Part shown: in pieces, positions 1-64,000 of the stretch
How the letters are laid out: each line of letters opens with the position of its first letter
Position numbering within the stretch: the first letter of the stretch is position 1
Origin: a phage
Strand: one strand, 5' to 3'
Sequence record: NC_101837.1
DNA length: 64,000 nt
Program-made: the position numbers and the translations under genes
Notes under the pieces: generated by a model
Told to the model about the DNA's origin: nothing
Databases searched by the model: none
What the model saw: the letters and a program-made list of their open reading frames with translations, nothing else

Positions 1-302
1 GTATAACTATACCCATGACTGATTGCCATGTCAACATATTCCTGCACATGTTTTTCTTTTGTAAACGTATTACTTACCACGATACGGTCGTATCCCATAC
101 GCATCATATCTTCTACGTTATCTTTGCACCATTTTGCTGCGAGTGTTACTTTACTTGCATCCCAGTTGTAATTGCCGTCATCGTCATACCAGAACATGTC
201 GTTCTCAAAATGTGGATACAGACCCTCTAAAGATAGCGCATTTGCCAGTGTTGATTTGCCAGACCCTGGTAGACCACGCACGATATATAGCATTTTAGAC
301 AT
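1..302 (-). CDS. P-loop kinase, polynucleotide kinase-like N-terminal part (gene runs off window start)
   Basis: Reverse frame from ATG at 300-302 is open to position 1: MSKMLYIVRGLPGSGKSTLANAL...; Walker A GLPGSGKST resembles T4 Pnk kinase P-loop; GGAGGG upstream. Confidence 0.5.
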   Translation of the reverse strand, partial: MSKMLYIVRGLPGSGKSTLANALSLEGLYPHFENDMFWYDDDGNYNWDASKVTLAAKWCKDNVEDMMRMGYDRIVVSNTFTKEKHVQEYVDMAISHGYSY

Positions 303-402
303 AGTGACCCTCCGTTTTAATTTCAACGGTAGTATACCTAACTGTTTTGTTAATTTCAAGTGTTGACACTAGGTTATTTGTGTGGCAGGATAGACTGACA
401 AA

Positions 403-1338
403 ATGACAAATGAGGAACATATAATGAAGTATTTTAATGCAGACGACCTAGTTGACAAAGGTCTTGTAACCAGTAGGTATTACCCAGATCTCGGGTTAAA
501 GATCTATAAATATGCTAGAAAAGTATTTTACAACAATTTATGGCATTTGTCCCCTCGTTTACTGGAGTGCCGAGGCATTGTTGTAGGTAATGAAGGAAAT
601 GTTGTGGCATGGCCCTTCACAAAAGTGTTTAACTTGGGAGAAAACTCCACCAACCTGCCTGACAATAAGCTTGTGACTGCGGTAGAGAAAAAGAACGGAT
701 TCCTTGGTGTGGTATCATCTCATAAAGGTGACCTATTGTTCTCAACAACCGGGTCTCTTGATTCTCCATATTGTAACCTTGCAAAGGAAACCATCCAAGA
801 GCAATGTGGTAATTTAGATCTTATCAAGAAGGTTATGGGCAATGAAAACATGACATTCATGTTTGAAATTTGTCACCCTTCAGATCCGCATATTGTTCAA
901 GAAGACCATGGCGCATATTTGATAGGTTGCAGATATAATGATTCTGGAATAATGCTACCAGAAGCAGCTTTAGATGGGATTGCCAAATACCTTGGTGCAA
1001 AACGTCCTCACACTGTGCGTGAAATCCCGTTCAGCTATGCAAAAGAATTAGCCGCAGAAACAAGGGGCGAAGGGTATATGATCCGTAAGCCTTACTACCC
1101 TTATGACCTGCAGCTGAAGATCAAGTCTCCATACTACCTGGCACGGAAGGCCGTAATGAGGGGTAAAGCTTGGAAGATTTGGGATGATGATATCTTTAAA
1201 CGTGTTGACGAAGAGTTTTACGGCATGGTAAACTTCATTCGTAACAATTACACAGAAGATGTGTGGAACTGCCTCCTGGAGCAGGAACGCCGTGAGATAC
1301 TTGACTGCTATTTCCACAACGAGGACTATATGCAATGA
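403..1338 (+). CDS. RNA ligase-like nucleotidyltransferase (Rnl2-like)
   Basis: Ligase-family motifs in order: KKNG (I-like), EGYMIRKP (IV), LKIKSP (V); divergent from Pnk-like gene. Confidence 0.5.
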   Translation: MTNEEHIMKYFNADDLVDKGLVTSRYYPDLGLKIYKYARKVFYNNLWHLSPRLLECRGIVVGNEGNVVAWPFTKVFNLGENSTNLPDNKLVTAVEKKNGFLGVVSSHKGDLLFSTTGSLDSPYCNLAKETIQEQCGNLDLIKKVMGNENMTFMFEICHPSDPHIVQEDHGAYLIGCRYNDSGIMLPEAALDGIAKYLGAKRPHTVREIPFSYAKELAAETRGEGYMIRKPYYPYDLQLKIKSPYYLARKAVMRGKAWKIWDDDIFKRVDEEFYGMVNFIRNNYTEDVWNCLLEQERREILDCYFHNEDYMQ

Positions 1339-1685
1339 AGAAGTTGATTGTGTGGCTGGATGACTTGAGAGATCCGTCAAATTACGGGCTCCAAGACGCT
1401 GTTTGGCTAAAGAATTCCTCCGAGTTTATAGATTTTATTAACGATAATAGAAAGCTCTACAGACGCGTTTCTGAGTGGCATATGGACAACGACCTTGGAG
1501 AGGTATTCGAAGGGTACGATTGCCTATCTATGTTGGAGGAAAAGTTTGTATTTGGTAAGCCTCCTGTAGTTGACAACGTGAAGATTTTCGTGCATACTTC
1601 TAACCCATCAGCGGCTCGTAAATTCATGCTTGCGGCTGACTCGTTTAAAAAGTTTGGAATAGAGATTAAACAAAACATCTACTGA
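1335..1685 (+). CDS. hypothetical protein (116 aa)
   Basis: ATGA overlap with upstream stop; tiled ORF. Confidence 0.45.
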   Translation: MKKLIVWLDDLRDPSNYGLQDAVWLKNSSEFIDFINDNRKLYRRVSEWHMDNDLGEVFEGYDCLSMLEEKFVFGKPPVVDNVKIFVHTSNPSAARKFMLAADSFKKFGIEIKQNIY

Positions 1686-1693
1686 GGACACTT

Positions 1694-2455
1694 ATGCGAC
1701 GACTGATTGTTATCTCCGGTGCTGGTTTGAGTGCTGAATCTGGTATTCCCACTTTCCGATCTGGTAGCACTGCAATGTGGGAGAATTTCAGCATCGATGA
1801 GGTGTGCAACATCCACACCTTTGCCAAGAACTACTATAAGGTGCATGACTTTTACAATGCACGTCGTGTAGCTTTAGGCAGTGTTGAGCCTAACCTTGCA
1901 CATCTTCGGATCGCTGAGTGGTATTCCCGCTGGTCTGGTCGTGTGATCAACCTTACCACCAATGTAGATGATTTGCTGGAGCGTGCTGGTGTAAAACATG
2001 AAGATATTTTACATGTCCACGGGTATTTGCCAGAAATAGTCTATGAGGACGATGAAGGAAGTGACGTCATTAAGGACATTGGATACTCTGAGGTAGACGC
2101 AGGAAAGTATACCTGGGTTAAGCCTAATGTGGTGTTCTTCGGAGAAGTAGCTCCGAAGTATACAGACATGTATGACCTGTTGACTTCTCTTACGAGCAAT
2201 GATATGGTTATCCTTGTAGGGTGCTCCAACACAGTTATCAATTTTAACTGGGAGCTATTCCCTGCCTGCAATAAGGGAACAAAACTGCTGATCGTTAACA
2301 AATACGACTCACAGCAGCTAGGGGAGAATGGCATTTCACGTAGTGATATTTACCAATATGAGGATCGCGGCATCCCAGTTTGGTTTAACGGGGCGGTTGA
2401 TGCTTTCTCTGATAAAACATTCATTGAGACCGTAGAAAACTTTATGGAATTTTAA
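1694..2455 (+). CDS. Sir2-family NAD-dependent deacylase (CobB-like)
   Basis: GAGLSAESGIPTFR Rossmann motif, FYNARR, TTNVDDLLERAG, catalytic HVHG; zinc-ribbon cysteines not evident. Confidence 0.8.
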   Translation: MRRLIVISGAGLSAESGIPTFRSGSTAMWENFSIDEVCNIHTFAKNYYKVHDFYNARRVALGSVEPNLAHLRIAEWYSRWSGRVINLTTNVDDLLERAGVKHEDILHVHGYLPEIVYEDDEGSDVIKDIGYSEVDAGKYTWVKPNVVFFGEVAPKYTDMYDLLTSLTSNDMVILVGCSNTVINFNWELFPACNKGTKLLIVNKYDSQQLGENGISRSDIYQYEDRGIPVWFNGAVDAFSDKTFIETVENFMEF

Positions 2456-2468
2456 AAGGAGACCTTTA

Positions 2469-3182
2469 ATGCTGAATACCAAATTAATTGACAACCTGGA
2501 AAAACTGTCCCAACCTGAAAACTACCTTTGGTCTGCCAACTGGGTGGAGAACTGGAACCGTGTGGCAGCTAAAGTGAAAAAATCATACACACCGTTCGAA
2601 TTACAGCTTAGCTTCATTGAGGAAGAGTTCAATGAAGTTTTGGAAGAGCTGGAGAAAGGTGATGGTGGAGATCACCTGCTAAAAGAGGCCTGCGATCTTC
2701 ACGTTGTCACAAGTTATGCCACTTATCTTGTTAATGACAATCACGAAAAGTGGTCAAGCCTGTTTGATAATCCACAGGGTCTTAAGTTCAAGATCGGTGA
2801 GTTCTATGATACCCTGATCGCTGCGAAAAACACACCTAAGCAAAGAGCGTCAGCTTACCGCTTAGCGGAGTTGTCAACAGCTTTGCTGTTCCAGCTTCGC
2901 GGCGATGTGTGCGGGATGATGCGTAAGGTTCTCAAATCGAATGACAGTAAGTTTGCACGGGTCAACCATCTACGGTATTCACACGGTGCCGGTGCAGATA
3001 TGCCTGCTGAACAACTCATCGAGTTGGAGATTAAAGATCTTGAGCGACGCTTTGATGGTAGATATGAAGGTTTTGTTGCTAAGGAAGAGTTCTACAACGG
3101 TAATAAAGTTATCATATTCCTTGACAGTAAAGGTAAGATCATGAAGCCTTCGAGCTTCAAGGATGTAACAGAGTATATTTAA
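2469..3182 (+). CDS. hypothetical protein, possibly MazG-like NTP pyrophosphohydrolase
   Basis: Acidic EEEFNEVLEELEKGDGGDHLLKEA segment resembles MazG metal-binding helix; weak. Confidence 0.4.
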   Translation: MLNTKLIDNLEKLSQPENYLWSANWVENWNRVAAKVKKSYTPFELQLSFIEEEFNEVLEELEKGDGGDHLLKEACDLHVVTSYATYLVNDNHEKWSSLFDNPQGLKFKIGEFYDTLIAAKNTPKQRASAYRLAELSTALLFQLRGDVCGMMRKVLKSNDSKFARVNHLRYSHGAGADMPAEQLIELEIKDLERRFDGRYEGFVAKEEFYNGNKVIIFLDSKGKIMKPSSFKDVTEYI

Positions 3183-3188
3183 CAACAT

Positions 3189-3212
3189 AGCCGGGATTAC
3201 CCGGCTTTACTT
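3189..3212 (+). terminator. putative intrinsic terminator
   Basis: Stem AGCCGGG/CCCGGCT with ATTA loop followed by T-rich run, just after stop at 3182. Confidence 0.55.
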
Positions 3213-3224
3213 GTTGTGGAAAGT

Positions 3225-3554
3225 ATGCAAGTGAGGCAGATAGTTATGTACAAGCACTCTAGAGATCTTGAAAACGATGCTGTGTTTGGGGATCAGATGA
3301 AAGAGTTGGTTAAACTCATAGGCAGGATAGAGGATAAGTTTGACACTAAGATCTACATCGACAGCAAAGTCTTCAACCACAAAATATGGACAAATCTGTG
3401 TGTTGGACTACATGGAGATAAAGATGTGGTAAATTTAGTTGTAATTAAGTTCATAGTGTGGCAGAATAAAACTATAAATTATTACGATCCACACCTGCTT
3501 GTTTACCCGATAAAAGACCTATTAGATAAGGAGGACTGCAATGCCGTTATTTAA
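3225..3554 (+). CDS. hypothetical protein
   Basis: Track ORF 3216..3554; first ATG at 3225 after terminator. Confidence 0.4.
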   Translation: MQVRQIVMYKHSRDLENDAVFGDQMKELVKLIGRIEDKFDTKIYIDSKVFNHKIWTNLCVGLHGDKDVVNLVVIKFIVWQNKTINYYDPHLLVYPIKDLLDKEDCNAVI

Positions 3555-3810
3555 TCTTGCTAAACCTGTAGAAGCACACCAGTTTGACGGAAGCTCTTCA
3601 TCAGTATCTGATCTGCAACGGTGGATTGATACAGGTGTGTTTACATCGTCACCTGTTCGGACCAGAGATCTTCGTCGCATGTGTGAGCTTGTAGAGCCGT
3701 TTGGTAACCTAGTCTTGTACCAGGGAGATTGGTTAGTTGACTTTATGGGAGACTGGTTGGTAATGAGTAAAGAAGAGATGTTTAAAATTTTTAAGGAAGA
3801 GGCCGAGTAA
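3541..3810 (+). CDS. hypothetical protein (89 aa)
   Basis: Tiled ORF, start overlaps upstream end. Confidence 0.4.
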   Translation: MPLFNLAKPVEAHQFDGSSSSVSDLQRWIDTGVFTSSPVRTRDLRRMCELVEPFGNLVLYQGDWLVDFMGDWLVMSKEEMFKIFKEEAE

Positions 3811-5093
3811 TGCATCAAATCAAAACAACACTGTACGCACTGAATAAAGATGGCAGCTACCAACAGTGGAAAGTATTCACGGATGGTGATAAGGTTATCG
3901 TAGAGTTTGGCAAGCTTGATGGTAAACTGCAATACAAAGAGACGATCTGCACACCTAAGAACGTTGGTCGCGCCAATGAAACTACAGCTGAGCAACAGGC
4001 CGAGCTGGAAGCGATCAGTAAGTGGGAAAAACAGGTCCGACTTGGGTACGTGGAGAGTATGGAAGATTGTGAGCAAGGTGTTGATCTTCTACCCATGTTG
4101 GTGCATGACTACCTGAAGCGTGGCAAGGCACTTAAATTACCTTGCTGGATCTTGCGTAAGTTAGATGGCCTTCGTCTACTTGTTGTTTTCCAGAATGGTG
4201 AGCCTAAATTTATTTCCCGTGGTAATAAGTCCTACCCTATTCAAGGAAAGCTTCTGGAGCAACTTCGCTCTTTCCACCTAACCACCGGGATTAAACAGCT
4301 CGACGGAGAGCTCTATATTCATGGTCTTCCTCTGCAGAAAATAGTGTCTCTTGCTAAACGGTGGCGCACACAGGAAGAAATTCAGGCCGAGATCGATAAA
4401 GACTACAAGGCAGATAAAAAACGCCGTCAGGCTGCGATTAAGGCAGGTTTAGCAACATACAAAAACTTCAACAAGATGGACATTCCTGTTGATGTTGAGC
4501 CTGTTCGTGATGATTTGCGTTACGGAGGGTACTGCAGCTACGACTTGGAGTATCATATTTTCGATATTCCTAGCGATAAGGTGTGGTGGGATCCTGAAAC
4601 AGAGTCTGGACGCTGTAAGGATCTTATGGAGGCAAATGGTGCTATTGCTTCTTTGATGCTTGATCATATTAAGGTTGTTGATGCAGAGCTTGCATACACA
4701 GTTGATCGGTGCGAAGAGTCTGTTGGTATATTTATGTCTGAGGGATATGAAGGTACCATTATGCGTAACTTCTGTGGTAAATATGAGTATGGTCAGCGAA
4801 CATCTGAAGCATTGAAATGGAAAAAGTTCAACGACGCAGAGGTGAAAGTTATTGACGTTGAGAAAGATAAGAATGATGAAGGTGTTCTTATCTGTGTTGA
4901 CAAGGAAGGTGTTGTTGTTAAAATGAAGATGAAAGGCACGCACGAGGAGCGTAGCTATGACAGGATGCAGGAAATGATCGGCAAGTTTGTCACCTTCAAA
5001 TATCAAGCAAGGACAGAAGACAACAACTACCAATTCCCTGTCGGTATCTGCGTCCGAAATGTTAACCCAGACACTTGGGAGGTGCTGGAATGA
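3810..5093 (+). CDS. ATP-dependent DNA ligase
   Basis: Motif I RKLDGLRLL (KxDG), motif IV EGYEGTIMR, motif V KWKKF; 427 aa. Confidence 0.8.
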   Translation: MHQIKTTLYALNKDGSYQQWKVFTDGDKVIVEFGKLDGKLQYKETICTPKNVGRANETTAEQQAELEAISKWEKQVRLGYVESMEDCEQGVDLLPMLVHDYLKRGKALKLPCWILRKLDGLRLLVVFQNGEPKFISRGNKSYPIQGKLLEQLRSFHLTTGIKQLDGELYIHGLPLQKIVSLAKRWRTQEEIQAEIDKDYKADKKRRQAAIKAGLATYKNFNKMDIPVDVEPVRDDLRYGGYCSYDLEYHIFDIPSDKVWWDPETESGRCKDLMEANGAIASLMLDHIKVVDAELAYTVDRCEESVGIFMSEGYEGTIMRNFCGKYEYGQRTSEALKWKKFNDAEVKVIDVEKDKNDEGVLICVDKEGVVVKMKMKGTHEERSYDRMQEMIGKFVTFKYQARTEDNNYQFPVGICVRNVNPDTWEVLE

Positions 5094-5217
5094 TGTAGGG
5101 AGGTTCAGTAGGTAACGGTAGCCAATTGAATGATGGTTTTTCAATTGGCACCTACATAACCACACTATGCAGTGTTGTTGATCGGGTTAGTTATGAGTAA
5201 ACTGGAGAGTATGAAAA

Positions 5218-5706
5218 ATGAAACTTGATAAAAATGTTCAACGAAAAGCTTTCTTGGATATGATCGCATATTCGGAAGGCACAGATAATGGTAGACAACC
5301 TACCAAGGATCGGGGGTACGATGTCATAGTCGGAGGCAAGCTGTTCAGCGATTACAGCAAGCATCCCGGTGTTTACGTTAAGCTAAATGCTAAGCTTACC
5401 TCCTCCGCTGCTGGGCGTTACCAGGTTTTGGAGAAGTTTGCTAAACACTACATGAAACAGTTAGGATTACCAGATTTTGGCCCTGACAGTCAGGACAAGA
5501 TTGCGTTGCAACTGATCCGTGAGTGCAAGGCTCTCGCCGACATTGATGAAGGGCGTATTCATCAGGCCATTTATAAATGCCGCAGCCGCTGGGCAAGCTT
5601 CCCACCACCGCCAGGGGCTGGAAAGCTGTACAATCAGCGAGCAGAAAGTATAGACAAGATGCTGGAGATCTTTAAGAAGGCAGGTGGAGTTGTTACAGAT
5701 GAGTAA
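5218..5706 (+). CDS. endolysin, lambda R-like lytic transglycosylase
   Basis: Near-collinear similarity to lambda R: QRKAFLDMIAYSEGTDNGRQ...GYDVIVGG...AGRYQ...RWASFP. Confidence 0.85.
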   Translation: MKLDKNVQRKAFLDMIAYSEGTDNGRQPTKDRGYDVIVGGKLFSDYSKHPGVYVKLNAKLTSSAAGRYQVLEKFAKHYMKQLGLPDFGPDSQDKIALQLIRECKALADIDEGRIHQAIYKCRSRWASFPPPPGAGKLYNQRAESIDKMLEIFKKAGGVVTDE

Positions 5707-6382
5707 CGGGATTGACTGGTGGAGTGTCTTTAGATACGATACAGGCACTGGAAGGTTGTTTTGGAAGTCCCCACCAAAAAACAAACCTCAACTGATGGGA
5801 AAGGAGGCTGGATGTACTAACATGGACGGGTACAGGGATATAATCTATCGCGGCGTGCATTACTACAGGCATAGATTGGTGTGGGAGATGCATTATGGAC
5901 CAATTCCAGAAGGGTACGAAGTTGATCACATAAAGCCACTTTTCTATTCCGATGGTGTTGCTGATGACAGGATAGAAAACCTACAACTGTTAACACCAGA
6001 AGAAAACGCAAAAAAGGCGGCAGATGACGGATGCCTGGCACGCAAGATACCTAAATCTAACACTGGACACTTGGGTGTATATTTTCATGCTAGAACTGGA
6101 AGGTATGCTGCTTTTGGTAAGGTAGGTCATTACTATAAGAAAGACCTAGGAGAATACGATACCTTAGAAGAGGCCCTTGCTGCTCAAAAGTCTTTTGAAA
6201 GTGGCACGTTTGTCAGGGAATATCGTGGACAGCCTTTAGGGAGGGATAAATCTAGAGGTGTCAGATTTGAAGCAGATAGGGGCAAATGGAAAGTAACTTT
6301 CAGAGGAAAAACGCTAGGCAGGTTTGACACCAAAGAGTCTGCTGAAGCGTGTTACGCAAAGGCTCTTGCTGAAAGATTGTAA
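5699..6382 (+). CDS. HNH homing endonuclease with AP2 DNA-binding repeats
   Basis: GYEVDHIKPLF...NLQLLTPEENAKKA HNH core; two AP2-like repeats (GVYFHARTGRYAAFGKV; GVRFEADRGKWKVTFRG); track start GTG 5684, ATG at 5699. Confidence 0.75.
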   Translation: MSNGIDWWSVFRYDTGTGRLFWKSPPKNKPQLMGKEAGCTNMDGYRDIIYRGVHYYRHRLVWEMHYGPIPEGYEVDHIKPLFYSDGVADDRIENLQLLTPEENAKKAADDGCLARKIPKSNTGHLGVYFHARTGRYAAFGKVGHYYKKDLGEYDTLEEALAAQKSFESGTFVREYRGQPLGRDKSRGVRFEADRGKWKVTFRGKTLGRFDTKESAEACYAKALAERL

Positions 6383-6390
6383 CAGTATCA

Positions 6391-6419
6391 TTGACATGAC
6401 CACACGGACGTGGTATTGT
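6391..6419 (+). promoter_or_regulatory. sigma70-like promoter
   Basis: TTGACA, 17-bp spacer, TATTGT; AGGGAGGG RBS precedes ATG 6451. Confidence 0.5.
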
Positions 6420-6450
6420 TACCTCATACAATGTTAGGGAGGGTTTAACC

Positions 6451-6657
6451 ATGAAAGATTTTCTGTTGGCAATTTTGTTCATGGCAGCATGTCTGGCCTG
6501 TGGTGTCGTGTTTGCAGGTGAAACAGCGTATCTTGTCGATGTATATCGGGACAATGGTAAACGTATTTGCCTTTATGAGACAAGCCAAGGTGAGCTCTAC
6601 GAGCTTGTGAAACAAGGCGAGGCAGGTTCCTGCCCTCGCACCCATTTCTTTGAATAA
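6451..6657 (+). CDS. small putative lipoprotein (68 aa)
   Basis: N-terminal hydrophobic signal with lipobox-like MAAC/LAC; strong RBS. Confidence 0.45.
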   Translation: MKDFLLAILFMAACLACGVVFAGETAYLVDVYRDNGKRICLYETSQGELYELVKQGEAGSCPRTHFFE

Positions 6658-6666
6658 GGGGGATAC

Positions 6667-7131
6667 GTGGAAGACGGACGTTTAATGAAGTCTGAACGCA
6701 GGCTTATTGTGCAACTGATCCCAGAAACAGCTTGGTATAATAACCTCCGAAACGCTGTAAAGAAGAGTGAGTGGGATAAGATCCGCAAGAAGTGCTATAG
6801 AGAAGCCAACTACACCTGTGAGGTGTGCGGCGGTAAAGGCAGCAAACACCCAGTGGAGTGTCATGAACTTTACACTTTCGAAGAGGGAGTGATCCGGCTT
6901 GTCGGACTGATAGCGTTGTGCCCAGATTGTCACACATCTGTGCATCCTGGGTTAGCAAATATCCGTGGAAAGTATGCTCAGGCAGTTAGTCAGTTGGCTA
7001 AGGTGAATAAGATCACCAAGGGTATGGCAGAGGCGTATTACCGAGACTGCTTTGCAGAGTGGCGTGAGCTTAGTAAAGTTCCAGAATGGAAGACTGACTT
7101 TTCGTGGATAGAGGGTTACCTTGATGGCTAA
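6667..7131 (+). CDS. hypothetical zinc-binding protein
   Basis: CEVCGG...CPDCH cysteine/histidine pairs; GTG start per track. Confidence 0.45.
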   Translation: MEDGRLMKSERRLIVQLIPETAWYNNLRNAVKKSEWDKIRKKCYREANYTCEVCGGKGSKHPVECHELYTFEEGVIRLVGLIALCPDCHTSVHPGLANIRGKYAQAVSQLAKVNKITKGMAEAYYRDCFAEWRELSKVPEWKTDFSWIEGYLDG

Positions 7132-7414
7132 GAAACCTTTAAAAGAGAAATTTGATAAGACAGCTTTTGTATTCGATACACCTCTGGACGACATCATCAG
7201 AGGTATGCAATCCTTGTATCGGAAGGCTGAATCTGAGCAGTTGTCTGAATCAGAACTTTACTGGCTTGGTTGGTGGGAGTTAAACCTGCCTAAAGCTGAA
7301 AGTTCTTGTCTGAGAACTGTTAAAACGTGCGCCCAAGAAAACGCTGCACTTGGAATCTACCACAAAAGGAAAAGATCAACAAAAAGCTCTCCAAGAAAGA
7401 CCAAAAAGTCTTGA
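7124..7414 (+). CDS. hypothetical protein, basic C-terminus
   Basis: ATG 7124 overlaps upstream stop. Confidence 0.4.
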   Translation: MAKKPLKEKFDKTAFVFDTPLDDIIRGMQSLYRKAESEQLSESELYWLGWWELNLPKAESSCLRTVKTCAQENAALGIYHKRKRSTKSSPRKTKKS

Positions 7415-7440
7415 CAAAAGTGTTATTAATCTGATATTAT
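7411..7440 (+). promoter_or_regulatory. sigma70-like promoter
   Basis: TTGACA 7411-7416, then TATTAT about 18 bp downstream. Confidence 0.55.
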
Positions 7441-7473
7441 CGGTCAGATATCTATAAACTAGGAGAACTAGAT

Positions 7474-7782
7474 ATGCTTAAAATTTTTATTGTTGAAGAT
7501 AAAGATATTGTCCAGTTGTATGCAAACGAGAATCATAAAGGTATGATTCTGAAGAAGGCAAGCAACCTTCATGAAAACACAATTCAACCTGGCGATGTAA
7601 TTAAGATCTGTGGTTATATGATATCAGACTCCTTGATGAAAATAACCCACCACTGGGGGTCTAATCCGTTCCTTTTTGAAAAGTATTGGGATGTTGAGTC
7701 ACTTATTGCAGAGAGTGATGATGCATTCCATTACAGCATCCAACCATCTTGCAGAATAACTAACAGGAGGGTCTTTGAGTAG
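7474..7782 (+). CDS. hypothetical protein (102 aa)
   Basis: ORF after promoter with AGGAG RBS. Confidence 0.45.
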   Translation: MLKIFIVEDKDIVQLYANENHKGMILKKASNLHENTIQPGDVIKICGYMISDSLMKITHHWGSNPFLFEKYWDVESLIAESDDAFHYSIQPSCRITNRRVFE

Positions 7783-8914
7783 AGAATATCCACTTATTGA
7801 GTCCATAGATTGTCTGGCTGATCTTCTTGAACCTGACGCTATAGTTTATTATGACTTCGATCAGGTTGCATATCAAGCTGCAGCAAGTTGTGAAAAAAGG
7901 ACAATTGAGGTAACACACAAAGCCTCCGGACGTAAGAAGATGTTTAAAACACGAACAGAGTTCTGGGGGCGGCAGAAGAACACCGTTGGTGGTTGGTTAA
8001 AAGCTGAGAATACCAACCGTGAAGCTGCATGTAAAAAGGCTGGCAAGGAGTTTATTCCGTGGACACGAGAAGATTTCGATGTCTTGGATATCCAAACCCC
8101 TGATCCTGTAGAGAACTGCTTGCACACAATTAAGTGTAAAGCTAATGCAGTCCTTAATTATCTCGGTATTCCGGAAGATCGGTGCGTGGGGGTACTTGGA
8201 GGCACAGGTAATTTCAGACTAGATCTTCCCATGCCGGAAAGATATAAAGCCAACCGTAACAATACTCTTCGACCACTGCTGCTTGGAGATGCAAGACAGT
8301 ATCTCCAAAAGCAGTATAATGCTCAAGTGATCAACGGTATCGAGGCTGACGACTGGTTAGCTATCCAGCAATTTGAAGGTTGGAACCACTACCAAAAAAC
8401 AGGTAAGTTCAACAAGTTTATTATCTCTATTGATAAGGACCAAAGAACACTACCGGGGCTTGTGTTCGATCCCATGCGAAACGATAAGGGAGATTTTGTA
8501 AGAGAAACCCCTATGCTGATCGATAACGGTATGGGGAACATCTTCATGAAGCCTAATGGAGAGGTTGGTGGTTACGGAATGCTGTTCTTCGGATACCAAA
8601 TGCTGTGTGGTGACTCTGCTGACAACATTAAGCCGTATCAAGGACTTATCGGTAAGGGTAAGTTCGGAGATGCCTCAGCATTCTACCTACTGTCTCAGTG
8701 CAGCACTCCAAAGGAGATGTGGGTGGCTATTATTGATCAGTACAAGAAGTGGTTCCCAAAAGGTGTTGTTAAGTATACTGACTTCAATGGTATTGATCGT
8801 AGAATTTCCGTAGGTCAGTGGATGAGTATAATTTTTGACTGTTTGTATATGAAGCGAACATTCAATGATCAAACAAAACTTGTTAACGTTCTTAGAAATG
8901 TTGGAGCAATTTGA
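7775..8914 (+). CDS. 5'-3' exonuclease / flap endonuclease
   Basis: GIEADDWLA motif typical of FEN/5' nuclease family; TTG start after AGGAGGG. Confidence 0.7.
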   Translation: MSREYPLIESIDCLADLLEPDAIVYYDFDQVAYQAAASCEKRTIEVTHKASGRKKMFKTRTEFWGRQKNTVGGWLKAENTNREAACKKAGKEFIPWTREDFDVLDIQTPDPVENCLHTIKCKANAVLNYLGIPEDRCVGVLGGTGNFRLDLPMPERYKANRNNTLRPLLLGDARQYLQKQYNAQVINGIEADDWLAIQQFEGWNHYQKTGKFNKFIISIDKDQRTLPGLVFDPMRNDKGDFVRETPMLIDNGMGNIFMKPNGEVGGYGMLFFGYQMLCGDSADNIKPYQGLIGKGKFGDASAFYLLSQCSTPKEMWVAIIDQYKKWFPKGVVKYTDFNGIDRRISVGQWMSIIFDCLYMKRTFNDQTKLVNVLRNVGAI

Positions 8915-9246
8915 TGACTAAAAATTCTGTAGATAACGCAATTATGGAAGCTGTTTTTGAGGATGATCACACAACAGGGGCACTTAAAACAAAAAATACA
9001 TTCGTTGTTGCCACAGGTATGTGGCGGTTGTATGAAGATGACACCATTTCATACATCCTGTACACGGATGATTACGCAGATGACCGTGTATGGTCTGCTG
9101 TTTTAAAAGAGGATTGTGAGCTGATTGAGGGCGAGCGGTTATGCATGTTCACCAGTGTGGAAACAGATGTTAAGCTTTGCTCTCTCGTCTTGTTCAAAGA
9201 TAAGGCTTATGCTCCTGATGAAGGAGAGGAGGACGAGGAAGCATGA
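8911..9246 (+). CDS. hypothetical protein (111 aa, acidic C-terminus)
   Basis: Tiled ORF, ATGA overlap. Confidence 0.45.
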   Translation: MMTKNSVDNAIMEAVFEDDHTTGALKTKNTFVVATGMWRLYEDDTISYILYTDDYADDRVWSAVLKEDCELIEGERLCMFTSVETDVKLCSLVLFKDKAYAPDEGEEDEEA

Positions 9247-9872
9247 GAGAGCGTCTATTATCCATAGACCAGTCGTTGACACACACAGCTTGCGTTGTAT
9301 GGGACGATGGAAAGCCTGTTCATAAGGTTGTGTTACGAACTCAAAGCTCATCTGCAAAAGAGAAGAAACCAGGGACGGTTTCTTTTGCAACAGCTGCTGA
9401 GCGTATTGACTGGATCTGCAAACAGGTCAGGTATTATATCCACACGTACGGCGTTGACACCGTAGTTATGGAAGGGCTTTCCTTTGGATCACGCGGAGAT
9501 GCCACACGTGAACTGGCTGGGTTGTTTTACGGTCTTGAAGTTATGCTTTGGGATGCTTTAGCTGATTGTGAAAATGACGGCCTGTTTAAGGTCCACACAG
9601 TGACACCAACAACTGCCAAAAAGTTTGCTCGTAGTCATCTTCCTGAGGAACTTGCTTTCGAGGAGAAGAAAAAGCTTGACAAAAAGACAGGTAAAGAGCA
9701 TACTGTGAAGAAACCTGTTACGATGGATAAAAAGTTGATGGTTAAGGCCTGCGAAGTATCTGAACCTGGGTTCCTAGATGGGATCAATTTGGTACAAGGT
9801 AAGGCCGATCTCGCAGATGCTTATTGGATAGGCAGGGCGCATCTGGAGGGATTATCGCAAAGCGTAAAATAA
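9243..9872 (+). CDS. RuvC-like Holliday junction resolvase (putative)
   Basis: SIDQSLTHTACVV N-terminal strand, VVMEG, DLADAYWIG pattern of RuvC/YqgF fold; weak. Confidence 0.5.
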   Translation: MRERLLSIDQSLTHTACVVWDDGKPVHKVVLRTQSSSAKEKKPGTVSFATAAERIDWICKQVRYYIHTYGVDTVVMEGLSFGSRGDATRELAGLFYGLEVMLWDALADCENDGLFKVHTVTPTTAKKFARSHLPEELAFEEKKKLDKKTGKEHTVKKPVTMDKKLMVKACEVSEPGFLDGINLVQGKADLADAYWIGRAHLEGLSQSVK

Positions 9873-10429
9873 GAAAGAGAGCTGTCAAAGCCCCCGTTCA
9901 TAACGGGTGGTTAAAAGATTCTAAGGACATAGCCAACTTTCGAAAAGAATTGTCAGAGGAGCAGGATGGTCTTGATCCGATCTTGTGCGAGCCACTTCGT
10001 AAGCCTTGTTTGGATCATGACCATCTGACTGGTCGTTGCAGGGGTGTTTTGTCACAATGCACTAATACCTTTGAGGGGTATGTGCTTAAATACTGGATGA
10101 AATACTGTAACGAGTATACAGATTGCAGTTTATCAGAGGCGTTGCGCCGGATGGCTGACTATTTGGAGAAAGACTACAGCGACTTCCCGCTCCACAAAAA
10201 CTACAGAGATGATATGACAAAGTTCTTGAGGAGATGCTCTAAAGCTACGATCATTGCACGAGCAGAATCAGATCTCAATCTTGTCATTAATCCAGAGTGC
10301 ACCAAGCATGAGGCTATTGAGTTCTACATGCAAGAGTTTATAAAGAAAACTGAGGAGAGAGATTTCTATGGGGATGAAAAAGGTATTCAATCCTTGCGAC
10401 TCAGTCCTGATCAGGATGAAATACCGTAA
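9824..10429 (+). CDS. endonuclease VII-like recombination endonuclease
   Basis: CLDHDHLTGRCRGVLSQCTNTFEG matches T4 endo VII zinc/HNH motif; no in-frame ATG before motif, overlaps upstream gene by ~50 nt. Confidence 0.65.
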   Translation: MDRQGASGGIIAKRKIRKRAVKAPVHNGWLKDSKDIANFRKELSEEQDGLDPILCEPLRKPCLDHDHLTGRCRGVLSQCTNTFEGYVLKYWMKYCNEYTDCSLSEALRRMADYLEKDYSDFPLHKNYRDDMTKFLRRCSKATIIARAESDLNLVINPECTKHEAIEFYMQEFIKKTEERDFYGDEKGIQSLRLSPDQDEIP

Positions 10430-10589
10430 CTGGAAAGGTGTTGTTGCAGATCGCTGCGTTACTGAGCCTAATTTATGGTTTGGCTCTACAGAGTATCATA
10501 AAGAAGAGCAGTGGTTGATGCGTGCCTTCGATGTAGACAAGGGCGAATATCGTGACTTCGCTTTAAAAGACATTCTTCAGTTTTACTAA
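10368..10589 (+). CDS. hypothetical protein (73 aa)
   Basis: ORF overlapping 3' end of previous gene in another frame. Confidence 0.35.
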   Translation: MGMKKVFNPCDSVLIRMKYRNWKGVVADRCVTEPNLWFGSTEYHKEEQWLMRAFDVDKGEYRDFALKDILQFY

Positions 10590-10601
10590 GGAATCTTAAC
10601 G

Positions 10602-11585
10602 ATGATGACAAAGTTAACTCTTGAGCAAATTTTAACACTAAAGCAACAGGGATACACTAATAGACAAATTGCTCGTGAATTTTTAGGCCGTGAGTCACGT
10701 GAGAGCTGGATCCGACTACAGCTTAAACGTGCACAGGAGAATATGTCAGAGATTGTAGGAGAAGCAACGGAGCGCTTCCTTGAAGAGCACAAAGGTGCTA
10801 AAGTTTGGGTGTATGATACAGAGACATCTCCAACAAACGGCTGGTTCTTTGGGCACTATAAGACCAACATTCAAACCTGCGGTATTGAAATTATGCCCTA
10901 CATGCTAACTTTCGCAGGTAAGTGGTTAGACAGTCCTAGTGTGGTTGACTGCGCTCTTCCCGATTACAAAATGTGGGATGAGGATATTCACAATGATCTC
11001 GAATTGATTCAGGATTTGTGGTATTATCTAGATAAATGTGATGTCGCAGTAGCCCACAATTCAGGTTTTGACTGTGGGTGGGCCAACCAACGATTTGCAT
11101 TTCACGGGTTGCCTCCAACAAGCCCCTACAAAGAGGTTGACACCCTTAAAATGATCAAGAAGGCATTCCGTTTGAATGCAAACACTTTGGAGTATGCATG
11201 CAAATACTTCCAACTGGCCCGACAGAAACTGATTGATCACACATTTGAAATGTGGATCAAGTGTGTCCATGGTGATCTTGAGGCATTTAAACAGATGCGG
11301 GAGTATAATGTTGGTGATATCCTGTCTCTGGAAGGACTGTATTTGCTGGCTCGCCCGTTTGCTAAGCAGCACCCAAACATGTCATTGTACTATCAAGACG
11401 AGGAGCCAAAAGTTCGTTGTCCACGCTGTGGTGGAGAACACCTTCACGAGGAAGAAGCTTTGGCGTATACTCAACTGAGTGCATTTAAAACATACCGCTG
11501 CGAAGGTTGTGGATCTGTTGTTCGTGACCGTAACAACATCCGCACCAGAGAAGAAATGAAAAACACCCTGATTCAGATAATCTAA
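10602..11585 (+). CDS. DEDD-family 3'-5' exonuclease with C-terminal zinc ribbon
   Basis: VYDTETS (Exo I), VAHNSGFD (Exo II), CPRCGG...CEGCG ribbon. Confidence 0.6.
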   Translation: MMTKLTLEQILTLKQQGYTNRQIAREFLGRESRESWIRLQLKRAQENMSEIVGEATERFLEEHKGAKVWVYDTETSPTNGWFFGHYKTNIQTCGIEIMPYMLTFAGKWLDSPSVVDCALPDYKMWDEDIHNDLELIQDLWYYLDKCDVAVAHNSGFDCGWANQRFAFHGLPPTSPYKEVDTLKMIKKAFRLNANTLEYACKYFQLARQKLIDHTFEMWIKCVHGDLEAFKQMREYNVGDILSLEGLYLLARPFAKQHPNMSLYYQDEEPKVRCPRCGGEHLHEEEALAYTQLSAFKTYRCEGCGSVVRDRNNIRTREEMKNTLIQII

Positions 11586-11593
11586 CAATTATA

Positions 11594-11616
11594 GGGAGGC
11601 TTGCGCCTCCCTTTTC
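11594..11616 (+). terminator. intrinsic terminator
   Basis: GGGAGGC/GCCTCCC stem, TTGC loop, then TTTTCC. Confidence 0.65.
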
Positions 11617-11630
11617 CTCTTGGAGGCACT

Positions 11631-12449
11631 TTGAGCAAGAAAGAGTCCAACGACAAATACTACACAAACCCTGAGTATGCAGAATATCTTGTTGGTAAAG
11701 TAAAAGATAAGTATGGGAATTGTGCATACGTTGAGCCTTCTGCTGGAAGGGGTTCTTTTTCAAAACTATTTTCAGAGATACTGTCGTACGATTTAGTACC
11801 AGATCCTGAATTTGAAGGACCAACACCGTGCATTCAGGCAAACTTCTTGGAGGTGCATCCCAAGGCAGATGTCTTCATAGGTAACCCACCATTTGGCAAG
11901 AATTCATCCTTAGCTTGCAAATTCTTTAACCATTGTGCATCATTGCTAGAGCTTGGAGGGGCTATAGCCTTCATCTTGCCACGGACATTTGAAAAAATAT
12001 TTTTTGCAAACAAACTGGACATGTCGATGCACCTTGTCTACAGCGAAAGGTGCCCTAAGAATTCGTTTTTACTTAATGGCAAACCTTATGACGTGCCATG
12101 TGTTTTCCAAATTTGGGAGAAAAAGGCGTGCAATAGGGATCCTGTAGAGATTGGAGAGAATAAGTTATTTTCTTTTAGCACACCAGATGACTACGACTTC
12201 TGTGTAAGACGTGTTGGGTATAATGCTGGAAAAGTATTGGGGGATGATGACCCAAAATCTGAAGAATCAACATATTTCATAAAATCTTTAGTTGACGGTG
12301 TTGACAGAGTGTTTGCTGAATGCTATTCTTCTTTTCAAGAAGAAGCAGGTAAGACTGCTGGAATGAAGAGTATAGGTAAGAAAGAACTACAATACATTTT
12401 GGAGACCAGGTATGATCAAAAGCATAGACTTGACCAAAGAACTTACTGA
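11631..12449 (+). CDS. DNA N6-adenine methyltransferase (putative)
   Basis: VEPSAGRGSF (AdoMet motif I-like) and FIGNPPFG (motif IV); TTG at 11631 after GGAGG; track start 11601 lies inside terminator. Confidence 0.6.
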   Translation: MSKKESNDKYYTNPEYAEYLVGKVKDKYGNCAYVEPSAGRGSFSKLFSEILSYDLVPDPEFEGPTPCIQANFLEVHPKADVFIGNPPFGKNSSLACKFFNHCASLLELGGAIAFILPRTFEKIFFANKLDMSMHLVYSERCPKNSFLLNGKPYDVPCVFQIWEKKACNRDPVEIGENKLFSFSTPDDYDFCVRRVGYNAGKVLGDDDPKSEESTYFIKSLVDGVDRVFAECYSSFQEEAGKTAGMKSIGKKELQYILETRYDQKHRLDQRTY

Positions 12450-12870
12450 TGCAAAAGCTTTTGGTGAGACAGCGGTACAAAGAGGACAGGCGATGGGACT
12501 GGCACTACCTTTCGTCTTAAAAGAGCACTTTACAGATTTTCAACTTATCAAAGGTGATAAGGGAATGCTTATCCTGGAGCATAAGTTGAGTAAGAAACGC
12601 TATAAAGTCGTTTTTAATTCTAAAGCTCCAACAAAACTGGGATTCAGAACTTACAATCTTAACCCATCCTACACTAAGGGTGTTGGAAGGGTAGAACAAC
12701 AGCATTTCAGTGCCAGAGCTTCTTTAGCCCCTTTGATGCTAAATTTCTCAGGGGTGGCTTTAGGATACCTTGATAAGAAAAGGGTTCTTCATGTTCGTTT
12801 CACAGACTTTGTAACGCTTTTAGCTAACAACGAGGTTGATGAGAAGGGACGTGTAAAAACAAACTTCTAA
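12412..12870 (+). CDS. hypothetical protein (152 aa)
   Basis: Tiled ORF. Confidence 0.45.
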   Translation: MIKSIDLTKELTDAKAFGETAVQRGQAMGLALPFVLKEHFTDFQLIKGDKGMLILEHKLSKKRYKVVFNSKAPTKLGFRTYNLNPSYTKGVGRVEQQHFSARASLAPLMLNFSGVALGYLDKKRVLHVRFTDFVTLLANNEVDEKGRVKTNF

Positions 12871-12897
12871 TAACGCATAGTATGATTGGAGACCGAA

Positions 12898-13089
12898 ATG
12901 ACACTAGAGTTAACAATTCCAGACAGCTTTTCAGAAAACTTTATCCCAGAAATGATGAGTAAGATGCGATCATTGCTTGATCAGATTGAGGAGGCTGTTT
13001 GGGAAGACGATGCTGTAGTGGCTAACGAGCTGGTAGATAAGTGTAAAAGTATTATTGATGCAGTTGAAGAATACCACGGAGGTTTTTAA
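12898..13089 (+). CDS. hypothetical acidic protein
   Basis: ATG 12898 preceded by GGAG; track start TTG 12886. Confidence 0.4.
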   Translation: MTLELTIPDSFSENFIPEMMSKMRSLLDQIEEAVWEDDAVVANELVDKCKSIIDAVEEYHGGF

Positions 13090-13703
13090 TGGATATTATT
13101 GTTCTTAACGCCCCACCCAGCAGTGGTAAGGATCACATTGCAGATCTCTTGTTGGAAGCTATTCCTAACTCACACCACCGTGAGGTTAAGGAAATGCTCT
13201 TCAGTGTGGCAATTAAGGCAGCTGGTGTAACTCCTCAACTCTGGAATGCACTTTATGACCGCCACTACAAAGAAGAGCCTTGCCCTTTCTTAATGATAGA
13301 CGGCAAGCATGTTTCTCCGCGAGAATGGATGATCCATTGTAGTGAAGATCTGATTAAACCTATCTTTGGTGAAGATGCTTTCGGTAAAGCCGCAGTCGCA
13401 TCTTTGAAGAAAGATTTTCCTGAAAGTAAAGGGGTTATTGTTTACTCCGATGGTGGATTTAAAGAGGAGCTGGCATGCCTTAGCGAGTACGCATACAGCA
13501 CAGGTGGAGATCTGTTGTTGTTCCGTATTCACCGTGTAGGATATGACTGGGGAAATGATTCCAGAACCTATCTAAGTCTGGAAAAGAACGGAATAAAAGG
13601 GGTTGAGTTTGATGTTGTAAACCCTGAAGGTGCACCTTGGGAGTGTGCATCGGAGATTGTGTGCAAGTATATTGATGCTAAAGAGGCCCAAGAAGAATGT
13701 TAA
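13089..13703 (+). CDS. deoxynucleoside monophosphate kinase (T4 gp1-like)
   Basis: P-loop NAPPSSGKDHIADLL resembles T4 dNMP kinase SGKD motif. Confidence 0.6.
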   Translation: MDIIVLNAPPSSGKDHIADLLLEAIPNSHHREVKEMLFSVAIKAAGVTPQLWNALYDRHYKEEPCPFLMIDGKHVSPREWMIHCSEDLIKPIFGEDAFGKAAVASLKKDFPESKGVIVYSDGGFKEELACLSEYAYSTGGDLLLFRIHRVGYDWGNDSRTYLSLEKNGIKGVEFDVVNPEGAPWECASEIVCKYIDAKEAQEEC

Positions 13704-14290
13704 TCGGAATTGATGTAGATTTGACACTGGTAGATTCAGGAACAGCATGGTGGGAGTGGTTGGAGCGTTTGTATGGTCCAGCCAGTAAGACAGTCGCTAA
13801 ACCTTCTAACGGACTGATGTATTACGATCTGTCAAAGTATTGGCCTGATCGCCCCAAAGAAAACATCATAGGGCCTTTTGATTTCTGGAGTGACCCGTTC
13901 CTTTACGACTTTCTTAAGCCTGAAGAGGGGGCTATTGAGGTTATGAAAGATTTGGTGGCTCGTGGTCACAAGCTTGCGTTTATCTCGGTATGCAAGAAAG
14001 GTCACCTTGCATCTAAATCAAGGTTCTTAAAGCGTTGGACCAGTGATTTTATGGATCTGGACGATCACACCCAGGGCCACGGATTCTACGCCACACATTT
14101 CAAAGGGAATGTGGCTGTAGATGTTATAATTGACGACAGGCATGAATACCTGAACCAATTCGCTTCACGACCTGAAGTTATTAAAATCCTAAAAGATACG
14201 CCTTATGAGCAATTCGAGGAGTTAAAGGTCAGTATTGACTATGCCGCTAATAGCTGGTATAAAATAGGAAAGTTTTTAGAAGGTATTTGA
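13697..14290 (+). CDS. HAD-superfamily phosphatase / 5'-nucleotidase
   Basis: N-terminal DxDxT motif (GIDVDLTLVDSG), C-terminal IIDDR. Confidence 0.6.
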   Translation: MLIGIDVDLTLVDSGTAWWEWLERLYGPASKTVAKPSNGLMYYDLSKYWPDRPKENIIGPFDFWSDPFLYDFLKPEEGAIEVMKDLVARGHKLAFISVCKKGHLASKSRFLKRWTSDFMDLDDHTQGHGFYATHFKGNVAVDVIIDDRHEYLNQFASRPEVIKILKDTPYEQFEELKVSIDYAANSWYKIGKFLEGI

Positions 14291-14291
14291 A

Positions 14292-14492
14292 ATGGGCAGA
14301 TGTTCTAAAGGTGGCGATCCTGTAGTCAGATACGGAGACTGGCTAGAGGTATATAATCTGGAGGGAAAGCTAGTGTATGCTTCCAGGATCACCCAGGATA
14401 TGTGCTCTGATATGTTTAACAGGTACCTTGCATTTAAGGCCAACATAAACCCAGACGAAATTTCCAAAATTAAAACAAGGAGAGCTAAATAA
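14292..14492 (+). CDS. hypothetical protein (66 aa)
   Basis: Tiled small ORF. Confidence 0.4.
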   Translation: MGRCSKGGDPVVRYGDWLEVYNLEGKLVYASRITQDMCSDMFNRYLAFKANINPDEISKIKTRRAK

Positions 14493-15475
14493 TGCTAAAA
14501 CTGTGCACTGCAAAGATTATTGCTGACAGCATTTCCGAGAAAGGTAAGCGTATAACCACTTTTGAGCTAGAGTATCCTAGAATCATTCACTCTGAACTCA
14601 TGACACACCGAGTTTTCAGCAGAAACGCCATGTCCTCTCGTGCAGTACCTGTTAACAAAATGCTGCAGCAGGTTGTGGAAAATCCTGCAATGCCAGTTCG
14701 TTTTGGTGTAAACCAGCGAGGTATGGAGGATGGTGGCGATCACGATCAGAAGATCCGTGTAGAGTATACTGATCTTGAGTTCTCTCCTGAAGAGTTCTGG
14801 AAAGAAGCTGCCAAAAATGCAGCCTGGCATGCAGAGAAGTTCGCACTTGCTGGTTACCATAAGCAAGTATGTAACCGCTTAGTGGAGCCTTTTCAGCGCA
14901 TGAAAACAGTTGTAACAAGCACCGAGTGGAATAATTTTTTCCACCTCCGTTGCTGGCACGATGCGGATCCTACGATTCAGATGTTGGCTAATTGTATGTG
15001 GGAGGCTCTTGGGAATAGCACTCCTGAAATCCTTAAACCGGGTCAATGGCACACCCCATATGTAGAGCACGTTTATTTGGACGGAGAGTTTAACTACGCT
15101 GTGCGTGACACAGAAGGAAAGCTCTGCATTCTCGATACTAAAGAAGCTCTGTCTATCAGTGCTAGTTGCTGTGCACAAGTATCTTATCGAAATATTGACA
15201 GCACGTTTGAAAAGGCAGACAGCGTGGCTAAAAAATTGATTGGTGGGGATCGTATTCATGCAAGCCCTTACGAGCACCAGGCAACACCCATGGATCACGA
15301 TAACGCAATGGAACGTTTAAACTACTACCTGTCTTCATGTGAAATCACACAAGACATCAGTACTTGGCAGGAAGGTGTAACCCATCAAGACCGTGATGGT
15401 AAATTCTGGTCTGCCAACTTTTGTGGGTGGGTTCAGCACAGACAACTGCTTAATAACCACTTCGTGAAAGGTTAA
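14492..15475 (+). CDS. thyX: flavin-dependent thymidylate synthase ThyX
   Basis: ThyX signature (T/R)HR-x7-S: THRVFSRNAMSSR; size consistent. Confidence 0.6.
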   Translation: MLKLCTAKIIADSISEKGKRITTFELEYPRIIHSELMTHRVFSRNAMSSRAVPVNKMLQQVVENPAMPVRFGVNQRGMEDGGDHDQKIRVEYTDLEFSPEEFWKEAAKNAAWHAEKFALAGYHKQVCNRLVEPFQRMKTVVTSTEWNNFFHLRCWHDADPTIQMLANCMWEALGNSTPEILKPGQWHTPYVEHVYLDGEFNYAVRDTEGKLCILDTKEALSISASCCAQVSYRNIDSTFEKADSVAKKLIGGDRIHASPYEHQATPMDHDNAMERLNYYLSSCEITQDISTWQEGVTHQDRDGKFWSANFCGWVQHRQLLNNHFVKG

Positions 15476-15504
15476 TCCTATCACAGCGATAGGTAACTTT
15501 TGTG

Positions 15505-15533
15505 TTGACTAATAGTATTAGATAATCTATAAT
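15505..15533 (+). promoter_or_regulatory. sigma70-like promoter
   Basis: TTGACT, 17-bp spacer, TATAAT. Confidence 0.65.
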
Positions 15534-15573
15534 AATGGCTCACTTTGTTAGTGAGCCAGAAATGGAGACAGAT

Positions 15574-16035
15574 ATGAGTAATGTTATGATTCCTAAAAAG
15601 ACATTTATTTCAGTTACTTTGGATTTCCTATCTACCGTTCCCGGGTTTAACGTTCGCACACGAAACGGTCTCCGAGCTGCACTCTTTGCCGTAGGGTTTG
15701 ATTTAAAAAGTATTGATGTTCTTCGTGGAAAAAACGTTCGATGCAAAAATAAGCCAACACATTATCGAAAGGCAGATGTATTTGCTGGTGTCATGCGTGC
15801 AGACTTTAGATACCCGCAAATGTATAACGGTGTAGATATTTTAGACGTAGATAAAGCACCCGGTGAGGCAATGCTTGTGCAAGATCTTCCGTATGATATC
15901 CCTGTAGAGGATCGTGTTAATGTAAGAAAGTATACAAAACAATCTGAAAAGGCTGAAGATATTCATATTGTTGATGAACCTTTCAATTTTGAAGATCTGC
16001 ATCGCCTGGAAAAATTATTCGGTATTGAAAGCTAA
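15574..16035 (+). CDS. hypothetical protein
   Basis: Track ORF 15535..16035; ATG 15574 has GGAG RBS and clears the -10 element. Confidence 0.45.
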   Translation: MSNVMIPKKTFISVTLDFLSTVPGFNVRTRNGLRAALFAVGFDLKSIDVLRGKNVRCKNKPTHYRKADVFAGVMRADFRYPQMYNGVDILDVDKAPGEAMLVQDLPYDIPVEDRVNVRKYTKQSEKAEDIHIVDEPFNFEDLHRLEKLFGIES

Positions 16036-16045
16036 GGTGGTGAAG

Positions 16046-16276
16046 ATGAGTCATAACTCCAAGTGGAAGGATCTTGGTTTTGCAAGTCGGGCAGAGTATG
16101 TTGGTTGGCTTTGGTTCAATGGCCTGACAAACGATATTAAAATGTATGATGATGTCTATTATGACGAGTATACAGGTAAAATTATAAATATCTCTGTAGA
16201 AGAGGATACTTTTATCCAGCAAGATACTGATACCTGCCTTGATAAATACGTTAGTGAAGTGGAGGAAGCAAATTGA
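16046..16276 (+). CDS. hypothetical protein (76 aa)
   Basis: ATG after GGTGGTGAAG; internal start in track ORF 15968..16276. Confidence 0.4.
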   Translation: MSHNSKWKDLGFASRAEYVGWLWFNGLTNDIKMYDDVYYDEYTGKIINISVEEDTFIQQDTDTCLDKYVSEVEEAN

Positions 16277-18588
16277 TCACCAAGGTAATTAAAAGCAACG
16301 GATGTGAAGTGGCATTCGATCCAGAACGTTTAAATAAGGCAGCTATTTTCGGTGACGACGGTAACGGCAATTGGTCACATATTGCACTGGATGCCTACAA
16401 GCGGTTGTATGATGGATGTACAACCAAAGAAGTTAACCAAGCTATTATAGACTCTTGTGTTAGCCGTAAAGACGAAGCACATTCCCGTATGGCTGGTCGT
16501 GTTCTTATTGGTCAGATTTATAAAGAGGCTTTTGGAGGGTTTACAAAGATCCCTTCCTTACCATCATTTTACAATACCATGGTTGAGAAAGGGTATTGGG
16601 AGGATATGGGCTATAGCTTTACCGAGCTAAACACTTTAGACGCTGTTATTGACCACAGTAAAGATCTCGGTTATGGCTATGCAGTCCTTAAACAGTTTCG
16701 CGACAAATACGGGATCAAGGATACTCTTAAAGACACCCTGTTTGAATCTCCCCAGATGATGTTTATGGGGATAGCAATGGCTGTCATGAAGAATATGCCG
16801 AAAGAACGTCGTATCAACGATGTTGTAAAATTATACACTTATCTGTCCGACTTAAAGATCAATGCCCCGACACCGTACTTAAACGGGCTGCGCACAGGTA
16901 AGACAGGGTATGCATCTTGTTGTGTAATAAAAGCTGACGATACAGCAAAATCTATTGGTGTGGCACGTGAAGTTGCGTACACAATGACGGTTAACCAAGC
17001 AGGTATCGGCTACTACTTATCCTCAAGATCTGCAGGCGATGGTGTTCGTGGTAACACTATTAAACATATGGGTAAGATTCCATATTATCGAGGTATTGAT
17101 GCTGGTGTTAAGGAGAACAGACAACAATCACGTGGCGGTTCTGCAACAGTATCATTCCTTGCACTGGACCCGCAGATTGATGAGCTAATCCGTTTGAGAA
17201 ACCCTATGACTGTTGCTTCAAAAAGAATCAACACCATGGACTACTCCATCGGTATTAATAGGTCGTTTATCAACCGTGTGGCTAAGAATTTAGATTGGAT
17301 GCTTGTTTCTTATAAGCACGCTCCTCAACTGCATGAGGGTATCTTCACCATGTCTATGGAGGAGTTCGATGCAGAGGTTGAGCGTATTGCTAAAGATGAC
17401 AGTATTCCTAAAACATGGATCCGAGCCAGAGATCTTGCTGTTGAACTGATCACGCAGCGTACTGAGGTGGGAAGGCTGTATGTATACTGGACAGATGAGA
17501 TGAATAGACATACACCTTTTAAAGATGTGATCTATTCAAGTAACCTGTGTGCAGAAATAGCCCTCCCGACAAAAGGCTATTCAGATATGCGTAATATCTT
17601 CAAGTACGATGCTGATGATGGAGAGGTTGCATTGTGCTTCCTGTCATCTCTTGTAGCTGGAAGGGTTACTCCAGAGGAGTATGAGGATGTTGCATACTAC
17701 ACGGTGCTTATGATTGACAATGTTATGGAAATCATGACATATCCGTATGAAAATATGGAAAGCACAGTTAAAAAACGCAGATCCATCGGGGTTGGCCTTA
17801 CCAATGTTGCACATTTTATTGCCAGCCACAAGGTTACTTACGGGTCTCCTGAAAGTAAACAGCTCGTTCACGATCTTGCAGAACTTCACAGCTACAGCTT
17901 GCATAAGGCAAGTTTACGGTTGGCAAAAGAGCGTGGTGTCTGCGAGTGGATGCATAAAACAAAATATCCAGAAGGTTGGTTACCAATCGACACCTATAAC
18001 AAAGAGGTCGATAGCGTGGTGAAAGATCCTTCTCTTAAACAGGATTGGGAAGGGTTACGTAAAGAAATCATTGAGAATGGTGGGCTACGTAATAGCGTTC
18101 TTGAAGCATATATGCCTAATGAAAGCTCTTCGCTGGCAACAAACACCACTAACGGGGTTTATCCTGTCCGTGAGCACATTATCTTTAAAAAGTCGCCACA
18201 AGGGCAGGTGCTGTTTATCGTTCCTGACTATGATGAGTTGAAAGAGTATTACACCTCGGCTTGGGACGTTGATACTAACGACATGATCGATATGTATGCC
18301 GTGATTCAAAAATTCACAGGTCAGGCAATCAGCGCGGATTTATACATAGACTACACCAAGTTGAAAGATGGTAAAATTTCAATGAAGGAGCAGTTAGGGT
18401 ACCTTATCCGTGCCACTAAATTCGGGATGAAGACATGGTATTATTTAAACTCTAGGGTTGGTGCTGGTGACTCCTTGGCAGAGGAACTTCATGCCAAGAA
18501 ACAGGCTGAAGATGAAACCAGAAAGAACTATCCTTTGATTGCAGATAGTTCAGTTGAAGATCCGTATTGCGAAAGCTGTGCACTATAA
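16273..18588 (+). CDS. nrdA: ribonucleotide reductase class Ia large subunit
   Basis: 771 aa, N-terminal ATP cone, NLCAEIALP active-site region, C-terminal CESCAL. Confidence 0.9.
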   Translation: MITKVIKSNGCEVAFDPERLNKAAIFGDDGNGNWSHIALDAYKRLYDGCTTKEVNQAIIDSCVSRKDEAHSRMAGRVLIGQIYKEAFGGFTKIPSLPSFYNTMVEKGYWEDMGYSFTELNTLDAVIDHSKDLGYGYAVLKQFRDKYGIKDTLKDTLFESPQMMFMGIAMAVMKNMPKERRINDVVKLYTYLSDLKINAPTPYLNGLRTGKTGYASCCVIKADDTAKSIGVAREVAYTMTVNQAGIGYYLSSRSAGDGVRGNTIKHMGKIPYYRGIDAGVKENRQQSRGGSATVSFLALDPQIDELIRLRNPMTVASKRINTMDYSIGINRSFINRVAKNLDWMLVSYKHAPQLHEGIFTMSMEEFDAEVERIAKDDSIPKTWIRARDLAVELITQRTEVGRLYVYWTDEMNRHTPFKDVIYSSNLCAEIALPTKGYSDMRNIFKYDADDGEVALCFLSSLVAGRVTPEEYEDVAYYTVLMIDNVMEIMTYPYENMESTVKKRRSIGVGLTNVAHFIASHKVTYGSPESKQLVHDLAELHSYSLHKASLRLAKERGVCEWMHKTKYPEGWLPIDTYNKEVDSVVKDPSLKQDWEGLRKEIIENGGLRNSVLEAYMPNESSSLATNTTNGVYPVREHIIFKKSPQGQVLFIVPDYDELKEYYTSAWDVDTNDMIDMYAVIQKFTGQAISADLYIDYTKLKDGKISMKEQLGYLIRATKFGMKTWYYLNSRVGAGDSLAEELHAKKQAEDETRKNYPLIADSSVEDPYCESCAL

Positions 18589-18593
18589 TTTTA

Positions 18594-18614
18594 AAGGGGC
18601 TTCGGCCCCATTTT
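18594..18614 (+). terminator. putative intrinsic terminator
   Basis: GGGGC-TTCG-GCCCC hairpin followed by ATTTT. Confidence 0.6.
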
Positions 18615-18626
18615 AGAGGTAGAATA

Positions 18627-19715
18627 ATGGCTGTATTTAATGCTGAGAACACCGCTCATAAAACTGGTGACTATCCGCTGTTTCTGGGACAGCAAATGGG
18701 TATGTACGACTCTATCAACAAAAAATATCCACAACTGTTTGAACTATACAAAAAACAAAAAGAGCAAGATTGGGCAGAGGATGAAGTGGATTTGTCGCAA
18801 TCTATTTCAGATTTTGTAACATGCTCAAAGTCAACTTATGACGTGATGGTGCAGACCTTGATGTGGCAATGGGAGGCTGATAGCGTTGCGGCAAGATCGA
18901 TCATCTGCCTCTTTTCACCATTCATCACTAATAGTGAGCTTTTCACTCTATTGATGAAACAGTCAGAGATTGAAGTTCTTCACGCACTAACTTACTCAGA
19001 GATTGTTAGACAATGCCTCCCTAATGCCCGTGAGATTATAGAAGAGATTCAGGAAAACCAAAACGTTCTGAGCAGATCCGGAGTTATTGTCAAATACATG
19101 CAAGAGCTTGAGGTTATTGGTGCAAAATACCGACTGGATCCTTCTAGTGTTGAAGAAGATGTTGTGCGGAAATGCATTCTTAGAGCGCTTTTTGCACTTT
19201 TAGCTCTGGAAAGTATTGAGTTTATTGCAAGTTTTGCATGCACTTTCGCAGTAGCTGAACAGGGTATCTTTGTTCAGGTGGCGCAGCTTGTTCAAAAAAT
19301 CATGCTTGACGAAATGCTACATTCGAAAGGTGATTTTGCCATCATTGATATCTTGCTTAATGATCCCGCATGGGAGAAAAGCTTCCTTGAGATAAAGGGG
19401 GAGTTAAAAGAGATTCTTGATGAAGTACGAACCAAAGAGTACGGTTGGAGTGACTATATTTTCAGCGAAGGAAGAGCGATTATAGGTCTTAACTCACCGT
19501 TGCTTAAAGAGTGGGTTGACTATAACTGCTCACCGATTTATGATTACTACGACATCGACAAAGACTTTGTGCCGCCAACAAAGGACCCGCTACCGTTTAT
19601 GCAGGTGTGGATGAAACCTTCATTGCAACAGACGGCGAACCAAGAAATGTCGAACACTGACTACCGCGTCAACACAACTGTTAACGACGCTGAAGAAGAA
19701 ATTTGGGAGTTTTAA
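18627..19715 (+). CDS. nrdB: ribonucleotide reductase class Ia small subunit
   Basis: MAVFNAENTAHKTGDYPLFLGQ... NrdB-like; ATG 18627 after terminator (track start 18567 is inside hairpin). Confidence 0.9.
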   Translation: MAVFNAENTAHKTGDYPLFLGQQMGMYDSINKKYPQLFELYKKQKEQDWAEDEVDLSQSISDFVTCSKSTYDVMVQTLMWQWEADSVAARSIICLFSPFITNSELFTLLMKQSEIEVLHALTYSEIVRQCLPNAREIIEEIQENQNVLSRSGVIVKYMQELEVIGAKYRLDPSSVEEDVVRKCILRALFALLALESIEFIASFACTFAVAEQGIFVQVAQLVQKIMLDEMLHSKGDFAIIDILLNDPAWEKSFLEIKGELKEILDEVRTKEYGWSDYIFSEGRAIIGLNSPLLKEWVDYNCSPIYDYYDIDKDFVPPTKDPLPFMQVWMKPSLQQTANQEMSNTDYRVNTTVNDAEEEIWEF

Positions 19716-19718
19716 TAT

Positions 19719-19997
19719 ATGAGCTGCGAAAAATCTTTTTTCATCATCATTTACGGTAAGGATAACTGCCCACATTGTGTCAGAGCAAAAGAATTTGCAA
19801 TCAGCAAAGGTCTGCCTTTTGTATATAAGACACTTGGCGAGGGCTACACAAAAGAAGAGCTTATTGAGAAGTGTAGTCCAATCGTCCCCAGAACGTTGCC
19901 GCAGATCTTCTTAGAAAGCGATCTTGACAGTGTCCATATAGGCGGTGCAGACGATTTCATCTCTTTTGTTAAGAATGGTTTTGGAGAGAAAAAGTGA
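19719..19997 (+). CDS. glutaredoxin / NrdH-like redoxin
   Basis: CPHC active site near N-terminus, 92 aa, between nrdB and nrdD. Confidence 0.7.
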   Translation: MSCEKSFFIIIYGKDNCPHCVRAKEFAISKGLPFVYKTLGEGYTKEELIEKCSPIVPRTLPQIFLESDLDSVHIGGADDFISFVKNGFGEKK

Positions 19998-20854
19998 AAG
20001 TTGTAAAACGGGACGGTAGAGAAGAGTTTTATAACGGAATTAAGGTGATCAAGGCGGCAGAGTCCGCCTTACTTGAGTCTGGACATACTGAAGAAGAAGC
20101 TTACCGGATAGCTTGTGCAGTTAATGAAGTTGTTGCTAACAATCTACCAACCGACCAGTGCACGATCTCTGTAAAAAATATCCATATCCTTGTTGAAGAT
20201 GCTCTTATGGATATGGGTTTAAAATGTGCAGCCAGAGAATACATCCAGTATAGACAGACAAGAGATAATAACAGAGAGGCAGGTGGAAAACTGCTTGCAG
20301 ATATTAGTGGCTTCTTGGATCGAACTTGTGATGAATTTACAAAAGAAAACGCAAATAAGCCTACTAATCATGTACACACTCATCGCGACCTGCTTGCAGG
20401 CATCCTTAGCAAACACCTTGCATCAACACAGATCCTGCCAGACCGTGTTTCAGAAGAGCACAATAAAGGCTTCATCCATGTGCATGATCTTGACTACTTG
20501 ATCAGTCCGTTAACAAACTGTTGTTTGGTAAATTATCCAGATATGTTGGAAAACGGATTCAACATTGGCAACGCCCATGTCAGTAAGCCGAAGTCAATAG
20601 GGGTTGCAACAACAATCCTTAGTCAAATCTCTAGCGCGGTAGCTAGTGCTCAATATGGTGGTCAGACTATGAGCCATATTGATCATTATCTGGCACAGTA
20701 TGCTGAAGCAACCTATGAGAAGAACCTTAAATTTTGCCAGGAACATTGGTTGCCGGATGCTGAAACTGTTGCAATGCAAATGACAGATAAAGACGTGTTT
20801 GACAGCATGCAGACGTTGCTTTATCAGATCAACACACTAACCTCGGTAAACGGT
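19994..20854 (+). CDS. nrdD: anaerobic ribonucleotide reductase NrdD, exon 1
   Basis: N-terminal ATP cone (VVKRDGREEFYNGIKV); frame ends at TAA 20855-20857 inside putative intron. Confidence 0.75.
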
Positions 20855-21105
20855 TAACAAACTGGCCGTTTTAAAACTCTGCTAACCTCAGTATGAGGGG
20901 TCAGCTGATCGCTGGCTAACGGGGAACGCTAAGGCGAAAGCTATGCCAATCCCGTGACTAGCTTCACAAGGAGTGAGGCGGTTGTAACGACTAACCTTTT
21001 GGTGTAGGGATTATGGAAGATTCCGAAACGCAGGGGTCTGATTAAGAATCACACGGTGTGATTTCAGGCAAGAGATAGTCTGGCCTTGTGGAAACATAAG
21101 GGTGG
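20855..21105 (+). ncRNA. putative ORF-less group I intron interrupting nrdD
   Basis: About 250 nt between nrdD frames; GTGACTAGC (P7 5' strand-like) and AAGAGATAGTCTGG (P7 3' strand-like); boundaries inferred from U before 5' splice site and G before exon 2, +/- a few nt. Confidence 0.55.
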
Positions 21106-22374
21106 GGACCGCAAACCCCTTTTATCACATTAAGTTTAGGTTTGGACACTTCGGTCTTTGGTAGAATGATTACCAAAAATTACTTGAAAGTCCACAAAAT
21201 GGGTCTTGGTGAAGAACGTATCACACCTGTGTTCCCTAAAGTGCTGTTCTTCCTGGAAGAGGGTGTCAACATGAACCCTGGGGATCCTAACTATGATTTG
21301 AAACGATTAGCTCTGGAATGCTGTGCAGAACGTATCTATCCTGACTTCGTATCTGTACCACTAAATAGAAAAGTGACAGGCTCGACAGATGGCAAAGTAA
21401 CTAGCATGGGTTGCAGGAGTTTTCTTAGCAAATACAATGACTTGGAAACAGGCGAGGAGAAATACCTTGGCAGATTTAACTTAGGCGTTGTTAGCCTTAA
21501 CCTGCCAATGATTGCGGCAAAAGCTAAGACGGAAGGTGTTGATTTCTTTGCAGTTCTTGACGAATACTTGGATCTTGCATATGAGGCTCACCTTGTAAGG
21601 GTTAACCGTCTAAAAGGAACAAAGGCAGGGCAGAACCCCATCATGTGGTGTGAAGGCGCTCTTGCTCGCCTGGATCCTGAAGAGAGTATTGATAAACTCT
21701 TCTATGACGGGTACGCTTCCATCAGTATTGGGTATATTGGTGTGTATGAAACCTGTCAGATTTTGGGCAGAGAGGGTGACAAGGCTTTAGCTCTTGGAAT
21801 CCTTCAGCACATGAGAGATGCTTGTGAGCGATACAAGAAGGAAAGTAGACTAGCATTTAGCTTGTACGGCACTCCTTCTGAGAGTCTATGCTATAAAGCT
21901 GCAACCTGTCTGGATCGTGAATATCCGGAAGTGTTGAAGCACGAGCATGAATATCTCACCAACAGTTTCCATCAGCCAGTGTGGATAAATAGCTCTCCTT
22001 TTGATAAGTGGGAGTATGAGGAAGGTTTTGCTATGATCTCCTCTGGTGGCAACATTGGATACGTAGAGACACCTAACCTGAAAAACAACCTGGATGCTTT
22101 AGAGGCTCTTGTTGACTTCGGGTATAAACATATTATGTATTTTGGTATTAACCAACCTGTGGATAAATGTCTCAAGTGTGGTTTCTCTGGTGAGTTCAGT
22201 GCAACAGCTAAAGGGTTCTGCTGCCCTGCGTGCGGATGCCACGATGAACAATATATCTCAGTGATCCGAAGAGTGTCTGGATATCTTTCCAGTCCTAACT
22301 CCCGTCCTTACAATAAAGGTAAGCAAGCGGAAGTTATCGAGCGAGTTAAGCACTACGGAAGTTGTGGTTGCTGA
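21106..22374 (+). CDS. nrdD: anaerobic ribonucleotide reductase NrdD, exon 2
   Basis: Exon-2 frame opens at 21100 (GWGPQTPF...) upstream of track start 21142; C-terminal glycyl-radical motif RVSGYL. Confidence 0.7.
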   Translation, partial: GPQTPFITLSLGLDTSVFGRMITKNYLKVHKMGLGEERITPVFPKVLFFLEEGVNMNPGDPNYDLKRLALECCAERIYPDFVSVPLNRKVTGSTDGKVTSMGCRSFLSKYNDLETGEEKYLGRFNLGVVSLNLPMIAAKAKTEGVDFFAVLDEYLDLAYEAHLVRVNRLKGTKAGQNPIMWCEGALARLDPEESIDKLFYDGYASISIGYIGVYETCQILGREGDKALALGILQHMRDACERYKKESRLAFSLYGTPSESLCYKAATCLDREYPEVLKHEHEYLTNSFHQPVWINSSPFDKWEYEEGFAMISSGGNIGYVETPNLKNNLDALEALVDFGYKHIMYFGINQPVDKCLKCGFSGEFSATAKGFCCPACGCHDEQYISVIRRVSGYLSSPNSRPYNKGKQAEVIERVKHYGSCGC

Positions 22375-22411
22375 TACTTGACAAAAGCCACAAGGATGTG
22401 GCACTATACAG

Positions 22412-23404
22412 ATGTTTAGGGAAGTTAGGAAACAAGAAATGGCTAAATTATCAACAGAAGAGTTTATAGAGAAGGCGAAAATCATTCACGGTTATAAATA
22501 CGATTACACGAAAACAGTGTACGTGGATTGCTATGCGAAGGTTTGCATTACCTGCCAAATCCATGGGGATTTTATGCAAGCACCTTGTAAACACTTGCAA
22601 GGTCGTGGTTGTCCTTTTTGTGCAAAACTTTCTCGTGCTGCAAAGTGTAATAAAGGTCTTAAATTTGTAGAAAGGGCCAAAGAAATCCATGGAGATAAAT
22701 ATGACTACTCTCTCGTATACTACAAGACTTGCAAAGACAGGGTAGAAATAATCTGCAACACTTGTGGAAATCACTTTACACAGACACCTGATAACCATAT
22801 AAATTTGAAAAGAGGTTGTCCAGTTTGCAAGGGGTCAAGAATCTCACAAAGTAAAACATCACCACACGAAAAGTGGGTTGAGTCCATAAGAAGTAGAAAT
22901 CCTTATGTTGAGATATTGGAAGAAATTATTGGGTGGGATAAGAAAGTCCTGTGCTGCTGTAAAGGTTGTAGCCACACATGGTTAACCGTACCAAGCAGTC
23001 TTAAGCAGGGACATGCTTGCCCTAGATGCGCTAAAACAGGATTTTTATCACACGATAACGGAAAACTCTACATTATGGTTGATGATCCAGAAGTACCTAC
23101 ATTTATGAAAATAGGGGTCAGTCATAATGAAAGTAAGCGAAGAGACCAGATACTTAAAAGTGCACAAAGATCTAGAGCTGGTATCCGCGATCTTCACATA
23201 GTGAAAACGTTGGAAGGATCAACTGAAAACATGCTGGCTGTAGAAAAATCTATGCACAAAGCCTTCAGTAAATATAAAATAAACTTCCCTGTAAAATTTG
23301 ATGGTAGTACCGAATTCTTTAACTACAGACCTGAAGTGTTCAGTATGGTAGAATCAGCGCACAGAGAGATTTGTTGTAAACATAGGACAGGTAATAACCT
23401 GTAG
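22412..23404 (+). CDS. homing-endonuclease-like protein: three zinc fingers plus T5orf172 (GIY-YIG-like) domain
   Basis: Three CxxC...H...C..C repeats, then KLYIMVDDPEVPTFMKIGVS ... GSTEFF typical of T5orf172. Confidence 0.6.
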   Translation: MFREVRKQEMAKLSTEEFIEKAKIIHGYKYDYTKTVYVDCYAKVCITCQIHGDFMQAPCKHLQGRGCPFCAKLSRAAKCNKGLKFVERAKEIHGDKYDYSLVYYKTCKDRVEIICNTCGNHFTQTPDNHINLKRGCPVCKGSRISQSKTSPHEKWVESIRSRNPYVEILEEIIGWDKKVLCCCKGCSHTWLTVPSSLKQGHACPRCAKTGFLSHDNGKLYIMVDDPEVPTFMKIGVSHNESKRRDQILKSAQRSRAGIRDLHIVKTLEGSTENMLAVEKSMHKAFSKYKINFPVKFDGSTEFFNYRPEVFSMVESAHREICCKHRTGNNL

Positions 23405-23452
23405 AGCCATATATCAACCTTTAAACATGTTATAAACTAAAGGAGGTGCAGC

Positions 23453-23569
23453 ATGTCATCAGGCATTTATAAAATTTGCAAGTGTGGTTGTCGTTGCAAT
23501 CTTCGTTGGTGCAAGGCACTGGACGATTTTATTTGGCATTGCCCTGAATGTGATACGGAGTATCTATGA
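23453..23569 (+). CDS. small Cys-rich zinc-ribbon protein (38 aa)
   Basis: AAGGAGG RBS then MSSGIYKICKCGCRCN...CPECDTEYL; ATGA overlap with nrdG start. Confidence 0.45.
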   Translation: MSSGIYKICKCGCRCNLRWCKALDDFIWHCPECDTEYL

Positions 23570-24039
23570 ACATTGTCGGATACACAGAAGTATCTTACAC
23601 AGAAGGGCCAGGTATTAGAACTGCCTTGTGGGTATCTGGGTGCCCACACGCTTGCCCTGGTTGCTTTAATCAGGCATTTTGGTCAAAAGATAAGGGGAGG
23701 GAGTTCACTGAAGAAGATTTGCAAAAAATCTTGTCAGATCTGGATAACCCGTCTGTGTGCGGTATCTCTCTGCTGGGTGGAGAACCCTTAGCATACTATA
23801 ATGAGCCAGGTATTATTAGCCTGATGGAGAAAATTAAGGAAAAATTTGGTGACAAGAAAACTATTCTTGTATATACTGGGTTCACATTTGACCATATCTC
23901 TAGTGATGTTCTTAAACTGGCTGATATCATCATTGACGGTAAGTATGTAAAAGATTTACCAACCAAGAAACCGTTCCGAGGCAGTGATAACCAAAGAATG
24001 TTTAAAAAAGTATCAGGCGGTTGGGTTCAGGTAGACTAG
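23566..24039 (+). CDS. nrdG: anaerobic RNR activating protein (radical SAM)
   Basis: CPHACPGCFN cysteine cluster and GISLLGGEPL motif. Confidence 0.8.
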   Translation: MNIVGYTEVSYTEGPGIRTALWVSGCPHACPGCFNQAFWSKDKGREFTEEDLQKILSDLDNPSVCGISLLGGEPLAYYNEPGIISLMEKIKEKFGDKKTILVYTGFTFDHISSDVLKLADIIIDGKYVKDLPTKKPFRGSDNQRMFKKVSGGWVQVD

Positions 24040-24042
24040 TTG

Positions 24043-24072
24043 TTGACAAAGCTTTGTTTAGATAGGTATAAT
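24043..24072 (+). promoter_or_regulatory. sigma70-like promoter with palindrome at -35
   Basis: TTGACA, 18-bp spacer, TATAAT; 12-bp palindrome ACAAAGCTTTGT overlaps -35. Confidence 0.65.
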
Positions 24073-24103
24073 TATCGTAAAATGAAAGCAGAGGAGGTGC
24101 CAA

Positions 24104-24217
24104 ATGGCTAAAAAAGCCTTGAAGAAGGCGTACAAGAAAGAGATTGCGCTTGAGCTTAAGAAAAAACACAAGCGTGAAAAGAAACATCATGAAGATGAAG
24201 AGGGGGTGCAACAGTGA
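24104..24217 (+). CDS. small lysine-rich peptide (37 aa)
   Basis: GAGGAGG RBS, MAKKALKKAYKKEIALELKKKHKREKKHHEDEEGVQQ. Confidence 0.4.
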   Translation: MAKKALKKAYKKEIALELKKKHKREKKHHEDEEGVQQ

Positions 24218-24564
24218 CACAAGAACGTATCGATTTGGCTAATAAGTTTGTAGACCTCATTTTGCCACGGTTAGTTACTCAACATGCAGATGCTATTTCT
24301 ACTAATCTTGATGGCTTACGCCTAATGCTGAATCGCACAGATGACCCTCGTATTCGGGCTGATTTAGAAGCCTCTGCCAACAAACTGGAAAAGTTCTTGC
24401 AAGTAGACACGCAAGAAGCCTTGCACAAGATTATGGTGGAAGGTTTCTCTAAAGAATTTACCATTAAAGAGCTTAAGGAGCTGATCCACCAAGAAGAGAT
24501 GAATATCCGAGTTCAGGCTGTTGCAAGCAGCATGGAAGCGGCTATTGAAAAACTGTTGCAGTAA
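24214..24564 (+). CDS. hypothetical protein (116 aa)
   Basis: GTG start overlapping upstream stop. Confidence 0.45.
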   Translation: MTQERIDLANKFVDLILPRLVTQHADAISTNLDGLRLMLNRTDDPRIRADLEASANKLEKFLQVDTQEALHKIMVEGFSKEFTIKELKELIHQEEMNIRVQAVASSMEAAIEKLLQ

Positions 24565-24602
24565 AAGTACTTGGCACATCTCAATCTGAAAGGAGTCCCA
24601 AC

Positions 24603-25391
24603 ATGGGTCGAGCTAAAGAAACAAAACGCATGCGTGATGAAGCTAGAGAGGCTCGCAAATCTGATCGCCTGCGTAAGGCTGCTGAGAAATTTGCTGACGA
24701 AAGAGAGCACACCGCTCCAGCTCTCCGACCAATGAATAAGAAGCAGCAAAAGTATCTTGATTATCTAGGGTCACGTAAGATTATTATTGTAAACGGCGTG
24801 TTTGGATCCGGTAAGACATTTATGGCATCTGCATATGCAGGTGATCTTCTGCGTAAGAACGAGATTGATAAGATCATTGTTGCACGTCCTTACGTCCAGA
24901 CAGGAAAGACTTCAGGATTTAAACCCGGAAATGCAATGCAGAAACTGTGGCCCTATCTTCGAAGCATGATGGACACGATTTGTCGTCGTGTTGGCAAAGG
25001 TGCTTTTGCCGCAATGCTGGGAGACGGTCAGAACAGTCGTATCGAGATTTGTGAAGTTGAAAGCATTCGTGGTCGTAGTTTCGATGAGCGATGCTTTGTC
25101 CTGATTGACGAGGCACAGCAAACTAACCCTGAAGAAATGTTGTCAATTATCACAAGGATCTCTGATCAAGCCACCCTTGTAATTATGGGTGATAATAGCC
25201 AACGTGACATCCCTGGTAAATCTGGCCTTGCATGGGTGACGGATTTCTTTACTCGTCATCCAGATCCTGAGGTTGGAATGATCAGCTTTGATAGTCCAGA
25301 CGATGTCGTTCGTTCCGGGTTGGGTCGTCAAATCGCACTCAATCTTATTGAGGATCGTGCAAATCATATTTGGACCCCTGTTTCCGAGTAA
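24603..25391 (+). CDS. phoH: PhoH-like ATPase
   Basis: Walker A VNGVFGSGKTFMA, Walker B FVLIDEAQ. Confidence 0.8.
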   Translation: MGRAKETKRMRDEAREARKSDRLRKAAEKFADEREHTAPALRPMNKKQQKYLDYLGSRKIIIVNGVFGSGKTFMASAYAGDLLRKNEIDKIIVARPYVQTGKTSGFKPGNAMQKLWPYLRSMMDTICRRVGKGAFAAMLGDGQNSRIEICEVESIRGRSFDERCFVLIDEAQQTNPEEMLSIITRISDQATLVIMGDNSQRDIPGKSGLAWVTDFFTRHPDPEVGMISFDSPDDVVRSGLGRQIALNLIEDRANHIWTPVSE

Positions 25392-25396
25392 TACAG

Positions 25397-25420
25397 AAGG
25401 GTGGTTATTCCACCCTTAAA
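25397..25420 (+). terminator. putative terminator hairpin
   Basis: GGGTGG/CCACCC stem with TTATT loop after phoH stop. Confidence 0.5.
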
Positions 25421-25435
25421 TATCTAAAACAGTTG

Positions 25436-25464
25436 TTGACAAACAGGTAAGCTTTAGATATTAT
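25436..25464 (+). promoter_or_regulatory. sigma70-like promoter
   Basis: TTGACA, 17 bp, TATTAT. Confidence 0.6.
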
Positions 25465-25494
25465 TATCGGACAAGACAAGGAGAAGGAGATAGT

Positions 25495-25806
25495 ATGGCT
25501 ACAATACAAGAGAGACTGAATAAAATATACTGCCTGTTTGTCTATAACGGCGAGACAATTTTGGCAAATAAAGGATCCAAGAATGTGTGGATCAAGGACA
25601 GCGGTGGTAATATAATCAACTTAGCGTTGCTACGTGAGCGCCGACACAGATTCTTTATCGAGTCTCGAATTATTGAAAGCAGCACTTGCTACAGAACAGG
25701 CGATAAAGTAATTGTTGACAATGATACGTGGTATGTGGTAGATTGGCAATCATTGAGTTGTGATGCTTCTGACAATCGTAAGTACTCCATAGTGATTGCT
25801 AAATAA
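25495..25806 (+). CDS. hypothetical protein (103 aa)
   Basis: ORF after promoter with GGAGAAGGAGA RBS. Confidence 0.45.
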   Translation: MATIQERLNKIYCLFVYNGETILANKGSKNVWIKDSGGNIINLALLRERRHRFFIESRIIESSTCYRTGDKVIVDNDTWYVVDWQSLSCDASDNRKYSIVIAK

Positions 25807-25866
25807 AGGTAAATGTGAATCAGGTTTAAATAAATAGCTTTCAACTTCCAATATTAAGGATTTCTC

Positions 25867-26916
25867 ATGAATTTAACACCTCGCAGCACCATGGTACACG
25901 GCATGAAAGAAAAACAGAACGGTTTCGAACCTATGAGTAATAAAATGTTTGGTATGCCGGGCGGTATCATGGAAACATACAGCTACCCAACACCTGTTGT
26001 TGACCACGTTCTTTATATCGACGATTTGGAGGACCTGCAGGATCATATGTCTCGTCTGCAGACGATCCGTATGGCTCAGCCGGAAGAAAGCATTCGTGTG
26101 ATCATCAATAGCCCTGGTGGTTGCGTGCACATTGCAATGGCCTATCTGCAGGCATTCCGCGAGTCTCAGGCAAGCGTTGTTGCACATGCTGAAGGGATGT
26201 GCTGCTCTGCTGGAACAATCTTATGGCTTGGTTGCAAAGAACGTACTGTGGCTCCGGACACAGAATTTATGTTCCACTACTATCAAGGTGGCACTTATGG
26301 TAACGGTGTTAACATGAATACTCAGGTCAGCTACTGGAAAAAACGTTTTGAACACCTGATCGAAAAATACTACGGTGGGGTGCTGACAGAAGATGAGATC
26401 GCATCCATCACAGCTGGTGGCGAAGTGTGGTTGGACGGAGAAGAGTTGGCAGCACGCACTGGAGCTATTATTCTGGATGAAGGCAACATACAACGCATCC
26501 AGAACGGACAAAAACCGAAAAAGCTTCTGGCAAAAGGTGATGAAGAAGGCGTGTTAGGTGAAGCAGGTCTTCCGGAGATTCATCAGTGCACATCTTTAGA
26601 TGAGTTAGTTCATGCTGTTGAATCTGCAAAAGCGGGTGGTTCGAAAGGTGATGTTCACACTGTGTTCCTGAATCTGCAGATGGAAAGTGGCGAGACCGTC
26701 CGAATTGCCCTGGGTGAGATTACTTCAGAAGATCTGCAGAGATTCTCTGTCGTTGAACTTCAGGATATTCTGTCTCAATTGAAGACTACTCTGAACGGCG
26801 GTGAAGAGGTTAAGGTGAAAGATAAGACTCGCAAGCGTCTTGTGGACAATATTATTAAAACAGCAAAAGAGCTCAATGAAAAAATCCTTGGTGCAGGAAT
26901 TGTCGAAGAAGCTTAA
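25867..26916 (+). CDS. ClpP-family serine peptidase with C-terminal extension
   Basis: INSPGG, catalytic-Ser region AEGMCCSAGTILWLG, His region MFHYYQGGTYG; about 150-aa acidic extension. Confidence 0.65.
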   Translation: MNLTPRSTMVHGMKEKQNGFEPMSNKMFGMPGGIMETYSYPTPVVDHVLYIDDLEDLQDHMSRLQTIRMAQPEESIRVIINSPGGCVHIAMAYLQAFRESQASVVAHAEGMCCSAGTILWLGCKERTVAPDTEFMFHYYQGGTYGNGVNMNTQVSYWKKRFEHLIEKYYGGVLTEDEIASITAGGEVWLDGEELAARTGAIILDEGNIQRIQNGQKPKKLLAKGDEEGVLGEAGLPEIHQCTSLDELVHAVESAKAGGSKGDVHTVFLNLQMESGETVRIALGEITSEDLQRFSVVELQDILSQLKTTLNGGEEVKVKDKTRKRLVDNIIKTAKELNEKILGAGIVEEA

Positions 26917-26927
26917 ACATTAATTCT

Positions 26928-26952
26928 AAAGCCCTCTTCGGAGGGCTTTTAT
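26928..26952 (+). terminator. intrinsic terminator
   Basis: AAAGCCCTC-TTCG-GAGGGCTTT then T run. Confidence 0.6.
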
Positions 26953-26967
26953 GATCTGGAGATTTGC

Positions 26968-27501
26968 ATGACTTGTGCTAGAAAACCTGATGAACAACGT
27001 AACGCCTACGATGAGTATGTGACACCGGAATGGTGTGCAGAAGGGCTGTATGACCTTATTCCGTTCCCAGAAGACTGGACCTACTTAGAGCCTTGCAGGA
27101 ATAGTGCCTCAGGTGTGTTCTACTCCCGTATGCCGTTAGGATCTGCATGGGGAGAAATCCAAGAAGGTGTTGACTATCTGAATACAGAATACAACCATGT
27201 TGACTGTATTATCACCAACCCGCCGTACAGCCTGGCTCGTGAGTTTGTGAACAAGGCGTTGAAAGATGCCGACGTAGTTATTATGCTTTTGCGTCTTAAT
27301 TTTCTGGAAAGCAAAGCCAGATTTGAATGGTGGCTTGATAATGCACCTACTACTGTGATCACAATATCTAAGCGTCCATCATTTCAATCAAACGGCAGAA
27401 CTGACGGGCAAGCATATGCATATTTTGTGTGGGATAAGAAAAACCGTTTAGACTTGCCGCCGTTTATGTGGTTGGCACCCCCAGAGGTAGACCTGAAATG
27501 A
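26968..27501 (+). CDS. small DNA N6-adenine methyltransferase (phage Dam-like)
   Basis: IITNPPYS motif; 177 aa. Confidence 0.5.
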   Translation: MTCARKPDEQRNAYDEYVTPEWCAEGLYDLIPFPEDWTYLEPCRNSASGVFYSRMPLGSAWGEIQEGVDYLNTEYNHVDCIITNPPYSLAREFVNKALKDADVVIMLLRLNFLESKARFEWWLDNAPTTVITISKRPSFQSNGRTDGQAYAYFVWDKKNRLDLPPFMWLAPPEVDLK

Positions 27502-27782
27502 AAATGAGTGCTAAGGACAAATTACACCAGCTAGCGCTAAAACGCCCTGTAACGCTCCCTGACGAGCTTAACTCCATTTATGATGCGATTGTAGGGGAGA
27601 TACAAAATAAAGCGTTAGCAGGCTTTCTGGGGTGCGGATTTTCGATAAATCTACCCTCGCATCTCTCAGATTACTTCCCGCACATTGTTGGAGATTTAAG
27701 GGCAGGAGGTCTGCAGGTAGATGTTGTTGGCATCTCCCCAGAGAAAAATAATACGGTTGCCTACTTGACAGTAACCTGGTAG
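27498..27782 (+). CDS. hypothetical protein
   Basis: Internal ATG of track ORF 27468..27782. Confidence 0.4.
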   Translation: MKMSAKDKLHQLALKRPVTLPDELNSIYDAIVGEIQNKALAGFLGCGFSINLPSHLSDYFPHIVGDLRAGGLQVDVVGISPEKNNTVAYLTVTW

Positions 27783-27818
27783 TTGTGTATTGTTGTTTTC
27801 AACAAGAGGGGGTCATTT

Positions 27819-28058
27819 ATGTACAAGTCATTTTCAATCTACTCAAGACAGGCGAAACACTACACAGAGATCCTGATCACTCAGAAAAAATCTGTGGAAG
27901 GTGAGTGGGAATATCACCATAAAATGTTGCGTCCAGACTGGGTTTTTGATAGACTTATTGCTATGATCCCTCTCGGAGAAGTATACCCTCTGACAGCCCA
28001 TCGCGATGCTTGGGATTTAATTGATTACATAGATTCATTTAAGGAGCCTAGATTATGA
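27819..28058 (+). CDS. hypothetical protein
   Basis: ATG after GAGGGGG RBS. Confidence 0.4.
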   Translation: MYKSFSIYSRQAKHYTEILITQKKSVEGEWEYHHKMLRPDWVFDRLIAMIPLGEVYPLTAHRDAWDLIDYIDSFKEPRL

Positions 28059-28453
28059 AGATTGAGATTACTAAAGAAGGTAAGAAAGTGTCCGGCAACT
28101 ATGCAACAGTAATTCGGGATTTAATGTTTGAAGCCACCAAGATCGGTACATCTAAAGTTGGTCAAACTGTTAGTGTGAAAAGTAATATCTCCACAGGAGA
28201 GAAGGTATTCATTGTGGTCAAAGGGCAGGATCCCGTGGAAGGAACAGTGGGCCGAGGTGGCTACCTGTGCATTTCTGAAGAGCCGCGTATGTTAGTGGCT
28301 GACGCTACTATGGGTGGGAAACGTGTGTGCGAGGCGGATGAGGTAATGATTATCCAACCTGTTGATCCAGATGACCCAGCAACTTGGGTGGTAGGAAATG
28401 AAATCTTCTCTTTAGAAGAGTTATCCTTCCCAGCACCGCGCTCTGTTCAGTAA
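28055..28453 (+). CDS. hypothetical protein (132 aa)
   Basis: Tiled ORF. Confidence 0.45.
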   Translation: MKIEITKEGKKVSGNYATVIRDLMFEATKIGTSKVGQTVSVKSNISTGEKVFIVVKGQDPVEGTVGRGGYLCISEEPRMLVADATMGGKRVCEADEVMIIQPVDPDDPATWVVGNEIFSLEELSFPAPRSVQ

Positions 28454-28490
28454 TAATTTATCTTACCAGGGACGGTAGGTAGGAGGTAGC

Positions 28491-28724
28491 ATGAAAGTTA
28501 AATTTCTTACAGATTTAGGGTACCCTTCCTTGGTTGACTGTGTTGGTAAAATTGTGGAAGCAAAACGGCTATCTGCAAACGAGAATGTTGTCCTGGTTAA
28601 AGGGAAGGATTTACTAGCTGCAGGTGCAGAGTCTGGCAGGATCTCTCCTGATTATATGTATTACCTATCTTTAAGTAATCTGCCAGAGCGAGGCGGTAAA
28701 GGCCTTGAAGTTGTGGAGGAGTGA
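28491..28724 (+). CDS. small acidic protein, MKVK...VVEE family
   Basis: MKVKFL start, VKGKDLLAAGAESG motif, ends EVVEE; paralogous to 32053, 32267, 34139. Confidence 0.5.
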   Translation: MKVKFLTDLGYPSLVDCVGKIVEAKRLSANENVVLVKGKDLLAAGAESGRISPDYMYYLSLSNLPERGGKGLEVVEE

Positions 28725-28729
28725 CAGGT

Positions 28730-29254
28730 ATGCTTCTGATTAACTGGGAAGACCTCTATGGGGACAAAGACCCTGTTGCGTTTGTTGATCGTAGGTGGAG
28801 ATACACTGAAGAACAACTGGCGGCAAAAAATCTAACTGCAAAACGCAGAAAGATCATCCAGTGCAAGTACAAATACGCACAGTTTGCTGCAAAAGTGTCT
28901 CCACAAATCGAGAGCTTTGTGCTTAAATTGTATGACGAGTACCTCAAATCCAAATTGGATTTTGTGCAGGTGTACCGTGCACAGGTACGACCAGATACCA
29001 ACATGTGTAGATGGAAGGTTGTTTGTGAAGGTAAAGATTTGCCGCTCAGCTTGACAATTGAGTGGCGTTATGGGTATCATGAGTGTGGTCTGTATGATAT
29101 TTGGGATGTCATTGTAGATCCTGCTAAGCATCTGAACACAGAGGAGCTGGAATATATCAATAAGGTTATTCTCGATATGTTTTTCAGCTACACACATGAA
29201 AACTCTGAGAAAGAACGGGATAATTTTCTTGACACCCTCAGCGACCATTTGTAG
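28730..29254 (+). CDS. hypothetical protein
   Basis: ATG 28730 downstream of GGAGG; track start GTG 28721. Confidence 0.45.
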   Translation: MLLINWEDLYGDKDPVAFVDRRWRYTEEQLAAKNLTAKRRKIIQCKYKYAQFAAKVSPQIESFVLKLYDEYLKSKLDFVQVYRAQVRPDTNMCRWKVVCEGKDLPLSLTIEWRYGYHECGLYDIWDVIVDPAKHLNTEELEYINKVILDMFFSYTHENSEKERDNFLDTLSDHL

Positions 29255-29284
29255 TATACAATTTAACCTACAAAGGGAGGACCA

Positions 29285-29512
29285 ATGAGTATAAATGTTG
29301 TGCTAATAGGTTACCTGGTAATGTCCGTTATAACAGCGGTATTCTTGACAGGTGTATGCATCGTGTCCAGACGAAGGGTGAAGTTTGATGATTTTATCAC
29401 CATCATCACTGCTGCACCTTTTTGGCCTGTTGTTATCTTCATCGTAATAATGTGCCTAGTTGATTACTACAAGAATATCAGGAAGGAGAGTAGGGATGGA
29501 GACCGCACCTAA
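29285..29512 (+). CDS. small membrane protein (2 predicted TM helices)
   Basis: Two hydrophobic segments, basic loop. Confidence 0.45.
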   Translation: MSINVVLIGYLVMSVITAVFLTGVCIVSRRRVKFDDFITIITAAPFWPVVIFIVIMCLVDYYKNIRKESRDGDRT

Positions 29513-29648
29513 AACTATCTATACTGTTCTTAAAGAGATTGCGTTCTACGCAGATCTTAGCCAGGCACCTTTATGGGAAAAGAGCATGTATTTAAAATGG
29601 TGCGTTAATTTAGGGAGACCTTCCAGTGTTTCAAGCCATGTTTATTGA
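29496..29648 (+). CDS. hypothetical protein
   Basis: ATG after AGGAAGGAG. Confidence 0.35.
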   Translation: METAPKTIYTVLKEIAFYADLSQAPLWEKSMYLKWCVNLGRPSSVSSHVY

Positions 29649-29731
29649 GATGCTATCTGGGATATTGTTACTGGTAGCCATCTTAGGTGGTGCAGTTCTG
29701 ATGTATAACTATCTTGAAAAAGGAGACAGCA

Positions 29732-29917
29732 ATGGTAAAAAATAAATCTTTAGAGCAGGCTGAAAACCTTCTCCACGAGCTGGTAAAGGAGTGGAAAGTT
29801 GAATACTCAGATTTTAATGCACGAGAGGGTGAAGATTATTGGCCTACGGAGCGCTCAGAGGGCGAATGGTATCAAGATTTTATAGAGTGGTTATATCAGA
29901 CGTGCGATGAGGGGTGA
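29732..29917 (+). CDS. hypothetical protein
   Basis: Internal ATG of track ORF 29714..29917. Confidence 0.4.
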   Translation: MVKNKSLEQAENLLHELVKEWKVEYSDFNAREGEDYWPTERSEGEWYQDFIEWLYQTCDEG

Positions 29918-30384
29918 CGATGTTTGTTAAATATGTAAAAACGTGCCTCAACAGTCTTGGCAGAGAGCATTGGTACACCTTGCTTGAAAAAGGGGAAATT
30001 TTAACAAAATCTGGAAAGATAACTTTGATACCTCTTGATAGTAAAGGTAAAGACCCGTCACGACTTGTTATAGATGATTACGTTACAGGTGTGACGTTCG
30101 AGGTCTCTGTGGAGAGGTTAATACGCAGAGCTGGCGGCCCTTATGACCGAAGAGAGTATGTTTTCGATTCCGTTACAGAGATGGGGGAGCATCCGTCTTT
30201 AATGTTCAGGATGGTAATCAGAGATATGAGGTCATCTATAGATAGGATCGTAAAGGACATTAAGGAACCTTTTAGAGTAAAAGTTAAGAAGTTTTTCGAT
30301 TCTAAGATTAACATACTCGCCGTTGCACTAGGTGTAGTTCAACTTCTGTTAATTTTGCACTATTTTGAACTACTATTTAAGTAG
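29914..30384 (+). CDS. hypothetical protein (C-terminal hydrophobic helix)
   Basis: ATGA coupling. Confidence 0.45.
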   Translation: MTMFVKYVKTCLNSLGREHWYTLLEKGEILTKSGKITLIPLDSKGKDPSRLVIDDYVTGVTFEVSVERLIRRAGGPYDRREYVFDSVTEMGEHPSLMFRMVIRDMRSSIDRIVKDIKEPFRVKVKKFFDSKINILAVALGVVQLLLILHYFELLFK

Positions 30385-30446
30385 TAGTTGAGATATGGCA
30401 CAAAGGATGTGCCATAGTGAAATAAACTAAGAAAGAGGTAGAGAGA

Positions 30447-30794
30447 ATGCCAAAGATTAAAACGTTATTACTGTGGGTAGCTGTTTTAGCTTTTATAGGG
30501 TACTGGACTTGGGAAACTGAATTAAAAGATATCGGATATACCAGTCTTGAGAGCAAGGCGTGCATTGGCATAACCGATGCGTTCAGGCAAAATGCTATGG
30601 ATCATGAATGTGTTGATGCAGATATAGATGAGAAACTGTCTAAGGACAAAGATTTTTACCATGGGCATGCTTTACTTGATAGTGGTGACACTGTAGAGTT
30701 CTGGTCGTGGTTTCGTGAAGATGGAACAATAAAAACAGCAGTAAAGATCTCTAACAAAGAGTTAATGCTGTTGCAGCAAAAGGAGGCTCAATGA
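30447..30794 (+). CDS. hypothetical protein with N-terminal TM/signal
   Basis: LLWVAVLAFIGYW hydrophobic N-terminus. Confidence 0.45.
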   Translation: MPKIKTLLLWVAVLAFIGYWTWETELKDIGYTSLESKACIGITDAFRQNAMDHECVDADIDEKLSKDKDFYHGHALLDSGDTVEFWSWFREDGTIKTAVKISNKELMLLQQKEAQ

Positions 30795-31078
30795 TCTGGA
30801 TATCCTATGCTGATGGTACCATGCTGTATACTGCAGGTACCAGATATGAAGTTCAGGAGAACGATAAAAAATTTATCGTAAAAACATTTGACAAGGACGA
30901 CAACCTTTTGCTAGAATTGACTTACAAAGTTGGAGAGGTATCCAATATCCAGTTGGATTGTGGTCATAAAGATAATCCACTCAAAAAACCTGGAGTAGGT
31001 AAGGCTTCAGAAGAACGTCTGTCTCGTATTGCAGAAAGCGTTTCTCCCCAAAAATCTAAGAAGAGGACTAGAAAATGA
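30791..31078 (+). CDS. hypothetical protein
   Basis: Tiled ORF, ATGA overlap. Confidence 0.4.
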   Translation: MIWISYADGTMLYTAGTRYEVQENDKKFIVKTFDKDDNLLLELTYKVGEVSNIQLDCGHKDNPLKKPGVGKASEERLSRIAESVSPQKSKKRTRK

Positions 31079-31269
31079 AAAACTTACGTTTTAACACTTA
31101 TTACTACAACACATTGAATGATTTGTATTATATTGTTCGAAGTAAAAGTCCTGAAACAGTCCTATTCTGCCGCGAACCTTTCAAAGGGGAGGAAGTAGAG
31201 TCTGAGATGAATGTTAGCCAGATCACCTCTTTGTTGCTCTCAGGCGCAATGGAAGAAGCAATATTCTAA
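31075..31269 (+). CDS. hypothetical protein
   Basis: Tiled ORF. Confidence 0.4.
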   Translation: MKNLRFNTYYYNTLNDLYYIVRSKSPETVLFCREPFKGEEVESEMNVSQITSLLLSGAMEEAIF

Positions 31270-31287
31270 ACCAGGCAGGAGGGTTTT

Positions 31288-31476
31288 ATGAAGCACTATT
31301 GCCTGTCTGGTAGAATGGGTGCAGATTGTGATTGGGTTTTCTTAAAACTTGTCAGCATTCGAGAGTTCATCCCAGAGGAAGAGCAAGAAAGCGAGCTGAT
31401 GTCATGGATCAACCATTACGGTAACACTTTTCGGCATGTTAAGGTAGAAGAGTTGCCAAGCGAGGCTGAATTATGA
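31288..31476 (+). CDS. hypothetical protein
   Basis: RBS GGAGGG upstream. Confidence 0.4.
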   Translation: MKHYCLSGRMGADCDWVFLKLVSIREFIPEEEQESELMSWINHYGNTFRHVKVEELPSEAEL

Positions 31477-31769
31477 AACTTTTTGAGTGGTTTAAAAAGT
31501 TTAAATATAAAGCTGTAGCCATCGTGCCGTGGTCCATTCAGTGGGTTGATGAAGGTGGTCTACCGATACCTGGTGACAAAGATACTGGGTACTGGATTAT
31601 GATGGAGAACGGGTTTGGAAAGCGAAAGTATACGTGCACAAACTCTACTCGATCTGCACTTAATAGAGTGCCTGGTTACAAACTTATGGTTGTGTGGAAA
31701 ATGTCAGGCGTGCCTCCAGCCAATGCTCAATTTCTTACTGACAATCCGACCACGGTAGAGGGAGATTGA
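31473..31769 (+). CDS. hypothetical protein
   Basis: Tiled ORF. Confidence 0.4.
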   Translation: MKLFEWFKKFKYKAVAIVPWSIQWVDEGGLPIPGDKDTGYWIMMENGFGKRKYTCTNSTRSALNRVPGYKLMVVWKMSGVPPANAQFLTDNPTTVEGD

Positions 31770-31771
31770 TA

Positions 31772-32053
31772 ATGAAAAAGATTAACAGTAGTGAAGTAGA
31801 GTTTAAACTTGTCGGAAAAGGCACTTACTGGGAAGTTCGTCAAAAGGTATATTTGTTCGGTCTTATTCCCTACTGGTCTAAATTCTACTGGGGAGCTAAC
31901 GAGTTGGGAAGATACGCCACCAAATCAATGGCACTTATTGGTATAGCAGAGTACATTGCAGCCCGAGACAGGGTTGGAACCACTTATTACTACACTGCTG
32001 ACGATATTCGTAACAGTGTTTACGTCCCACAACCACCTGATGGAGACCGTTGA
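31772..32053 (+). CDS. hypothetical protein
   Basis: Tiled ORF. Confidence 0.4.
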   Translation: MKKINSSEVEFKLVGKGTYWEVRQKVYLFGLIPYWSKFYWGANELGRYATKSMALIGIAEYIAARDRVGTTYYYTADDIRNSVYVPQPPDGDR

Positions 32054-32277
32054 TGAAAGTTAAAGTTTTAGATTCAAGCTTCTATATTGGTCAGGAGCCT
32101 TTAGTAGGAAAAGTGTTTACTGCTGTCCCTAACGAAGATTACCCTGACCTTTTAAAAATAAAAGGAGCAGATCTTATTGCCGCTGGTGCATCTCAGGAAT
32201 GCTTTGACAGTCAGTGGACCTATAACTTTGCCCTAGGTGAGGATGTAGAGGTAGTGGAGGACGATCATGAAGGTTAA
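32053..32277 (+). CDS. small acidic protein, MKVK...VVEE family
   Basis: MKVKVLDSSFYIGQ, IKGADLIAAGASQE, ends VEVVEDD. Confidence 0.5.
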   Translation: MKVKVLDSSFYIGQEPLVGKVFTAVPNEDYPDLLKIKGADLIAAGASQECFDSQWTYNFALGEDVEVVEDDHEG

Positions 32278-32521
32278 AATTCTTGATTCTAACGTCTACT
32301 TGGGACAATCCTTCCTGAATGGAAAGGTCGTTCCTGCGGTATACTTTGAAGGGTTGCCGTGGGATGATCCTGTGCGGCAACATCACAGTTATGTAGGCCA
32401 CAACGTGGTGTTTATCTTGGGATCAGACCTGATCACCGCTGGTGCACCTGAATATTATTTCGGGGAAGAGTCCTACTATGCCTTTGGGGTAGGGTCAGAT
32501 GCAGATATTGTAGAGCTGTGA
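32267..32521 (+). CDS. small acidic protein, MKVK...VVEE family
   Basis: MKVKILDSNVYLGQ, GSDLITAGAPE, ends DIVEL; tandem with 32053. Confidence 0.5.
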   Translation: MKVKILDSNVYLGQSFLNGKVVPAVYFEGLPWDDPVRQHHSYVGHNVVFILGSDLITAGAPEYYFGEESYYAFGVGSDADIVEL

Positions 32522-32533
32522 TGGGTAACCGTT

Positions 32534-32932
32534 GTGAAAAATAAACTGTTTAAAGTTACAATGAAAATTCGCGGGGCTTGGAGCGTAAAGCAAGGGCGTA
32601 TCCCAGAATTTGAGAAAGACTTCTACGTAGTCTCCACCTCGGAGGAGGCTGCATGCTGGCAGGCTGGCTATGCATATGCAAGAACCTGGTACGAAGGATA
32701 CCAGACTGGTGGCTATGACGGAGAAATTATCAGCAAGGGTGTAGAAGAAATTAATGTGTTGACAAGTGAAAAAGTTTTTGTTATAGTGCATCCAGATTCC
32801 AGAGTGAAGCATTACTGGAATGCCAGAACAAAAACTTGGACACCGTTTGCAGATTCTGCTACACCACTTTTAAACCAGAAAGCTCTTGACTCTGTCCCGA
32901 GCTATGGGGTTGTTGAAGAAAAGCTAAACTGA
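32534..32932 (+). CDS. hypothetical protein, paralog of 34739..35134
   Basis: Shares HP(D/H)S..K.YYWN...K.WTP motif with 34739 gene. Confidence 0.45.
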   Translation: MKNKLFKVTMKIRGAWSVKQGRIPEFEKDFYVVSTSEEAACWQAGYAYARTWYEGYQTGGYDGEIISKGVEEINVLTSEKVFVIVHPDSRVKHYWNARTKTWTPFADSATPLLNQKALDSVPSYGVVEEKLN

Positions 32933-32949
32933 AACGGTGAGGTACTAAC

Positions 32950-33240
32950 ATGATGGATTTAGTTCTAGACACTGATAACACCGGAGCGTTTAAAAAGGAT
33001 GGTGTAACAAGCGTTGACCAATCATTCCCTGCCAAGATTGACTCAAAATGGACCTACAAGTTTGATGGAGAGATCTTCGCAAATGATGAGAAGGTTGTAG
33101 ATGCTGCAGCCATTTTGAACGCTCTAGGGTACGACCCTGTGAATTCTTTGATCAAGGATCCTGTTGAGTTTGCAGAGTATGTTCGAAAAATGGCAGATCT
33201 TGCTGTGGATATTTTAAAAACTATCGACAACAATCTGTAA
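32950..33240 (+). CDS. hypothetical protein
   Basis: Tiled ORF. Confidence 0.45.
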   Translation: MMDLVLDTDNTGAFKKDGVTSVDQSFPAKIDSKWTYKFDGEIFANDEKVVDAAAILNALGYDPVNSLIKDPVEFAEYVRKMADLAVDILKTIDNNL

Positions 33241-33246
33241 AAACTG

Positions 33247-33275
33247 TTGACACAACGCTTCAGATTTAGTATCAT
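33247..33275 (+). promoter_or_regulatory. sigma70-like promoter followed by leader hairpin
   Basis: TTGACA, 17 bp, TATCAT; hairpin AGAGGG/CCCTCT at about 33285-33303. Confidence 0.55.
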
Positions 33276-33322
33276 TGTTTTCAAAGAGGGTTTGGTTCCC
33301 TCTTCTTTAAAAGGAACACGTT

Positions 33323-33640
33323 ATGCAAATTGAAATCACTGGCAACGTAGAAATCACTGAAGGTATGGTGTCTTTCATTTCCCACAAAATGTCTAAGCTG
33401 GAGCGTTTGCATCCCTCTGCCAACTATGCACGTGTGAGTGTAAAAGTTGAAAATGATCACCAGGAAGTTATGGCGTTCATTTTTGACAATTCTGGAAAAG
33501 AAGTTATTGCCAAAGCTAAAGGCAGTGATGCTTACGAGGCAACTGACCGTATGGTAGATGTTGCAGCACGTCAACTGGCTAAATGCGGTGGAAAGAGAGG
33601 TAAGGGGAAAGGCAAAGTAAAGATTGACTTTAGAGAATGA
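33323..33640 (+). CDS. ribosome hibernation promoting factor / RaiA (YfiA) homolog
   Basis: MQIEITGNVEITEGM...KLERL...VSVKVEN...AKAKGSDAYEATDRMVDVAARQL is collinear with bacterial HPF/RaiA. Confidence 0.7.
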   Translation: MQIEITGNVEITEGMVSFISHKMSKLERLHPSANYARVSVKVENDHQEVMAFIFDNSGKEVIAKAKGSDAYEATDRMVDVAARQLAKCGGKRGKGKGKVKIDFRE

Positions 33641-33649
33641 GGTGCTACA

Positions 33650-33751
33650 ATGGGTGTGATCAAGAAATTAGTCCCAAATGTAGAGATTGCATGCTTTGAA
33701 ATTATGTTTGCAATCGCAGTTGTAGTTAATGTGTTAGGTTACGGCTATTAA
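33650..33751 (+). CDS. small hydrophobic peptide (33 aa)
   Basis: GAGGTG RBS, MGVIKKLVPNVEIACFEIMFAIAVVVNVLGYGY. Confidence 0.3.
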   Translation: MGVIKKLVPNVEIACFEIMFAIAVVVNVLGYGY

Positions 33752-33777
33752 TATCAAATAATTGAGGAGACCTCTAA

Positions 33778-34047
33778 ATGAAAATTAAATTATTCAAAAC
33801 TGAGCTGGCAGACAAAAACTGTGGACTGGTTGAAGGTATGATTGTCGAAGCACAACCAGTTGACTATATGAAGGTGGTTCGTGATGCCCTGGGTGAAGGT
33901 TTTGATCTGATGGAGCCAGCTCTGCGAGAAGATGTTATCGAGATGGCTAAAAAGCACACACCTGAAGGCATGGTGGTGTTTGTTGCACCGGGTAACGGAG
34001 AAGAGTTGATTGTAACTCCGGATGTGTATGAGATTGTAGAGGAATAA
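33778..34047 (+). CDS. small acidic protein, MK(I/V)K family
   Basis: MKIKLFK start, ends YEIVEE. Confidence 0.45.
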   Translation: MKIKLFKTELADKNCGLVEGMIVEAQPVDYMKVVRDALGEGFDLMEPALREDVIEMAKKHTPEGMVVFVAPGNGEELIVTPDVYEIVEE

Positions 34048-34138
34048 TCCTGCTTGGATTAGCATACTTCCTCGATAAGGAAGGTTTGTAATTATTTGTG
34101 GGAAAGGAATCCCAATCTCTTACCAGAGGTGATACTAT

Positions 34139-34402
34139 ATGATTGTTTATTTTAAAACTTCAGGTGGATACCCTGATTCTCAAAGCTTGATCGGAAAAAC
34201 GTGCACAGCATACTCACCTCTTGATGAGGAGGTAGGCGATATTCTACGAAATATGTATCGGATTGATCCTCAAGAAGCTTTTGATCAAAACCTTGTATTT
34301 GTCAAGGGCTCAGACATGAAGTCTTTGGGAGCATTCCCTGAAGCAGATGATGATGCCGTTTATTCGTTCATGACCCCTTTTGAAGCTATGGTTGTTGGGT
34401 GA
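34139..34402 (+). CDS. small acidic protein (family-related)
   Basis: VKGSDMKSLGAFPE resembles KG.DL..AGA motif. Confidence 0.45.
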   Translation: MIVYFKTSGGYPDSQSLIGKTCTAYSPLDEEVGDILRNMYRIDPQEAFDQNLVFVKGSDMKSLGAFPEADDDAVYSFMTPFEAMVVG

Positions 34403-34406
34403 TAAT

Positions 34407-34739
34407 ATGAAAGTACGCTTTATTGGTGAAACAATTCCTGTGCATCTCCGGTCGCCTGAGGATTCTGCAGATCTTGCATCTCAAAAGGCGAGAGGTTATG
34501 ATAAGAAAGTAACCTCAACTGATGTAGTGCTTGAGGCTACTAGTCTACCTGACCCTGCTGCATTCTTTAATCATTATGGGTACTATTTCAGCAATCTGAT
34601 GAATATCGGTGAGCTTGTGTTTATTAGTGGTGGAGAAATTGTTAGCAAGCTTGGCGGCGATCCGGATATCTTTCATGAAACCTGTCCTTTTGCATTTGTA
34701 GTAGGTTCAGATGTGGAAGTTATTGAGGAGGTGCGGTAA
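34407..34739 (+). CDS. small acidic protein
   Basis: MKVRFIG start, ends VEVIEE. Confidence 0.45.
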   Translation: MKVRFIGETIPVHLRSPEDSADLASQKARGYDKKVTSTDVVLEATSLPDPAAFFNHYGYYFSNLMNIGELVFISGGEIVSKLGGDPDIFHETCPFAFVVGSDVEVIEEVR

Positions 34740-35134
34740 TGGTAAGCCTATACCGTGTTGAGTATAGCTCAGATACTGTATACAACGTAAGAAGCAAAGA
34801 TCGCAGCGACAGAGTGCAAGAAATGTATGTTCTTGCCGACAGTCCGTTATCTGCAGCGTTCAAGGCAGGGGCTCTTGCATCTCGTTGGAAATTTGAAGGT
34901 GGATCTTTCTATGAAGAAACCCTTGAAGATTCTGTTGTTATTTCTTCTGTAGAGGTTTCAGATGACTACGAAGGGAAAAAGTTCGTAATGCGGCACCCAC
35001 ACAGCAACATTGCGTACTACTGGGATGTTCTGAACAACGAGTGGACCCCAGATCTTCAGAAGGCTACTGTGCTAACACCGTTTTTGGCAGATAAGTTCCC
35101 ACCAGAAGGTAATTTATCCGCACTGTTTCAGTAA
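34739..35134 (+). CDS. hypothetical protein, paralog of 32534..32932
   Basis: RHPHSNIAYYWDVLNNEWTP motif shared with 32534 gene. Confidence 0.45.
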   Translation: MVSLYRVEYSSDTVYNVRSKDRSDRVQEMYVLADSPLSAAFKAGALASRWKFEGGSFYEETLEDSVVISSVEVSDDYEGKKFVMRHPHSNIAYYWDVLNNEWTPDLQKATVLTPFLADKFPPEGNLSALFQ

Positions 35135-35152
35135 TTTTCTTGCACACAGGTG

Positions 35153-35181
35153 TTGACAACGCCAACCCTGTGTGAAATAAT
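35153..35181 (+). promoter_or_regulatory. sigma70-like promoter with -35 inside inverted repeat
   Basis: TTGACA, 17 bp, AATAAT; 8-bp inverted repeat CACACAGG/CCTGTGTG flanks the -35. Confidence 0.5.
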
Positions 35182-35213
35182 ACCTTCATCTTAACAAGAC
35201 AGGGGACCGATTG

Positions 35214-35471
35214 ATGAAGATTAAATTGAAAAACCTTGAAACGGCAGAGATTCAGGACGGTGTTGATTTCCGTTCTAAAGATGGTGACATCTTAGAGGTA
35301 AATATTCCAACCTACGAGCTGATTAAAGGTTTTGGCAACGTTCCGGAAGAGGATATTACAGAAATTCTTATGATGTTGATTCTTGACGGAACTGTGTTTG
35401 TAGGTGAAGGTGAGAACGCTATTGCAATCCCAGGCCATTTTTATGAAGTAGTTGACGAAGAGGTGCTGTAA
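35214..35471 (+). CDS. small acidic protein
   Basis: MKIKLKNL start, ends VVDEEVL. Confidence 0.45.
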   Translation: MKIKLKNLETAEIQDGVDFRSKDGDILEVNIPTYELIKGFGNVPEEDITEILMMLILDGTVFVGEGENAIAIPGHFYEVVDEEVL

Positions 35472-35822
35472 ATGAAAGTAGAAATTACCGGTTTTGATGT
35501 GAATGTGGTTCCGGAAGATATTTTAGCTAAACTTCCAGAAGGTTTTGGTAACGGCGTTGTGGTGGATGCTGTTCCTCCTACTAAAGACATTCTGCTGCAG
35601 TATGGTGTAGCAGAGGAAGATGTCGATAAAGTTCTTACAATGATGGCAATCGATCGTGTTGTCGTTGTTAAAGGTCTCGATAATTTTGAGAGTGATCCAC
35701 TGATTATTCGTGGAGATGACTACAAAATCATCGATAATGAAGGCCAAGAGTTCTATGAGCCTTGTGCAGAAGATATTCTTAACTTATTACTGGAAGCAGG
35801 CACCGAAGAGGAGGACGAATAA
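35472..35822 (+). CDS. small acidic protein
   Basis: MKVEITG start, acidic C-terminus. Confidence 0.45.
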   Translation: MKVEITGFDVNVVPEDILAKLPEGFGNGVVVDAVPPTKDILLQYGVAEEDVDKVLTMMAIDRVVVVKGLDNFESDPLIIRGDDYKIIDNEGQEFYEPCAEDILNLLLEAGTEEEDE

Positions 35823-36151
35823 TGAAGATTGACCCGTTACTGAAGGCTCGTGCAGAAAAAGCGTACACCATTAAGTTGACCAACTTGGTTCCTACTTGTC
35901 ATCCGGATGTAGGTTGGCCCGAAGGTTTGGTGGAGGGAACTGTAACAGCTGCATACCTTCCTAACATCAAATACCTCATGGAAATCTTGGAGCTGGATGA
36001 GGAAACGGCAGAAGAGTTCCAGTTGGACATGAAACAAAGTGGGACTCTGGTTATTCACGGGTGGTACAATACTAAAGATGCAGAAGACCCTCTGGTAACT
36101 TCTAATCTGGCATATGAAATCTTAGGGCCTTTGAACCTGGAGGAAGACTAA
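35822..36151 (+). CDS. small acidic protein
   Basis: ATGA coupling, acidic. Confidence 0.45.
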   Translation: MKIDPLLKARAEKAYTIKLTNLVPTCHPDVGWPEGLVEGTVTAAYLPNIKYLMEILELDEETAEEFQLDMKQSGTLVIHGWYNTKDAEDPLVTSNLAYEILGPLNLEED

Positions 36152-36438
36152 TGAAAGATCTGGTTAAGATTAAGATTAAAGATACCAATGGAGAACTCAG
36201 CCATTTTGGAATTAATGATGGTGACGAGCTGATCGCACACCTGCCTACCAAGGAAGTTGTAAGCAAAGCAGTTGCCGGAGAAGAAGATGCAATGCAGGCT
36301 GCAGGTGTGGATGAAAACTATGTAGCTATGTGCATGTGCCGAGATCAGGTTGTTCTGTATAAAGCGTATCGACCAAACGGAGCCACGGAGTGGCTTGTAT
36401 TCCGACCAGAAGGATATGAAATCTTAGAGGCACTATGA
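36151..36438 (+). CDS. small acidic protein
   Basis: ATGA coupling. Confidence 0.45.
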   Translation: MKDLVKIKIKDTNGELSHFGINDGDELIAHLPTKEVVSKAVAGEEDAMQAAGVDENYVAMCMCRDQVVLYKAYRPNGATEWLVFRPEGYEILEAL

Positions 36439-36527
36439 TAAATCTTGCCAAGGTTGCAACGGCACTATTAATTATTTGCTGGTCAGTAACCTTAACACTG
36501 TGTCTTGTATTTCAGTAAGGTGCTTAT

Positions 36528-36791
36528 ATGAACATCCTGATGTGGGTTGTAGCAGTGGCGTTTGTTGCATGTTTTTGCTGCTGGGTTGCGGTGAGGATTT
36601 CTGTAGCTACCCTTCGGAAGTTGGGGTTCTCAGAGTGGGATATTAATATCCTTTCTTTTCGCAATGAAACAATCTCAGCCGCCCTACTCTGTAAGAAATT
36701 CAAGTGGGAACCTTGTGAGGTCATGAACTATCTAAGAACGGGTGATATACCTGAAAGATTTAAAAAAGTTCTTGACGGCAATGATAAATGA
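36528..36791 (+). CDS. small membrane-anchored protein
   Basis: N-terminal hydrophobic helix WVVAVAFVACFCCWVAV. Confidence 0.45.
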   Translation: MNILMWVVAVAFVACFCCWVAVRISVATLRKLGFSEWDINILSFRNETISAALLCKKFKWEPCEVMNYLRTGDIPERFKKVLDGNDK

Positions 36792-36946
36792 TAGTATAGT
36801 GACTAACAAGAGGTGAGGAATGACTGATTTTACTGAAGCTTTAATGATGGCCTTGTCTGTTTTAGCGCTATCGGTGTGTTTTGGGGCGTTATTCACATCT
36901 CTGGTTAAAGTTTTACATACAGTATTATTACCCAAGGAGCGCAGTA

Positions 36947-37198
36947 ATGACGAAGATTGACTTAAATGCTGGAGACCATGTTGTTGTCAAATGCATCGGA
37001 GATTATCTTGGATTCACAATCGGCAATACTTACGAGGCGGTAGTGGCGAAGGTTTACCATGATAAAGTCCTCAGTCTTGTATTTGACTGCGATGATGATG
37101 GGGATGACCGATACGTCTGTGAGGTGCTGGCACGAGACGATAGTGAAGACCAGAAATTCCTGGTTATTGAACTGAACGGTATTTTTGTAGAACGTTAA
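36947..37198 (+). CDS. hypothetical protein
   Basis: Internal ATG of track ORF 36881..37198 after AAGGAG. Confidence 0.4.
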   Translation: MTKIDLNAGDHVVVKCIGDYLGFTIGNTYEAVVAKVYHDKVLSLVFDCDDDGDDRYVCEVLARDDSEDQKFLVIELNGIFVER

Positions 37199-37226
37199 TT
37201 TAAAACAACATAAGGAGACTCTTACT

Positions 37227-37532
37227 ATGGCTAAATCTAAAGTTGAACTGTTCACCTCTCTTCCTTCTGACACTGCAGAGCGTGATCGCCTTCGCAAAAC
37301 AATCGAAGAACTGGTAGAACTCCAACTTCAGATTAAAGATCTGAAAGATGCCATTAAGGATATCATTCTCGTTGAGAAGCAGGATCACCTGTATTCTCCT
37401 AAATTCATCAAATCTCTGGTGGCTACCGAGTTCGATATTCGCTATGAGGCTGAAAAACGTCGCGCTAAAATCGAAGAAGAGGTTGAGCACATGTCTGAGG
37501 CAGACATTCTGTTCAAACGCTCTGTAGAATAA
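37227..37532 (+). CDS. hypothetical charged protein (101 aa)
   Basis: AAGGAG RBS. Confidence 0.45.
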   Translation: MAKSKVELFTSLPSDTAERDRLRKTIEELVELQLQIKDLKDAIKDIILVEKQDHLYSPKFIKSLVATEFDIRYEAEKRRAKIEEEVEHMSEADILFKRSVE

Positions 37533-37537
37533 TGACA

Positions 37538-37564
37538 AAGAGGGGGGCTTGGGCCCCTCTTTTT
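37538..37564 (+). terminator. intrinsic terminator
   Basis: GC-rich hairpin AGAGGGG...CCCCTCT then TTTTT. Confidence 0.65.
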
Positions 37565-37587
37565 ACTATCTATGAAGGAGATTTGAG

Positions 37588-37914
37588 ATGGGTATGCCGA
37601 TTACTGTAAAAGAGCTAAATGAACGTGATGCAGGTGGTCTATGGCCTGCACGAAAAATCCGCTGCGTCTATATGAAAGAGAATCTTGAACATCTTGATCA
37701 ACAGGTAAAGGTCGGCGATATTTTCGAGGTCTTCTATTCCAATCGGCGCAACTGGGAAACCATTCAGCCTTCTGGTTTTGTTCTTGCCAAACTTGACACT
37801 GGAGAAGTGATTATCCCTGGGTTGGATATTGTCTTCGAAATTATCCAAGAGTGGGATCCGGATAAGATTAGATACGAAGAATTATTCGGTAAAGGTATTA
37901 TCAAACCTGTGTGA
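37588..37914 (+). CDS. hypothetical protein (108 aa)
   Basis: AAGGAG RBS. Confidence 0.45.
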   Translation: MGMPITVKELNERDAGGLWPARKIRCVYMKENLEHLDQQVKVGDIFEVFYSNRRNWETIQPSGFVLAKLDTGEVIIPGLDIVFEIIQEWDPDKIRYEELFGKGIIKPV

Positions 37915-38222
37915 GGTGGATTATGTCTACAAAGGCGGCTAAATACTCCTATATGCCATCAACCTCTGCAGAGGTAGACTTTAGTTTCGATGTGTTTCCA
38001 CTGTTTGAGGTGATTCTGGCATACCCAACAATACTATCTACTCCTGAATCACTTGTACCTGTTAAGTTGCAGAACGCTATGCATTCTATGCACTACAACA
38101 ATAAATGTAGGCACAGATGGTGTCAGGACGAGGAAAAAGATTTGGATAGTTTGAGGGATTTTGACAGTCACCTTTTGACACCTTTCAGCTACTCCAACCT
38201 TGATAAGCCCTCATGGGTATAG
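37911..38222 (+). CDS. hypothetical protein (103 aa)
   Basis: ATGA coupling. Confidence 0.4.
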   Translation: MRWIMSTKAAKYSYMPSTSAEVDFSFDVFPLFEVILAYPTILSTPESLVPVKLQNAMHSMHYNNKCRHRWCQDEEKDLDSLRDFDSHLLTPFSYSNLDKPSWV

Positions 38223-38246
38223 CAAAATATCAAATTTAAGACACCT

Positions 38247-38276
38247 AGGACGCTCTGTGGCGTCCTTTTCTTTATC
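38247..38276 (+). terminator. intrinsic terminator
   Basis: AGGACGC-TCTGTG-GCGTCCT then TTTTCTTT. Confidence 0.65.
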
Positions 38277-38435
38277 TGGTGCACGATTGCATACCTTGGA
38301 CAGATAATCTCGTTACAGAGCGTTTAAGAGCTTTCTACAAACAAGTCTCTCTTTCGAGCGTAGCGAGAACGCACGTCCGTTTTGACCCAAATCACCATAC
38401 GCTCGGATTTTAACCAAACCCTCGCGGCGTTTCTG

Positions 38436-38464
38436 TTGACACATTACCGCTCTCGTGATAGTAT
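38436..38464 (+). promoter_or_regulatory. sigma70-like promoter
   Basis: TTGACA, 17 bp, TAGTAT. Confidence 0.55.
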
Positions 38465-38484
38465 CCACACATCGTTTGGAGAAT

Positions 38485-38586
38485 ATGGGATACACAATGA
38501 GAACATTGTCTGAAGTTTTAGTGGTGATCCTGATGATTATTACGTCCATAGCGGCTGTTGCCGGAATACTCACAGGTGGAACATGA
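38485..38586 (+). CDS. small hydrophobic peptide (33 aa)
   Basis: MGYTMRTLSEVLVVILMIITSIAAVAGILTGGT; stop overlaps next ATG (ATGA). Confidence 0.4.
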   Translation: MGYTMRTLSEVLVVILMIITSIAAVAGILTGGT

Positions 38587-38795
38587 TCAACACACATGCA
38601 TCTGAAGAGACATCCAAAGGAGTGACCATATGTCCATTGGCTGAGCCAGTGAAAGGGGAAAACTTCGATTCTGAAGATTCTCCATCTTCGCTCCAGGTAG
38701 ATCCTGAGGCTGATGACTTGACGTGGGGAGACATCGTAGATATCTGGTTCTCTATTATGCCTGAGCACGAAGAGTTCAGAGGTGGTAGACTATGA
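38583..38795 (+). CDS. hypothetical acidic protein (70 aa)
   Basis: Coupled to upstream peptide. Confidence 0.4.
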   Translation: MINTHASEETSKGVTICPLAEPVKGENFDSEDSPSSLQVDPEADDLTWGDIVDIWFSIMPEHEEFRGGRL

Positions 38796-38917
38796 AGCAC
38801 CGAGCCCACACAGGTTCCTCATGCTAAAGCATGGCCTGAAGAGGCAAACGTGCATAATTCCAGCGTATTGGAACGCATAAAACCCTGTTCACACTCTCAT
38901 TTTCCAGAGGAGATTTC

Positions 38918-39133
38918 ATGAAGATAGAAATATTTGGTGGGGCTGACAACACTCGTGGCCTGATTTACCTTGAATTCGATGAATCATACCTGCCAGAGGT
39001 GTTAAATATAGACTCTGTTGCTGAGGCTTTGGGAGTAAACCCTAAAGAACTCCACTCTTGTGCTGAGATCGATGGTTGGGAAGAGACCATGAACATTGAT
39101 TTCAGTGAAGTAGAGGATGAACCGCTGGACTGA
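38918..39133 (+). CDS. hypothetical acidic protein (71 aa)
   Basis: AGAGGAG RBS. Confidence 0.4.
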   Translation: MKIEIFGGADNTRGLIYLEFDESYLPEVLNIDSVAEALGVNPKELHSCAEIDGWEETMNIDFSEVEDEPLD

Positions 39134-39260
39134 CACACAATTAGCTGCCCGGCTAAAGTGCTGGAAGCACCTATAACACATCTTTCAACTAAATTTCCTA
39201 CCACCACAATCACTTACCTCCCACACATGACTGTTTGCTTGTTTAGTGAGCAGTCATGCC

Positions 39261-39288
39261 TTGACATTCTTGCCTATCTTGATAAAAT
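39261..39288 (+). promoter_or_regulatory. sigma70-like promoter with no ORF downstream
   Basis: TTGACA, 16 bp, TAAAAT; downstream 250 nt is purine-rich and non-coding. Confidence 0.45.
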
Positions 39289-40663
39289 TAAGTTCTTCTC
39301 TTTTCTTTTACCGAGTAATTCGGGTTTTCTGTTCTCTTCGGTTTGAAGGGGTATGGAGATACACCTGAGTGAACAGGGTGAACAACCGAACCTTTGGCTA
39401 TGGCATTAGCATGGCGAAGCGGACGGGTGACGAAAGAGGGGCCGGAGGACACCAGTCACTGCCATATGATATATGGGTGATAACCTGAAGAGTCTGAATA
39501 AGTGTTTAAGTACCAGTCAGAGGAAAAGGTGAATGGTAGCCGAAGGGGGATGGGGGGTTTCTTGTATCTTTAATTTGTATATTATGTATACACTTGTAAA
39601 CCAATCTCATCTGAATCTGTTTACCACACAAAGCGGATAGAGACAAATATCACCTATTAAACTTGAATTATTTATAGAAAATACCACAACACCAATTAAG
39701 TCTTTGATTTTAAACACAAATCCTACAGATATTCAACCTCCATATTTAACATACTCGTAACATATTCCATACTCTACCTGTCTGATCAATTTACCCAACT
39801 ACATCCCCATATTTTCCCTGTCTGTACTACCCCATCCCCGCCGGGAGTCCCGTCATATCTGGCTTTCCAGCAAATATCACACCCACAAATATCATTGCCT
39901 GAAGAGGGTTTCATCCCATAATACATGCCTTACATGAAGAGCGCTTCATACACCACGTAAATTTTTTAATTGACCTCCCCGCCGCCGGAGAGGTTGGCTT
40001 TTCCCCACACAGACCTGAAGAGTCAGCCAGAAATATCTGAACAGGTCCAGTTCTGCCTTGTCATGAGCCGTAGCGACTGGAGTGCTGCCAGGCGGACGGA
40101 ATGGGAATACTTCTCATTCTTATAATAATTCTCAAATATCGAGGCAGTGAGGCAAATTAATAGGTGAGGCCGTTCACACAGTGGCACAACATTTGCAATC
40201 TATTTTGTGGGGGTGAATGAGAATACCTATCATTGTGAGAACTGTTATCATTACGGGCAATTTAACATAATACCCATTATGCGCACCACTGGCGATCCAT
40301 ACAGGGATTGATAACATGAGTTACAGTTTACGCATATAACAATCATATTTCTTACTATTTGTGTGGGATATAGTTAGCAGCCGATAGATTAGATATTGAC
40401 CTGTGGACTTCCAACCGTCTAGACGTCTAAACGCCCACACAACAAGGATTATACATACATTACTGAATGTAAACAGGGCCGCAAAAATGCTACCATACCA
40501 GTTTGTAAATTTTTCATGCAGCACTTGACAAAGAGAGGAAAAACTTGTCTGACATGCTGGGCATACTTCACACCTTAAACATACTCAACACTGGATACAA
40601 TAACAATTGTTACTATTGCATGCCTCACTGTTCACGTATAGACTATTTGCTCAAAAATGATAA

Positions 40664-40955
40664 GCCATGCCATTCGTTTGCATGATAACAATAACGATCA
40701 ACAACAATAAAGACTGAAATGATAACGTTGTTGATTTGACTGACTAACAATTAACAGGCTAATAATCTATGACATAATATAAAAGCAGGGCAACTATTAG
40801 CAGATCTATAGTTGCCTTGCTTGTTATGTCATGATTAACTAAATACAAGGCAACTATGATCTGATTAATAGTTTGCAGACAAACTATCACGGGGGTGATG
40901 GTTACTGCTTTTATATTATGTCGCGACTCCGTCGCGCCATGCCATTCGTTTGCAT
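40664..40955. repeat. composite repeat: 20-bp direct repeats flanking 18-bp inverted repeats and iteron-like motifs
   Basis: GCCATGCCATTCGTTTGCAT at about 40664 and 40936; GACATAATATAAAAGCAG (40771) and its reverse complement (40905); AAGGCAACTAT-like motif in both orientations between them. Confidence 0.5.
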
Positions 40956-41616
40956 AGTTGCCTTATTGTTACAGATAAAATAATTGTATTGTTAATTATT
41001 TCTTATCTTTCTATTAGTCATCTAATGATTCCAGTTAGTATAGTAACGTACAGTAAACATTAGACGACTAAAGATTTCTCTGATTATGATAACTTGCCGT
41101 GACAATTTCAGACTGTTTACGAAAAATGTTGACACCTGAGCTGATTTATGTTATGCAATTTAAACGAATAATTATTTTATGCAGGTATTGACTATTCTGT
41201 TATCCTATGGTCGGAATAAATACTTAGCAGGCTATAGAATGGTGAGCGTACGTAAATTCTGAGATCTGTCGGCTATAGTTATACTCGATTTTTCACGTAG
41301 AACACGCTTTTTGGTTTGTGTAAGTGTATGACTTATAAAGATTTTTAGTTGTTGACAAGATATTGAAGATGTGCATCAGGTTAAATTTTGTGCAATAGCT
41401 GCATTACGTGCAATTTTGGAAGGAAAACGGGTAAAAATAGCACCGCTACCACACAATGAAAGGTTATGCAATAGTTATTTTACATGTATATTTGTACAGT
41501 GTGTGGGATTGATGGCTCGTCAATTATTCCACTTGCCAGGTAGGGCCGTTTATGGTAGGGAGGAAGAGCAGACAAAAAGAAAGGGACCTAAGCCCCTTGA
41601 TAATTCAGTTAAAAAA

Positions 41617-42036
41617 TTATAATGATTCGTATATTTCAAAAATCCGATTTGCCAGGTCGTTACGGTACCGGAATTTTTCATCACGTTTGATCATAAGATC
41701 TTTATAGCCGTACTCTTTAAGCACTTCATTAACTTTATGGCGGCACACCTTCATATTATCCTGAGCGTCACCAATAAACCTGTTGCTATGGTGCATGGCT
41801 TTAATTTCTTCTTCCAGGACCAGGGCAACTATGCGGACCGGATCAAGCTGATAGGCGGTAACATCCATGCGGCATTGTAAACGGCTTTTTACGTCTGCCA
41901 CCGGATATACTGCAACCTCTTCCCCGTCAACATTGACAATAATTAGTTTACCATCGATTTCGAATCCTTTCGCCGCCGGACCGTGACAAAAAGCGTTATC
42001 AAAGCTATATGCCGGATTATTAGATTTAATGTTCAT
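41617..42036 (-). CDS. hypothetical protein (139 aa)
   Basis: Last gene of leftward block. Confidence 0.45.
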   Translation of the reverse strand: MNIKSNNPAYSFDNAFCHGPAAKGFEIDGKLIIVNVDGEEVAVYPVADVKSRLQCRMDVTAYQLDPVRIVALVLEEEIKAMHHSNRFIGDAQDNMKVCRHKVNEVLKEYGYKDLMIKRDEKFRYRNDLANRIFEIYESL

Positions 42037-42179
42037 GGTGTTTTTACCTCTTAGTTAATTTTCTTACAACTTCCCTTCAAAAAAGAATATAGCAAAACTG
42101 CCGATCCCTGTCAACCAGGGATAGCATAATTTTTATGTGATCAAGGGGCTTTAAGCCCCTGACCGTGCACCTTGTTGTA

Positions 42180-42443
42180 TTATTTGTTGCTCATCCAGTT
42201 TTCCCAAGCTGCCTGATAATCTGCCTCACTACGGCGGATCTCTTCTTGCTCTTCAAGTCGGATCTCTTCTTCCAGGTACCCCAAGATGTCAGCCTTTTTG
42301 GTCTGGCGTAGCATCCAGTCATCTTTTTTGCGAGTGAAGATCTTATAAGCTTTCTCGCAAACCTCTTTTTTGCTACCTTTCTGGACTTCAAGAACACGAT
42401 AAGCCATATATTGAACTAATTTGAGCTGATCAAGGCGTTTCAT
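42180..42443 (-). CDS. hypothetical charged protein
   Basis: Tiled ORF. Confidence 0.45.
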   Translation of the reverse strand: MKRLDQLKLVQYMAYRVLEVQKGSKKEVCEKAYKIFTRKKDDWMLRQTKKADILGYLEEEIRLEEQEEIRRSEADYQAAWENWMSNK

Positions 42444-42505
42444 GATGTTTTTCCTCTTTATGTGGTTTTTGTTTAGTGGGCCTTTTGGCCCGTGTCATTA
42501 TCTTA

Positions 42506-42778
42506 TTACTTACGGCGGCAGAATTCAAGCGTTTTTAATTGATAATCTTCCTCAGCCTGGAGTACAACCGCCTCGATCATTTCGTTGGCATTGTTGAAGC
42601 CATATCCTTTAGCGAATTCATCCGCACCACCTTCGTGATCATGTTCTGCGTTCATCGCTTCCACGAAATGGAATTCAAGATTATTGAGATAAGGGCTTGA
42701 TGTTCCGTCCTCTTTTTCGATGAGATCCCAAATAGCATTGAAACGTGATTCAACTTCTTGGTTAATCCAGCTTAACAT
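42506..42778 (-). CDS. hypothetical acidic protein
   Basis: Internal ATG with GGAAGAGAGG RBS in track ORF 42506..42862. Confidence 0.45.
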   Translation of the reverse strand: MLSWINQEVESRFNAIWDLIEKEDGTSSPYLNNLEFHFVEAMNAEHDHEGGADEFAKGYGFNNANEMIEAVVLQAEEDYQLKTLEFCRRK

Positions 42779-42991
42779 GGCGTTTTCCTCTCTTCCGGTT
42801 GTTGTGTGGGCGCTTTTGCCCCCTTCGAGATAAATGCTACCCCACCACCTGGCAGATGTCAACGGTTTTTATAGTTTTTATATAGCAGGCACACCCGGTG
42901 ATTGTCTCCCCCCCGTCGCCAGGTGCCTGCCGTGAAACAAGTATAACAAAAAACAGGACCATTGCAAGCCCTGTTTTGTAGTTTATAAGGA

Positions 42992-43183
42992 TTATATTTT
43001 TTCGCCTATGTAGTCCGGTCGGTTTTTCTCTGTCATGCGCTTTAGCAATTCTTGCATGTTACTTATGGCTTGTAGTGTATCCCCTTCCAGGCTTGAATCG
43101 ACATAATCAGGATCGTCTATGACCTTTCTATGATTATGATAACGCAGTACCGCCAATACCTTTCTAACTTGTTCGATATTCAT
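42992..43183 (-). CDS. hypothetical protein (63 aa)
   Basis: Tiled ORF. Confidence 0.4.
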   Translation of the reverse strand: MNIEQVRKVLAVLRYHNHRKVIDDPDYVDSSLEGDTLQAISNMQELLKRMTEKNRPDYIGEKI

Positions 43184-43195
43184 TTTTACCGCTCT

Positions 43196-43330
43196 TTAAA
43201 ACAAGGTGCCAACCGTTTCCAATAGATCACTGACTACCAGGACAATACCGATCAGCACATACCTAACCATAAGGAGAAAGAGCGCCAGCGATCCCGCCAC
43301 AATCCCCAAGGTGATGATTATCTTTCTCAT
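43196..43330 (-). CDS. small hydrophobic peptide (44 aa)
   Basis: ATG 2 nt after upstream stop; MRKIIITLGIVAGSLALFLLMV... Confidence 0.3.
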   Translation of the reverse strand: MRKIIITLGIVAGSLALFLLMVRYVLIGIVLVVSDLLETVGTLF

Positions 43331-43332
43331 GG

Positions 43333-43617
43333 TTAACGGTTTACGTAAGTTTTCCCGTTTACGGTGATGGGCAGATCCTCCAGGTCTGGATCTTCCTTAA
43401 GGTCGCGAGCAAGTTCACCGCACCGGACACCCTCGAATCCGTAGTACTCTGTCGTGCCGTCCTTAAAAGTTTTAGCGGCAAGGCATAAGCGATAAGTAAC
43501 CCCGATTCGATTGACGGCATGAATATCCGTTAGATTAACCTCTTTTGCCAGCTCTTTAGCCATTACAGGCGCATTAAGTCCAACAACCAGGGCAACCACT
43601 GCGATCATCTTTTTCAT
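43333..43617 (-). CDS. secreted/periplasmic small protein
   Basis: Signal peptide MKKMIAVVALVVGLNAPVMA. Confidence 0.5.
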   Translation of the reverse strand: MKKMIAVVALVVGLNAPVMAKELAKEVNLTDIHAVNRIGVTYRLCLAAKTFKDGTTEYYGFEGVRCGELARDLKEDPDLEDLPITVNGKTYVNR

Positions 43618-43708
43618 TGTGTCTATCCTCTTTCTGCTACGTTTAAGGCGGCGGTAACCGCCTGTTTATGCTTTGTTGGTTAATTTTCGGGTATCGGTAT
43701 AAATTAAA

Positions 43709-43924
43709 CTATGCTGTACGCTCAACTATAACAACGGTTTGAGGGATCTCACCTTCCACCACTATCAAGGCCTTTTTCTGCGTGATGGATATCTTTACCC
43801 GTTGCAGCGTGGCGGTGAAGTCTTTCATTTCGTCACGTGGTGTTTTAGTGCAATACCAGATCTCAGGCTTGCCGATCTGTAAGTTGCGTAAAAATTCCGT
43901 TTTGCCTGTTTTGTTAGTGATCAT
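43709..43924 (-). CDS. hypothetical protein
   Basis: Tiled ORF. Confidence 0.4.
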   Translation of the reverse strand: MITNKTGKTEFLRNLQIGKPEIWYCTKTPRDEMKDFTATLQRVKISITQKKALIVVEGEIPQTVVIVERTA

Positions 43925-44379
43925 TTGCCAACCTCACCCGATACCGTTGGAAGACAAGATCACATTAGCCATGGTTGCAATCAGGCCAATACCCAGGGCA
44001 ATAACCAGGATCACCGCATCAATTAATTTCTGTTTCATTTTGTTTTCCTCTTCTTGTTCCAGGTGGCGGACCATTCCACCGCCTTATGTATTATGCTTTG
44101 TAAGATGGTTGTTTGTTTTCAAACTATTTTAACGATAATCATCGTACGCTTTATTAACCTGGCGAATATAACATTCAAAAGCCAGATCAATAGATTTATA
44201 TTCACGGATATACTCACCATAGGAAACCACATACATTTCTATAGCTTCCTCATATGCGAGGAGAATAGAATCCAAGCCTACGATCTCAGTCTTTGCAATA
44301 ATAGCCATGATTTTTATCCTCTTTGTGGTTGGTGGGGCTTGCCCCTTTGATTTATATACTACAGTCTTATATGGTCATG

Positions 44380-44613
44380 TCAACTATTTTCAAAAAATTT
44401 TTCTGCTGTGATATTTTTCCCGGTAGGGTTCGCTACTTTCAAAATTTTATCATGCACTGGACGCCCAAAAGAATAAGCGCCGTACACAGTACACCAATAA
44501 TCGCCGTCAGGCTGTACTATTACCGCCGCATAGGGTACGCCTTTTTCGTTTTTGCTGACAAAATAGATCACGTTGCCATTAATAGCCTCGGCGCGTTTAA
44601 TTTGTTCCATCAT
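44380..44613 (-). CDS. hypothetical protein (77 aa)
   Basis: Promoter/hairpin/RBS context. Confidence 0.45.
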   Translation of the reverse strand: MMEQIKRAEAINGNVIYFVSKNEKGVPYAAVIVQPDGDYWCTVYGAYSFGRPVHDKILKVANPTGKNITAEKFFENS

Positions 44614-44668
44614 GATGATTTGCCTCTCTTTATTTTCATAATTGGGGGCCTTTTCGGCCCCGCCAGGT

Positions 44669-44953
44669 TTATTTGTTGATAGCGTGCAGCGGGAAAGGTA
44701 CGCCAGGTTGATAGATAACTTTTACAACCTCATCAGGGCAAAAGAAATTACAAAATTCACCCTGATAAGCCTCATCCTCTTTTAATTCTTCATCAACATA
44801 CTGGAAAAAGTAGTCAATGCTTGGATAATCCTGACCGGGATTATATTCAACCATGGTTAATAACAATTCTTGATCATTCCGTATGATATGCATACCAGCT
44901 TTTAAGTATTTGGCTTCCATTTCTACTACATCGCCAACGGTAACAATAGCCAT
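44669..44953 (-). CDS. hypothetical acidic protein
   Basis: Tiled ORF. Confidence 0.45.
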   Translation of the reverse strand: MAIVTVGDVVEMEAKYLKAGMHIIRNDQELLLTMVEYNPGQDYPSIDYFFQYVDEELKEDEAYQGEFCNFFCPDEVVKVIYQPGVPFPLHAINK

Positions 44954-45160
44954 GGTTTTAACTCCTATCTATCCGGTTAATGATTGGAGGCCTCACCGCC
45001 CCCCCGACACCCTTTATTATCCATATTGTAGGACTTGATGCAAGTACTTCTTTAAAAATTTTTTAAGCGCCTTGGGGGCCGCTGTAACGCCAAAATAATA
45101 AAGGCTATGCAACCGCATAGCCTTTATGTGATTATATCGCTGCAGGCCCTGCCAGGGGCC

Positions 45161-45511
45161 TTATTTTGCATTCTTTCCTATATTGCCGCTACGGTACCAG
45201 CGTTTACGGTGAAAATGGTAATAATCACCATCGGCATTAAACATTAGATGATTTTCAATAACCAGCTTACGAAGGTGGGCCGGATCTTGTTCCATTCTTG
45301 CCAGATTCTGGCGGCTGTTACGTAAGCGGATAAATTCCATATTCAGGCCGTTGATTGCAGCATGGATGTCAAAGTAACCACCTTTGAGACGTTCACGCAT
45401 GGAGTTAAGCTCAACACAATATACAGATTTCTCACAAATCAAGGTATTAGCCAGGGCGCGGACCTGGGCAAGGGGGTTAAGCTCATTAAGGTAATATAGT
45501 TTTACTTTCAT
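45161..45511 (-). CDS. hypothetical protein (116 aa)
   Basis: Tiled ORF. Confidence 0.45.
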   Translation of the reverse strand: MKVKLYYLNELNPLAQVRALANTLICEKSVYCVELNSMRERLKGGYFDIHAAINGLNMEFIRLRNSRQNLARMEQDPAHLRKLVIENHLMFNADGDYYHFHRKRWYRSGNIGKNAK

Positions 45512-45528
45512 AAAATCACCTGCTGAAA

Positions 45529-45849
45529 TTAGTTTGAGAAAACATCGTTCACAATAGCGATCACAATGCCGCCCACCTTGTCACGGTCAACAATGCACAA
45601 ATCACCATAGATCATGTGGTAGTCTGGATGATCTTTCACGGAATAATCAATGAGTGTTTTCTTGTCATCCAGCTTACTAACTTCCATTCTCATAACGATA
45701 TGAGAATCATCAAAGGCATTATTCCGAAAAGTCATAACCTGACCGCCAGGGCACCCGGTGATTTCCACCTCCACGCCGTCTACGATCTGACCATCAAAGA
45801 AATAAAGATTATTAGCCTGGATAAACATGATCATTACTCCTTTTTGCAC
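45529..45849 (-). CDS. hypothetical protein
   Basis: GTG start, AGGAG RBS. Confidence 0.45.
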   Translation of the reverse strand: MQKGVMIMFIQANNLYFFDGQIVDGVEVEITGCPGGQVMTFRNNAFDDSHIVMRMEVSKLDDKKTLIDYSVKDHPDYHMIYGDLCIVDRDKVGGIVIAIVNDVFSN

Positions 45850-45872
45850 TGATTATTTTAACAGGGTTTAAA

Positions 45873-45916
45873 TTTACTTTATTGATGGCCCTGGAGTCAA
45901 GGCCATCTAAAAATAA
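45873..45916 (-). repeat. 44-bp repeated intergenic hairpin element, copy A
   Basis: TTTACTTTATTGATGGCCCTGGAGTCAAGGCCATCTAAAAATAA; GATGGCC/GGCCATC stem; 1 mismatch vs copies B and C. Confidence 0.6.
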
Positions 45917-45919
45917 ATT

Positions 45920-46120
45920 TTACAGGCCTACAATCTCTTTAATTCGTTTTACTGCTGCCTCAGCGCCTTGAGGGTAAAAATTATGGTAACCAATCACGCG
46001 AGTGATACTAATCGCCGTTTGATGATCTTCATAATCACCTTTAAAGATTTCTTGACCGTCAATCAGCACGGCAATTTTTTCTTCTTTTTTGAAGTTAATA
46101 ACGCGGATATTGTTGCTCAT
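45920..46120 (-). CDS. hypothetical protein (66 aa)
   Basis: Tiled ORF ending 4 nt before repeat element. Confidence 0.45.
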   Translation of the reverse strand: MSNNIRVINFKKEEKIAVLIDGQEIFKGDYEDHQTAISITRVIGYHNFYPQGAEAAVKRIKEIVGL

Positions 46121-46400
46121 TTTGTTTCTCCTTTTGGAACTTTGTCTATGCGGTGGGGAGTGTCTCCCCGTTGATTGTTATTATCCATATTCTGGATCGG
46201 ATTGCAACACTCAGGGAGAAAAAAATTTGAAAAGTTAGGCCCCAGGGATCGGGGCCGTTATCAATTACTTACAGCGATAAAATACATCCCTACGCCTAAC
46301 AATATTTCAAGGGCGATGATCTCAAGCCATACCATAACACGGCGCGCCTTATCGGTGCGGGGCTTATCCTTGGGTGTCATCGTCTCCCCCTTTCCTCCTG

Positions 46401-46622
46401 TTAGCAGTGACGTGGTTTGCAATGGCCCCCAGGAGTATTATCACCACGCACATTACAAGAAAAATTATCTCTGTCGTTGTTCGATCCATTGTTATAAAAT
46501 TCCTTAAGATCAGGCCTGAAAATAAAGCTTTCGTTATTGAATCCATCCCGCCAGGCGGCTGGCTTCAAATCTTCACTAAAGGGGTTAATTAACGTGGCAT
46601 TATTTAAACGGCTGGTCCACAT
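46401..46622 (-). CDS. hypothetical Cys-containing protein
   Basis: ATG 46622 with GAGAGGAA RBS; overlaps small hydrophobic ORFs in other frames. Confidence 0.35.
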   Translation of the reverse strand: MWTSRLNNATLINPFSEDLKPAAWRDGFNNESFIFRPDLKEFYNNGSNNDRDNFSCNVRGDNTPGGHCKPRHC

Positions 46623-46971
46623 ATTTTCTATTCCTCTCAAATAGGCGATCCGCCTCAGTTAAACAAATCTCATGGGCGTGATCTCTGGTTTTAGCTTCAT
46701 CGAAAACCTGTTGTGCAAGGCTGCAACGTAGGGAGACTGGAAGATCGCTGTAGTAGGCGTTGACAAATGTTTGAGCGTCGTACAGGTCTGAAAATACTTT
46801 ACCCTTTCTATTATTCCCCTTGTCAACAATTGCAAGGATAACAAGTACAATAGTTGCAACCACCCCCAGGAAAATAGATATAATAAACCATAAAAAAGCG
46901 GATCTACCCATCTTGCCAGCGATCCAGGCGTTGAACAAGGCAACTACTACAGCCAAAATAATAAATTCCAT
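46600..46971 (-). CDS. membrane protein (N-terminal TM helices)
   Basis: ATG 46971 with AAGAGG RBS inside track ORF 46600..47106. Confidence 0.45.
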   Translation of the reverse strand: MEFIILAVVVALFNAWIAGKMGRSAFLWFIISIFLGVVATIVLVILAIVDKGNNRKGKVFSDLYDAQTFVNAYYSDLPVSLRCSLAQQVFDEAKTRDHAHEICLTEADRLFERNRKYVDQPFK

Positions 46972-47035
46972 TCTATGTACCTCTTTTGCAGTTCTGTTTA
47001 ACAATAAGGCGGCAAATATGCCGCCTGTTACCTGA

Positions 47036-47416
47036 TTAAAAATTATCGCCGTAAATCTTTCCGCTTTCTGCCCACACCACCACGCGGGGCATGTTATCCC
47101 ATACATCTTGTTTCAGATTTAACGCGTGCAATTCTTCGGTGGTGCTCATACCGGGCACGGGCTGATTGTATACTGCAAAACGACCGCCTGCATAATCATA
47201 GGCCAGAGTTAAATCACACTGGATCATCTTTTTGATCATGGCGTTAAGCATAGCGTTAGCCGCGTACTGGTCACGTTTTAAAGGCAACTCTTTGATTAGT
47301 TTGCGATAGTTTTCGATATGGTCGCACACTGTTTCACGTGGAAGATCTTTCATATCTTCACGGAATGTAACCAGGTTAAACATAACGGTGTCAATAGCTT
47401 TAGTAGTGTTTTTCAT
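47036..47416 (-). CDS. hypothetical protein (126 aa)
   Basis: Tiled ORF. Confidence 0.45.
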   Translation of the reverse strand: MKNTTKAIDTVMFNLVTFREDMKDLPRETVCDHIENYRKLIKELPLKRDQYAANAMLNAMIKKMIQCDLTLAYDYAGGRFAVYNQPVPGMSTTEELHALNLKQDVWDNMPRVVVWAESGKIYGDNF

Positions 47417-47507
47417 GATGTTTTCCTCTTTGTTTTGTGGGGGGGCAAGTCATCTCGCCCCTTGAGTTTTTAATATAGCAGGTTTTTAGATTATTGCAAC
47501 ACTTTAT

Positions 47508-48131
47508 TTATGAAAAACTCATCTCCCCATATTCATCCACATCAAACCGCCAATCATTGGCTTCAATAAGGCCGATCAGGTTTTCGGTAGTAAACTGTTC
47601 AAGATAGGCCTCCTCCAGGTCTACGTAAACCTTGCGGGATAGCTCCCGTACCGTCTCGGTGATCAGCTCTTCCAGCTCTTCAACTTTGTCCTCTTGCTTG
47701 GTGGTCAGGTCTAGCCAATTAGTATCGATGCACCCTCCTATTGTGTTTTCGTGATGATAATGGCTAAACGGGATACGTTCAACACTGGCTGATAACTCGC
47801 CATCGTGCATTGTGCCGAACAAGTGACGAATTGATCGGAACTTGGTCAGGGCCTTTACTTTACGCAAGAATTTTTCTAAATCCACGTTTTCAGCACTGAT
47901 TGACGCGCCATCGCCTTGACACCAAAAGCCGGACCAACGTATTTCGGTATCTTCAAGGCCGTACTCTGGAAAGACATATTCTTTATAGTGTTCAATTACA
48001 CTTTCTGCAAAAAAATTATCCCCGCTGTGTTCTTCTCTTTCGCGGACCATTTCAATAGCTTTTTCTTTTTGTTCGTCGGTCAGCACGTCGAAAGATAAAT
48101 TGTAACCTGTGGTAATGTTAACGGTGGTCAT
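47508..48131 (-). CDS. hypothetical acidic protein (207 aa)
   Basis: AGGAG RBS; leader hairpin upstream. Confidence 0.5.
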   Translation of the reverse strand: MTTVNITTGYNLSFDVLTDEQKEKAIEMVREREEHSGDNFFAESVIEHYKEYVFPEYGLEDTEIRWSGFWCQGDGASISAENVDLEKFLRKVKALTKFRSIRHLFGTMHDGELSASVERIPFSHYHHENTIGGCIDTNWLDLTTKQEDKVEELEELITETVRELSRKVYVDLEEAYLEQFTTENLIGLIEANDWRFDVDEYGEMSFS

Positions 48132-48188
48132 GATATTTTCTCCTATTTTCTTTGTTAGTGGCGGGAAGTTTTCCCGCCTGTGTGTTTA

Positions 48189-48216
48189 AGTATACTTATC
48201 GAGATTTACTTGTCAA
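48189..48216 (-). promoter_or_regulatory. sigma70-like promoter (leftward)
   Basis: Reverse strand TTGACA, 16 bp, TATACT; followed by hairpin GGCGGGA/TCCCGCC (48160-48178), RBS and ATG 48131. Confidence 0.5.
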
Positions 48217-48466
48217 CACTATTTTTTAAATTATTGTGGCGTAAAATGTTCAAGATCTCTTCAACGTCATCAACACGGCGGCAATTTTTAAACGCTACCA
48301 GTTGCCCCAGTATTTTAATCACTGGACGGCCTTGCCAGTGCCCTTGGAGAAAGCGAGCTTTAACTTTATCGGTGGAACTATCACGCCACCAAATGGCCTT
48401 GTTGTTGCAGTAGTAAAAATTATTCAGGACAACATCAACTTTATCAAAATTTTTTAATTTACGCAT
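48206..48466 (-). CDS. hypothetical protein
   Basis: AAGGAG RBS. Confidence 0.45.
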   Translation of the reverse strand: MRKLKNFDKVDVVLNNFYYCNNKAIWWRDSSTDKVKARFLQGHWQGRPVIKILGQLVAFKNCRRVDDVEEILNILRHNNLKNSVDK

Positions 48467-48498
48467 GGCGTTTACTCCTTTCTCTCTTTGATGTGGTT

Positions 48499-48526
48499 AG
48501 TATAGCTAACCTGTTTAAGATGTCAA
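48499..48526 (-). promoter_or_regulatory. sigma70-like promoter (leftward)
   Basis: Reverse strand TTGACA, 16 bp, TATACT. Confidence 0.5.
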
Positions 48527-48707
48527 GCTTTAAATAAAATCACTGTCAATGATATTTTTAACGCCATAAAACGGCCCTAAGCGATGTTTTCAGGTTAAAG
48601 GGGGGCGATTGCATAGGTGGGGCCTTTTTGGCGCTTACAGGGCCAACCGGGGGCGCTATTCGTAGGATAGAAATAAAAAGCCCCGCACAATGGCGGGGCG
48701 TTGGTTG

Positions 48708-48905
48708 TTATTTGCCTTTGTGGCGGTATCGTTCCGCCTGTCGTTCACGTTCCAAAAGCAGGCCCGGTAATTTGCGATCATAATGATTCCGCCAGATCTT
48801 CCCAAATCTTTTTGGCTTATTCAGTTTATTGTTGCGCTGGCGGCGTTCCGGCAGCTCTTCGGAAGCATGAGATCGCTTTACAATTTTCTCGAAATTAATT
48901 TTCAT
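48708..48905 (-). CDS. small highly basic protein
   Basis: MKINFEKIVKRSHASEELPERRQRNNKLNKPKRFGKIWRNHYDRK...; ATGA overlap. Confidence 0.4.
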   Translation of the reverse strand: MKINFEKIVKRSHASEELPERRQRNNKLNKPKRFGKIWRNHYDRKLPGLLLERERQAERYRHKGK

Positions 48906-49248
48906 ATATTCCCCCCTTGCTAACTTCAATATTGGCCTGAATAGCCCGGATACGGCGCTTTATAACTTCCTGATCTGTGTGGTCGTATCCCCAAAAGTCT
49001 ACAATTTTTGCGCCCCCCGCCTCCAGGCGGTATAGTGTTTCCTGCATTTTGTAAGCCGGGATCGGTCGCGGTGTTACTTGGTCACCTTCTTTATTTTTAT
49101 ACTTTATAATATAATCTTCGTTATCGTTGAATGCCCAAAATGGATATTCTGCAAGGGCGGTACTTCCTCTTTCCTTTTTATCCTGGATCTTATTTACAAT
49201 TAAAGCCGTAGCAATAGCGCCAATAATAAAACTTGCCCCGCTGATCAT
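48895..49248 (-). CDS. membrane-anchored protein
   Basis: N-terminal TM MISGASFIIGAIATALIV. Confidence 0.45.
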   Translation of the reverse strand: MISGASFIIGAIATALIVNKIQDKKERGSTALAEYPFWAFNDNEDYIIKYKNKEGDQVTPRPIPAYKMQETLYRLEAGGAKIVDFWGYDHTDQEVIKRRIRAIQANIEVSKGGIYEN

Positions 49249-49322
49249 GTACTTTCTCCTTTCATGGTGTTAATAAATTATCTTTATAGATGGCCCTGCA
49301 ACCAGGACCACCGAAAAAATAA

Positions 49323-49568
49323 CTATTTCACAATGCCTACAAAACAGATCCCGCCTTCACCTATATAAGCAATATCGGTCACTTTATAACTTGTCAAGAT
49401 CTGCTTATTTAGTTCATTAATAAAATCGGTCATTGCGTTGGTGTAGTTGTCTTCCGTGTCTAAGGCATAATCCCAGGTGTACACCTTTTTACGTCCGAAG
49501 CCTTTTACCATGATACGGGCGCTTTTGGTGTTGGTAGGGGCATAATATTTGGTGATTAGTGCTGCCAT
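49323..49568 (-). CDS. hypothetical protein
   Basis: Tiled ORF. Confidence 0.45.
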   Translation of the reverse strand: MAALITKYYAPTNTKSARIMVKGFGRKKVYTWDYALDTEDNYTNAMTDFINELNKQILTSYKVTDIAYIGEGGICFVGIVK

Positions 49569-49611
49569 GGTTTTAACTCCTATGCATTAGTTCAGTGTTA
49601 ACAGTATAAAG

Positions 49612-49655
49612 TTTACTTTATTGATGGCCCTGGTGTCAAGGCCATCTAAAAATAA
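49612..49655 (-). repeat. 44-bp repeated intergenic hairpin element, copy B
   Basis: TTTACTTTATTGATGGCCCTGGTGTCAAGGCCATCTAAAAATAA, identical to copy C. Confidence 0.6.
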
Positions 49656-49657
49656 GC

Positions 49658-49999
49658 TTACTCGTTTTCTTCCAGCTCCGCAAGCTCTTCTTTTGCTTCT
49701 TCTAACTCTGTCTGTAATTCCTGGTATTCTTCATCGTCCTCAATATCCAGGCTGTCGATGTAGTCGCTAAATCCGCAGCGGTAAGCGATAGGATCTAGCT
49801 CCTTGAGGATACGCGACGGAAGAAAAGAAATGTTTCCGATCATAATTTCGCCGTAGATCTCGTCTAACCATTCATCATAGTTTTCGTCGTACTTGTCCTC
49901 GTCGATTTCAAAGTTATCGATCTTATTCTCAAGGTCTGCGATCTGTTTTTTCAGTTCAGCGATCTGCATAGCTTTTTCTGAGGCGGTCATAGTAGTCAT
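49658..49999 (-). CDS. hypothetical acidic coiled-coil protein
   Basis: AAGGAG RBS; leader hairpin. Confidence 0.45.
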   Translation of the reverse strand: MTTMTASEKAMQIAELKKQIADLENKIDNFEIDEDKYDENYDEWLDEIYGEIMIGNISFLPSRILKELDPIAYRCGFSDYIDSLDIEDDEEYQELQTELEEAKEELAELEENE

Positions 50000-50050
50000 G
50001 GTGTTTTTCTCCTTTTGTGTGTTCTGGGAAGTTTTCCCGTTTATGTGCTT

Positions 50051-50078
50051 ATTATATCGATTTAAGTTAGCTTGTCAA
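50051..50078 (-). promoter_or_regulatory. sigma70-like promoter (leftward)
   Basis: Reverse strand TTGACA, 16 bp, TATAAT; hairpin GGGAA-GTTT-TCCC downstream then RBS. Confidence 0.6.
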
Positions 50079-50198
50079 TTAAAAGTTTAAGAAAAATTTT
50101 GCGACACCGTTGGCGCTACCCATCAACATTTGCGCCAGGATGTACCCAATGATGCAAACGATGATGGTTACCTTTGTGTGCTGGCGTGTAGTGCTCAT
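50079..50198 (-). CDS. small hydrophobic peptide (39 aa)
   Basis: GGAGG RBS 7 nt before ATG; MSTTRQHTKVTIIVCIIGYILAQMLMGSANGVAKFFLNF. Confidence 0.4.
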   Translation of the reverse strand: MSTTRQHTKVTIIVCIIGYILAQMLMGSANGVAKFFLNF

Positions 50199-50232
50199 CT
50201 TTAAGCCTCCTTTTCCGCTCAACTGTGGTTAG

Positions 50233-50276
50233 TTTACTTTATTGATGGCCCTGGTGTCAAGGCCATCTAAAAATAA
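50233..50276 (-). repeat. 44-bp repeated intergenic hairpin element, copy C
   Basis: Identical 44-mer to copy B, 2 nt after stop of upstream gene. Confidence 0.6.
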
Positions 50277-50278
50277 AC

Positions 50279-50674
50279 TCAATAAGTTTTTAGTACTTTC
50301 CCGTCCAATCTGTCAAGCTGGATCTCGATAGCTGCAGAAAACCTATTGTAAACCACATCGCCCAGGGAGTCCAGCCAATCTATGACGTTATATACCTGCT
50401 CTTTATTCTTGCAAGTCCGGATCCGTTTCATTACGTAAGACGGATCAATATTAGCGCTCTCGTTGTTGTGGTCCTGCGCCTGGCCTGCTGCGCTAGTTAT
50501 AGATTTTACAACCACCTGAAAGGGCTTTAAGGTGCCTTTTGCGTTCATCTCACGCGCTTTTGCGGCGCGGTTGTTATATGTTACACAACGGCGGCAAATG
50601 TTGACCAAATGCATATCAATAATTTTTTCATCGTTTGCCAGTTCGTTCATGATGCGGCGTACGTTCTTATTCAT
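50279..50674 (-). CDS. hypothetical protein (131 aa)
   Basis: RBS AAGGAAA; leader hairpin GGCGGGAA/TTCCCGCC. Confidence 0.45.
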   Translation of the reverse strand: MNKNVRRIMNELANDEKIIDMHLVNICRRCVTYNNRAAKAREMNAKGTLKPFQVVVKSITSAAGQAQDHNNESANIDPSYVMKRIRTCKNKEQVYNVIDWLDSLGDVVYNRFSAAIEIQLDRLDGKVLKTY

Positions 50675-50722
50675 GATCTTTTTCCTTTGTGCTGGCGGGA
50701 AACATTCCCGCCTTTTGTGTCT

Positions 50723-50750
50723 AGTTTACTTAAATTTTGCAGCGTGTCAA
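50723..50750 (-). promoter_or_regulatory. sigma70-like promoter (leftward)
   Basis: Reverse strand TTGACA, 16 bp, TAAACT; then hairpin 50694-50712. Confidence 0.5.
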
Positions 50751-50756
50751 TGATTT

Positions 50757-51155
50757 TTATTCGTGGGCGCATGTTACAATGTGTTTTTTATAGCCCAGGT
50801 GGTCAGCAAGTGCCGACAAAAACTCTTCTTCGTAGATCCAGCCGTCGGCAGTGATCCCCATAGCATTTAATGCGCTCTCAAGTGCTGCGTTAGCTTTATC
50901 GTAACCGTGACCGCTCGCCTTGCCGCCAGTATAACCGTACTTATTGTTCTTGTTGTCGTGAATCCAAAACACGCAGTAGTGAGTGTTCCCGCTGGCGGCG
51001 GCATAATACCGGATCTCAGCTACTTCGTGCAAATTATTGTCATCGTCCAGGCCCACCAGATTATAAGCCTTGTAAAATCCACGATCACGGCGGCAGTTCT
51101 TGACATCAGAAAAAGAAAAGTCCGCATTATCAAAATTAAAGGTAGTGGTTTTCAT
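50757..51155 (-). CDS. hypothetical protein (132 aa)
   Basis: Tiled ORF. Confidence 0.45.
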   Translation of the reverse strand: MKTTTFNFDNADFSFSDVKNCRRDRGFYKAYNLVGLDDDNNLHEVAEIRYYAAASGNTHYCVFWIHDNKNNKYGYTGGKASGHGYDKANAALESALNAMGITADGWIYEEEFLSALADHLGYKKHIVTCAHE

Positions 51156-51219
51156 GATTTTATCCTCTTAGTGTCTTTTGTGCTTTTAGTGTATTTGGTG
51201 TCGGACTATATGTCAATAC

Positions 51220-51417
51220 TTATTTTTTATTAAACCAGTGGTTGATCTGTCCTTTTGTCAGGGCGCAACGATTAAGCTGTTGCCGGGTATAGCTCTGACC
51301 GCGACGGAATTTATAAAGGCCTTGCCCGTTGTTGATGGTTACGTCCACCTGGCAAACCATTTGATCGGTGACCACCTGGCGAGTGTTGCGACGTACTTTG
51401 ATCCCGTATGCGTTCAT
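51220..51417 (-). CDS. hypothetical basic protein
   Basis: Internal ATG with AAAGAGGA RBS in track ORF 51220..51495. Confidence 0.4.
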   Translation of the reverse strand: MNAYGIKVRRNTRQVVTDQMVCQVDVTINNGQGLYKFRRGQSYTRQQLNRCALTKGQINHWFNKK

Positions 51418-51498
51418 AAATTTATCCTCTTTACTGGTTAGTGCGGTGTTGTTCACCTTGTAGGGTAATAATACCATGATTAACCTTGTTGTCAACGA

Positions 51499-51639
51499 TT
51501 ATTTTAAATTATTTTTATGATAGAATCCACCTGCCGCCCCCGCCAGGTTAACCACCATTTTTTCGTACTCTTCTTTATGTTCCCGCGCTTCTGTATCATT
51601 AATCACTACATTTCCCAGGTGAGTAGCATTACCTTTCAT
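51499..51639 (-). CDS. small protein (46 aa)
   Basis: GAGGAGG RBS 7 nt before ATG; MKGNATHLGNVVINDTEAREHKEEYEKM... Confidence 0.35.
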   Translation of the reverse strand: MKGNATHLGNVVINDTEAREHKEEYEKMVVNLAGAAGGFYHKNNLK

Positions 51640-51895
51640 TTTTGTACCTCCTCTTCAATTGTTTACCCTACAGTATGGGCCTACCAGGTTTGCAAGATTT
51701 CACCCTCTCCCACCTGGTCAGTTAGGTCCTGCCAGGCTGGCCCCGCCAGGTTGCAGCGGTTAGCGCATCAGGTTAGAAAAATTTTTTGAAAAGTGTTGAC
51801 AGCGGCCCCGACAGGTGGCACAATATACCTATCGAAAGGACGGCAGGCACCGGTGACGGGGGAGACAACCACCAGGGATGGGCGCTGCATAAAAT

Positions 51896-51914
51896 GAGAA
51901 CGGTTATCATTATC
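51896..51914. promoter_or_regulatory. Fur-box-like sequence (site 1)
   Basis: GAGAACGGTTATCATTATC, about 16/19 to reverse complement of Fur consensus GATAATGATAATCATTATC. Confidence 0.3.
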
Positions 51915-52031
51915 ATTTAAAAATTTATGCAAAAAATCCTTGCTTTCTTTGTCCTGTGTGATACTATAATAACAAGCCGGGGCAACAGGGGCCGGGAGAC
52001 AATCACCGGGCCTGCCCGTTATTCTGCAAAC

Positions 52032-52050
52032 GAGAATGATTATCATTCAA
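52032..52050. promoter_or_regulatory. Fur-box-like palindrome (site 2)
   Basis: GAGAATGATTATCATTCAA; core AATGAT-T-ATCATT is a perfect 6-1-6 palindrome matching Fur-box core. Confidence 0.35.
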
Positions 52051-52161
52051 GATTCTAAATGAGAACTCCTCGCATTTAATAAATTTAATTAGCACGCTAA
52101 TTACCCTCCGTAACAATTTACTATAAAATAGTATCCACTAAAATATTCCCATATAGAAATT

Positions 52162-52340
52162 TTAAAAATCCATTTCTGAAAACGAAAAATCGATTTCGTC
52201 CCCAAAAATTTCAGGTTGAGAGCCGGAACGATTTCCAGAAAATCCGATTCAGAAAACGAAAAACAGGTCGAGTACTGAGAAATTTATCGAGAAAAATTTT
52301 CAGAAAATCCAAGCCCTGAAATGAAAAGTAGATCGAGTAC
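52162..52340. repeat. degenerate tandem repeats (about 65-bp period)
   Basis: CAGAAAATCC...AGAAAACGAAAAACAGGTCGAGTAC and CAGAAAATCC...TGAAATGAAAAGTAGATCGAGTAC plus a third degenerate unit; GAAAATCC motif recurs to about 52610. Confidence 0.45.
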
Positions 52341-52652
52341 CTGGAAAGCTGCACCGCAACTTCAAGATAGCGGTTAGATTGTTACCATAGAAGGTCAAGG
52401 GTAAGTGGAGGAAGTTCTAGTAGAGGGAGGTTAGCATGTGTGGGAAATCTATAATGGTGGCCTGGAATATGGTGCAAACGATAGGATGAGTTATTCAGCT
52501 TGTCGCGCCTACTCTGAAAAATCCATTTTAGTTTTCGATCCATTTTCTGATTTTCTAAGAATTTTAAAATATCCAGCCCGGTGAAATATCAAAAGGAGGA
52601 AATCCATTTTAGAAATCCCCCTTATACTTGATATGCCAGGAATTTTCAAGTA

Positions 52653-52982
52653 TCAGTTGTCTTTGTTTTTAGGTTTGTACATGCGCAGAGGTATGGTCTT
52701 TGTAACATTCCATTTCCTCAACCCTTCCCAGCTCCAGTTGTGGGCGTGGTATCCGGTTATGCATGCACTACTGGAGTGATCGTAAGCATAAGAGAACGCT
52801 AAGCGCACCAGGTGGGGCCAGTCCTTCCATGGTTGTGGACCGTAAGCTTTTCTCCAACACCGACACAAACTAAATGTCTCAAGAATAGGAAGGATAACAA
52901 ATCCATACACCGCCACCAGAATAGCCAGCGCAATGATTGTCAGGAATACATACCCTGCAGTTGAAATGATGATCTCTGTCAT
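52653..52982 (-). CDS. membrane protein
   Basis: N-terminal TM helices IISTAGYVFLTIIALAILVAVYGFVILPIL. Confidence 0.45.
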   Translation of the reverse strand: MTEIIISTAGYVFLTIIALAILVAVYGFVILPILETFSLCRCWRKAYGPQPWKDWPHLVRLAFSYAYDHSSSACITGYHAHNWSWEGLRKWNVTKTIPLRMYKPKNKDN

Positions 52983-53176
52983 TTGTCCTCCCCTTTCTTA
53001 CGAATATAGATGTGAGAGCCTGCCTGTATATAAATTTCTCGACCATCTTCTGCAAAGATATGAAATACACGATCACCTTCGTACTCGATACGAGATATTT
53101 TCATAATGGTCTTTCCACCTGGGATACGGATCTCGTCCCCCACAGCGATGTTCCATGCAGATTTAAGCTTAAACAT
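52979..53176 (-). CDS. hypothetical protein
   Basis: Internal ATG of track ORF 52979..53242; start uncertain. Confidence 0.35.
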   Translation of the reverse strand: MFKLKSAWNIAVGDEIRIPGGKTIMKISRIEYEGDRVFHIFAEDGREIYIQAGSHIYIRKKGEDK

Positions 53177-53414
53177 CTGCACCTTCCTTTGGGAGCTCGA
53201 ACTCTGGCATAGCCATATACGCCACAACAGGGTTGTAATCAAAGTAGAAATGACCGTTAATTATCCCAGTTTTGTGAGCATAGTCACCAGATCCTGCAAG
53301 AACAACCTCGCAAACTCCGAAATCAACCTTGCCATTCTCATCTGCCATGGCTACAATATACTTTCCTAGAGGCATGTTTTTAACGCCGTCTACAAATGTC
53401 CACCCTTTGTTCAT
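53169..53414 (-). CDS. hypothetical protein (81 aa)
   Basis: Tiled ORF. Confidence 0.4.
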   Translation of the reverse strand: MNKGWTFVDGVKNMPLGKYIVAMADENGKVDFGVCEVVLAGSGDYAHKTGIINGHFYFDYNPVVAYMAMPEFELPKEGADV

Positions 53415-53435
53415 AACTTTATCTCCTGGACTTTC

Positions 53436-53768
53436 TTAAGGTAACCAGTAAACAATTTCGCCTTTCAGTTCCATGTCGTTACCGACATAGATTTTCCAGC
53501 CATCCATTTTAGCCACTGCAGGAGTGAAGTCCGAAGAACCACTAACCTCTTTCCAAGTCCCGTAGTCAGGTTGCCAGATATAGAATCCACCTTCCTTGTC
53601 CCATGCTCCATATACCACATCGAGCAGGTTGCCCATTGCAACAATAGTAGGCCGTGGGAATAATACATCTACAGATGCACCACAATTTCGGGTAGATTTT
53701 AAATTACAATCCCAAAAGATGTCTGCCAGTGTGGCGGCAATAGCTTTACGTCTTTCCAATGTTACCAT
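53436..53768 (-). CDS. hypothetical protein (110 aa)
   Basis: Tiled ORF. Confidence 0.45.
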   Translation of the reverse strand: MVTLERRKAIAATLADIFWDCNLKSTRNCGASVDVLFPRPTIVAMGNLLDVVYGAWDKEGGFYIWQPDYGTWKEVSGSSDFTPAVAKMDGWKIYVGNDMELKGEIVYWLP

Positions 53769-53778
53769 GGCACGATAC

Positions 53779-53970
53779 TCACTTGTTGTTAAGAAGTTCT
53801 AAAACTTTCTGTTTTACTTTGTCAAGGTCTGTGGATTCAAAAACTGTACGATATCCCCAACTTTGCCCATAGGAGTGACTGCAATCCCCGTAGCACCATT
53901 GCTCAATTTGATAGTATTCAAGGAACGGGTGCTGTCTAACTATGATACCATCCCGGTTAAAAATTACCAT
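53779..53970 (-). CDS. hypothetical protein (63 aa)
   Basis: Tiled ORF. Confidence 0.4.
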   Translation of the reverse strand: MVIFNRDGIIVRQHPFLEYYQIEQWCYGDCSHSYGQSWGYRTVFESTDLDKVKQKVLELLNNK

Positions 53971-54033
53971 AATACATCACCCTCTGTTAGTTTATGCGTA
54001 TATTATACACTGCAGTTTTCAGATGTCAACCTC

Positions 54034-54285
54034 TTACAGATTGCTCCAGTACAATCGGCATTTACATTTTGGGCAATGAGGTTCTTTTATGTAGTAACCG
54101 TCAGTCTTTGGAACACTTTTTGGTGCAGTTTTAAGATTGTACCTGGTAAAACATCGGAAGCAGGTTACCTCTCCCACCTGTTGATCGTTGATCCACTCAC
54201 CGGAGTAAAGTTCTTTCTTGTTTCTCATAATTCTCTCCCAAATCCTCTGCAATCTTATACCAAAATCTCCAGCCAGAAAGCACAC
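54034..54285 (-). CDS. small zinc-ribbon protein
   Basis: CFRCFTRY...CPKCKC cysteine pairs. Confidence 0.4.
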   Translation of the reverse strand: MCFLAGDFGIRLQRIWERIMRNKKELYSGEWINDQQVGEVTCFRCFTRYNLKTAPKSVPKTDGYYIKEPHCPKCKCRLYWSNL

Positions 54286-54479
54286 GGGAACACTTTGAGG
54301 ATTGAATCTTTACTTGGCTAGGAAGTTCTTTTTCCGTATGGTAGGTAGAAATACCCTCCTGCAGATTCGAATATAGCTCCTTCGGTTGTATCTACCACAG
54401 CAAGAATTAAGATTTTAGTCTCCACAGTGCTCTCCTCTCTTAGTTGTCGTGGAAACTATATCACCTCAGAAGATGGTCG

Positions 54480-54938
54480 TCAACACTTTTTGTACTCCAC
54501 CACGACAATATCTATGTCGAAAGTGGCAAGGTTAATAACGTCCTCTACGTGTTCCCACTTCAAACCGCCTATGCCGCACCCGATCTTAGGGATGTAGAAT
54601 GGTAAAGTCGATCCGCTGAATACTTCATTGACTAGCTCAAAGCCTTTCAGGATTGAGAAATACTCAGCATTAGGTCCTGGGTAGAACTGGGTATATAGAT
54701 TGATTCCGTAGACAATACCTATCGGAGATAAGTGCTCCCATCGGGAGAACGCACCCAGTTTACTTAGGCAACCGTATCTAGTCTCTTTGTCGGCTGACAG
54801 TGCTTGAGGAAACTCACGGGCAATCTGTTTTGCTATACCCTTGCCCATTGTGTGGAAGCAGTTACAACCGTGGATCAGGTGACCAGCACCGCTCTTAAAA
54901 AGGGAGATTAAATCTCCCTCTACAGTATCAATAATCAC
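54480..54938 (-). CDS. macrodomain protein, TARG1/OARD1/DarG-like ADP-ribose hydrolase
   Basis: GDLISLF...HLIHGCNCFHTMGKGIAKQIAREFP and IPKIGCGIGGLKWEHVEDVI are collinear with TARG1 motifs (HCIS.DCRMGAGIA; PRIGCGLDRLQWENV); GTG 54938 with GAGGAG RBS. Confidence 0.6.
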   Translation of the reverse strand: MIIDTVEGDLISLFKSGAGHLIHGCNCFHTMGKGIAKQIAREFPQALSADKETRYGCLSKLGAFSRWEHLSPIGIVYGINLYTQFYPGPNAEYFSILKGFELVNEVFSGSTLPFYIPKIGCGIGGLKWEHVEDVINLATFDIDIVVVEYKKC

Positions 54939-55353
54939 GGTAAGCCAGCTCCTCTTCCGCAATTTCAAAAAACTCAGTCCAGCACTGTGGCATATTGGAG
55001 TTACCGAAGTGGCTTTCATAGTAAAGGTTCTTACCGCTAGGAAGGTAGAAATCTGTTACCTCATAAAATCCACAATCGTCGCACTCACCTTCTTCAAACT
55101 TGGCCTTAACCTTAATACCGAGGAAGGTGAAAAGTTTATGGACATCTTCAGTTTCGAACTCCCAGGGAATGTTGTTTTCCGCATCGGTGTAGAACTGGAT
55201 CAGCAGACCATTGTCCAGTTTACCAAAATACTCTGTGAAGTAACTTCCTTCCCAGAAATCTTTATGACAAATAATATCCATGCGTTTGCCCATAATAATG
55301 GTGTGAGCGTTTTGGGCATCGTCACGAATCAGTTTTGGCATTTCATAGATCAT
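54928..55353 (-). CDS. hypothetical protein (141 aa)
   Basis: Tiled ORF. Confidence 0.45.
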   Translation of the reverse strand: MIYEMPKLIRDDAQNAHTIIMGKRMDIICHKDFWEGSYFTEYFGKLDNGLLIQFYTDAENNIPWEFETEDVHKLFTFLGIKVKAKFEEGECDDCGFYEVTDFYLPSGKNLYYESHFGNSNMPQCWTEFFEIAEEELAYRDY

Positions 55354-55421
55354 CTTAGTTCTCCTGGTTCAACAGGTGGTGGCGCTACAGGAAGATCATA
55401 AAACATAGCTATCACAGTCTC

Positions 55422-55619
55422 TTACACAGGAATTGCTTCAAACAGGCCGTTATCTATACCGTCCTTCAGATAGAGATTATATTCTATGTCGGTATCTGTA
55501 TAAAGGGCAGCATCCAGCATTCTATCTGTGAGTCCATCCATTGGGTGGAGAAACCACCACCCACGCCAGTCAAAGTAACAGCCTGGTGCATCTTCTCTTA
55601 CACGGATTCGATAAATCAT
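55422..55619 (-). CDS. hypothetical protein (65 aa)
   Basis: Tiled ORF. Confidence 0.4.
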   Translation of the reverse strand: MIYRIRVREDAPGCYFDWRGWWFLHPMDGLTDRMLDAALYTDTDIEYNLYLKDGIDNGLFEAIPV

Positions 55620-55715
55620 GGGCAGTGGCCTCCTGTTAGTTATACATCCCAGTTTTCTTCGTTCATCGCGTCCTCCCGTTATATGAAGTTATAATTGCAC
55701 ACCTTTCAACCTGTG

Positions 55716-56132
55716 TCAACAGAAAACTTCAACAAATTCTTCCACAGTTTTAATGTCGTGGGAAAAAGGTTTACGGCTATAACGGGCAATAGCACTATCA
55801 ACCACCGCCCGGTACTCTAAATCTTCAGAATATTTCATGAAGCATTGTAGCGTCTCTGGACAGATAGCTAAATAGCTCCACCACCCCTCTTCAGATTGGT
55901 AGTCAAATCCCATACTCTCCAACCATGAAGCATATACGCCTGCACCCTCAAGCCAGTGAGTATTTTCATCCAGAAACTTGTTAATAGACATGTGAGCTTC
56001 TAAGCATTTATCCAGCTCTTTTCCGTTAACCAGCCACGCACTGACCGTGGCGCATCCAAGGTCTACAGATTGAGTTGACAGGTTGTATTGGTCATAGTTC
56101 TCAGGTTTAACAATGATATCTTCTAATGTCAT
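55716..56132 (-). CDS. hypothetical protein (138 aa)
   Basis: Tiled ORF. Confidence 0.45.
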   Translation of the reverse strand: MTLEDIIVKPENYDQYNLSTQSVDLGCATVSAWLVNGKELDKCLEAHMSINKFLDENTHWLEGAGVYASWLESMGFDYQSEEGWWSYLAICPETLQCFMKYSEDLEYRAVVDSAIARYSRKPFSHDIKTVEEFVEVFC

Positions 56133-56194
56133 TTTTCAGATCTCCTTATACAAAAATGCCCCACCCTTTCGGGCAGGGCTATGTTAGTTATGTG

Positions 56195-56773
56195 TTAAAA
56201 GTATTCGTATAAGTATCCATCTGGAGCTGGAATTTTTTCATGAATGTAGTAACCAATATATATTCCGGTTTCTCTGCTACAAGAGTTGTGAGATACCCAT
56301 TCTTTAAGAACGTTACCATTCATGTCCAACCTCCTTACATTTTTGCACCGTCTACCGCTGGTGCTTCTATGTAACAGAATATCCTCTGTCTGCTTGTCTT
56401 TATTTTCTCCCCAAGTCGTTAAACGGATATTATCAAAAGAGTACCCTTTGAAATCATCTATCCTGTCACAAGAAGGCTTTTTCCTTTTGTCGTATCCGCT
56501 GGCTACCCACTGATCATACAACTCTTTGTAACCGTTAAGGTATAGCCACTCCTTAAACTCTTTTTTGGTGTAAGTCGGAGGAGGGTGACCTCTTTGCTTG
56601 CTGTTGCACTTTTGAGCCTTGTACAACACACGTATTACACCTTTTTCTGAAGAGTCTTTAGCAAATTGGTCAGCCTCCCTGCTGGCCTTCTTGCAACACT
56701 CTTTGCACGTTGATTTGTTACTGGTGTAGAAGTCGGAGGCCTCCTTGTCCTCTCCACAACGTTTGCATTTCAT
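56195..56773 (-). CDS. HNH-like homing endonuclease (putative)
   Basis: N-terminal CKRCG...CKEC zinc finger; SCDRIDDFKGYSFDNIRLTTWGEN resembles HNH_3 core. Confidence 0.5.
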   Translation of the reverse strand: MKCKRCGEDKEASDFYTSNKSTCKECCKKASREADQFAKDSSEKGVIRVLYKAQKCNSKQRGHPPPTYTKKEFKEWLYLNGYKELYDQWVASGYDKRKKPSCDRIDDFKGYSFDNIRLTTWGENKDKQTEDILLHRSTSGRRCKNVRRLDMNGNVLKEWVSHNSCSRETGIYIGYYIHEKIPAPDGYLYEYF

Positions 56774-56781
56774 AACTGACC

Positions 56782-58008
56782 TCAGAAAGGGATCGAGTCA
56801 TCGAACTCATACTGCGCCGGATTCTGATCCATCGGGTCATCTTCCTCGTCATTTACAGGAGGAGCGTCTACAGTGTTTTGCTGTGGAGCTGCTTCCTGTT
56901 TGGCAGCTTGAGGTTCTTGATGGTCAGTGGACCCAGCACCGTTCTTGATCCAATCGTACAACGGCTCAGCCAGATTAGTCAAGACATCTTTCGCTTCTGC
57001 AGTAATTGCCACTGCAAAATCATCAACTTTCGTTTTCTTGTCAATACGGCGACAAGCGTTCAACACCGCATTACCGACACTGGCACCTACTTCATCTTCA
57101 GTTCGGTTGGTGGCTTGAGCATACTCTTTCTTAAGCTCAATGGTGACTACGTGCAGTGTTTTAGCCACGCCCAGTGGGTCGTCTACCTTAAACCCGCGAT
57201 CCAGGATGATCTGCAACGCATTGATGCTATGCCCCGTTTCCACACCGATAGGGTCGTAAGAGGATTTACGCTTGCCACCGGAGCCTTGAGTGCCGTTCTC
57301 TGCCTTAGGGGGATAGGCTTTGAAACCACTGATAATGTTTCCGGTGTCTTTGTCAACAATGGCTGCAACACGACCACCTACCACCAGGTCTTTAAGCTGC
57401 TCATCAGTTACAACCATAGCACCTTCGCCAATCTTGTGGTCATTAACAGTAACCACGTTGCCAACAATCTGAGTCACATCGCCATAGATGCGTAAAACGT
57501 CCTGATTGGCATTCTGCTGAGGTTTCTGCTTCTGGCCTTGTGATTGTGCACCTTGTTGCTGTTTTTGCTGCTGAGTCGCTGCTGGAGCCTCTCCTGCACC
57601 CAGCTTGACCATCTTAGCCAGTGAGCCTTTGTAATAGGTCTTACCGTTATGCTCGTTTGCCTTCAAAGGGATATTTACGATCCATCCCGGCGTTACGGTT
57701 TCCCACTTGTCATCAATTTTAACAGAGACAGAGTCTTGATGACCAGGTTTAAGCAGCTTATCACCCATGCTGATCCAGACTTCTTCACCACCTTGAAGCA
57801 GGTTATCAGAGGAATCCAGTTCAGAAATCAGTAAAGAGATGGTGTGGCTGGACTCAATTTTCTTACCTTGCCACACAGTGGTTTTAATACCTGTTGTAGG
57901 ATCAGCACCTTTGATAGGCTTGATGCTGACGCGTTTAATCATGCCGTGAGCCAGTAAAACAGTTTCACGCGGATTCATCGGGTTAGCGAATTGTTGAATA
58001 ACGCTCAT
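56782..58008 (-). CDS. putative ssDNA-binding protein with SSB-type acidic C-terminal tip
   Basis: Gln-rich linker and terminal EFDDSIPF resembling bacterial SSB DDDIPF tail; next to DNA polymerase block. Confidence 0.45.
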   Translation of the reverse strand: MSVIQQFANPMNPRETVLLAHGMIKRVSIKPIKGADPTTGIKTTVWQGKKIESSHTISLLISELDSSDNLLQGGEEVWISMGDKLLKPGHQDSVSVKIDDKWETVTPGWIVNIPLKANEHNGKTYYKGSLAKMVKLGAGEAPAATQQQKQQQGAQSQGQKQKPQQNANQDVLRIYGDVTQIVGNVVTVNDHKIGEGAMVVTDEQLKDLVVGGRVAAIVDKDTGNIISGFKAYPPKAENGTQGSGGKRKSSYDPIGVETGHSINALQIILDRGFKVDDPLGVAKTLHVVTIELKKEYAQATNRTEDEVGASVGNAVLNACRRIDKKTKVDDFAVAITAEAKDVLTNLAEPLYDWIKNGAGSTDHQEPQAAKQEAAPQQNTVDAPPVNDEEDDPMDQNPAQYEFDDSIPF

Positions 58009-58373
58009 TATTTGTCTCCTTGTTCTTCGTTAGTGTTTGCCGTGTGTGCAAACCCTGCTTGAATTAATTTGTCCTGAACTTGAGCCAACAGGCCCATTGC
58101 AAAACTTGTGGTCCCAGAGAGGGCCATCAGCATATCTCGTTGTTGAGCTACCCAACCTAAGGCATAGTCCAAACGACGATATTTTTCTTCTTCACGCAGA
58201 GCCTGAAATAATTGTTCAGCCTCCGGTTGTTGTGTGAGCTCCTGAAGTCTTCCCATGAAAGAAGAAAGCACTAGCAAAAGAGACACTTGATCTTTACTTA
58301 ACCCTAAGAAAAATTCTTGAGGTTGTTCTTGCTCGTTCATCGCAACCGACGCTTGATCGTTCATTTGTTCCAT
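58008..58373 (-). CDS. hypothetical protein (121 aa)
   Basis: ATGA coupling. Confidence 0.45.
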   Translation of the reverse strand: MEQMNDQASVAMNEQEQPQEFFLGLSKDQVSLLLVLSSFMGRLQELTQQPEAEQLFQALREEEKYRRLDYALGWVAQQRDMLMALSGTTSFAMGLLAQVQDKLIQAGFAHTANTNEEQGDK

Positions 58374-58456
58374 TATGGAATCTCCGATTTTATTTGAACA
58401 ACATAGAAGGAGACACTATTTTAGCATCCCCTTCTGCAAATTACAATAGGTATTTG

Positions 58457-58702
58457 TTAGCCAATCACTTCAAAAGTTCCCCAATTCCCGTCCAGCAGGC
58501 AGGTGATCGGATCCCCATCGTCGTCAAAGATTTCAAAGTTTTCAGCATCCAGGATGTGACCCTCGAACACGATACTTTCGTCGCCACCACCAGAAATAAC
58601 AGCGTATTCCTTACCTTGAGTCAAGTTTTGACACCCTTTGCCACCAAAACCTACTTCAACACAACGTACTTTCTGTCCTGCGCGAGCAACTGCTTCAGTC
58701 AT
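58457..58702 (-). CDS. hypothetical protein
   Basis: Tiled ORF. Confidence 0.4.
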   Translation of the reverse strand: MTEAVARAGQKVRCVEVGFGGKGCQNLTQGKEYAVISGGGDESIVFEGHILDAENFEIFDDDGDPITCLLDGNWGTFEVIG

Positions 58703-58719
58703 CTTAAGGTCTCCTGATA

Positions 58720-59040
58720 TTAATCGTCAAGTTCAAAATAGATTTTAACAGCTTCATCAAAGATTGGAATCCCGATGTTGTTGATAAGCTGCCAAACTAC
58801 CATATCTTTACCCGGATCTGGGAGAATGTCAACCTTTCTCCATGCGCTGTATATCCAGTTCGGACCACCTTCTGCACTAACTGGCAGATTTTCACCAGCC
58901 TCCTGCAGATACTTATACAGCAAAAGATATTCTGGATACTCTAGAACACTGTCCTCTGTAGTATATAGCAGTTCACGGTATACTTTTAAGAACCCTGCTG
59001 GGGTAATGTTTTCAGTCTTCATTTGCCGCTTCTCCTGCAT
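58720..59040 (-). CDS. hypothetical protein
   Basis: Tiled ORF. Confidence 0.4.
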   Translation of the reverse strand: MQEKRQMKTENITPAGFLKVYRELLYTTEDSVLEYPEYLLLYKYLQEAGENLPVSAEGGPNWIYSAWRKVDILPDPGKDMVVWQLINNIGIPIFDEAVKIYFELDD

Positions 59041-59404
59041 TCATCAGGTCTGCCATAGCGTCACCTACGAAGAGAACAACCACATCGTTGACAGCGTCAG
59101 CATCATCTTTGTTGACGTTGCTGAATTTAGGACACACAGCAATGATCATATAGACACCGTTACCAACCTGGACTGTCCGTGTGGTGCACATCATGGCGGT
59201 ATTTGTGCCTTCTTTGAAGGCGAAGCCTTGAAGACGCTCCTCTAAAGTGTTACCGGTAGATTTCAGAAGCGCCAGCTCGTCCAAGGCATAGATGATATCT
59301 CCGGAAGTTAGTGTTGCCTTGCCATCAGACACCATAATAACTCCATCAGCACCGTCAAGCTTAGAGGCTTCAAAGATATCAATATCCCAAATATTTTTCA
59401 TCAC
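59012..59404 (-). CDS. hypothetical protein
   Basis: Tiled ORF. Confidence 0.4.
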   Translation of the reverse strand: MMKNIWDIDIFEASKLDGADGVIMVSDGKATLTSGDIIYALDELALLKSTGNTLEERLQGFAFKEGTNTAMMCTTRTVQVGNGVYMIIAVCPKFSNVNKDDADAVNDVVVLFVGDAMADLMNAGEAANED

Positions 59405-59721
59405 GCTTCCTCTTCGTCTAAGGAGTTGAAGATTTCACCGAAGTATTCTAAGACTTCTAGCTCCCGTGTGGTGCAGAAAACACAGTCACCGTTGTCATCC
59501 TCGATAACTGCCTCTTTACCCAGCACATCTACTTCAAGTTTATCGTTCAACAGGACAGCTCCTGTGTAAACTTTGTCGGCTGTGCAGTCCCGAAAAGCAG
59601 AGTCCTTCTCCAGATAGTCTGGCTTAACCTTGGCTTTAATTCGTTGATATTGTTTGGTCATTGCTGTGGTCCCCTTTCGTTTTGATAGGGCCATTATATT
59701 AGGCCCCATCGCTATTGTCAA
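59401..59721 (-). CDS. hypothetical protein, paralog of 59725..59979
   Basis: Shares KP(D/E)..E.D.AF(R/K)DCT and D.V.CT motifs with neighbour. Confidence 0.45.
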   Translation of the reverse strand: MTIAMGPNIMALSKRKGTTAMTKQYQRIKAKVKPDYLEKDSAFRDCTADKVYTGAVLLNDKLEVDVLGKEAVIEDDNGDCVFCTTRELEVLEYFGEIFNSLDEEEA

Positions 59722-59724
59722 GTA

Positions 59725-59979
59725 TTAATGCTCAGGTTTTACAAAAACCACTTCATTAACAGTGCACCAGACAGAGTCTCCTTCATCATCTTTAAAGGTA
59801 AGGCACTGTGCTGAGTTTTCCAGCTCATCAATCTCTTCTTGTGATAAAGGAGCCCCTTCTTCCAGAAGGGCTTTTACCAGAGGGTTCTCACAAAACTCCG
59901 CTTCATAAATTGCACCGATTGTGCAATCTTTAAAAGCTCGGTCATTTTCAACGCATTCTGGCTTCAAAGTAATTTTCAT
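59725..59979 (-). CDS. hypothetical protein, paralog of 59401..59721
   Basis: Tandem duplicate. Confidence 0.45.
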   Translation of the reverse strand: MKITLKPECVENDRAFKDCTIGAIYEAEFCENPLVKALLEEGAPLSQEEIDELENSAQCLTFKDDEGDSVWCTVNEVVFVKPEH

Positions 59980-60055
59980 CTTAGCGGTTTCCTTAGTTAT
60001 TTAAAAATCAACGCTCTGTTTGTGTGAAGCATCTTATATCTAATCTTACTTCTTG

Positions 60056-60454
60056 TCAATGACTATTTTCAATCAGCCACACAGGGTCGAGGTAAATTTG
60101 TTGGCGTGTTGCCCAATGACAAACTTCATTGTACATCTGAACCTCTTTGTCTGTCAATTCACGAATAGGCTCATCTATACCCTCATTTTTGTGGTAATCC
60201 CAGTCGGCATCGATTTCCCACAGCCATGACTTGTTGTCACCACGCTTACGCACACAGAAGTCACCAGGACGGCCTGCCAGTGCATTTAAGAACTCGTTCT
60301 CTGCTCGCTCCTGAAGAATGCTAAGGAGCAAAACGTTGGAGCATGACCGTAAAATATGCTTCAGCTCGCAGTCATCAATCTCAACTTCAATACGTTGTTT
60401 GACTGTGTGGGTACCTTTTACTAACATTCTATCTCCTCTATACAAACTCTGCAA
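60056..60454 (-). CDS. hypothetical protein (132 aa)
   Basis: Tiled ORF. Confidence 0.45.
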   Translation of the reverse strand: MQSLYRGDRMLVKGTHTVKQRIEVEIDDCELKHILRSCSNVLLLSILQERAENEFLNALAGRPGDFCVRKRGDNKSWLWEIDADWDYHKNEGIDEPIRELTDKEVQMYNEVCHWATRQQIYLDPVWLIENSH

Positions 60455-60632
60455 GTGTTGTGTTGTTCACTGCACCGCAGTAAATGGAGTATCCCAGCCC
60501 ATTAGGGTGCAGAAACCACGGCGTGCCGAAATTATCTTTCACGTAGACATCGCCGTTGCTTGTAAAGGGCCAATATTCTTCACCAAGGGTGAAATACCTG
60601 CTCATACCCTCAGCCAGATACTTTACTTTCAT
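60438..60632 (-). CDS. hypothetical protein
   Basis: Tiled ORF. Confidence 0.4.
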   Translation of the reverse strand: MKVKYLAEGMSRYFTLGEEYWPFTSNGDVYVKDNFGTPWFLHPNGLGYSIYCGAVNNTTLAEFV

Positions 60633-60856
60633 AGGTCCTCTTCAACAGCTACAAACTTGGCAAGCAGGGTGGTTCCGTAGATATGATACTCACCGTTTGC
60701 CAGATGGGAGATAAACCAGGCAATCCCTTCCTCGTCTTTAATCATCTTGTTTGCACGAGCTTTATCGTAATAAACCTCGTAGGTCTTTCCTTCTTTAAAG
60801 AATGACAGGTCTGTCATCTTTTCTTCTACAAAAGTAGCTTTAACCAAAGTTGTCAT
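60629..60856 (-). CDS. hypothetical protein
   Basis: ATGA coupling. Confidence 0.4.
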   Translation of the reverse strand: MTTLVKATFVEEKMTDLSFFKEGKTYEVYYDKARANKMIKDEEGIAWFISHLANGEYHIYGTTLLAKFVAVEEDL

Positions 60857-61227
60857 TGATCGGTCTCCTTCTTGTTAAGTCTGAATACTGCAATAATAGC
60901 ATTCCCAAGGTGCAGTGTCAAATCATTTCCAAGATACCACAGCATTCCACGGTCATCTTTGATGAAAGGGTAGCAATCTGGTGCCTTCCAGACATTGTAC
61001 ACTTTCCCAACCTGAAAGAAATCAGGCCCTGTTGGGATTTTAGTGCCTGGCCACACTTGAGATACCTGAACACACTCCACCTGCATAATAACAGGGATAG
61101 TCATGGATGTAAATGTTTTTGTTGGTTCTACTACCATAAAAGTCTCCTCTTTGCTCAACAACACTTCCATGTGTTGATAGTTTACATTAGTGACAATCAC
61201 CCCAATTACGACCACACAGGTATTCAC
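60853..61227 (-). CDS. hypothetical protein
   Basis: Tiled ORF immediately downstream of polymerase. Confidence 0.4.
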   Translation of the reverse strand: MNTCVVVIGVIVTNVNYQHMEVLLSKEETFMVVEPTKTFTSMTIPVIMQVECVQVSQVWPGTKIPTGPDFFQVGKVYNVWKAPDCYPFIKDDRGMLWYLGNDLTLHLGNAIIAVFRLNKKETDQ

Positions 61228-63964
61228 CTGTGATCTGGAACGGGACGCCCATCATTTTAGAAGCTTGCCAGAAGCAATGCACCACCATTTCACCCACAGG
61301 GCTCCAGATAAGTTCAAGCTTTCCGTCATCGTTCAGGATAGGATCGTACACCGTGTTTCCGTCTCTGTCAACCACTTCGTTTCCGTCCTCATCCTTGCGT
61401 GCCTTTTTGTACTTATGACCGTCGAACACATGAAGTTTGGCCTCCTGCTCTGCCTTAAATGCTTCCAGTTCTTCGATTGTGTCGAAGGTGTACACAGTCT
61501 TATACTTCGGTGTGTCAGGGACTTGAAGCTGATATTCGTCATGGTAATAGATAATACGACGAACACCTTCATCGTACCACCCACGCTTCACCATTTGATG
61601 GTGCATGAGTATCCCAACTAAGTCACACAACGATGCGCCGCCATTTTGTTGGTATGCATTAAGTAAAGAGTGTTTAGATCGGGTCCAGATAGCATGACCA
61701 TCAAAAGAGTAGATAAACTTCTTACCCGTTGCTTCCCAGAATTTCTCCAGATCTTCTTTACGCCCCTTAAGACCAGGGTTGGCATCCCAGAGTGCATCGA
61801 TTACCCTTTGTCCCAACTCTGGAGAGATGTCCAGCATATCTGCAACTTTATCTTTTTGTGCCCCATACATAACCCCATACGTGATAGGTTTACCGTCGTT
61901 ACGAGACACCTCTCTACCTGCTACTTTTGTATATGCCTCAGCATTGTTTTGGTGTGCGTCCCCGTTACTTACAACATCGTAATACAGGCCGTTGTCGAAC
62001 TCAAAGGCACCCCAAGCCCCGATAAGCTGCTCTAAGTTGGACCCGTCAATACCGATCTCAAAGTATCCTGGAGGAACACCCCACAGACTACGCATCTCTT
62101 TACCCATAACCACTTTAGGAGATGGTTTAGGCATGTTTGCACAAATACTGTGTTTCTGTCGGGAAGTGTTTGTTAATCCAGAACTTTTAGCAGGAAGCTT
62201 ATGGTCAATCTTCAAACGTGGGTGATTAAGAAGACCAGTATCAACCTTATCCTCCTTGATTGGATCAAGGACCGATCTGCGGTTTCGCAATGATAACCAC
62301 AAGACGATATCTTTAGCCATCTCTCCGTTCAATTTTTCAAGATTCGGGCATAGGTGTCCAAACGTATCTTTCAGTTGCGGAGAAGTAATAAGTGCCCTAG
62401 CTTTTCTACGTATTTTCCCGAATACTTCCTTTTTAATCCTTTCGGAGTTAGGAAAGCTTCGGAACTTGTGCACGGTTGTCTGGAACTTAGCATCAGTTTT
62501 GTTCCAGAAGTTGATAATTAGGTCACAATACTCTGACTCTAAAAGCTCGTCCATATATGCATACACTCGTGCATCAACATCTGCATCAGGTAGAGCTTTC
62601 TTCTTGCTGTCTTTAGTTACATCCTTAGTTCTCCACATTGTCGGAAGCCAACCAGCACTGATCAGGTATCGCTTAATATCGTCCTGATTGCTGATTTTCA
62701 TAGGTATCTTGCAGTCAGGCATTCGCTTCTGCTGTAGATCACTTATTGCCTGATCCATTAGCTCTTTAGGTAAAGGTTGTGGTGTGGAGGTGCCCTTGAT
62801 ATAGCCCCTCAAGAAATCCGCCATCTTGTCAGGGTCTTTACAGCCCATCTCTTCACACCATTTTATCCCCATCTTACTGACATCTCCTGTGGAGGTAAAT
62901 GCTCGCTTAGGAGGAGCTTTGAATTCTAAAGCACTCATGTCCACAGGGTAGCCAAGCTTGTCTTTTAACCATTTCCAACCATTATTGGAGATTGTCCCAT
63001 CCTGGTTAAACGGCTTTTCAGGGAACTTAGGCCGCTGAGACATTGATAACTCTTTTAAAGGAAGTTGTGGTTCAACACGATCAGCGATCTCTTTCATCCA
63101 CGCATCGCAGCGGTCACGTAAAGCAATAGCCCCATCTATGTCGAAATACACACCCTGTCGAGCCTGCAGCTCCATCAGGAAATGCTGCAGCATGCCTCGG
63201 CGTAATGCATTCTTCCAGGTAATCTTCTTGAATCCTTTAGGCTTCTCTTTGGCAGGGTCATACATAAAGTTCTGCATGTCAGATTTGCCGTAGAATACAC
63301 CTTTTGATTCCGCTACCAACTCTTTCCAGAGCAACTCCTGGATGATAACGTCCTCGAACACACGATCCACATATTTCCACAGCGGAAGATCGCGCCAGTC
63401 ATCAATTTGAACTTTCTGGTTACCAAGGGCGTAGCCCCATGCCATAAGGCCGTGAGGACCAACAGGTTGCATTTTCTTAGTAACCGGGTTGAATACAGCG
63501 TCCGGACAACCTTTTGGTAAAGGGCGATCAGGCCACAAGATTCGGCTCATAGCCAACGTATCAAACAGGTTAACCTGGTGGTCGTTGATAGTCCCCATGC
63601 ATTTAGGATCACGGAACATATCAAAATGAATACCGGATAATCTTTCCATTAGCATAAAGTCATAACTGTAGCAGTTATGGCAGTTCAAAGCTGTTGGTGA
63701 CCAGTCAGAATTGCCTGTAAGCCAACCTTCCAACTCCGAAAAATCTGCTATGCGAACTTCAAAATCTTTATAAAGAGTTTTCTTTGCCAGAATGAAGTTC
63801 TTAGCCTTTTCTATATCCTCCTCGGAGTAGTGTGTGCGGTCATTTAGAGGAAGGAACAGCATAAAACGGTTCTTATTCAGCTCTTTAAACAGACCGCAGT
63901 GATAATAAAGATCTGGGTCTTCCAGCAAACCGGATGACTCAAAATCGAAAGACCACATACTCAT
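61187..63964 (-). CDS. family A DNA polymerase with N-terminal 3'-5' exonuclease domain
   Basis: Exo I FDFESSG; motif B KPITYGVMYGAQKDK; motif C YYHDEYQLQV; 925 aa. Confidence 0.85.
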   Translation of the reverse strand: MSMWSFDFESSGLLEDPDLYYHCGLFKELNKNRFMLFLPLNDRTHYSEEDIEKAKNFILAKKTLYKDFEVRIADFSELEGWLTGNSDWSPTALNCHNCYSYDFMLMERLSGIHFDMFRDPKCMGTINDHQVNLFDTLAMSRILWPDRPLPKGCPDAVFNPVTKKMQPVGPHGLMAWGYALGNQKVQIDDWRDLPLWKYVDRVFEDVIIQELLWKELVAESKGVFYGKSDMQNFMYDPAKEKPKGFKKITWKNALRRGMLQHFLMELQARQGVYFDIDGAIALRDRCDAWMKEIADRVEPQLPLKELSMSQRPKFPEKPFNQDGTISNNGWKWLKDKLGYPVDMSALEFKAPPKRAFTSTGDVSKMGIKWCEEMGCKDPDKMADFLRGYIKGTSTPQPLPKELMDQAISDLQQKRMPDCKIPMKISNQDDIKRYLISAGWLPTMWRTKDVTKDSKKKALPDADVDARVYAYMDELLESEYCDLIINFWNKTDAKFQTTVHKFRSFPNSERIKKEVFGKIRRKARALITSPQLKDTFGHLCPNLEKLNGEMAKDIVLWLSLRNRRSVLDPIKEDKVDTGLLNHPRLKIDHKLPAKSSGLTNTSRQKHSICANMPKPSPKVVMGKEMRSLWGVPPGYFEIGIDGSNLEQLIGAWGAFEFDNGLYYDVVSNGDAHQNNAEAYTKVAGREVSRNDGKPITYGVMYGAQKDKVADMLDISPELGQRVIDALWDANPGLKGRKEDLEKFWEATGKKFIYSFDGHAIWTRSKHSLLNAYQQNGGASLCDLVGILMHHQMVKRGWYDEGVRRIIYYHDEYQLQVPDTPKYKTVYTFDTIEELEAFKAEQEAKLHVFDGHKYKKARKDEDGNEVVDRDGNTVYDPILNDDGKLELIWSPVGEMVVHCFWQASKMMGVPFQITGEYLCGRNWGDCH

Positions 63965-64000
63965 ATACAGTTCTCCTTAAAGGGGAGGCGGTTGTACTAC

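Follow-up and report, generated by a model that had tools for sequence, protein, structure and literature searches.

Why does a large virulent phage carry a ClpP-like protease gene among its nucleotide-metabolism genes? Such a gene lies in the 64,000-nt stretch of phage DNA analysed here (the window; sequence record NC_101837.1). An earlier note, made from the sequence alone, had proposed that it encodes either a prohead protease located away from the structural module or a protease aimed at host proteins. To choose between these readings, it has to be established what kind of enzyme is encoded, whether the phage has another protease for its head, and in what company the gene is found in other phages. 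The analysis tends to favour a protease with non-capsid substrates.

Gene identity and genome context

By nucleotide search, the window is part of the genome of a Vequintavirus, an rV5-like myovirus. The 4-kb stretch around the ClpP-like gene is 98.8 % identical to Escherichia phage AlexBoehm and at least 98 % identical to more than 100 other records. The + strand of the window corresponds to the − strand of AlexBoehm, roughly positions 68–132 kb, and the head module of the phage therefore falls outside the window. The open reading frame is present exactly as the earlier note had placed it (Table 1), with a good Shine–Dalgarno sequence, AAGGA, 7 nt upstream of the ATG.

The product is gp122 of rV5, listed in the gene table of the rV5 genome paper as a 'ClpP (ATP-dependent) protease subunit' of 349 aa, 38,541 Da and pI 5.0 (PMC3606486, supplementary table). 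The deposited protein of phage ime is 100 % identical to that of the window, and identity across Vequintavirus is 96–99 %. The gene is already known: since the publication of the rV5 genome it has been widely annotated, and more than 100 genomes list its product as a ClpP protease subunit. No functional work on phage ClpP homologues was found in the literature.

Table 1. Features of the ClpP-like protease locus and of the loci in which the protease is paired with PhoH. Positions are those of the window unless a locus is named.
Feature	Position	Strand	Evidence and remarks
PhoH-like ATPase gene	24603..25391	+	Context; recurs upstream of this protease clade in many phages
Sigma-70-type promoter, TTGACA-17 nt-TATTAT	25436..25464	+	11/12 consensus matches (consensus match only); upstream of orf103 and the ClpP-like gene
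orf103 (103 aa, phrog_5456)	25495..25806	+	Directly upstream of the protease; apparently co-transcribed with it from the 25436 promoter
ClpP-like serine protease gene (rV5 gp122)	25867..26916	+	ATG start, 349 aa, 38.5 kDa, pI 5.07
N-terminal region, aa 1–44	25867..25998	+	Low-confidence/disordered in model; family-conserved N25, FG..PG, Y40-P41
ClpP-fold catalytic core, aa 45–200	25999..26466	+	Pfam, PDB/Foldseek searches, model, alignments
G84-G85	26116–26121	+	Invariant pair in family
Ser114, motif CCSAG	26206–26208 (codon)	+	Aligns with E. coli ClpP S111
His137, motif MFHYYQGG	26275–26277	+	Aligns with E. coli ClpP H136
Glu186, third triad position	26422–26424	+	Aligns with E. coli ClpP D185
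Conserved post-core helix LLDxxNIxRxQxGQxP, aa 203–216, then disordered acidic linker, aa 222–237	26467..26595	+	Alignment, model
C-terminal domain, aa 244–349	26596..26913	+	Helix, beta-hairpin 267–281, helix-loop-helix 295–309 and 322–341
Hairpin, 9-bp GC-rich stem, UUCG loop, then UUUAU	26928..26949	+	dG −14.9 kcal/mol, z = −2.8
Dam-like N6-adenine DNA methyltransferase gene	26968..27501	+	Directly downstream throughout Vequintavirinae and in Barbavirus
PhoH-protease pairing loci	L004, L007, L008, L010, L012, L013, L017; IMG/VR L018–L072		PhoH on same strand, 0–3 kb upstream

Catalytic core and active site

The Pfam domain CLP_protease (PF00574), a broad model that takes in phage proteases as well, matches aa 59–168 of gp122 (E=3.5e-12, 47 bits against a cutoff of 20.2). 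The match to the PHROG family phrog_5410, 'ATP-dependent protease', covers the full-length profile (E=2.2e-154, aa 24–345), and phrog_1827 matches with E=3e-40. A sequence search of the PDB returned ClpP chains only, and a Foldseek search of the PDB with an AlphaFold2 model of the monomer, in which the core of aa 45–200 is confident, returned ClpP and SppA only.

Active-site residues were placed by alignment to an E. coli ClpP reference sequence, the numbering of which reproduces the precursor S111, H136 and D185. In a MAFFT alignment, Ser114, His137 and G84-G85 are invariant in 187 of 187 family members, and the catalytic Ser and His regions that the earlier note had seen as ClpP-like are thereby borne out. 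The third triad position varies, being D in 98, Q in 44 and E in 37 of these relatives. Since the Ser, His and GG are invariant in proteins that are otherwise ~25–35 % identical, a working enzyme is argued for. We infer from the alignment that gp122 is a catalytically competent ClpP-fold serine protease, with Ser114 as the nucleophile, His137 as the base and Glu186 in the third position.

A non-catalytic ClpP-like protein, which would inhibit host ClpP, act as its decoy or have a purely structural part, would fit both the Gln at the third triad position in 44 of the 187 relatives and the failure to reach the curated ClpP thresholds described below. The invariance of Ser, His and GG at such low identity is, however, a strong argument for retained catalysis, and a protein of this kind is considered highly improbable.

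Family assignment and relation to cellular ClpP

None of the curated NCBIfam family scores is reached. The NCBIfam model NF045542, 'head maturation protease, ClpP-related', gives 60.6 bits against a cutoff of 120 (E=1.8e-16), TIGR00493 (clpP) gives 33.2 bits against 308.6, and the other NCBIfam ClpP models give 21–39 bits against cutoffs of 228–361. There is no match to Pfam Peptidase_S49 at E<=0.01. The best profile matches outside its own clade are also to head-maturation proteases, namely phrog_1684 (E=8e-22), 94, 2976 and 133. On the curated cutoffs gp122 would be called neither a cellular ClpP nor a ClpP-related head-maturation protease, and as judged by profile its sequence is nearer to the phage ClpP-related head proteases than to cellular ClpP. 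The earlier note had left the family open between S14, S49 and the prohead proteases; a ClpP/S14-like fold with a Ser-His(-Glu) site is supported and S49 is not, while the curated cutoffs for both cellular ClpP and the ClpP-related head proteases are missed. In annotation, the names 'ATP-dependent Clp protease subunit' and 'head maturation protease' are both unwarranted for the rV5 gp122/ICP1 gp211 clade.

Clp ATPases dock on cellular ClpP by way of its N-terminal loop and the hydrophobic Tyr60/Tyr62 pocket, which receives the IGF loop, and Arg170 is a sensor residue. In the alignment with the E. coli reference, the equivalent of Tyr60 in gp122 is Arg77, the position being R in 61, H in 34, T in 20 and Tyr in 11 of the 187 relatives. 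The position of the Arg170 sensor is Gly185, and Arg is not conserved there across the family. The 44-aa N-terminus is unrelated to the axial/gating N-terminal loop of cellular ClpP. Because the Tyr60 and Arg170 positions are not kept and the N-terminus is unrelated, the 'ATP-dependent' label is without support in the sequence. Docking onto host ClpX or ClpA in the manner of cellular ClpP is probably not to be expected, an argument that draws on few positions in the alignment to the E. coli reference.

These differences bear on whether gp122 could be a true ClpP subunit which, by forming rings that dock on host ClpX/ClpA or by mixing with host ClpP, would redirect the ATP-dependent proteolysis of the host. 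The ClpP fold, the intact handle-length region and the Ser-His-acid site all agree with such a role, and no Clp ATPase gene is annotated in the AlexBoehm genome, so that any unfoldase would be that of the host. It is, however, quite unlikely, given the wide margin by which every curated ClpP model is missed and the altered pocket, sensor and gating loop. In addition, as weak evidence, a Keio screen with the V5-like phage LL12 found no clp gene among those required, and the paper never mentions clp.

The C-terminal extension

The earlier note had described an acidic extension of about 150 aa. The length is as described (149 aa, aa 201–349), and the acidity is moderate, with 26 acidic and 19 basic residues (net −7, pI 5.06). 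The extension is not a plain tail; it holds a folded, conserved domain. AlphaFold2 models aa 244–341 with a pLDDT of 75–95, and F293, E297 and R322 are conserved. No significant structural match to this domain of ~100 aa was found in the search.

An HMM of the C-terminal domain detects it throughout Vequintavirinae, including Certrevirus CR9 (E=5e-14). When iterated, it also matches the tails of 17 more distant sequences, which lie beyond P0001–P0040 and, except for P0042, come from the representative search. The long tail of ICP1 gp211 gives E=0.31 and has no relation detectable with this HMM; the impression by eye that it carries the same domain is therefore unsupported. About 40 of 188 relatives are essentially tail-less.

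In four methods, the last two helices resemble HeH/SAP/Rho_N domains (PF07498, PF12949, PF02037), never significantly. The basic character of this segment is not kept among the relatives, which argues against a conserved nucleic-acid-binding role.

Neighbourhoods of the homologues

Annotated neighbourhoods of the homologues were compared in 10 phage lineages (14 genomes). The lineages sampled were Certrevirus, a Seunavirus-like Salmonella phage, ICP1, Pakpunavirus (two genomes), Otagovirus, two T5-like genera, an N4-like Alteromonas phage, Barbavirus, Vibrio phage K470, a KVP40-like Vibrio phage and an Acinetobacter phage. The neighbours are always DNA- or nucleotide-metabolism genes (NrdAB, PhoH, ligase, dCMP deaminase, dNMP kinase or DHFR) and never capsid genes. 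It is typical of this clade of large virulent phages as a whole that the gene lies away from the head genes.

Scanning IMG/VR yielded 78 loci with homologues, which were clustered by single linkage; many of the contigs are truncated and shared ancestry inflates the counts. With PhoH detected by crude ORF calls and an HMM built from eight phage PhoH proteins, a same-strand upstream copy is present in 16 of the 18 Vequintavirinae-like loci, in 13 of the 29 that belong to a short (~200–260 aa) environmental clade and in 0 of the 16 that belong to a gut-metagenome clade of 381–383 aa. Among the ORFs flanking 13 environmental loci of the short clade, the most frequent Pfam families are PhoH (6), PD-(D/E)XK nuclease (6), RNR small subunit (3) and NT5C (3), and capsid, portal and terminase are absent from the 25 neighbour families listed. 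In the gut clade the order is terminase gpA, lambda-type portal, ClpP-like protein, capsid protein E, and the position of the ClpP-like gene is that of a genuine head protease. From these contrasting neighbourhoods it follows that the family includes genuine head proteases as well as a separate non-structural clade, and that gp122 belongs to the latter.

The recurrent pairing with PhoH (Table 1) spans many unrelated phages and is seen in Vequintavirinae, ICP1, Otagovirus, Barbavirus, Vibrio phage K470, Acinetobacter phiAB441 and Alteromonas V22, in the last of which the pair is CDS-146/147 (PMC7289586). In Otagovirus phiPsa267, the PhoH and ClpP-like ORFs overlap. No discussion of the pairing was found in the literature. 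The protease and the PhoH-like ATPase might form a functional module, as the two components of an ATP-dependent protease peculiar to phages or by carrying out two steps of a single pathway. The ClpP-fold peptidase would then rely on PhoH for its ATP-dependent step or to be directed to substrates bound to nucleic acid. The close same-strand synteny, the rank of PhoH as the most frequent neighbour family and the shared temporal class of the two genes in ICP1 are in keeping with this idea. On the other hand, PhoH is not an AAA+ unfoldase, the T5-like, KVP40-like and N4-like carriers have no adjacent PhoH, no gene fusion was seen (the domain listing shows PF00574 only) and the synteny could be inherited with the nucleotide-metabolism module. 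A six-frame search of the PaP1 genome found no PhoH, the sole matches (E=0.004) falling on the terminase; PaP1 has the protease, and an obligate partnership is thereby ruled out. A direct functional coupling of the two is improbable on this evidence; if true, it would give phage phoH a biochemical role.

Local gene order, promoters and timing

From upstream to downstream, the genes around the protease in the window are NrdD, a homing endonuclease, NrdG, PhoH, orf103, the ClpP-like gene and the Dam-like methyltransferase, and the window is without capsid genes. The placing of the gene by the earlier note, among nucleotide-metabolism genes and away from the capsid, is accordingly accurate.

For orf103, a weak homologue is found in the same place in the Seunavirus-like Salmonella phage SEW_6S (30 % identity, E=9e-7), and there is no match in Pfam, NCBIfam or PADLOC. 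Its product, for which the rV5 table gives a pI of ~8.6, might regulate the protease or be a partner of it. A relation of either protein to anti-phage defence was considered and set aside, there being no PADLOC match for the protease or for orf103. The hairpin that follows the protease gene is probably a weak intrinsic terminator or an RNA-stabilising hairpin.

Near-consensus sigma-70 promoters (>=11/12) number 20 in the window, against ~1.5 expected from shuffles. All 20 are co-oriented with the genes, on the + strand before ~39.3 kb and on the − strand after ~42 kb, which suggests that unmodified host RNA polymerase transcribes the region throughout. The sole transcriptomic data found for a homologue are those for ICP1 gp211, which is classed as 'Middle-late', a class close to late, together with PhoH (gp208), gp209 and gp210, whereas the structural genes are 'Late' (PMC7567579, main text and supplementary table).

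Some further features of the region were noted. A DNA adenine methyltransferase gene also lies directly downstream of the ClpP-like gene at L007 6035–6547, L008 5921–6601 and L012 4774–5586; the Dam-like gene abuts the ClpP-like gene in CR9 and in the Seunavirus-like Salmonella phage, and Barbavirus, which shares the arrangement, is unrelated to Vequintavirinae. The homing endonuclease between nrdD and nrdG (22412–23404, + strand) is a free-standing protein of 330 aa with treble-clef zinc fingers and a T5orf172 domain. It is full-length in only 2 of 118 related phages (WalterGehring and Mangalyan), is missing from AlexBoehm, and looks like a sporadic mobile insertion. At ~39300–41400, gene orientation and GC skew switch within a stretch of ~2 kb that is almost without ORFs (GC 0.386) and that corresponds to the 'non-coding' box of the rV5 map. 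This stretch contains a perfect 18-nt inverted repeat (40771–40788/40905–40922), a 15-nt hairpin (40783–40822) and a perfect 20-nt direct repeat at 40664 and 40936, 272 nt apart. An origin, a regulatory region or an RNA region might lie here.

A separate protease in the head module

The genes of the head module in AlexBoehm are, in order, terminase, portal, 'prohead protease' (139 aa), 'head scaffold protein', decoration and major capsid; the module is separated from the ClpP-like gene by ~31 kb on the circular map or 98 kb on the linear one. The 139-aa protein matches Pfam Peptidase_S78_2/XkdF (PF14550) with 65 bits against a cutoff of 24; Pfam also assigns the capsid protein to Phage_cap_E and identifies a Mu-like portal. 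PaP1, which has the ClpP-like homologue, carries a homologous head module that includes an XkdF-like gene. Likewise, the capsid cluster of ICP1 (gp122–126 in the numbering of that phage) includes its own predicted protease, gp125 (PMC7567579).

The XkdF/S78_2 protease and the scaffold fill the canonical slot, and therefore gp122 is taken to be a second, non-morphogenetic protease. The displaced prohead protease put forward in the earlier note is disfavoured, as the slot is occupied by a different protease in AlexBoehm, PaP1 and ICP1. Rather than a head-maturation assignment with scaffold or capsid genes alongside, the opposite was found in AlexBoehm, the near-identical relative.

In the virion proteome of Certrevirus CB7, the protease in the XkdF position and the next protein were detected among the head-module products, and nothing of the size or position of the ClpP-like protein was seen (PMC7344957). 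Likewise, rV5 gp122 is not among the virion proteins listed in the main text of the rV5 paper. Both absences are weak evidence, because maturation proteases often leave the capsid.

An accessory morphogenetic protease, targeted into procapsids by its C-terminal helix-loop-helix in a scaffold-like manner and acting alongside or instead of the XkdF-type protein, has also to be weighed. Some scaffolding proteins bind coat protein through a C-terminal helix-loop-helix, and the C-terminal domain of gp122 ends in two amphipathic helices. The best non-self family matches are head-maturation proteases, a more distant homologous clade does sit between portal and capsid genes, and the ICP1 homologue peaks just ahead of the late genes. 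Against this, in rV5-like phages, PaP1 and ICP1 the slot holds an XkdF/S78_2 protease and a scaffold, and in CB7 it was the homologues of these two that were detected in virions. The gp122 gene is distant from the head genes on either map and stands behind a sigma-70-type promoter, and short members of the clade that lack the C-terminal domain retain the same non-structural neighbourhood. An accessory role in head assembly is thus unlikely.

The XkdF-type prohead proteases of AlexBoehm (L001 3955–4374) and PaP1 (gp048; L009 3525–3995) have as their best match phrog_1530, which is labelled 'DNA methyltransferase', and PaP1 gp048 has been deposited as an 'N6 adenine-specific DNA methyltransferase'. 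This label is probably an annotation error that has spread from a fusion family.

Proposed role

On balance, and with somewhat more confidence than doubt, gp122 is proposed to be a ClpP-fold protease that is active in the cytoplasm in the pre-late period, has a tethered domain for recruitment, acts on non-capsid substrates and is independent of the XkdF-type head protease. It would be made before the late genes, in the early or middle period, along with the nucleotide-metabolism genes and PhoH. The protein would be proteolytically active, would presumably assemble into rings and would act in the cytoplasm of the infected cell, without ClpX or ClpA, on host proteins or on phage non-structural proteins. 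As the second protease of the phage, it would work beside the XkdF-type prohead protease of the head module. The beta-hairpin and helix-loop-helix domain, held on the flexible acidic linker, would most likely recruit a partner or substrate. The other suggestion of the earlier note, that of a protease aimed at host proteins, here widened to other non-capsid proteins, is consistent with the position of the gene, the type of promoter, the timing in ICP1 and the conserved neighbourhood.

Hundreds of therapeutic-candidate phages (rV5-like, PAK_P1-like, ICP1 and some T5-like) carry this conserved, apparently active protease, which in these phages is not needed for the textbook step of capsid maturation. 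Should host or defence proteins prove to be degraded by it, or should it cooperate with PhoH, it would bear on host takeover and on the role of phage phoH.

Comparison with known systems

The rV5 gp122/ICP1 gp211 family (phrog_5410 and phrog_1827) is the one to which the gene in the window belongs, with no difference from the Vequintavirus members. ICP1 gp211, PaP1 gp041 and others have the core, the catalytic residues and the non-structural genomic position in common with gp122; unlike gp122, the PaP1 and T5-like members have no C-terminal tail.

With cellular ClpP (MEROPS S14), gp122 shares the alpha/beta fold, the SPGG, xSAG and MxH motifs, the handle-length segment and the acidic third position. 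It differs in its additional 149-aa C-terminal region, in having Arg in place of the pocket Tyr and in lacking the Arg sensor.

By profile, no named family is closer to gp122 than the ClpP-related head-maturation proteases, which have its fold and Ser-His site and frequently carry C-terminal extensions. The clade that lies in head modules, between portal and capsid protein E, is 30–33 % identical to gp122 and has a completely different neighbourhood.

SppA and lambda gpC (S49) share the clan and fold with gp122, and SppA is among the Foldseek matches. S49 peptidases use a Ser-Lys dyad, whereas the invariant His of gp122, at the position of the ClpP base, fits a Ser-His site.

Follow-up and report, generated by a model that had tools for sequence, protein, structure and literature searches.

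Two families of small, acidic proteins with a predicted SH3-like barrel in the accessory genes of a Vequintavirus

Introduction

Positions 28,491 to 36,438 of the 64,000-nucleotide stretch of phage DNA analysed here (NC_101837.1; hereafter the window) hold a set of small genes, several of whose products begin and end alike. Do these resemblances reflect common descent, and what would such proteins do for the phage? A preliminary description of the locus had proposed a single paralog expansion. We find that the expansion is real, though it comprises two families of five members each. With structural models added to the sequence comparisons, it is well supported that ten neighbouring genes encode two old families of small, acidic proteins that would fold as SH3-like barrels.

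Gene map and expression

The source phage is a Vequintavirus (an rV5-like E. coli phage), with 98-99% identity to published genomes. All ORFs named in the preliminary description are present on the + strand where it had placed them (Table 1). In related genomes, the family genes are annotated as CDSs and preceded by Shine-Dalgarno sites, and such sites lie upstream of their starts; judged from the sequence, it is well supported that the ten are real, expressed accessory genes of a Vequintavirus. Their products are single-domain proteins of 74-116 aa with net charges of -7 to -21 and, for most, a pI of 4.05-4.7 (5.4 for A). The family genes share a + strand transcription block with nucleotide-metabolism genes, and translationally coupled runs (B-C-X1, D-E-X2 and G-H-I-J) lie behind sigma-70-type promoters. 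The rV5 authors annotated promoters at the same two sites as in Table 1, the one at 33247 being their P144 and the one at 35153 their P150. From the promoters, we infer an early timing for the family proteins. The two associated genes, X1 and X2, are paralogs of each other (phrog_7379; blastp 1e-7, hhalign 1.1e-7).

Table 1. Family genes, associated genes and regulatory features of the cluster
Feature	Position	Strand	Length	rV5	Bas54	Remarks
A, family 1	28491..28724	+	77 aa	ORF127	bas54_0166	
B, family 1	32053..32277	+	74 aa	ORF140	bas54_0159	11-nt overlap with C
C, family 1	32267..32521	+	84 aa	ORF141	bas54_0158	insertion between strands 2 and 3 (predicted)
X1, associated gene	32534..32932	+	132 aa		bas54_0157	after B-C; not a family member
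Sigma-70-like promoter	33247..33275	+				TTGACA-17-TATCAT; 11/12 match; upstream of HPF gene and F
HPF gene	33323-33640					phage ribosome-hibernation factor; inside the gene cluster
F, family 2	33778..34047	+	89 aa	ORF146	bas54_0153	
Terminator-like hairpin	34067..34083	+				between F and D; consensus scan only
D, family 1	34139..34402	+	87 aa	ORF147	bas54_0152	
E, family 1	34407..34739	+	110 aa	ORF148	bas54_0151	two insertions (predicted)
X2, associated gene	34739..35134	+	131 aa		bas54_0150	after D-E; start overlaps E stop
Sigma-70-like promoter	35153..35181	+				TTGACA-17-AATAAT, TG-extended; 11/12 match; upstream of G-H-I-J
G, family 2	35214..35471	+	85 aa	ORF150	bas54_0149	
H, family 2	35472..35822	+	116 aa	ORF151	bas54_0148	acidic C-terminal extension
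I, family 2	35822..36151	+	109 aa	ORF152	bas54_0147	weakest member
J, family 2	36151..36438	+	95 aa	ORF153/154	bas54_0146	

Sequence evidence for two families

Four genes had been credited with three shared motifs. A and B do carry all three, namely an MKVK start, the central (V/I)KG.DL(I/L)AAGA and an (L/V)EVVE(E/D) end, and C has MKVK with ILGSDLITAGA and DIVEL, whereas D, which starts with MIVYF and ends with AMVVG, retains only a degenerate central motif (VKGSDMKSLGA). Family 1, as delimited by sequence comparison, consists of A, B, C, D and E and is strongly supported. Among the 156 proteins of the window, blastp joins B to C at 8.5e-14 and A to B at 4e-6; an A/B/C HMM finds D at 5e-7 and E at 1.6e-5 and matches nothing else in the window, and hhalign pairs C with E at 1e-5. 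E, previously listed as a neighbour sharing the termini, is by its HMM score a full member. Profiles tell the same family apart by degrees: A, B and C match phrog_5009 over their full length (8.3e-36, 1.7e-38 and 3.7e-32), D matches phrog_13920 and phrog_5009 only weakly (1.2e-4), and E has no phrog_5009 match at 0.01; 20 of the 21 aligned family-1 sequences match that profile.

The remaining genes said to share the termini (F, G, H and J) form a second family together with I, which the preliminary description had omitted. Family 2 is more weakly but consistently supported at the sequence level. G and H are linked by blastp (2e-3) and hhalign (2.1e-4), and J to H by phmmer (3.2e-4); the G+H HMM finds J at 3.3e-3, and a {G,H,J} HMM finds F at 4e-5 and I at 9.5e-3. 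In a leave-one-out HMM test across both families, all ten members outscore every one of 2000 shuffles of themselves, from A (25.9 bits vs a shuffle maximum of 5.7) through J (21.2 bits), H (19.9 bits) and I (15.1 vs 9.4) to G (12.6 vs 11.1). The check proposed for this locus, all-against-all alignment and HMM building of its small ORFs, thus gives the paralogy statistical support. Six-frame HMM scans detected no further family copy in the window, nor between 45 and 136 kb in the genome of the related phage Bas54.

In existing classifications, family 1 corresponds to PHROG 5009 with the satellites 13367, 13920 and 13661, and to no Pfam family; family 2 corresponds to PHROGs 11868, 12359, 12155, 12457 and 12794. 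Members other than A, B and C each match their own PHROG end to end, and all these groups are labelled 'unknown function'. Since PHROGs places D, E and all of family 2 in separate single-orthologue groups, the ten-gene paralogy and the shared fold are unrecorded there. Of the ten window proteins, nine have no Pfam match at E<=1, and J has two unrelated sub-threshold ones (LRAT, 0.072; HTH_16, 0.22).

Predicted fold

AF2 models of one member per family (B, pLDDT 94.3; F, 91.4) predict an SH3-like five-stranded beta-barrel: both show five antiparallel strands, superposable on SH3, KOW or PsaE. The conserved N-terminal MK(V/I)K would form strand 1 and the C-terminal (E/Y)(V/I)(V/I)E strand 5. The main difference among members lies in what is inserted between strands 2 and 3: nothing in B, loops in C, D and E, and a helical insertion in F. 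Compared with the barrels of SH3, KOW (Spt5, NusG), PsaE and the retroviral integrase C-terminal domain, sequence identity to the matches is only 4-25%, and those barrels have neither the conserved G.DL..AGA helix that follows strand 3 in family 1 nor the helical insertion of family 2. Foldseek against viral models matched only uncharacterised small phage proteins, and no PDB sequence match fell below E=0.4.

Canonical SH3/KOW membership was rejected, as no curated profile (Pfam SH3 clan, PF00467) matches the window proteins; among the 21 family-1 sequences, Pfam likewise gives no SH3 or KOW match, the only weak ones at E<=1 being RANK_CRD_2 and CBM_X2. A DNA-mimic anti-restriction role of the Ocr/ArdA kind was also set aside: the proteins are acidic, but both models are compact beta-barrels, with no Pfam or PDB sequence match.

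Relation between the families

No significant sequence similarity joins the two families beyond the N-terminal strand. What they share is confined to the terminal strands and is partly generic, consisting of an MK start and of Glu codons that embed the next Shine-Dalgarno site. With both motifs defined post hoc, the N-terminal one occurs in 7 of 26 genes inside the region vs 3 of 90 outside, and the C-terminal one in 7 of 26 vs 0 of 90. Could the termini be generic altogether, and the two groups be unrelated small proteins alike at their ends? MK is a favoured translation start, and the Glu codons of an acidic tail (GAG GAG, GAG GTN) carry the Shine-Dalgarno site of a coupled next gene: in B, E, G, H and I, the GGAGG or GAGG ahead of the next start falls within the tail. 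In the window as a whole, a next start no more than 12 nt from the stop goes with a more acidic tail (1.74 vs 0.97 acidic residues in the last six, P=4e-4), and coupled-gene tails are still more acidic without the family members (1.5 vs 0.9). Trimming the first 2-5 residues, moreover, brings the inter-family profile-profile score down to background. We nevertheless consider this explanation doubtful, though a genuine contender, as homology within each family spans the whole length, the YEIVEE end of F has no coupled gene behind it, and distant family-1 members in unrelated phages retain an E(V/I)(V/I)EE end. In both modelled members, B and F, the two ends form the first and last strands (1 and 5) of the predicted barrel, and the insertion occupies the same loop.

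Distribution and selection

The expansion had been called lineage-specific, which holds for the five-copy state of family 1 and for all of family 2, both observed only in rV5-like phages, but not for family 1 itself. Single or paired copies of the latter are present in lambdoid E. coli prophages as well as T1-like, RB49-like and Proteus phages (two copies in a Proteus phage), and the family is also found in Pantoea and Iodobacter phages. The region is conserved across about 115 genomes, with nucleotide identities of 91-99%. The divergent 126-kb relative L014 has 1:1 orthologues of all ten genes in the same order, at 29-74% identity; it also has an X2 orthologue (40% identical) and is missing X1. 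X2 is found at >=95% identity in 118 Vequintavirus records. Because pairwise gene-wide dN/dS is 0.03-0.16 against FV3 and YP-6 (dS about 0.09-1.06), the family genes are, by this sequence measure, under purifying selection. Together with one orthologue per paralog in the divergent relative, these values leave the diversifying selection suggested earlier unsupported.

Host-dependent requirement for D, E and X2

Insertion data come from the HIDEN-SEQ preprint (10.1101/2025.11.20.689424, Extended Data Table 8) on phage Bas54 (MaxBurger), whose proteins are 98-100% identical to those of the window (99% for X2 and bas54_0150). On K-12, all ten family genes are non-essential or intermediate; D, E and F carry a mild fitness cost and the other seven are fully dispensable there, with D and E scored 'Intermediate' and X2 'Non-essential'. 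On the uropathogenic strain CFE311, insertions are lost from D (log2FC -7.16, no reads left), E (-6.17) and X2 (-6.77), each at adjusted p<1e-5, and are depleted from X1 (-2.14, adjusted p<1e-5). In B (+0.98) and C (-0.30), which lie upstream of X1, insertions show no depletion, and A, non-essential on K-12, is neutral on CFE311. Because B and C insertions are not depleted and the HIDEN-SEQ authors report few polar effects, D and E appear to be needed in their own right. The host-takeover or anti-defence role once suggested for the whole set gains support from two members alone, D and E, insertions in which are lost on a clinical strain, the other eight being untested or neutral. This pattern fits a host-specific role for the D-E-X2 cassette, probably in counter-defence. 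The CFE311 requirement could instead be one of host physiology or receptor usage, and tail-fibre genes also shift in the CFE311 screen (10.1101/2025.11.20.689424). Insertions in D and E could, moreover, be lost through polarity on X2.

Proposed mechanism and alternatives

Our best explanation, put forward tentatively and at a little under an even chance, is that the paralogs are old barrel binders, with D-E-X2 serving as a counter-defence or host-adaptation module. Each paralog would be a small protein, made early or mid-infection, that binds another protein stoichiometrically, with the conserved barrel as its scaffold and the variable loop and surface choosing the target. The targets would be host proteins, at least one of them a barrier to infection that is specific to a strain. 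Together with X2, a 131-aa protein unrelated to them, D and E would form a three-part module needed on CFE311 and not on K-12; A, B, C and F-J may matter only on other hosts. In a bolder form, which is possible but which we would not bet on, D and E are two divergent SH3-like adaptors that neutralise the CFE311 barrier with X2 as unrelated effector or partner, and the ten-gene array is a binder toolbox. If this were true, the strand-2/3 insertion of each barrel would adapt it to a target of its own in host immunity or physiology, and the toolbox would explain purifying selection on all ten genes despite their dispensability on K-12.

The data could also mean that X2 alone, with some contribution from X1, is what counts on CFE311, D and E being SH3-like proteins without a host-specific role whose depletion is polar. 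D, E and X2 are indeed tightly coupled in a single run, each stop overlapping the next start or lying 4 nt from it, and all three show the same complete loss. We hold this to be rather unlikely, given that in the parallel B-C-X1 cassette the depletion of X1 is not accompanied by that of the genes before it, and that the K-12 scores of D and E relative to X2 are the opposite of simple polarity. General host takeover, whereby KOW/Tudor-like barrels dock on RNA polymerase, the ribosome or the nucleoid and redirect host machinery, would fit the HPF gene inside the cluster and the mild cost of losing D, E or F even on K-12. It is unlikely: Pfam gives no KOW, SH3 or Tudor match at E<=1, the acidic charge speaks against nucleic-acid binding, and most members are fully dispensable on K-12, the strongest phenotype being strain-specific.

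An auxiliary part in lysis is suggested by the surroundings of distant homologues. The homologue from a prophage, P0031, is encoded three genes ahead of a holin and downstream of a Q antiterminator, the Proteus phage copies are likewise upstream of a holin, and a standalone SH3 protein (Pfam DUF7244) beside the lysis cassette of the T1-like Drexlerviridae has been proposed as an auxiliary lysis factor (PMC13164509). That protein resembles ours in being small, single-domain and SH3-like, encoded by its own phage gene and widespread yet not universal (PMC13164509), but it is single-copy whereas the Vequintavirus families are multi-copy and do not adjoin lysis genes. In Bas54, the families lie at 98-104 kb, the holin at ~87 kb (bas54_0115), the endolysin at ~126 kb (bas54_0202) and the spanins (bas54_0001/0002) also far away; the T1-like relative, Tls GJGTLS_04, is likewise found away from the lysis genes, with small genes around it at the left end of the genome. 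The proteins are acidic, with no obvious N-terminal hydrophobic signal sequence when the translations are judged by eye. No member matches any Pfam family, and no window protein or distant member, GJGTLS_04 included, matches DUF7244, which the Pfam copy searched may lack. We regard a lysis role as very improbable.

Comparison with known counter-defence genes

A precedent for the preferred reading, barrel binders turned to counter-defence, is Nip of Bacillus phage Phi3T, which inhibits the SpbK TIR NADase and whose predicted binding part consists of SH3-like domains (PMC11984713). Nip differs in having 279 aa, with two SH3-like domains and an HU-like dimerisation domain, and in belonging to Bacillus phages (PMC11984713); sequence kinship with our families is not expected. 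Nearer at hand, bas54_0140 and bas54_0063 are needed against defence system DS-28, as confirmed by knockout, and showed the same size of depletion as D, E and X2 in the same screen on the same host, CFE311 (10.1101/2025.11.20.689424). The two are unrelated in sequence to D, E and X2, and the knockout confirmation concerns this pair. bas54_0140 corresponds to the window gene at 37923-38222, 1.5 kb downstream of the cluster.

Ten small genes form two paralogous families

The genes studied here lie in a single plus-strand block (positions 1-38.3 kb), in which nucleotide-metabolism genes (ribonucleotide reductases, thymidylate synthase, PhoH, ClpP and a methyltransferase) are followed by about 45 small genes, hypothetical in all records with the exception of a ribosome hibernation factor. 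About 115 complete genomes of rV5-like E. coli phages (Vequintavirus), among them rV5_ev147, Murica and phiWec191, match the window over 28-37 kb at 98-99% identity. Eighteen 'Campylobacter phage' GenBank entries (MG0656xx) are also 98-99% identical over the whole region; these are probably mislabelled or derived from contaminated lysates.

The preliminary description had proposed, from shared motifs, that many of the small acidic proteins encoded here are paralogs. All-against-all blastp of the 156 window proteins, HMMs and shuffled controls all support this paralogy, and resolve the proteins into family 1 (A-E) and family 2 (F-J), with a separate pair, X1 and X2. The best blastp pairs overall were B/C (8.5e-14) and X1/X2 (1e-7), then A/B (4e-6); B/E, C/E, A/D, G/H and H/J were weaker (2e-3 to 3e-2). 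An HMM seeded with A, B and C retrieved D (5e-7) and E (1.6e-5) and then converged, the next match having E=0.15, while a G+H seed gathered J and after it F (4.4e-5) and I (9.5e-3), before converging with the next match at E=0.22. When the 33 orthologue groups from 24-38 kb were compared profile against profile (528 comparisons), within-family pairs and X1/X2 took 10 of the 12 top ranks. In leave-one-out tests, each of the ten was scored with an HMM of the other four members of its family and beat 2000 shuffles of itself, by wide margins in family 1 (18.6-59.8 bits versus a shuffle maximum of at most 9.4) and narrower ones in family 2 (12.6-21.2 versus at most 11.5). Six-frame scans of the window and of the 91-kb non-structural part of Bas54 each found exactly five plus five copies. 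Bas54 was recognized by its locus tags and coordinates as phage MaxBurger (MZ501093), and its counterparts of the ten members, X1 and X2 are 98-100% identical.

Features of the window, with Bas54 orthologues, identity to the divergent relative L014, and published Bas54 transposon results on K-12 and CFE311 (10.1101/2025.11.20.689424)
Feature	Position	Strand	Assignment	Bas54 orthologue	L014 identity (%)	K-12 class	CFE311 log2FC
A	28491	+	family 1	bas54_0166	74	Non-essential	unchanged
B	32053-32277	+	family 1	bas54_0159	66	Non-essential	unchanged
C	32267	+	family 1	bas54_0158	42	Non-essential	unchanged
X1	32534-32932	+	X pair, 132 aa	bas54_0157	absent	Non-essential	-2.14
Hibernation factor	33323-33640	+	Ribosomal_S30AE
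F	33778	+	family 2	bas54_0153	60	Intermediate	-2.78, non-significant
D	34139	+	family 1	bas54_0152	57	Intermediate	-7.16
E	34407	+	family 1	bas54_0151	55	Intermediate	-6.17
X2	34739-35134	+	X pair, 131 aa	bas54_0150	40	Non-essential	-6.77
G	35214	+	family 2	bas54_0149	49	Non-essential	unchanged
H	35472	+	family 2	bas54_0148	29	Non-essential	unchanged
I	35822	+	family 2	bas54_0147	47	Non-essential	unchanged
J	36151	+	family 2	bas54_0146	46	Non-essential	unchanged
Small gene	37923-38222	+		bas54_0140
Small gene	41617-42036	-		bas54_0134			depleted
Small gene	42180-42443	-		bas54_0133			depleted
Small gene	43333-43617	-		bas54_0127			depleted
Small gene	43712-43924	-		bas54_0126			depleted
Small gene	44129-44308	-		bas54_0123			depleted
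Small gene	50279-50674	-		bas54_0106			depleted

X1 and X2 are 27% identical, belong to phrog_7379 and share the motif HP.S....YW.....WTP. Each follows a family-1 gene pair, as if a cassette of three genes had been duplicated long ago. A PDB sequence search with X2 placed three E2 enzymes on top (E 0.4-0.8); an E2/UBC-like identity was dropped, since the X1/X2 profile failed to reproduce these matches (PI4K2A came first, E 0.13), and Pfam returned nothing.

Two further similarities were seen. B and the unrelated 96-aa product of 32950-33240 have the motif DS(Q/K)WTY(N/K)F in common (hhalign P=4.6e-4 over 10 columns), which may reflect chance or a common short element. On the minus strand, small tandem paralog sets occur at 59401-59721/59725-59979 and 60438-60632/60629-60856/60853-61227 (blastp 3e-7, 2e-4 and 1.4e-2), some with MK(V/I) starts; the HMM of neither family detected them.

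Acidic tails and the relationship between the families

The sequence evidence favors two families rather than one superfamily of ten. Between the families, hhalign gave P=0.03 to 0.0016, confined to the N-terminal 27-29 columns, and the score of 21.8 was clearly above column shuffles (8.3±1.8). It fell to background once the first 2-5 residues were trimmed, with or without the addition of divergent orthologues; common descent is therefore not demonstrated, and the single superfamily was not retained. Part of what the termini of the two families show is generic: in B, E, G, H and I, the Glu codons of the acidic tail double as the Shine-Dalgarno site of the following gene. Across the window, tails are significantly more acidic in coupled genes (stop at most 12 nt from the next start; P=4e-4), with a Shine-Dalgarno-like motif in the last 21 nt of 67% of coupled versus 15% of uncoupled genes. 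The C-termini of coupled genes are more acidic than those of uncoupled ones because the GAGG/GGAG of the following gene encodes Glu, and caution is generally due when families are called from motifs in compact phage genomes.

Structure prediction, contrary to the sequence evidence, favors one origin for both families. The AlphaFold2 models of B (21 diverse family-1 sequences as input; pLDDT 94.3, pTM 0.81) and of F (20 family-2 sequences; pLDDT 91.4) are both five-stranded, SH3-like barrels. The predicted strands of B span residues 2-5, 21-23, 33-37, 56-61 and 65-69, and the G.DL..A motif would form a short helix (38-43); those of F span 2-5, 22-27, 66-69, 76-79 and 84-88, with a predicted helical insertion at 30-60. 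This insertion falls between strands 2 and 3, the place at which C, D and E also carry theirs. Common descent of the two families is plausible; SH3-like barrels are frequent in small phage proteins.

Distribution and age of the copies

Pfam, NCBIfam and PDB sequence searches returned no relative of either family. PHROGs places A, B and C in phrog_5009 and the other seven each in a separate single-orthologue group, all labelled function unknown. The family-1 profile, run exhaustively with HMMER over 1.84 billion representatives, yielded 24 proteins at E<1e-3, about 14 of them distant members of 63-83 aa with the common pattern MKVKLL..GGY.G...VGKV..A....I.G.(D/E)LI..GA...F.....Y.F....E.E(V/I)(V/I)EE. 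One relative, P0031, is 43% identical to A and is encoded in lambdoid E. coli prophages, between the Q antiterminator and the holin. A Proteus phage has two copies, and T1-like, RB49-like, Pantoea and Iodobacter phages usually have one detectable copy. For family 2 and X1/X2, only rV5-like contigs gave matches, and the family-1 genes of the prophage and Proteus loci have no X-family gene beside them. The expansion of family 1 is thus lineage-specific, as first described, whereas family 1 itself is not.

Two giant adhesin-like proteins matched by the family-1 profile (P0097, 3e-8; P0098, 1e-6) were judged spurious, the scores being sums over short 'NVTF.SG.DIILAG' repeats in a YDG/MBG-domain protein. 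Tls GJGTLS_04, the T1-like relative, was considered as the published DUF7244 SH3 protein and rejected: it has no Pfam match, reaches just 6.5 bits with the family-1 HMM, and lies away from the lysis genes.

Paralogs are 19-40% identical among themselves and orthologues within the genus 78-100%. All ten genes are present in the same order in L014, a divergent 126-kb relative; the duplications are therefore old and every copy has been individually maintained. Together with dN/dS values of 0.03-0.16 against FV3 and YP-6, similar to those of neighboring genes, this does not look like ongoing diversifying selection, and the initial suspicion of it is not borne out. Occasional recombination between copies is seen in metagenomic variants. 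Three natural recombinants related to 32053-33240 (P0006, P0038 and P0037) comprise a chimera of the B N-terminus and C C-terminus, a fusion of the C N-terminus to the C-terminus of the 32950-33240 product, and a C with an internal deletion, which point to unequal crossing-over between tandem copies.

Promoters within the cluster

The rV5 authors assigned ORF127-153 to a transcription unit (82-163) with predicted E. coli-type promoters throughout, P144 and P150 among them. Our scan recovered these two at 33247 and 35153 (11/12 match each), and promoter-like sites were in excess overall (59 observed versus 37.9±5.9 expected). The mid-cluster hibernation factor gene (Pfam 1.3e-12) has its own sigma-70-like promoter and is non-essential in Bas54. 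Past the cluster, at about 38300-41600, some 3 kb without convincing ORFs separates the converging plus and minus gene blocks at a peak of cumulative GC skew; its Bas54 counterpart of about 2 kb tolerated zero transposon insertions. Scanning the window, this gap included, for Rfam families and tRNAs gave no matches.

A cassette required on a clinical host

The HIDEN-SEQ preprint mapped transposon insertions in Bas54 (10.1101/2025.11.20.689424). On K-12, all ten genes, X1 and X2 are dispensable, with 0.69-0.73 of TA sites hit in the three 'Intermediate' genes. When K-12 BW25113 was compared with uropathogenic CFE311, the one clinical-host readout, insertions in D, E and X2 gave zero reads on CFE311 (adjusted p<1e-5, as for X1). 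The preprint's follow-up concerned only bas54_0063 and bas54_0140, against defence system DS-28, with D, E and X2 unmentioned (10.1101/2025.11.20.689424). Taken together, the window and the published data point to one cassette, 34139-35134, that the phage needs on a clinical E. coli strain and can do without on K-12.

We envision that the members are small, acidic, cytoplasmic single-domain barrels, produced under promoters of the host type as stoichiometric, translationally coupled sets, that most plausibly act as protein binders, and that the D-E-X2 module would remove a CFE311-specific infection block. Nip of Phi3T, a counter-defence protein of predicted SH3-like domains, is a precedent (PMC11984713). 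Non-functional ORFs are ruled out by purifying selection and the transposon phenotypes. A polar artefact behind the depletion of D and E is conceivable but on the unlikely side: in the parallel B-C-X1 run, insertions in B and C escape the depletion seen for X1, and D and E fare worse than X2 on K-12, both of which argue that D and E are themselves required; the screen's authors also argue against widespread polar effects (10.1101/2025.11.20.689424). Somewhat more doubtful still is that the proteins are general takeover factors docking on RNA polymerase or the ribosome. A role in the lysis module, of the accessory kind proposed for DUF7244 in T1-like phages (PMC13164509), seems highly improbable.

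The genes and their PHROG groupings were already public, and phages were already known to encode standalone SH3-like proteins. What is new is the definition of two families with five members each, the predicted fold and insertion site common to both, the occurrence of family 1 beyond rV5-like phages, the finding that embedded Shine-Dalgarno sites account in part for the acidic tails, and the link of the D-E-X2 cassette to a previously unreported conditional-essentiality signal. rV5-like phages are widely used therapy and biocontrol candidates, yet roughly two thirds of their genes lack an assigned function. Ten 'hypothetical' genes now fall into two defined structural families, and the cassette offers a concrete, testable lead within a therapeutically relevant group. 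If a counter-defence or host-range role were true, it would name a new module together with the host system overcome, and the small SH3-like barrel with its variable loop would become a scaffold to look for in other phages, many of which carry a single copy.

In the supplement to the screen (Extended Data Table 8, sheets S6/S7), the 'K-12 vs CFE303' sheet duplicates the CFE311 command line (311 wig file) and numbers, so CFE303 results for Bas54 are missing. The 37923-38222 product is 100% identical to bas54_0140, a protein of unknown function required against DS-28, a predicted defence system (10.1101/2025.11.20.689424). Six small minus-strand genes are also depleted on CFE311 (log2FC -2.2 to -5.2), and are other candidate host-specific genes within the window.

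Follow-up and report, generated by a model that had tools for sequence, protein, structure and literature searches.

Two paralogs of one lineage-restricted family, apparently of ancient divergence, in the small-gene array of an rV5-like phage

Introduction

rV5-like phages are used in O157 biocontrol and form part of the BASEL collection, and paralog families are common among phage accessory genes. The stretch of DNA analysed here (64,000 nt, record NC_101837.1; "the window" denotes this whole stretch) comes from an rV5-like E. coli phage (Vequintavirus) with 99% identity to PMBT16 and RudolfGeigy, and contains no Rfam or tRNA genes. Two members of its small-gene array, here called A and B, lie 2.2 kb apart (Table 1) and are the orthologs of rV5 gp137 (ORF142, YP_002003639; 98% identity) and gp144 (ORF149, YP_002003646; 100% identity), respectively. 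A reading made from the sequence alone had proposed that the two are a dispersed paralog pair that arose by duplication within the array, citing a conserved motif near the C-terminus of both proteins. The locus therefore raises the question of whether the resemblance extends beyond that motif and, if it does, how old the pair is, how it arose and what its products may do. The rV5 genome paper makes no mention of paralogy, and its Table S3 lists both orthologs as hypothetical proteins without homologs (Kropinski et al. 2013, PMC3606486). The best explanation of the data as a whole, held here with good confidence, is that A and B are paralogs whose divergence is ancient, both belonging to a single lineage-restricted family, phrog_7379 (the Y family).

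Table 1. Coordinates, within the window, of genes, motifs and promoters around the paralog pair
Feature	Position	Strand	Basis and remarks
X-family gene (phrog_5009), first of two upstream of A	32050-32277	+	phrog_5009, E 2e-38
X-family gene (phrog_5009)	32267-32521	+	BLASTP, phrog_5009; ends 12 nt before the GTG of A
Paralog A (Y family, phrog_7379)	32534-32932	+	exact ORF including stop codon; 132 aa, GTG start
Conserved motif of A, residues 85-104: VHPDSRVKHYWNARTKTWTP	32786-32845	+	sequence alignment
Sigma-70-type promoter (rV5 P144)	33247-33275	+	TTGACA-17-TATCAT, 11/12 positions; annotated in rV5; starts the HPF-to-B transcription unit
X-family gene, first of two upstream of B	34139-34402	+	hhalign against X profile 96.8%, E 2.5e-10
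X-family gene (rV5 ORF148)	34407-34739 (ORF from 34380)	+	hhalign against X profile 93.7%, E 2e-7
Paralog B (Y family, phrog_7379)	34739-35134	+	exact ORF including stop codon; 131 aa, ATG start
Conserved motif of B, residues 85-104: RHPHSNIAYYWDVLNNEWTP	34991-35050	+	sequence alignment
Sigma-70-type promoter (rV5 P150)	35153-35181	+	TTGACA-17-AATAAT, extended -10 TG; annotated in rV5; directly after B

Results and Discussion

Similarity between A and B beyond the shared motif

In a BLASTP comparison, A and B share 28% identity across 119 aligned positions (E = 7e-10), so that ~119 of the 131 residues are covered, which bears out the proposed paralog pair. The Smith-Waterman score of 112 (z ~17.7) was equalled by none of 2000 shuffles. 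When compared with the 396 window ORFs that are 45 aa or longer, the two match each other at E = 2e-7, and no other partner of either is found at E ≤ 1e-3. Both proteins also match phrog_7379, whose 131-position profile already unites them in one family and aligns at positions 1–131 with residues 2–132 of A (E = 5.2e-74) and residues 1–131 of B (E = 2.1e-66). No DNA-level repeat remains detectable between the two genes, as expected given 28% protein identity. A possible third copy on the reverse strand, at 46401-46640 (-), reaches only E = 0.02 against the Y profile and was rejected as chance because its ORF is overlapped by other ORFs on both strands.

The motif itself is present at residues 85–104 of both proteins, although the pattern first proposed for it is slightly off: A carries HYWN rather than YYWN, and the column given as K/I is really K/A. 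H86, P87, W95 and W102 are invariant across the family alignment of seq­uences from seven members, and in the AF2 model of B the motif is predicted to form a loop and a beta-hairpin, with strands at 94–96 and 101–103. The most striking identity between A and B is packed into these ~20 residues, and the C-terminal tail beyond them has no significant similarity when taken alone (p = 0.23), as might be expected if a short motif had arisen by chance or convergence in two unrelated small ORFs. However, the similarity is not confined to the motif. Apart from the full-length BLASTP value and the single PHROG profile that covers both proteins end to end, the N-terminal 80 residues of A and B remain related once the motif is removed (Smith-Waterman z 4.7; 3 of 2000 shuffles), and motif-free profiles of the A-type and B-type N-termini match each other at an hhalign probability of 95.4% (E = 1.8e-8). 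The nearest structural neighbor of the B model in BFVD, moreover, is the A ortholog of phage V18 (Foldseek E = 2e-3, TM 0.48–0.50). A chance or convergent motif is thus rejected as exceedingly improbable, and A and B are almost certainly true homologs. Because they are homologous over nearly their full length and share both a genome and a small-gene array, they are paralogs, as the sequence-only reading had it.

Structure prediction, suggested in that reading as a check, gave models of limited quality: both AF2 models appear to show beta-beta-alpha-beta followed by a C-terminal hairpin, with a pLDDT of 59.4 for A (alignment of 2 sequences) and a moderate 74.9 for B (alignment of 7 sequences). 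Foldseek searches of PDB and BFVD yielded no significant match except the paralog itself, and for the B model no PDB entry scored at E ≤ 0.001 (best E = 0.35); this absence of a fold match is soft because the model quality is moderate. The insignificant matches include small alpha/beta phage proteins of 60–75 aa (one DpnD/PcfM-like, one DUF4494), which recall the beta-beta-alpha-beta start of B, and chains of ~165–180 aa from 80S ribosome entries (eukaryotic ribosomal protein). With PDB E values of at least 0.35, BFVD E values of at least 0.1 and query-normalised TM scores of 0.3–0.4, they provide no evidence of relationship, and the ribosomal chains (probability ≤ 0.44, TM 0.3–0.4) were discarded as noise.

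Distribution and age of the two subfamilies

The Y family was found only in Vequintavirus and two uncultured sister lineages by an HMM search of 1.84 billion proteins and by scans of IMG/VR, metagenomes and genomes. The exhaustive HMM search of these 1.84 billion representatives returned five real matches, and three others (P0008 to P0010) are repeat-protein artefacts. A word-indexed protein search found nothing beyond near-identical proteins, the genome scan added no relatives, and the extra loci from IMG/VR and metagenomes are only rV5-like or like L002, a locus of the A-type discussed below. Likewise, tblastn of A against 50,697 phage records (E ≤ 0.01) recovered rV5-like genomes only. The RefSeq note on gp137, "similar to Listeria phage A118 hypothetical protein", could be reproduced neither by this tblastn nor by the exhaustive HMM search.

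Within the genus, full-length copies of A occur in 116 phage records and of B in all 118 records that have B, at 95–100% identity, and the two copies lie ~2.2 kb apart in all complete rV5-like loci. Outside the genus, one uncultured sister lineage supplies P0006, with which A groups at 38% identity, and the other supplies P0004 and P0012, with which B groups at 40% identity; the split (A,P0006 | B,P0004) is supported by 1000 of 1000 four-point bootstrap replicates. Because A and B each pair with a different sister lineage, the split between them is older than Vequintavirus, and by this sequence grouping the two are anciently diverged and not recent duplicates. Within 5–6 kb on either side, L002-like loci carry an A-type gene only, and a second kind, the L004-like loci, a B-type gene only.

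A difference in charge accompanies the split. The pI values of A and B are 7.8 and 4.7, and the contrast is conserved between A-types, which are near neutral (7.8, 6.8), and B-types, which are acidic (4.7, 5.1, 4.9). These protein sequences divide phrog_7379 into a near-neutral and an acidic subfamily, each of them conserved; the PHROGs entry is without annotation, structure or literature and does not record two old subfamilies co-resident in Vequintavirus. With two charge-distinct subfamilies, gp137 and gp144 form a pair well matched for functional work.

Both copies are maintained as genes. Across eight genomes, pN/pS is 0.077 for A and 0.042 for B, indicating strong purifying selection on both; 29 of 36 variable sites in A and 31 of 37 in B fall at codon position 3, and neither gene has an internal stop. 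The orthologs at 38–40% identity are likewise full-length. The GTG start of A is supported by the alignment of its residues 4–9 with B, P0004 and P0006. A and B are therefore real coding genes, and neither is a decaying relic. A is dispensable, as it is deleted in the viable phage EduardKellenberger, in which a deletion running from the "glycosidase" gene up to the last 33 codons of A leaves a phage that grows on K-12.

Repeated gene order and the origin of the pair

A second small-gene paralog family, here called X, lies in the same array and is physically interleaved with A and B. Its members are shorter (75–110 aa) and have no sequence relation to A or B (hhalign probability 0.1%). Five X genes are present in the window (starting at 28491, 32050, 32267, 34139 and 34380), and they produce the same gene order twice, X-X-A at 32050-32932 and X-X-B at 34139-35134. 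In addition to the evidence in Table 1, the gene at 34139-34402 matches the X profile by hmmsearch at E = 4e-6 and phrog_5009 weakly (1e-4), the gene at 34407-34739 matches the X profile at E = 9e-5, and 32267-32521 is similar to 34380-34739 by Smith-Waterman comparison (p = 9e-6). The repeated X-X-Y order suggests a block duplication inside the array, in which the copied unit was probably larger than one gene, and the presence of X paralogs points to duplication as a recurrent way in which this region grows. The X relationships do not mirror such a block duplication, however: 32050-32277 and 32267-32521 are closer to each other (BLASTP 40% identity, E = 2e-13) than to either 34139 or 34380, and the latter two are weakly similar (p = 0.016). 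The earlier proposal of duplication within the array is favored by gene order.

The same arrangement could reflect functional coupling, if Y proteins were obligate partners of the upstream X proteins in a two-gene cassette, for example one that joins an effector to its chaperone or regulator. Of the five X genes, four form the pairs directly upstream of A and B; the start codon of B overlaps the stop of its X gene (TAATG), so that the two are translationally coupled, and is preceded by a Shine-Dalgarno sequence, GAGGAGGTG; A begins 12 nt past its own X gene; and X-X-B is retained in L004. However, no Y gene adjoins the fifth X gene (28491-28724), the A-type gene of L002 is preceded by a gene from outside the X family, and the block-1 X-X pair persists in L004 without A. 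The last two observations show that X-Y coupling is not obligatory. The obligatory cassette was rejected on these grounds, and a partnership of this kind is judged quite unlikely.

Under the favored reading, an X-(X)-Y block would have been duplicated inside the array in the ancestor of the three lineages, after which each sister lineage would have lost one Y copy. Alternatively, A and B may be xenologs: one ancestral gene would have diverged in separate Vequintavirus-like lineages, and a B-type ancestor of rV5 would have gained the A-type gene by recombination during co-infection. Such a history needs one gain, compared with one duplication and two losses, and it fits the finding of one type per sister lineage within 5–6 kb on either side. 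Neither protein-database search revealed a second subfamily beyond the five clusters, the lineage of origin having been checked for two of them, P0004 and P0006. The region is also mosaic: in L004 the slot of A is filled by a 96-aa gene that is unrelated to it, and L002 carries a homolog of this 96-aa gene two genes ahead of its A-type gene. On the other hand, the repeated X-X-Y order in rV5 is explained more simply by block duplication. In L002, the orthologs of 31766-32053 and 33778-34047 bracket the A-type gene, a position that corresponds roughly to that of A in the array and fits vertical descent, and the 38% identity between A and P0006 is no higher than an old vertical relationship predicts. 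The tree fits both histories; acquisition from a relative is the less likely of the two, and in-array block duplication is the somewhat more probable origin of the pair.

Expression and possible roles

A and B would be transcribed, within a long array of small genes, from predicted host sigma-70-type promoters. The position of P150 directly after B suggests that its unit ends with B, and a further promoter-like site lies inside A, at 32759-32787. A search for transcriptomes of rV5-like phages returned none. Both proteins are predicted to be soluble, with no hydrophobic segment and a 19-residue Kyte-Doolittle average that peaks at ≤ 1.06, and would be non-virion proteins of ~15 kDa. A role as minor virion or assembly proteins has some basis in an array neighbor, rV5 gp152 (window 35822-36151), which is listed as "structural protein (MS evidence)" in rV5 Table S3 (PMC3606486), so some array products do reach the particle. 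The A and B orthologs, given there as gp142 and gp149, are without MS evidence in that same table, A is deleted in a viable isolate, and both genes are in a unit with replication and nucleotide-metabolism genes and not in the morphogenesis unit. A place in the virion or its assembly is therefore very unlikely.

Known families offer little guidance. For A and B, Pfam-A has no family at E ≤ 1, the best NCBIfam scores (E ≥ 0.04) are far below the cut-offs, PADLOC gives no match, and the best hit of a PDB sequence profile search is not significant (E = 0.37). No paper on either protein turned up in the literature under its accession, locus tag or PHROG id. According to Silas et al. (bioRxiv 10.1101/2023.04.06.535777; Nat Commun 2025, PMC12373910), most fast-evolving phage accessory genes likely antagonise host defences or other viruses. 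A and B resemble such genes in being small, uncharacterised and lineage-restricted, in their variable presence and in their clustering within an accessory region of a virulent coliphage. Unlike the genes of that study, they are not fast-evolving within the genus (95–100% identity, pN/pS < 0.1) and nothing connects them with a defence system, and no rV5-like genes were found in its accessory-gene screen (PMC12373910).

It is tentatively suggested that A and B are accessory factors that interact with the host, either in its takeover or in counter-defence. They may act by stoichiometric binding through a putative surface formed by the invariant residues R49, H86-P87, W95, W102 and T110, and the two could be specialised for different partners. 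A bolder proposal, and a long shot, is that the Y fold is one unrecognised by current libraries, with the aromatic and basic cluster of R49, H86-P87, W95, W102 and T110 forming a pocket that binds a ligand or a protein, and that A and B represent different specificities within a new class of counter-defence protein, such as an immune-signal sponge or a defence-effector inhibitor, perhaps together with X as duplicated two-component cassettes.

At least three paralog families are present in the array, namely Y with A and B, X with its five genes and Z, a looser group, and the small-gene array of rV5-like phages probably grew partly through old duplications. The A-B pair is genuine, but pairs of this kind are fairly ordinary in the accessory-gene regions of phages; its significance is modest, and it opens no long-standing question. 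The array region as a whole contains roughly 45 hypothetical genes.

A paralogous gene pair in the small-gene array

Genes A and B lie within a series of ~45 short plus-strand genes, nearly all labelled 'hypothetical protein'. Over bases 32000–36000 the sequence shares 98–99% identity with upwards of 100 coliphages of the rV5-like group (Vequintavirus), PMBT16, RudolfGeigy and rV5 included. Their rV5 counterparts are gp137 (ORF142) and gp144 (ORF149), respectively. The sequence-only reading proposed them as duplicates on the basis of a motif near the C-terminus, and the coordinates it gave for both copies are exact ORFs. The pair is real and old. BLASTP aligns the products over 119 positions at 28% identity (E 7e-10); in an all-against-all comparison of the 396 window ORFs the pair scores E 2e-7, and neither gene has another partner at E<=1e-3. 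None of 2000 shuffles reaches the Smith-Waterman score (z 17.7). The motif is present at residues 85–104 of both proteins, with HYWN in A rather than the YYWN first read there. The N-terminal 80 residues, which exclude the motif, are also related, both as single sequences (p about 1e-3) and as A-type and B-type profiles (hhalign 95.4%, E 1.8e-8), and each protein matches phrog_7379 (the Y family) end to end. Together with the BLASTP and shuffle scores, these results show that the similarity extends past the short motif. PHROGs already places A and B in one group; the paralog pair itself is so far undescribed.

In a comparison of eight rV5-like genomes, A has a pN/pS of 0.077 and B one of 0.042, and third codon positions account for 29 of 36 and 31 of 37 variable sites, respectively. 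All 118 records that carry B encode it at full length. The annotated start of A varies among GenBank records: GTG 32534 in rV5, FV3, ECP32 and Gotham, ATG 32561 in RudolfGeigy and VB-EcoM-WM, and 12 nt further upstream in Pr121LW. GTG 32534 is supported because residues 4–9 align with the N-termini of B and of its relatives P0004 and P0006 and fall inside the first predicted strand.

Coordinates of the features discussed
Feature	Position	Strand	Remark
A	32534-32932	+	Y family, 132 aa
B	34739-35134	+	Y family, 131 aa
X gene pair upstream of A	32050-32277, 32267-32521	+	
X gene pair upstream of B	34139-34402, 34407-34739	+	
Fifth X member	28491-28724		
Putative Z group	33778-34047, 35211-35471, 35472-35822, 36151-36438		Acidic small proteins
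Possible Z member	35822-36151		Ortholog of rV5 gp152
HPF gene	33323-33640		Between A and B
Promoter-like site	32759-32787		Inside A
Bidirectional terminator-like hairpin	37537-37562		GC-rich
Second terminator	38247-38266		
Further adjacent paralog pair	59401-59721, 59725-59979	-	

Distribution and age of the two copies

By tblastn against 50,697 phage records, A and B are confined to rV5-like genomes (95–100% identity). Of the eight hits from an exhaustive HMM search covering 1.84 billion representative proteins, five are real; the other three were discarded as repeat-protein artefacts. Among full-length relatives, only P0006 (A-like, 38% identity), from metagenomic contigs of 121–139 kb, and P0004/P0012 (B-like, 40% identity) are divergent; P0004 derives from a 124 kb contig of an E. 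coli assembly and from Logan contigs. The closest known relatives of the P0006 and P0004 contigs are Vequintaviruses, which match them at ~73% nucleotide identity across 8% and 38% of the region, respectively, and the contigs represent sister lineages (L002-like and L004-like, respectively) without isolates in the searched phage collection. Scans of IMG/VR and metagenomes added solely rV5-like and L002-like loci, and none of the bacterial genomes scanned encodes a relative. Assemblies also contain truncated or fused A variants (P0003, P0005 and P0013). The RefSeq note that rv5_gp137 (NC_011041.1) is 'similar to Listeria monocytogenes phage A118 hypothetical protein NP_463491' could not be reproduced; at E<=0.01 tblastn gives no match beyond rV5-like phages, and the HMM search returns no such relative. 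Eighteen GenBank records titled 'Campylobacter phage' (MG0656xx) are 98–100% identical here to rV5-like E. coli phages, and their host label looks doubtful.

Four observations place the separation of A and B before the divergence of these lineages. First, both copies are present, ~2.2 kb apart, in all complete rV5-like loci; within 5–6 kb either side, L002-like loci have the A-type copy only and L004-like loci the B-type only. Second, the L004 B-type gene occupies the B slot, behind an ortholog of 34380-34739, with an unrelated 96-aa gene filling the A slot, and the L002 A-type gene falls in the interval matching A. Third, the split of A and P0006 from B and P0004 has bootstrap support of 1000/1000. 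Fourth, charge consistently separates the subfamilies, A-types having pI 7.8 and 6.8 and B-types pI 4.7 to 5.1. The pair may have arisen by duplication followed by differential loss, or one of the copies may have been acquired from a relative.

In L002 and L003 a 370-aa TnpB-like gene (9532-10644; PF01385 OrfB_IS605 and PF07282 Cas12f1-like_TNB) interrupts the small-gene array as an insertion. Directly behind the B ortholog in L004–L006 (e.g. L004 6467-6763), a 98-aa gene matches PF27050 (Phage_P22_Y8K6); the window has no counterpart behind B.

A repeated gene order

The pair belongs to a gene order, X-X-Y, that occurs twice; in the accessory region of a phage this is nothing out of the ordinary. 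Of the five members of the X family (phrog_5009 and relatives), which is unrelated to Y, four sit immediately ahead of A and B, two before each. X proteins share the C-terminal pattern VF(V/I)xGxD...G...(Y/F)xFxxGxDxE(V/I)VE, and pairwise shuffle tests among them score p between 1e-13 and 5e-4. The B-upstream genes are recovered as members by hhalign (96.8%, E 2.5e-10; 93.7%, E 2e-7) and by hmmsearch with a profile excluding the tested genes (E 4e-6 and 9e-5). The repeated order points to duplication of an X-X-Y block, which is likely but short of proven, since relationships within X do not cleanly mirror it and X-Y adjacency is absent in L002.

The Z group, whose members score p between 6e-5 and 1e-3 in pairwise shuffle tests, may be a third, looser set of paralogs within the array. 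On the minus strand, two further adjacent paralogs share 31% identity across 77 aa (E 5e-7, window ORF set). GC skew switches sign near 38000, where the plus-strand array ends and minus-strand genes begin.

Expression context and possible function

A is the second-last gene ahead of the sigma-70-type promoter P144, and B closes the unit that P144 opens. The first gene of this unit encodes a ribosome hibernation factor/RaiA homolog (HPF; PF02482, E 1.3e-12), also kept in the L004 sister lineage. A promoter-like sigma-70 site close to consensus (TTGACA-17-TATAGT, extended -10 TG, 11/12 positions) within A, upstream of its motif region and ORF143, is not on the rV5 authors' promoter list (PMC3606486).

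Searches of Pfam, NCBIfam, PADLOC and PDB sequences give no match for either protein, and both are soluble, with a hydrophobic segment in neither. The AF2 model of B (7-sequence alignment; pLDDT 74.9, pTM 0.69) opens at the N-terminus with two long strands, followed by an 18-residue helix, a disordered loop and more strands, among which the YW...W hairpin lies behind the HP-S loop. Foldseek finds no significant PDB match for this model; the sole BFVD match is the A ortholog from phage V18. A is dispensable, because phage EduardKellenberger (MZ501061.1), a K-12 isolate, has lost the stretch between the 'glycosidase' gene and the final 33 codons of A. Neither product has virion MS evidence in rV5 (PMC3606486). 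Tentatively, A and B could be non-structural accessory proteins that would bind host or phage partners via a conserved aromatic and basic surface, the two copies presumably having diverged in specificity.

The EduardKellenberger deletion, a natural one (compared with window ~29200-32830), joins what is left of A to the 'putative glycosidase' gene and removes about a dozen adjoining small genes from a viable phage. rV5 gp152 (109 aa) is tagged 'structural protein (MS evidence)' (PMC3606486), which is unexpected for the small-gene array.
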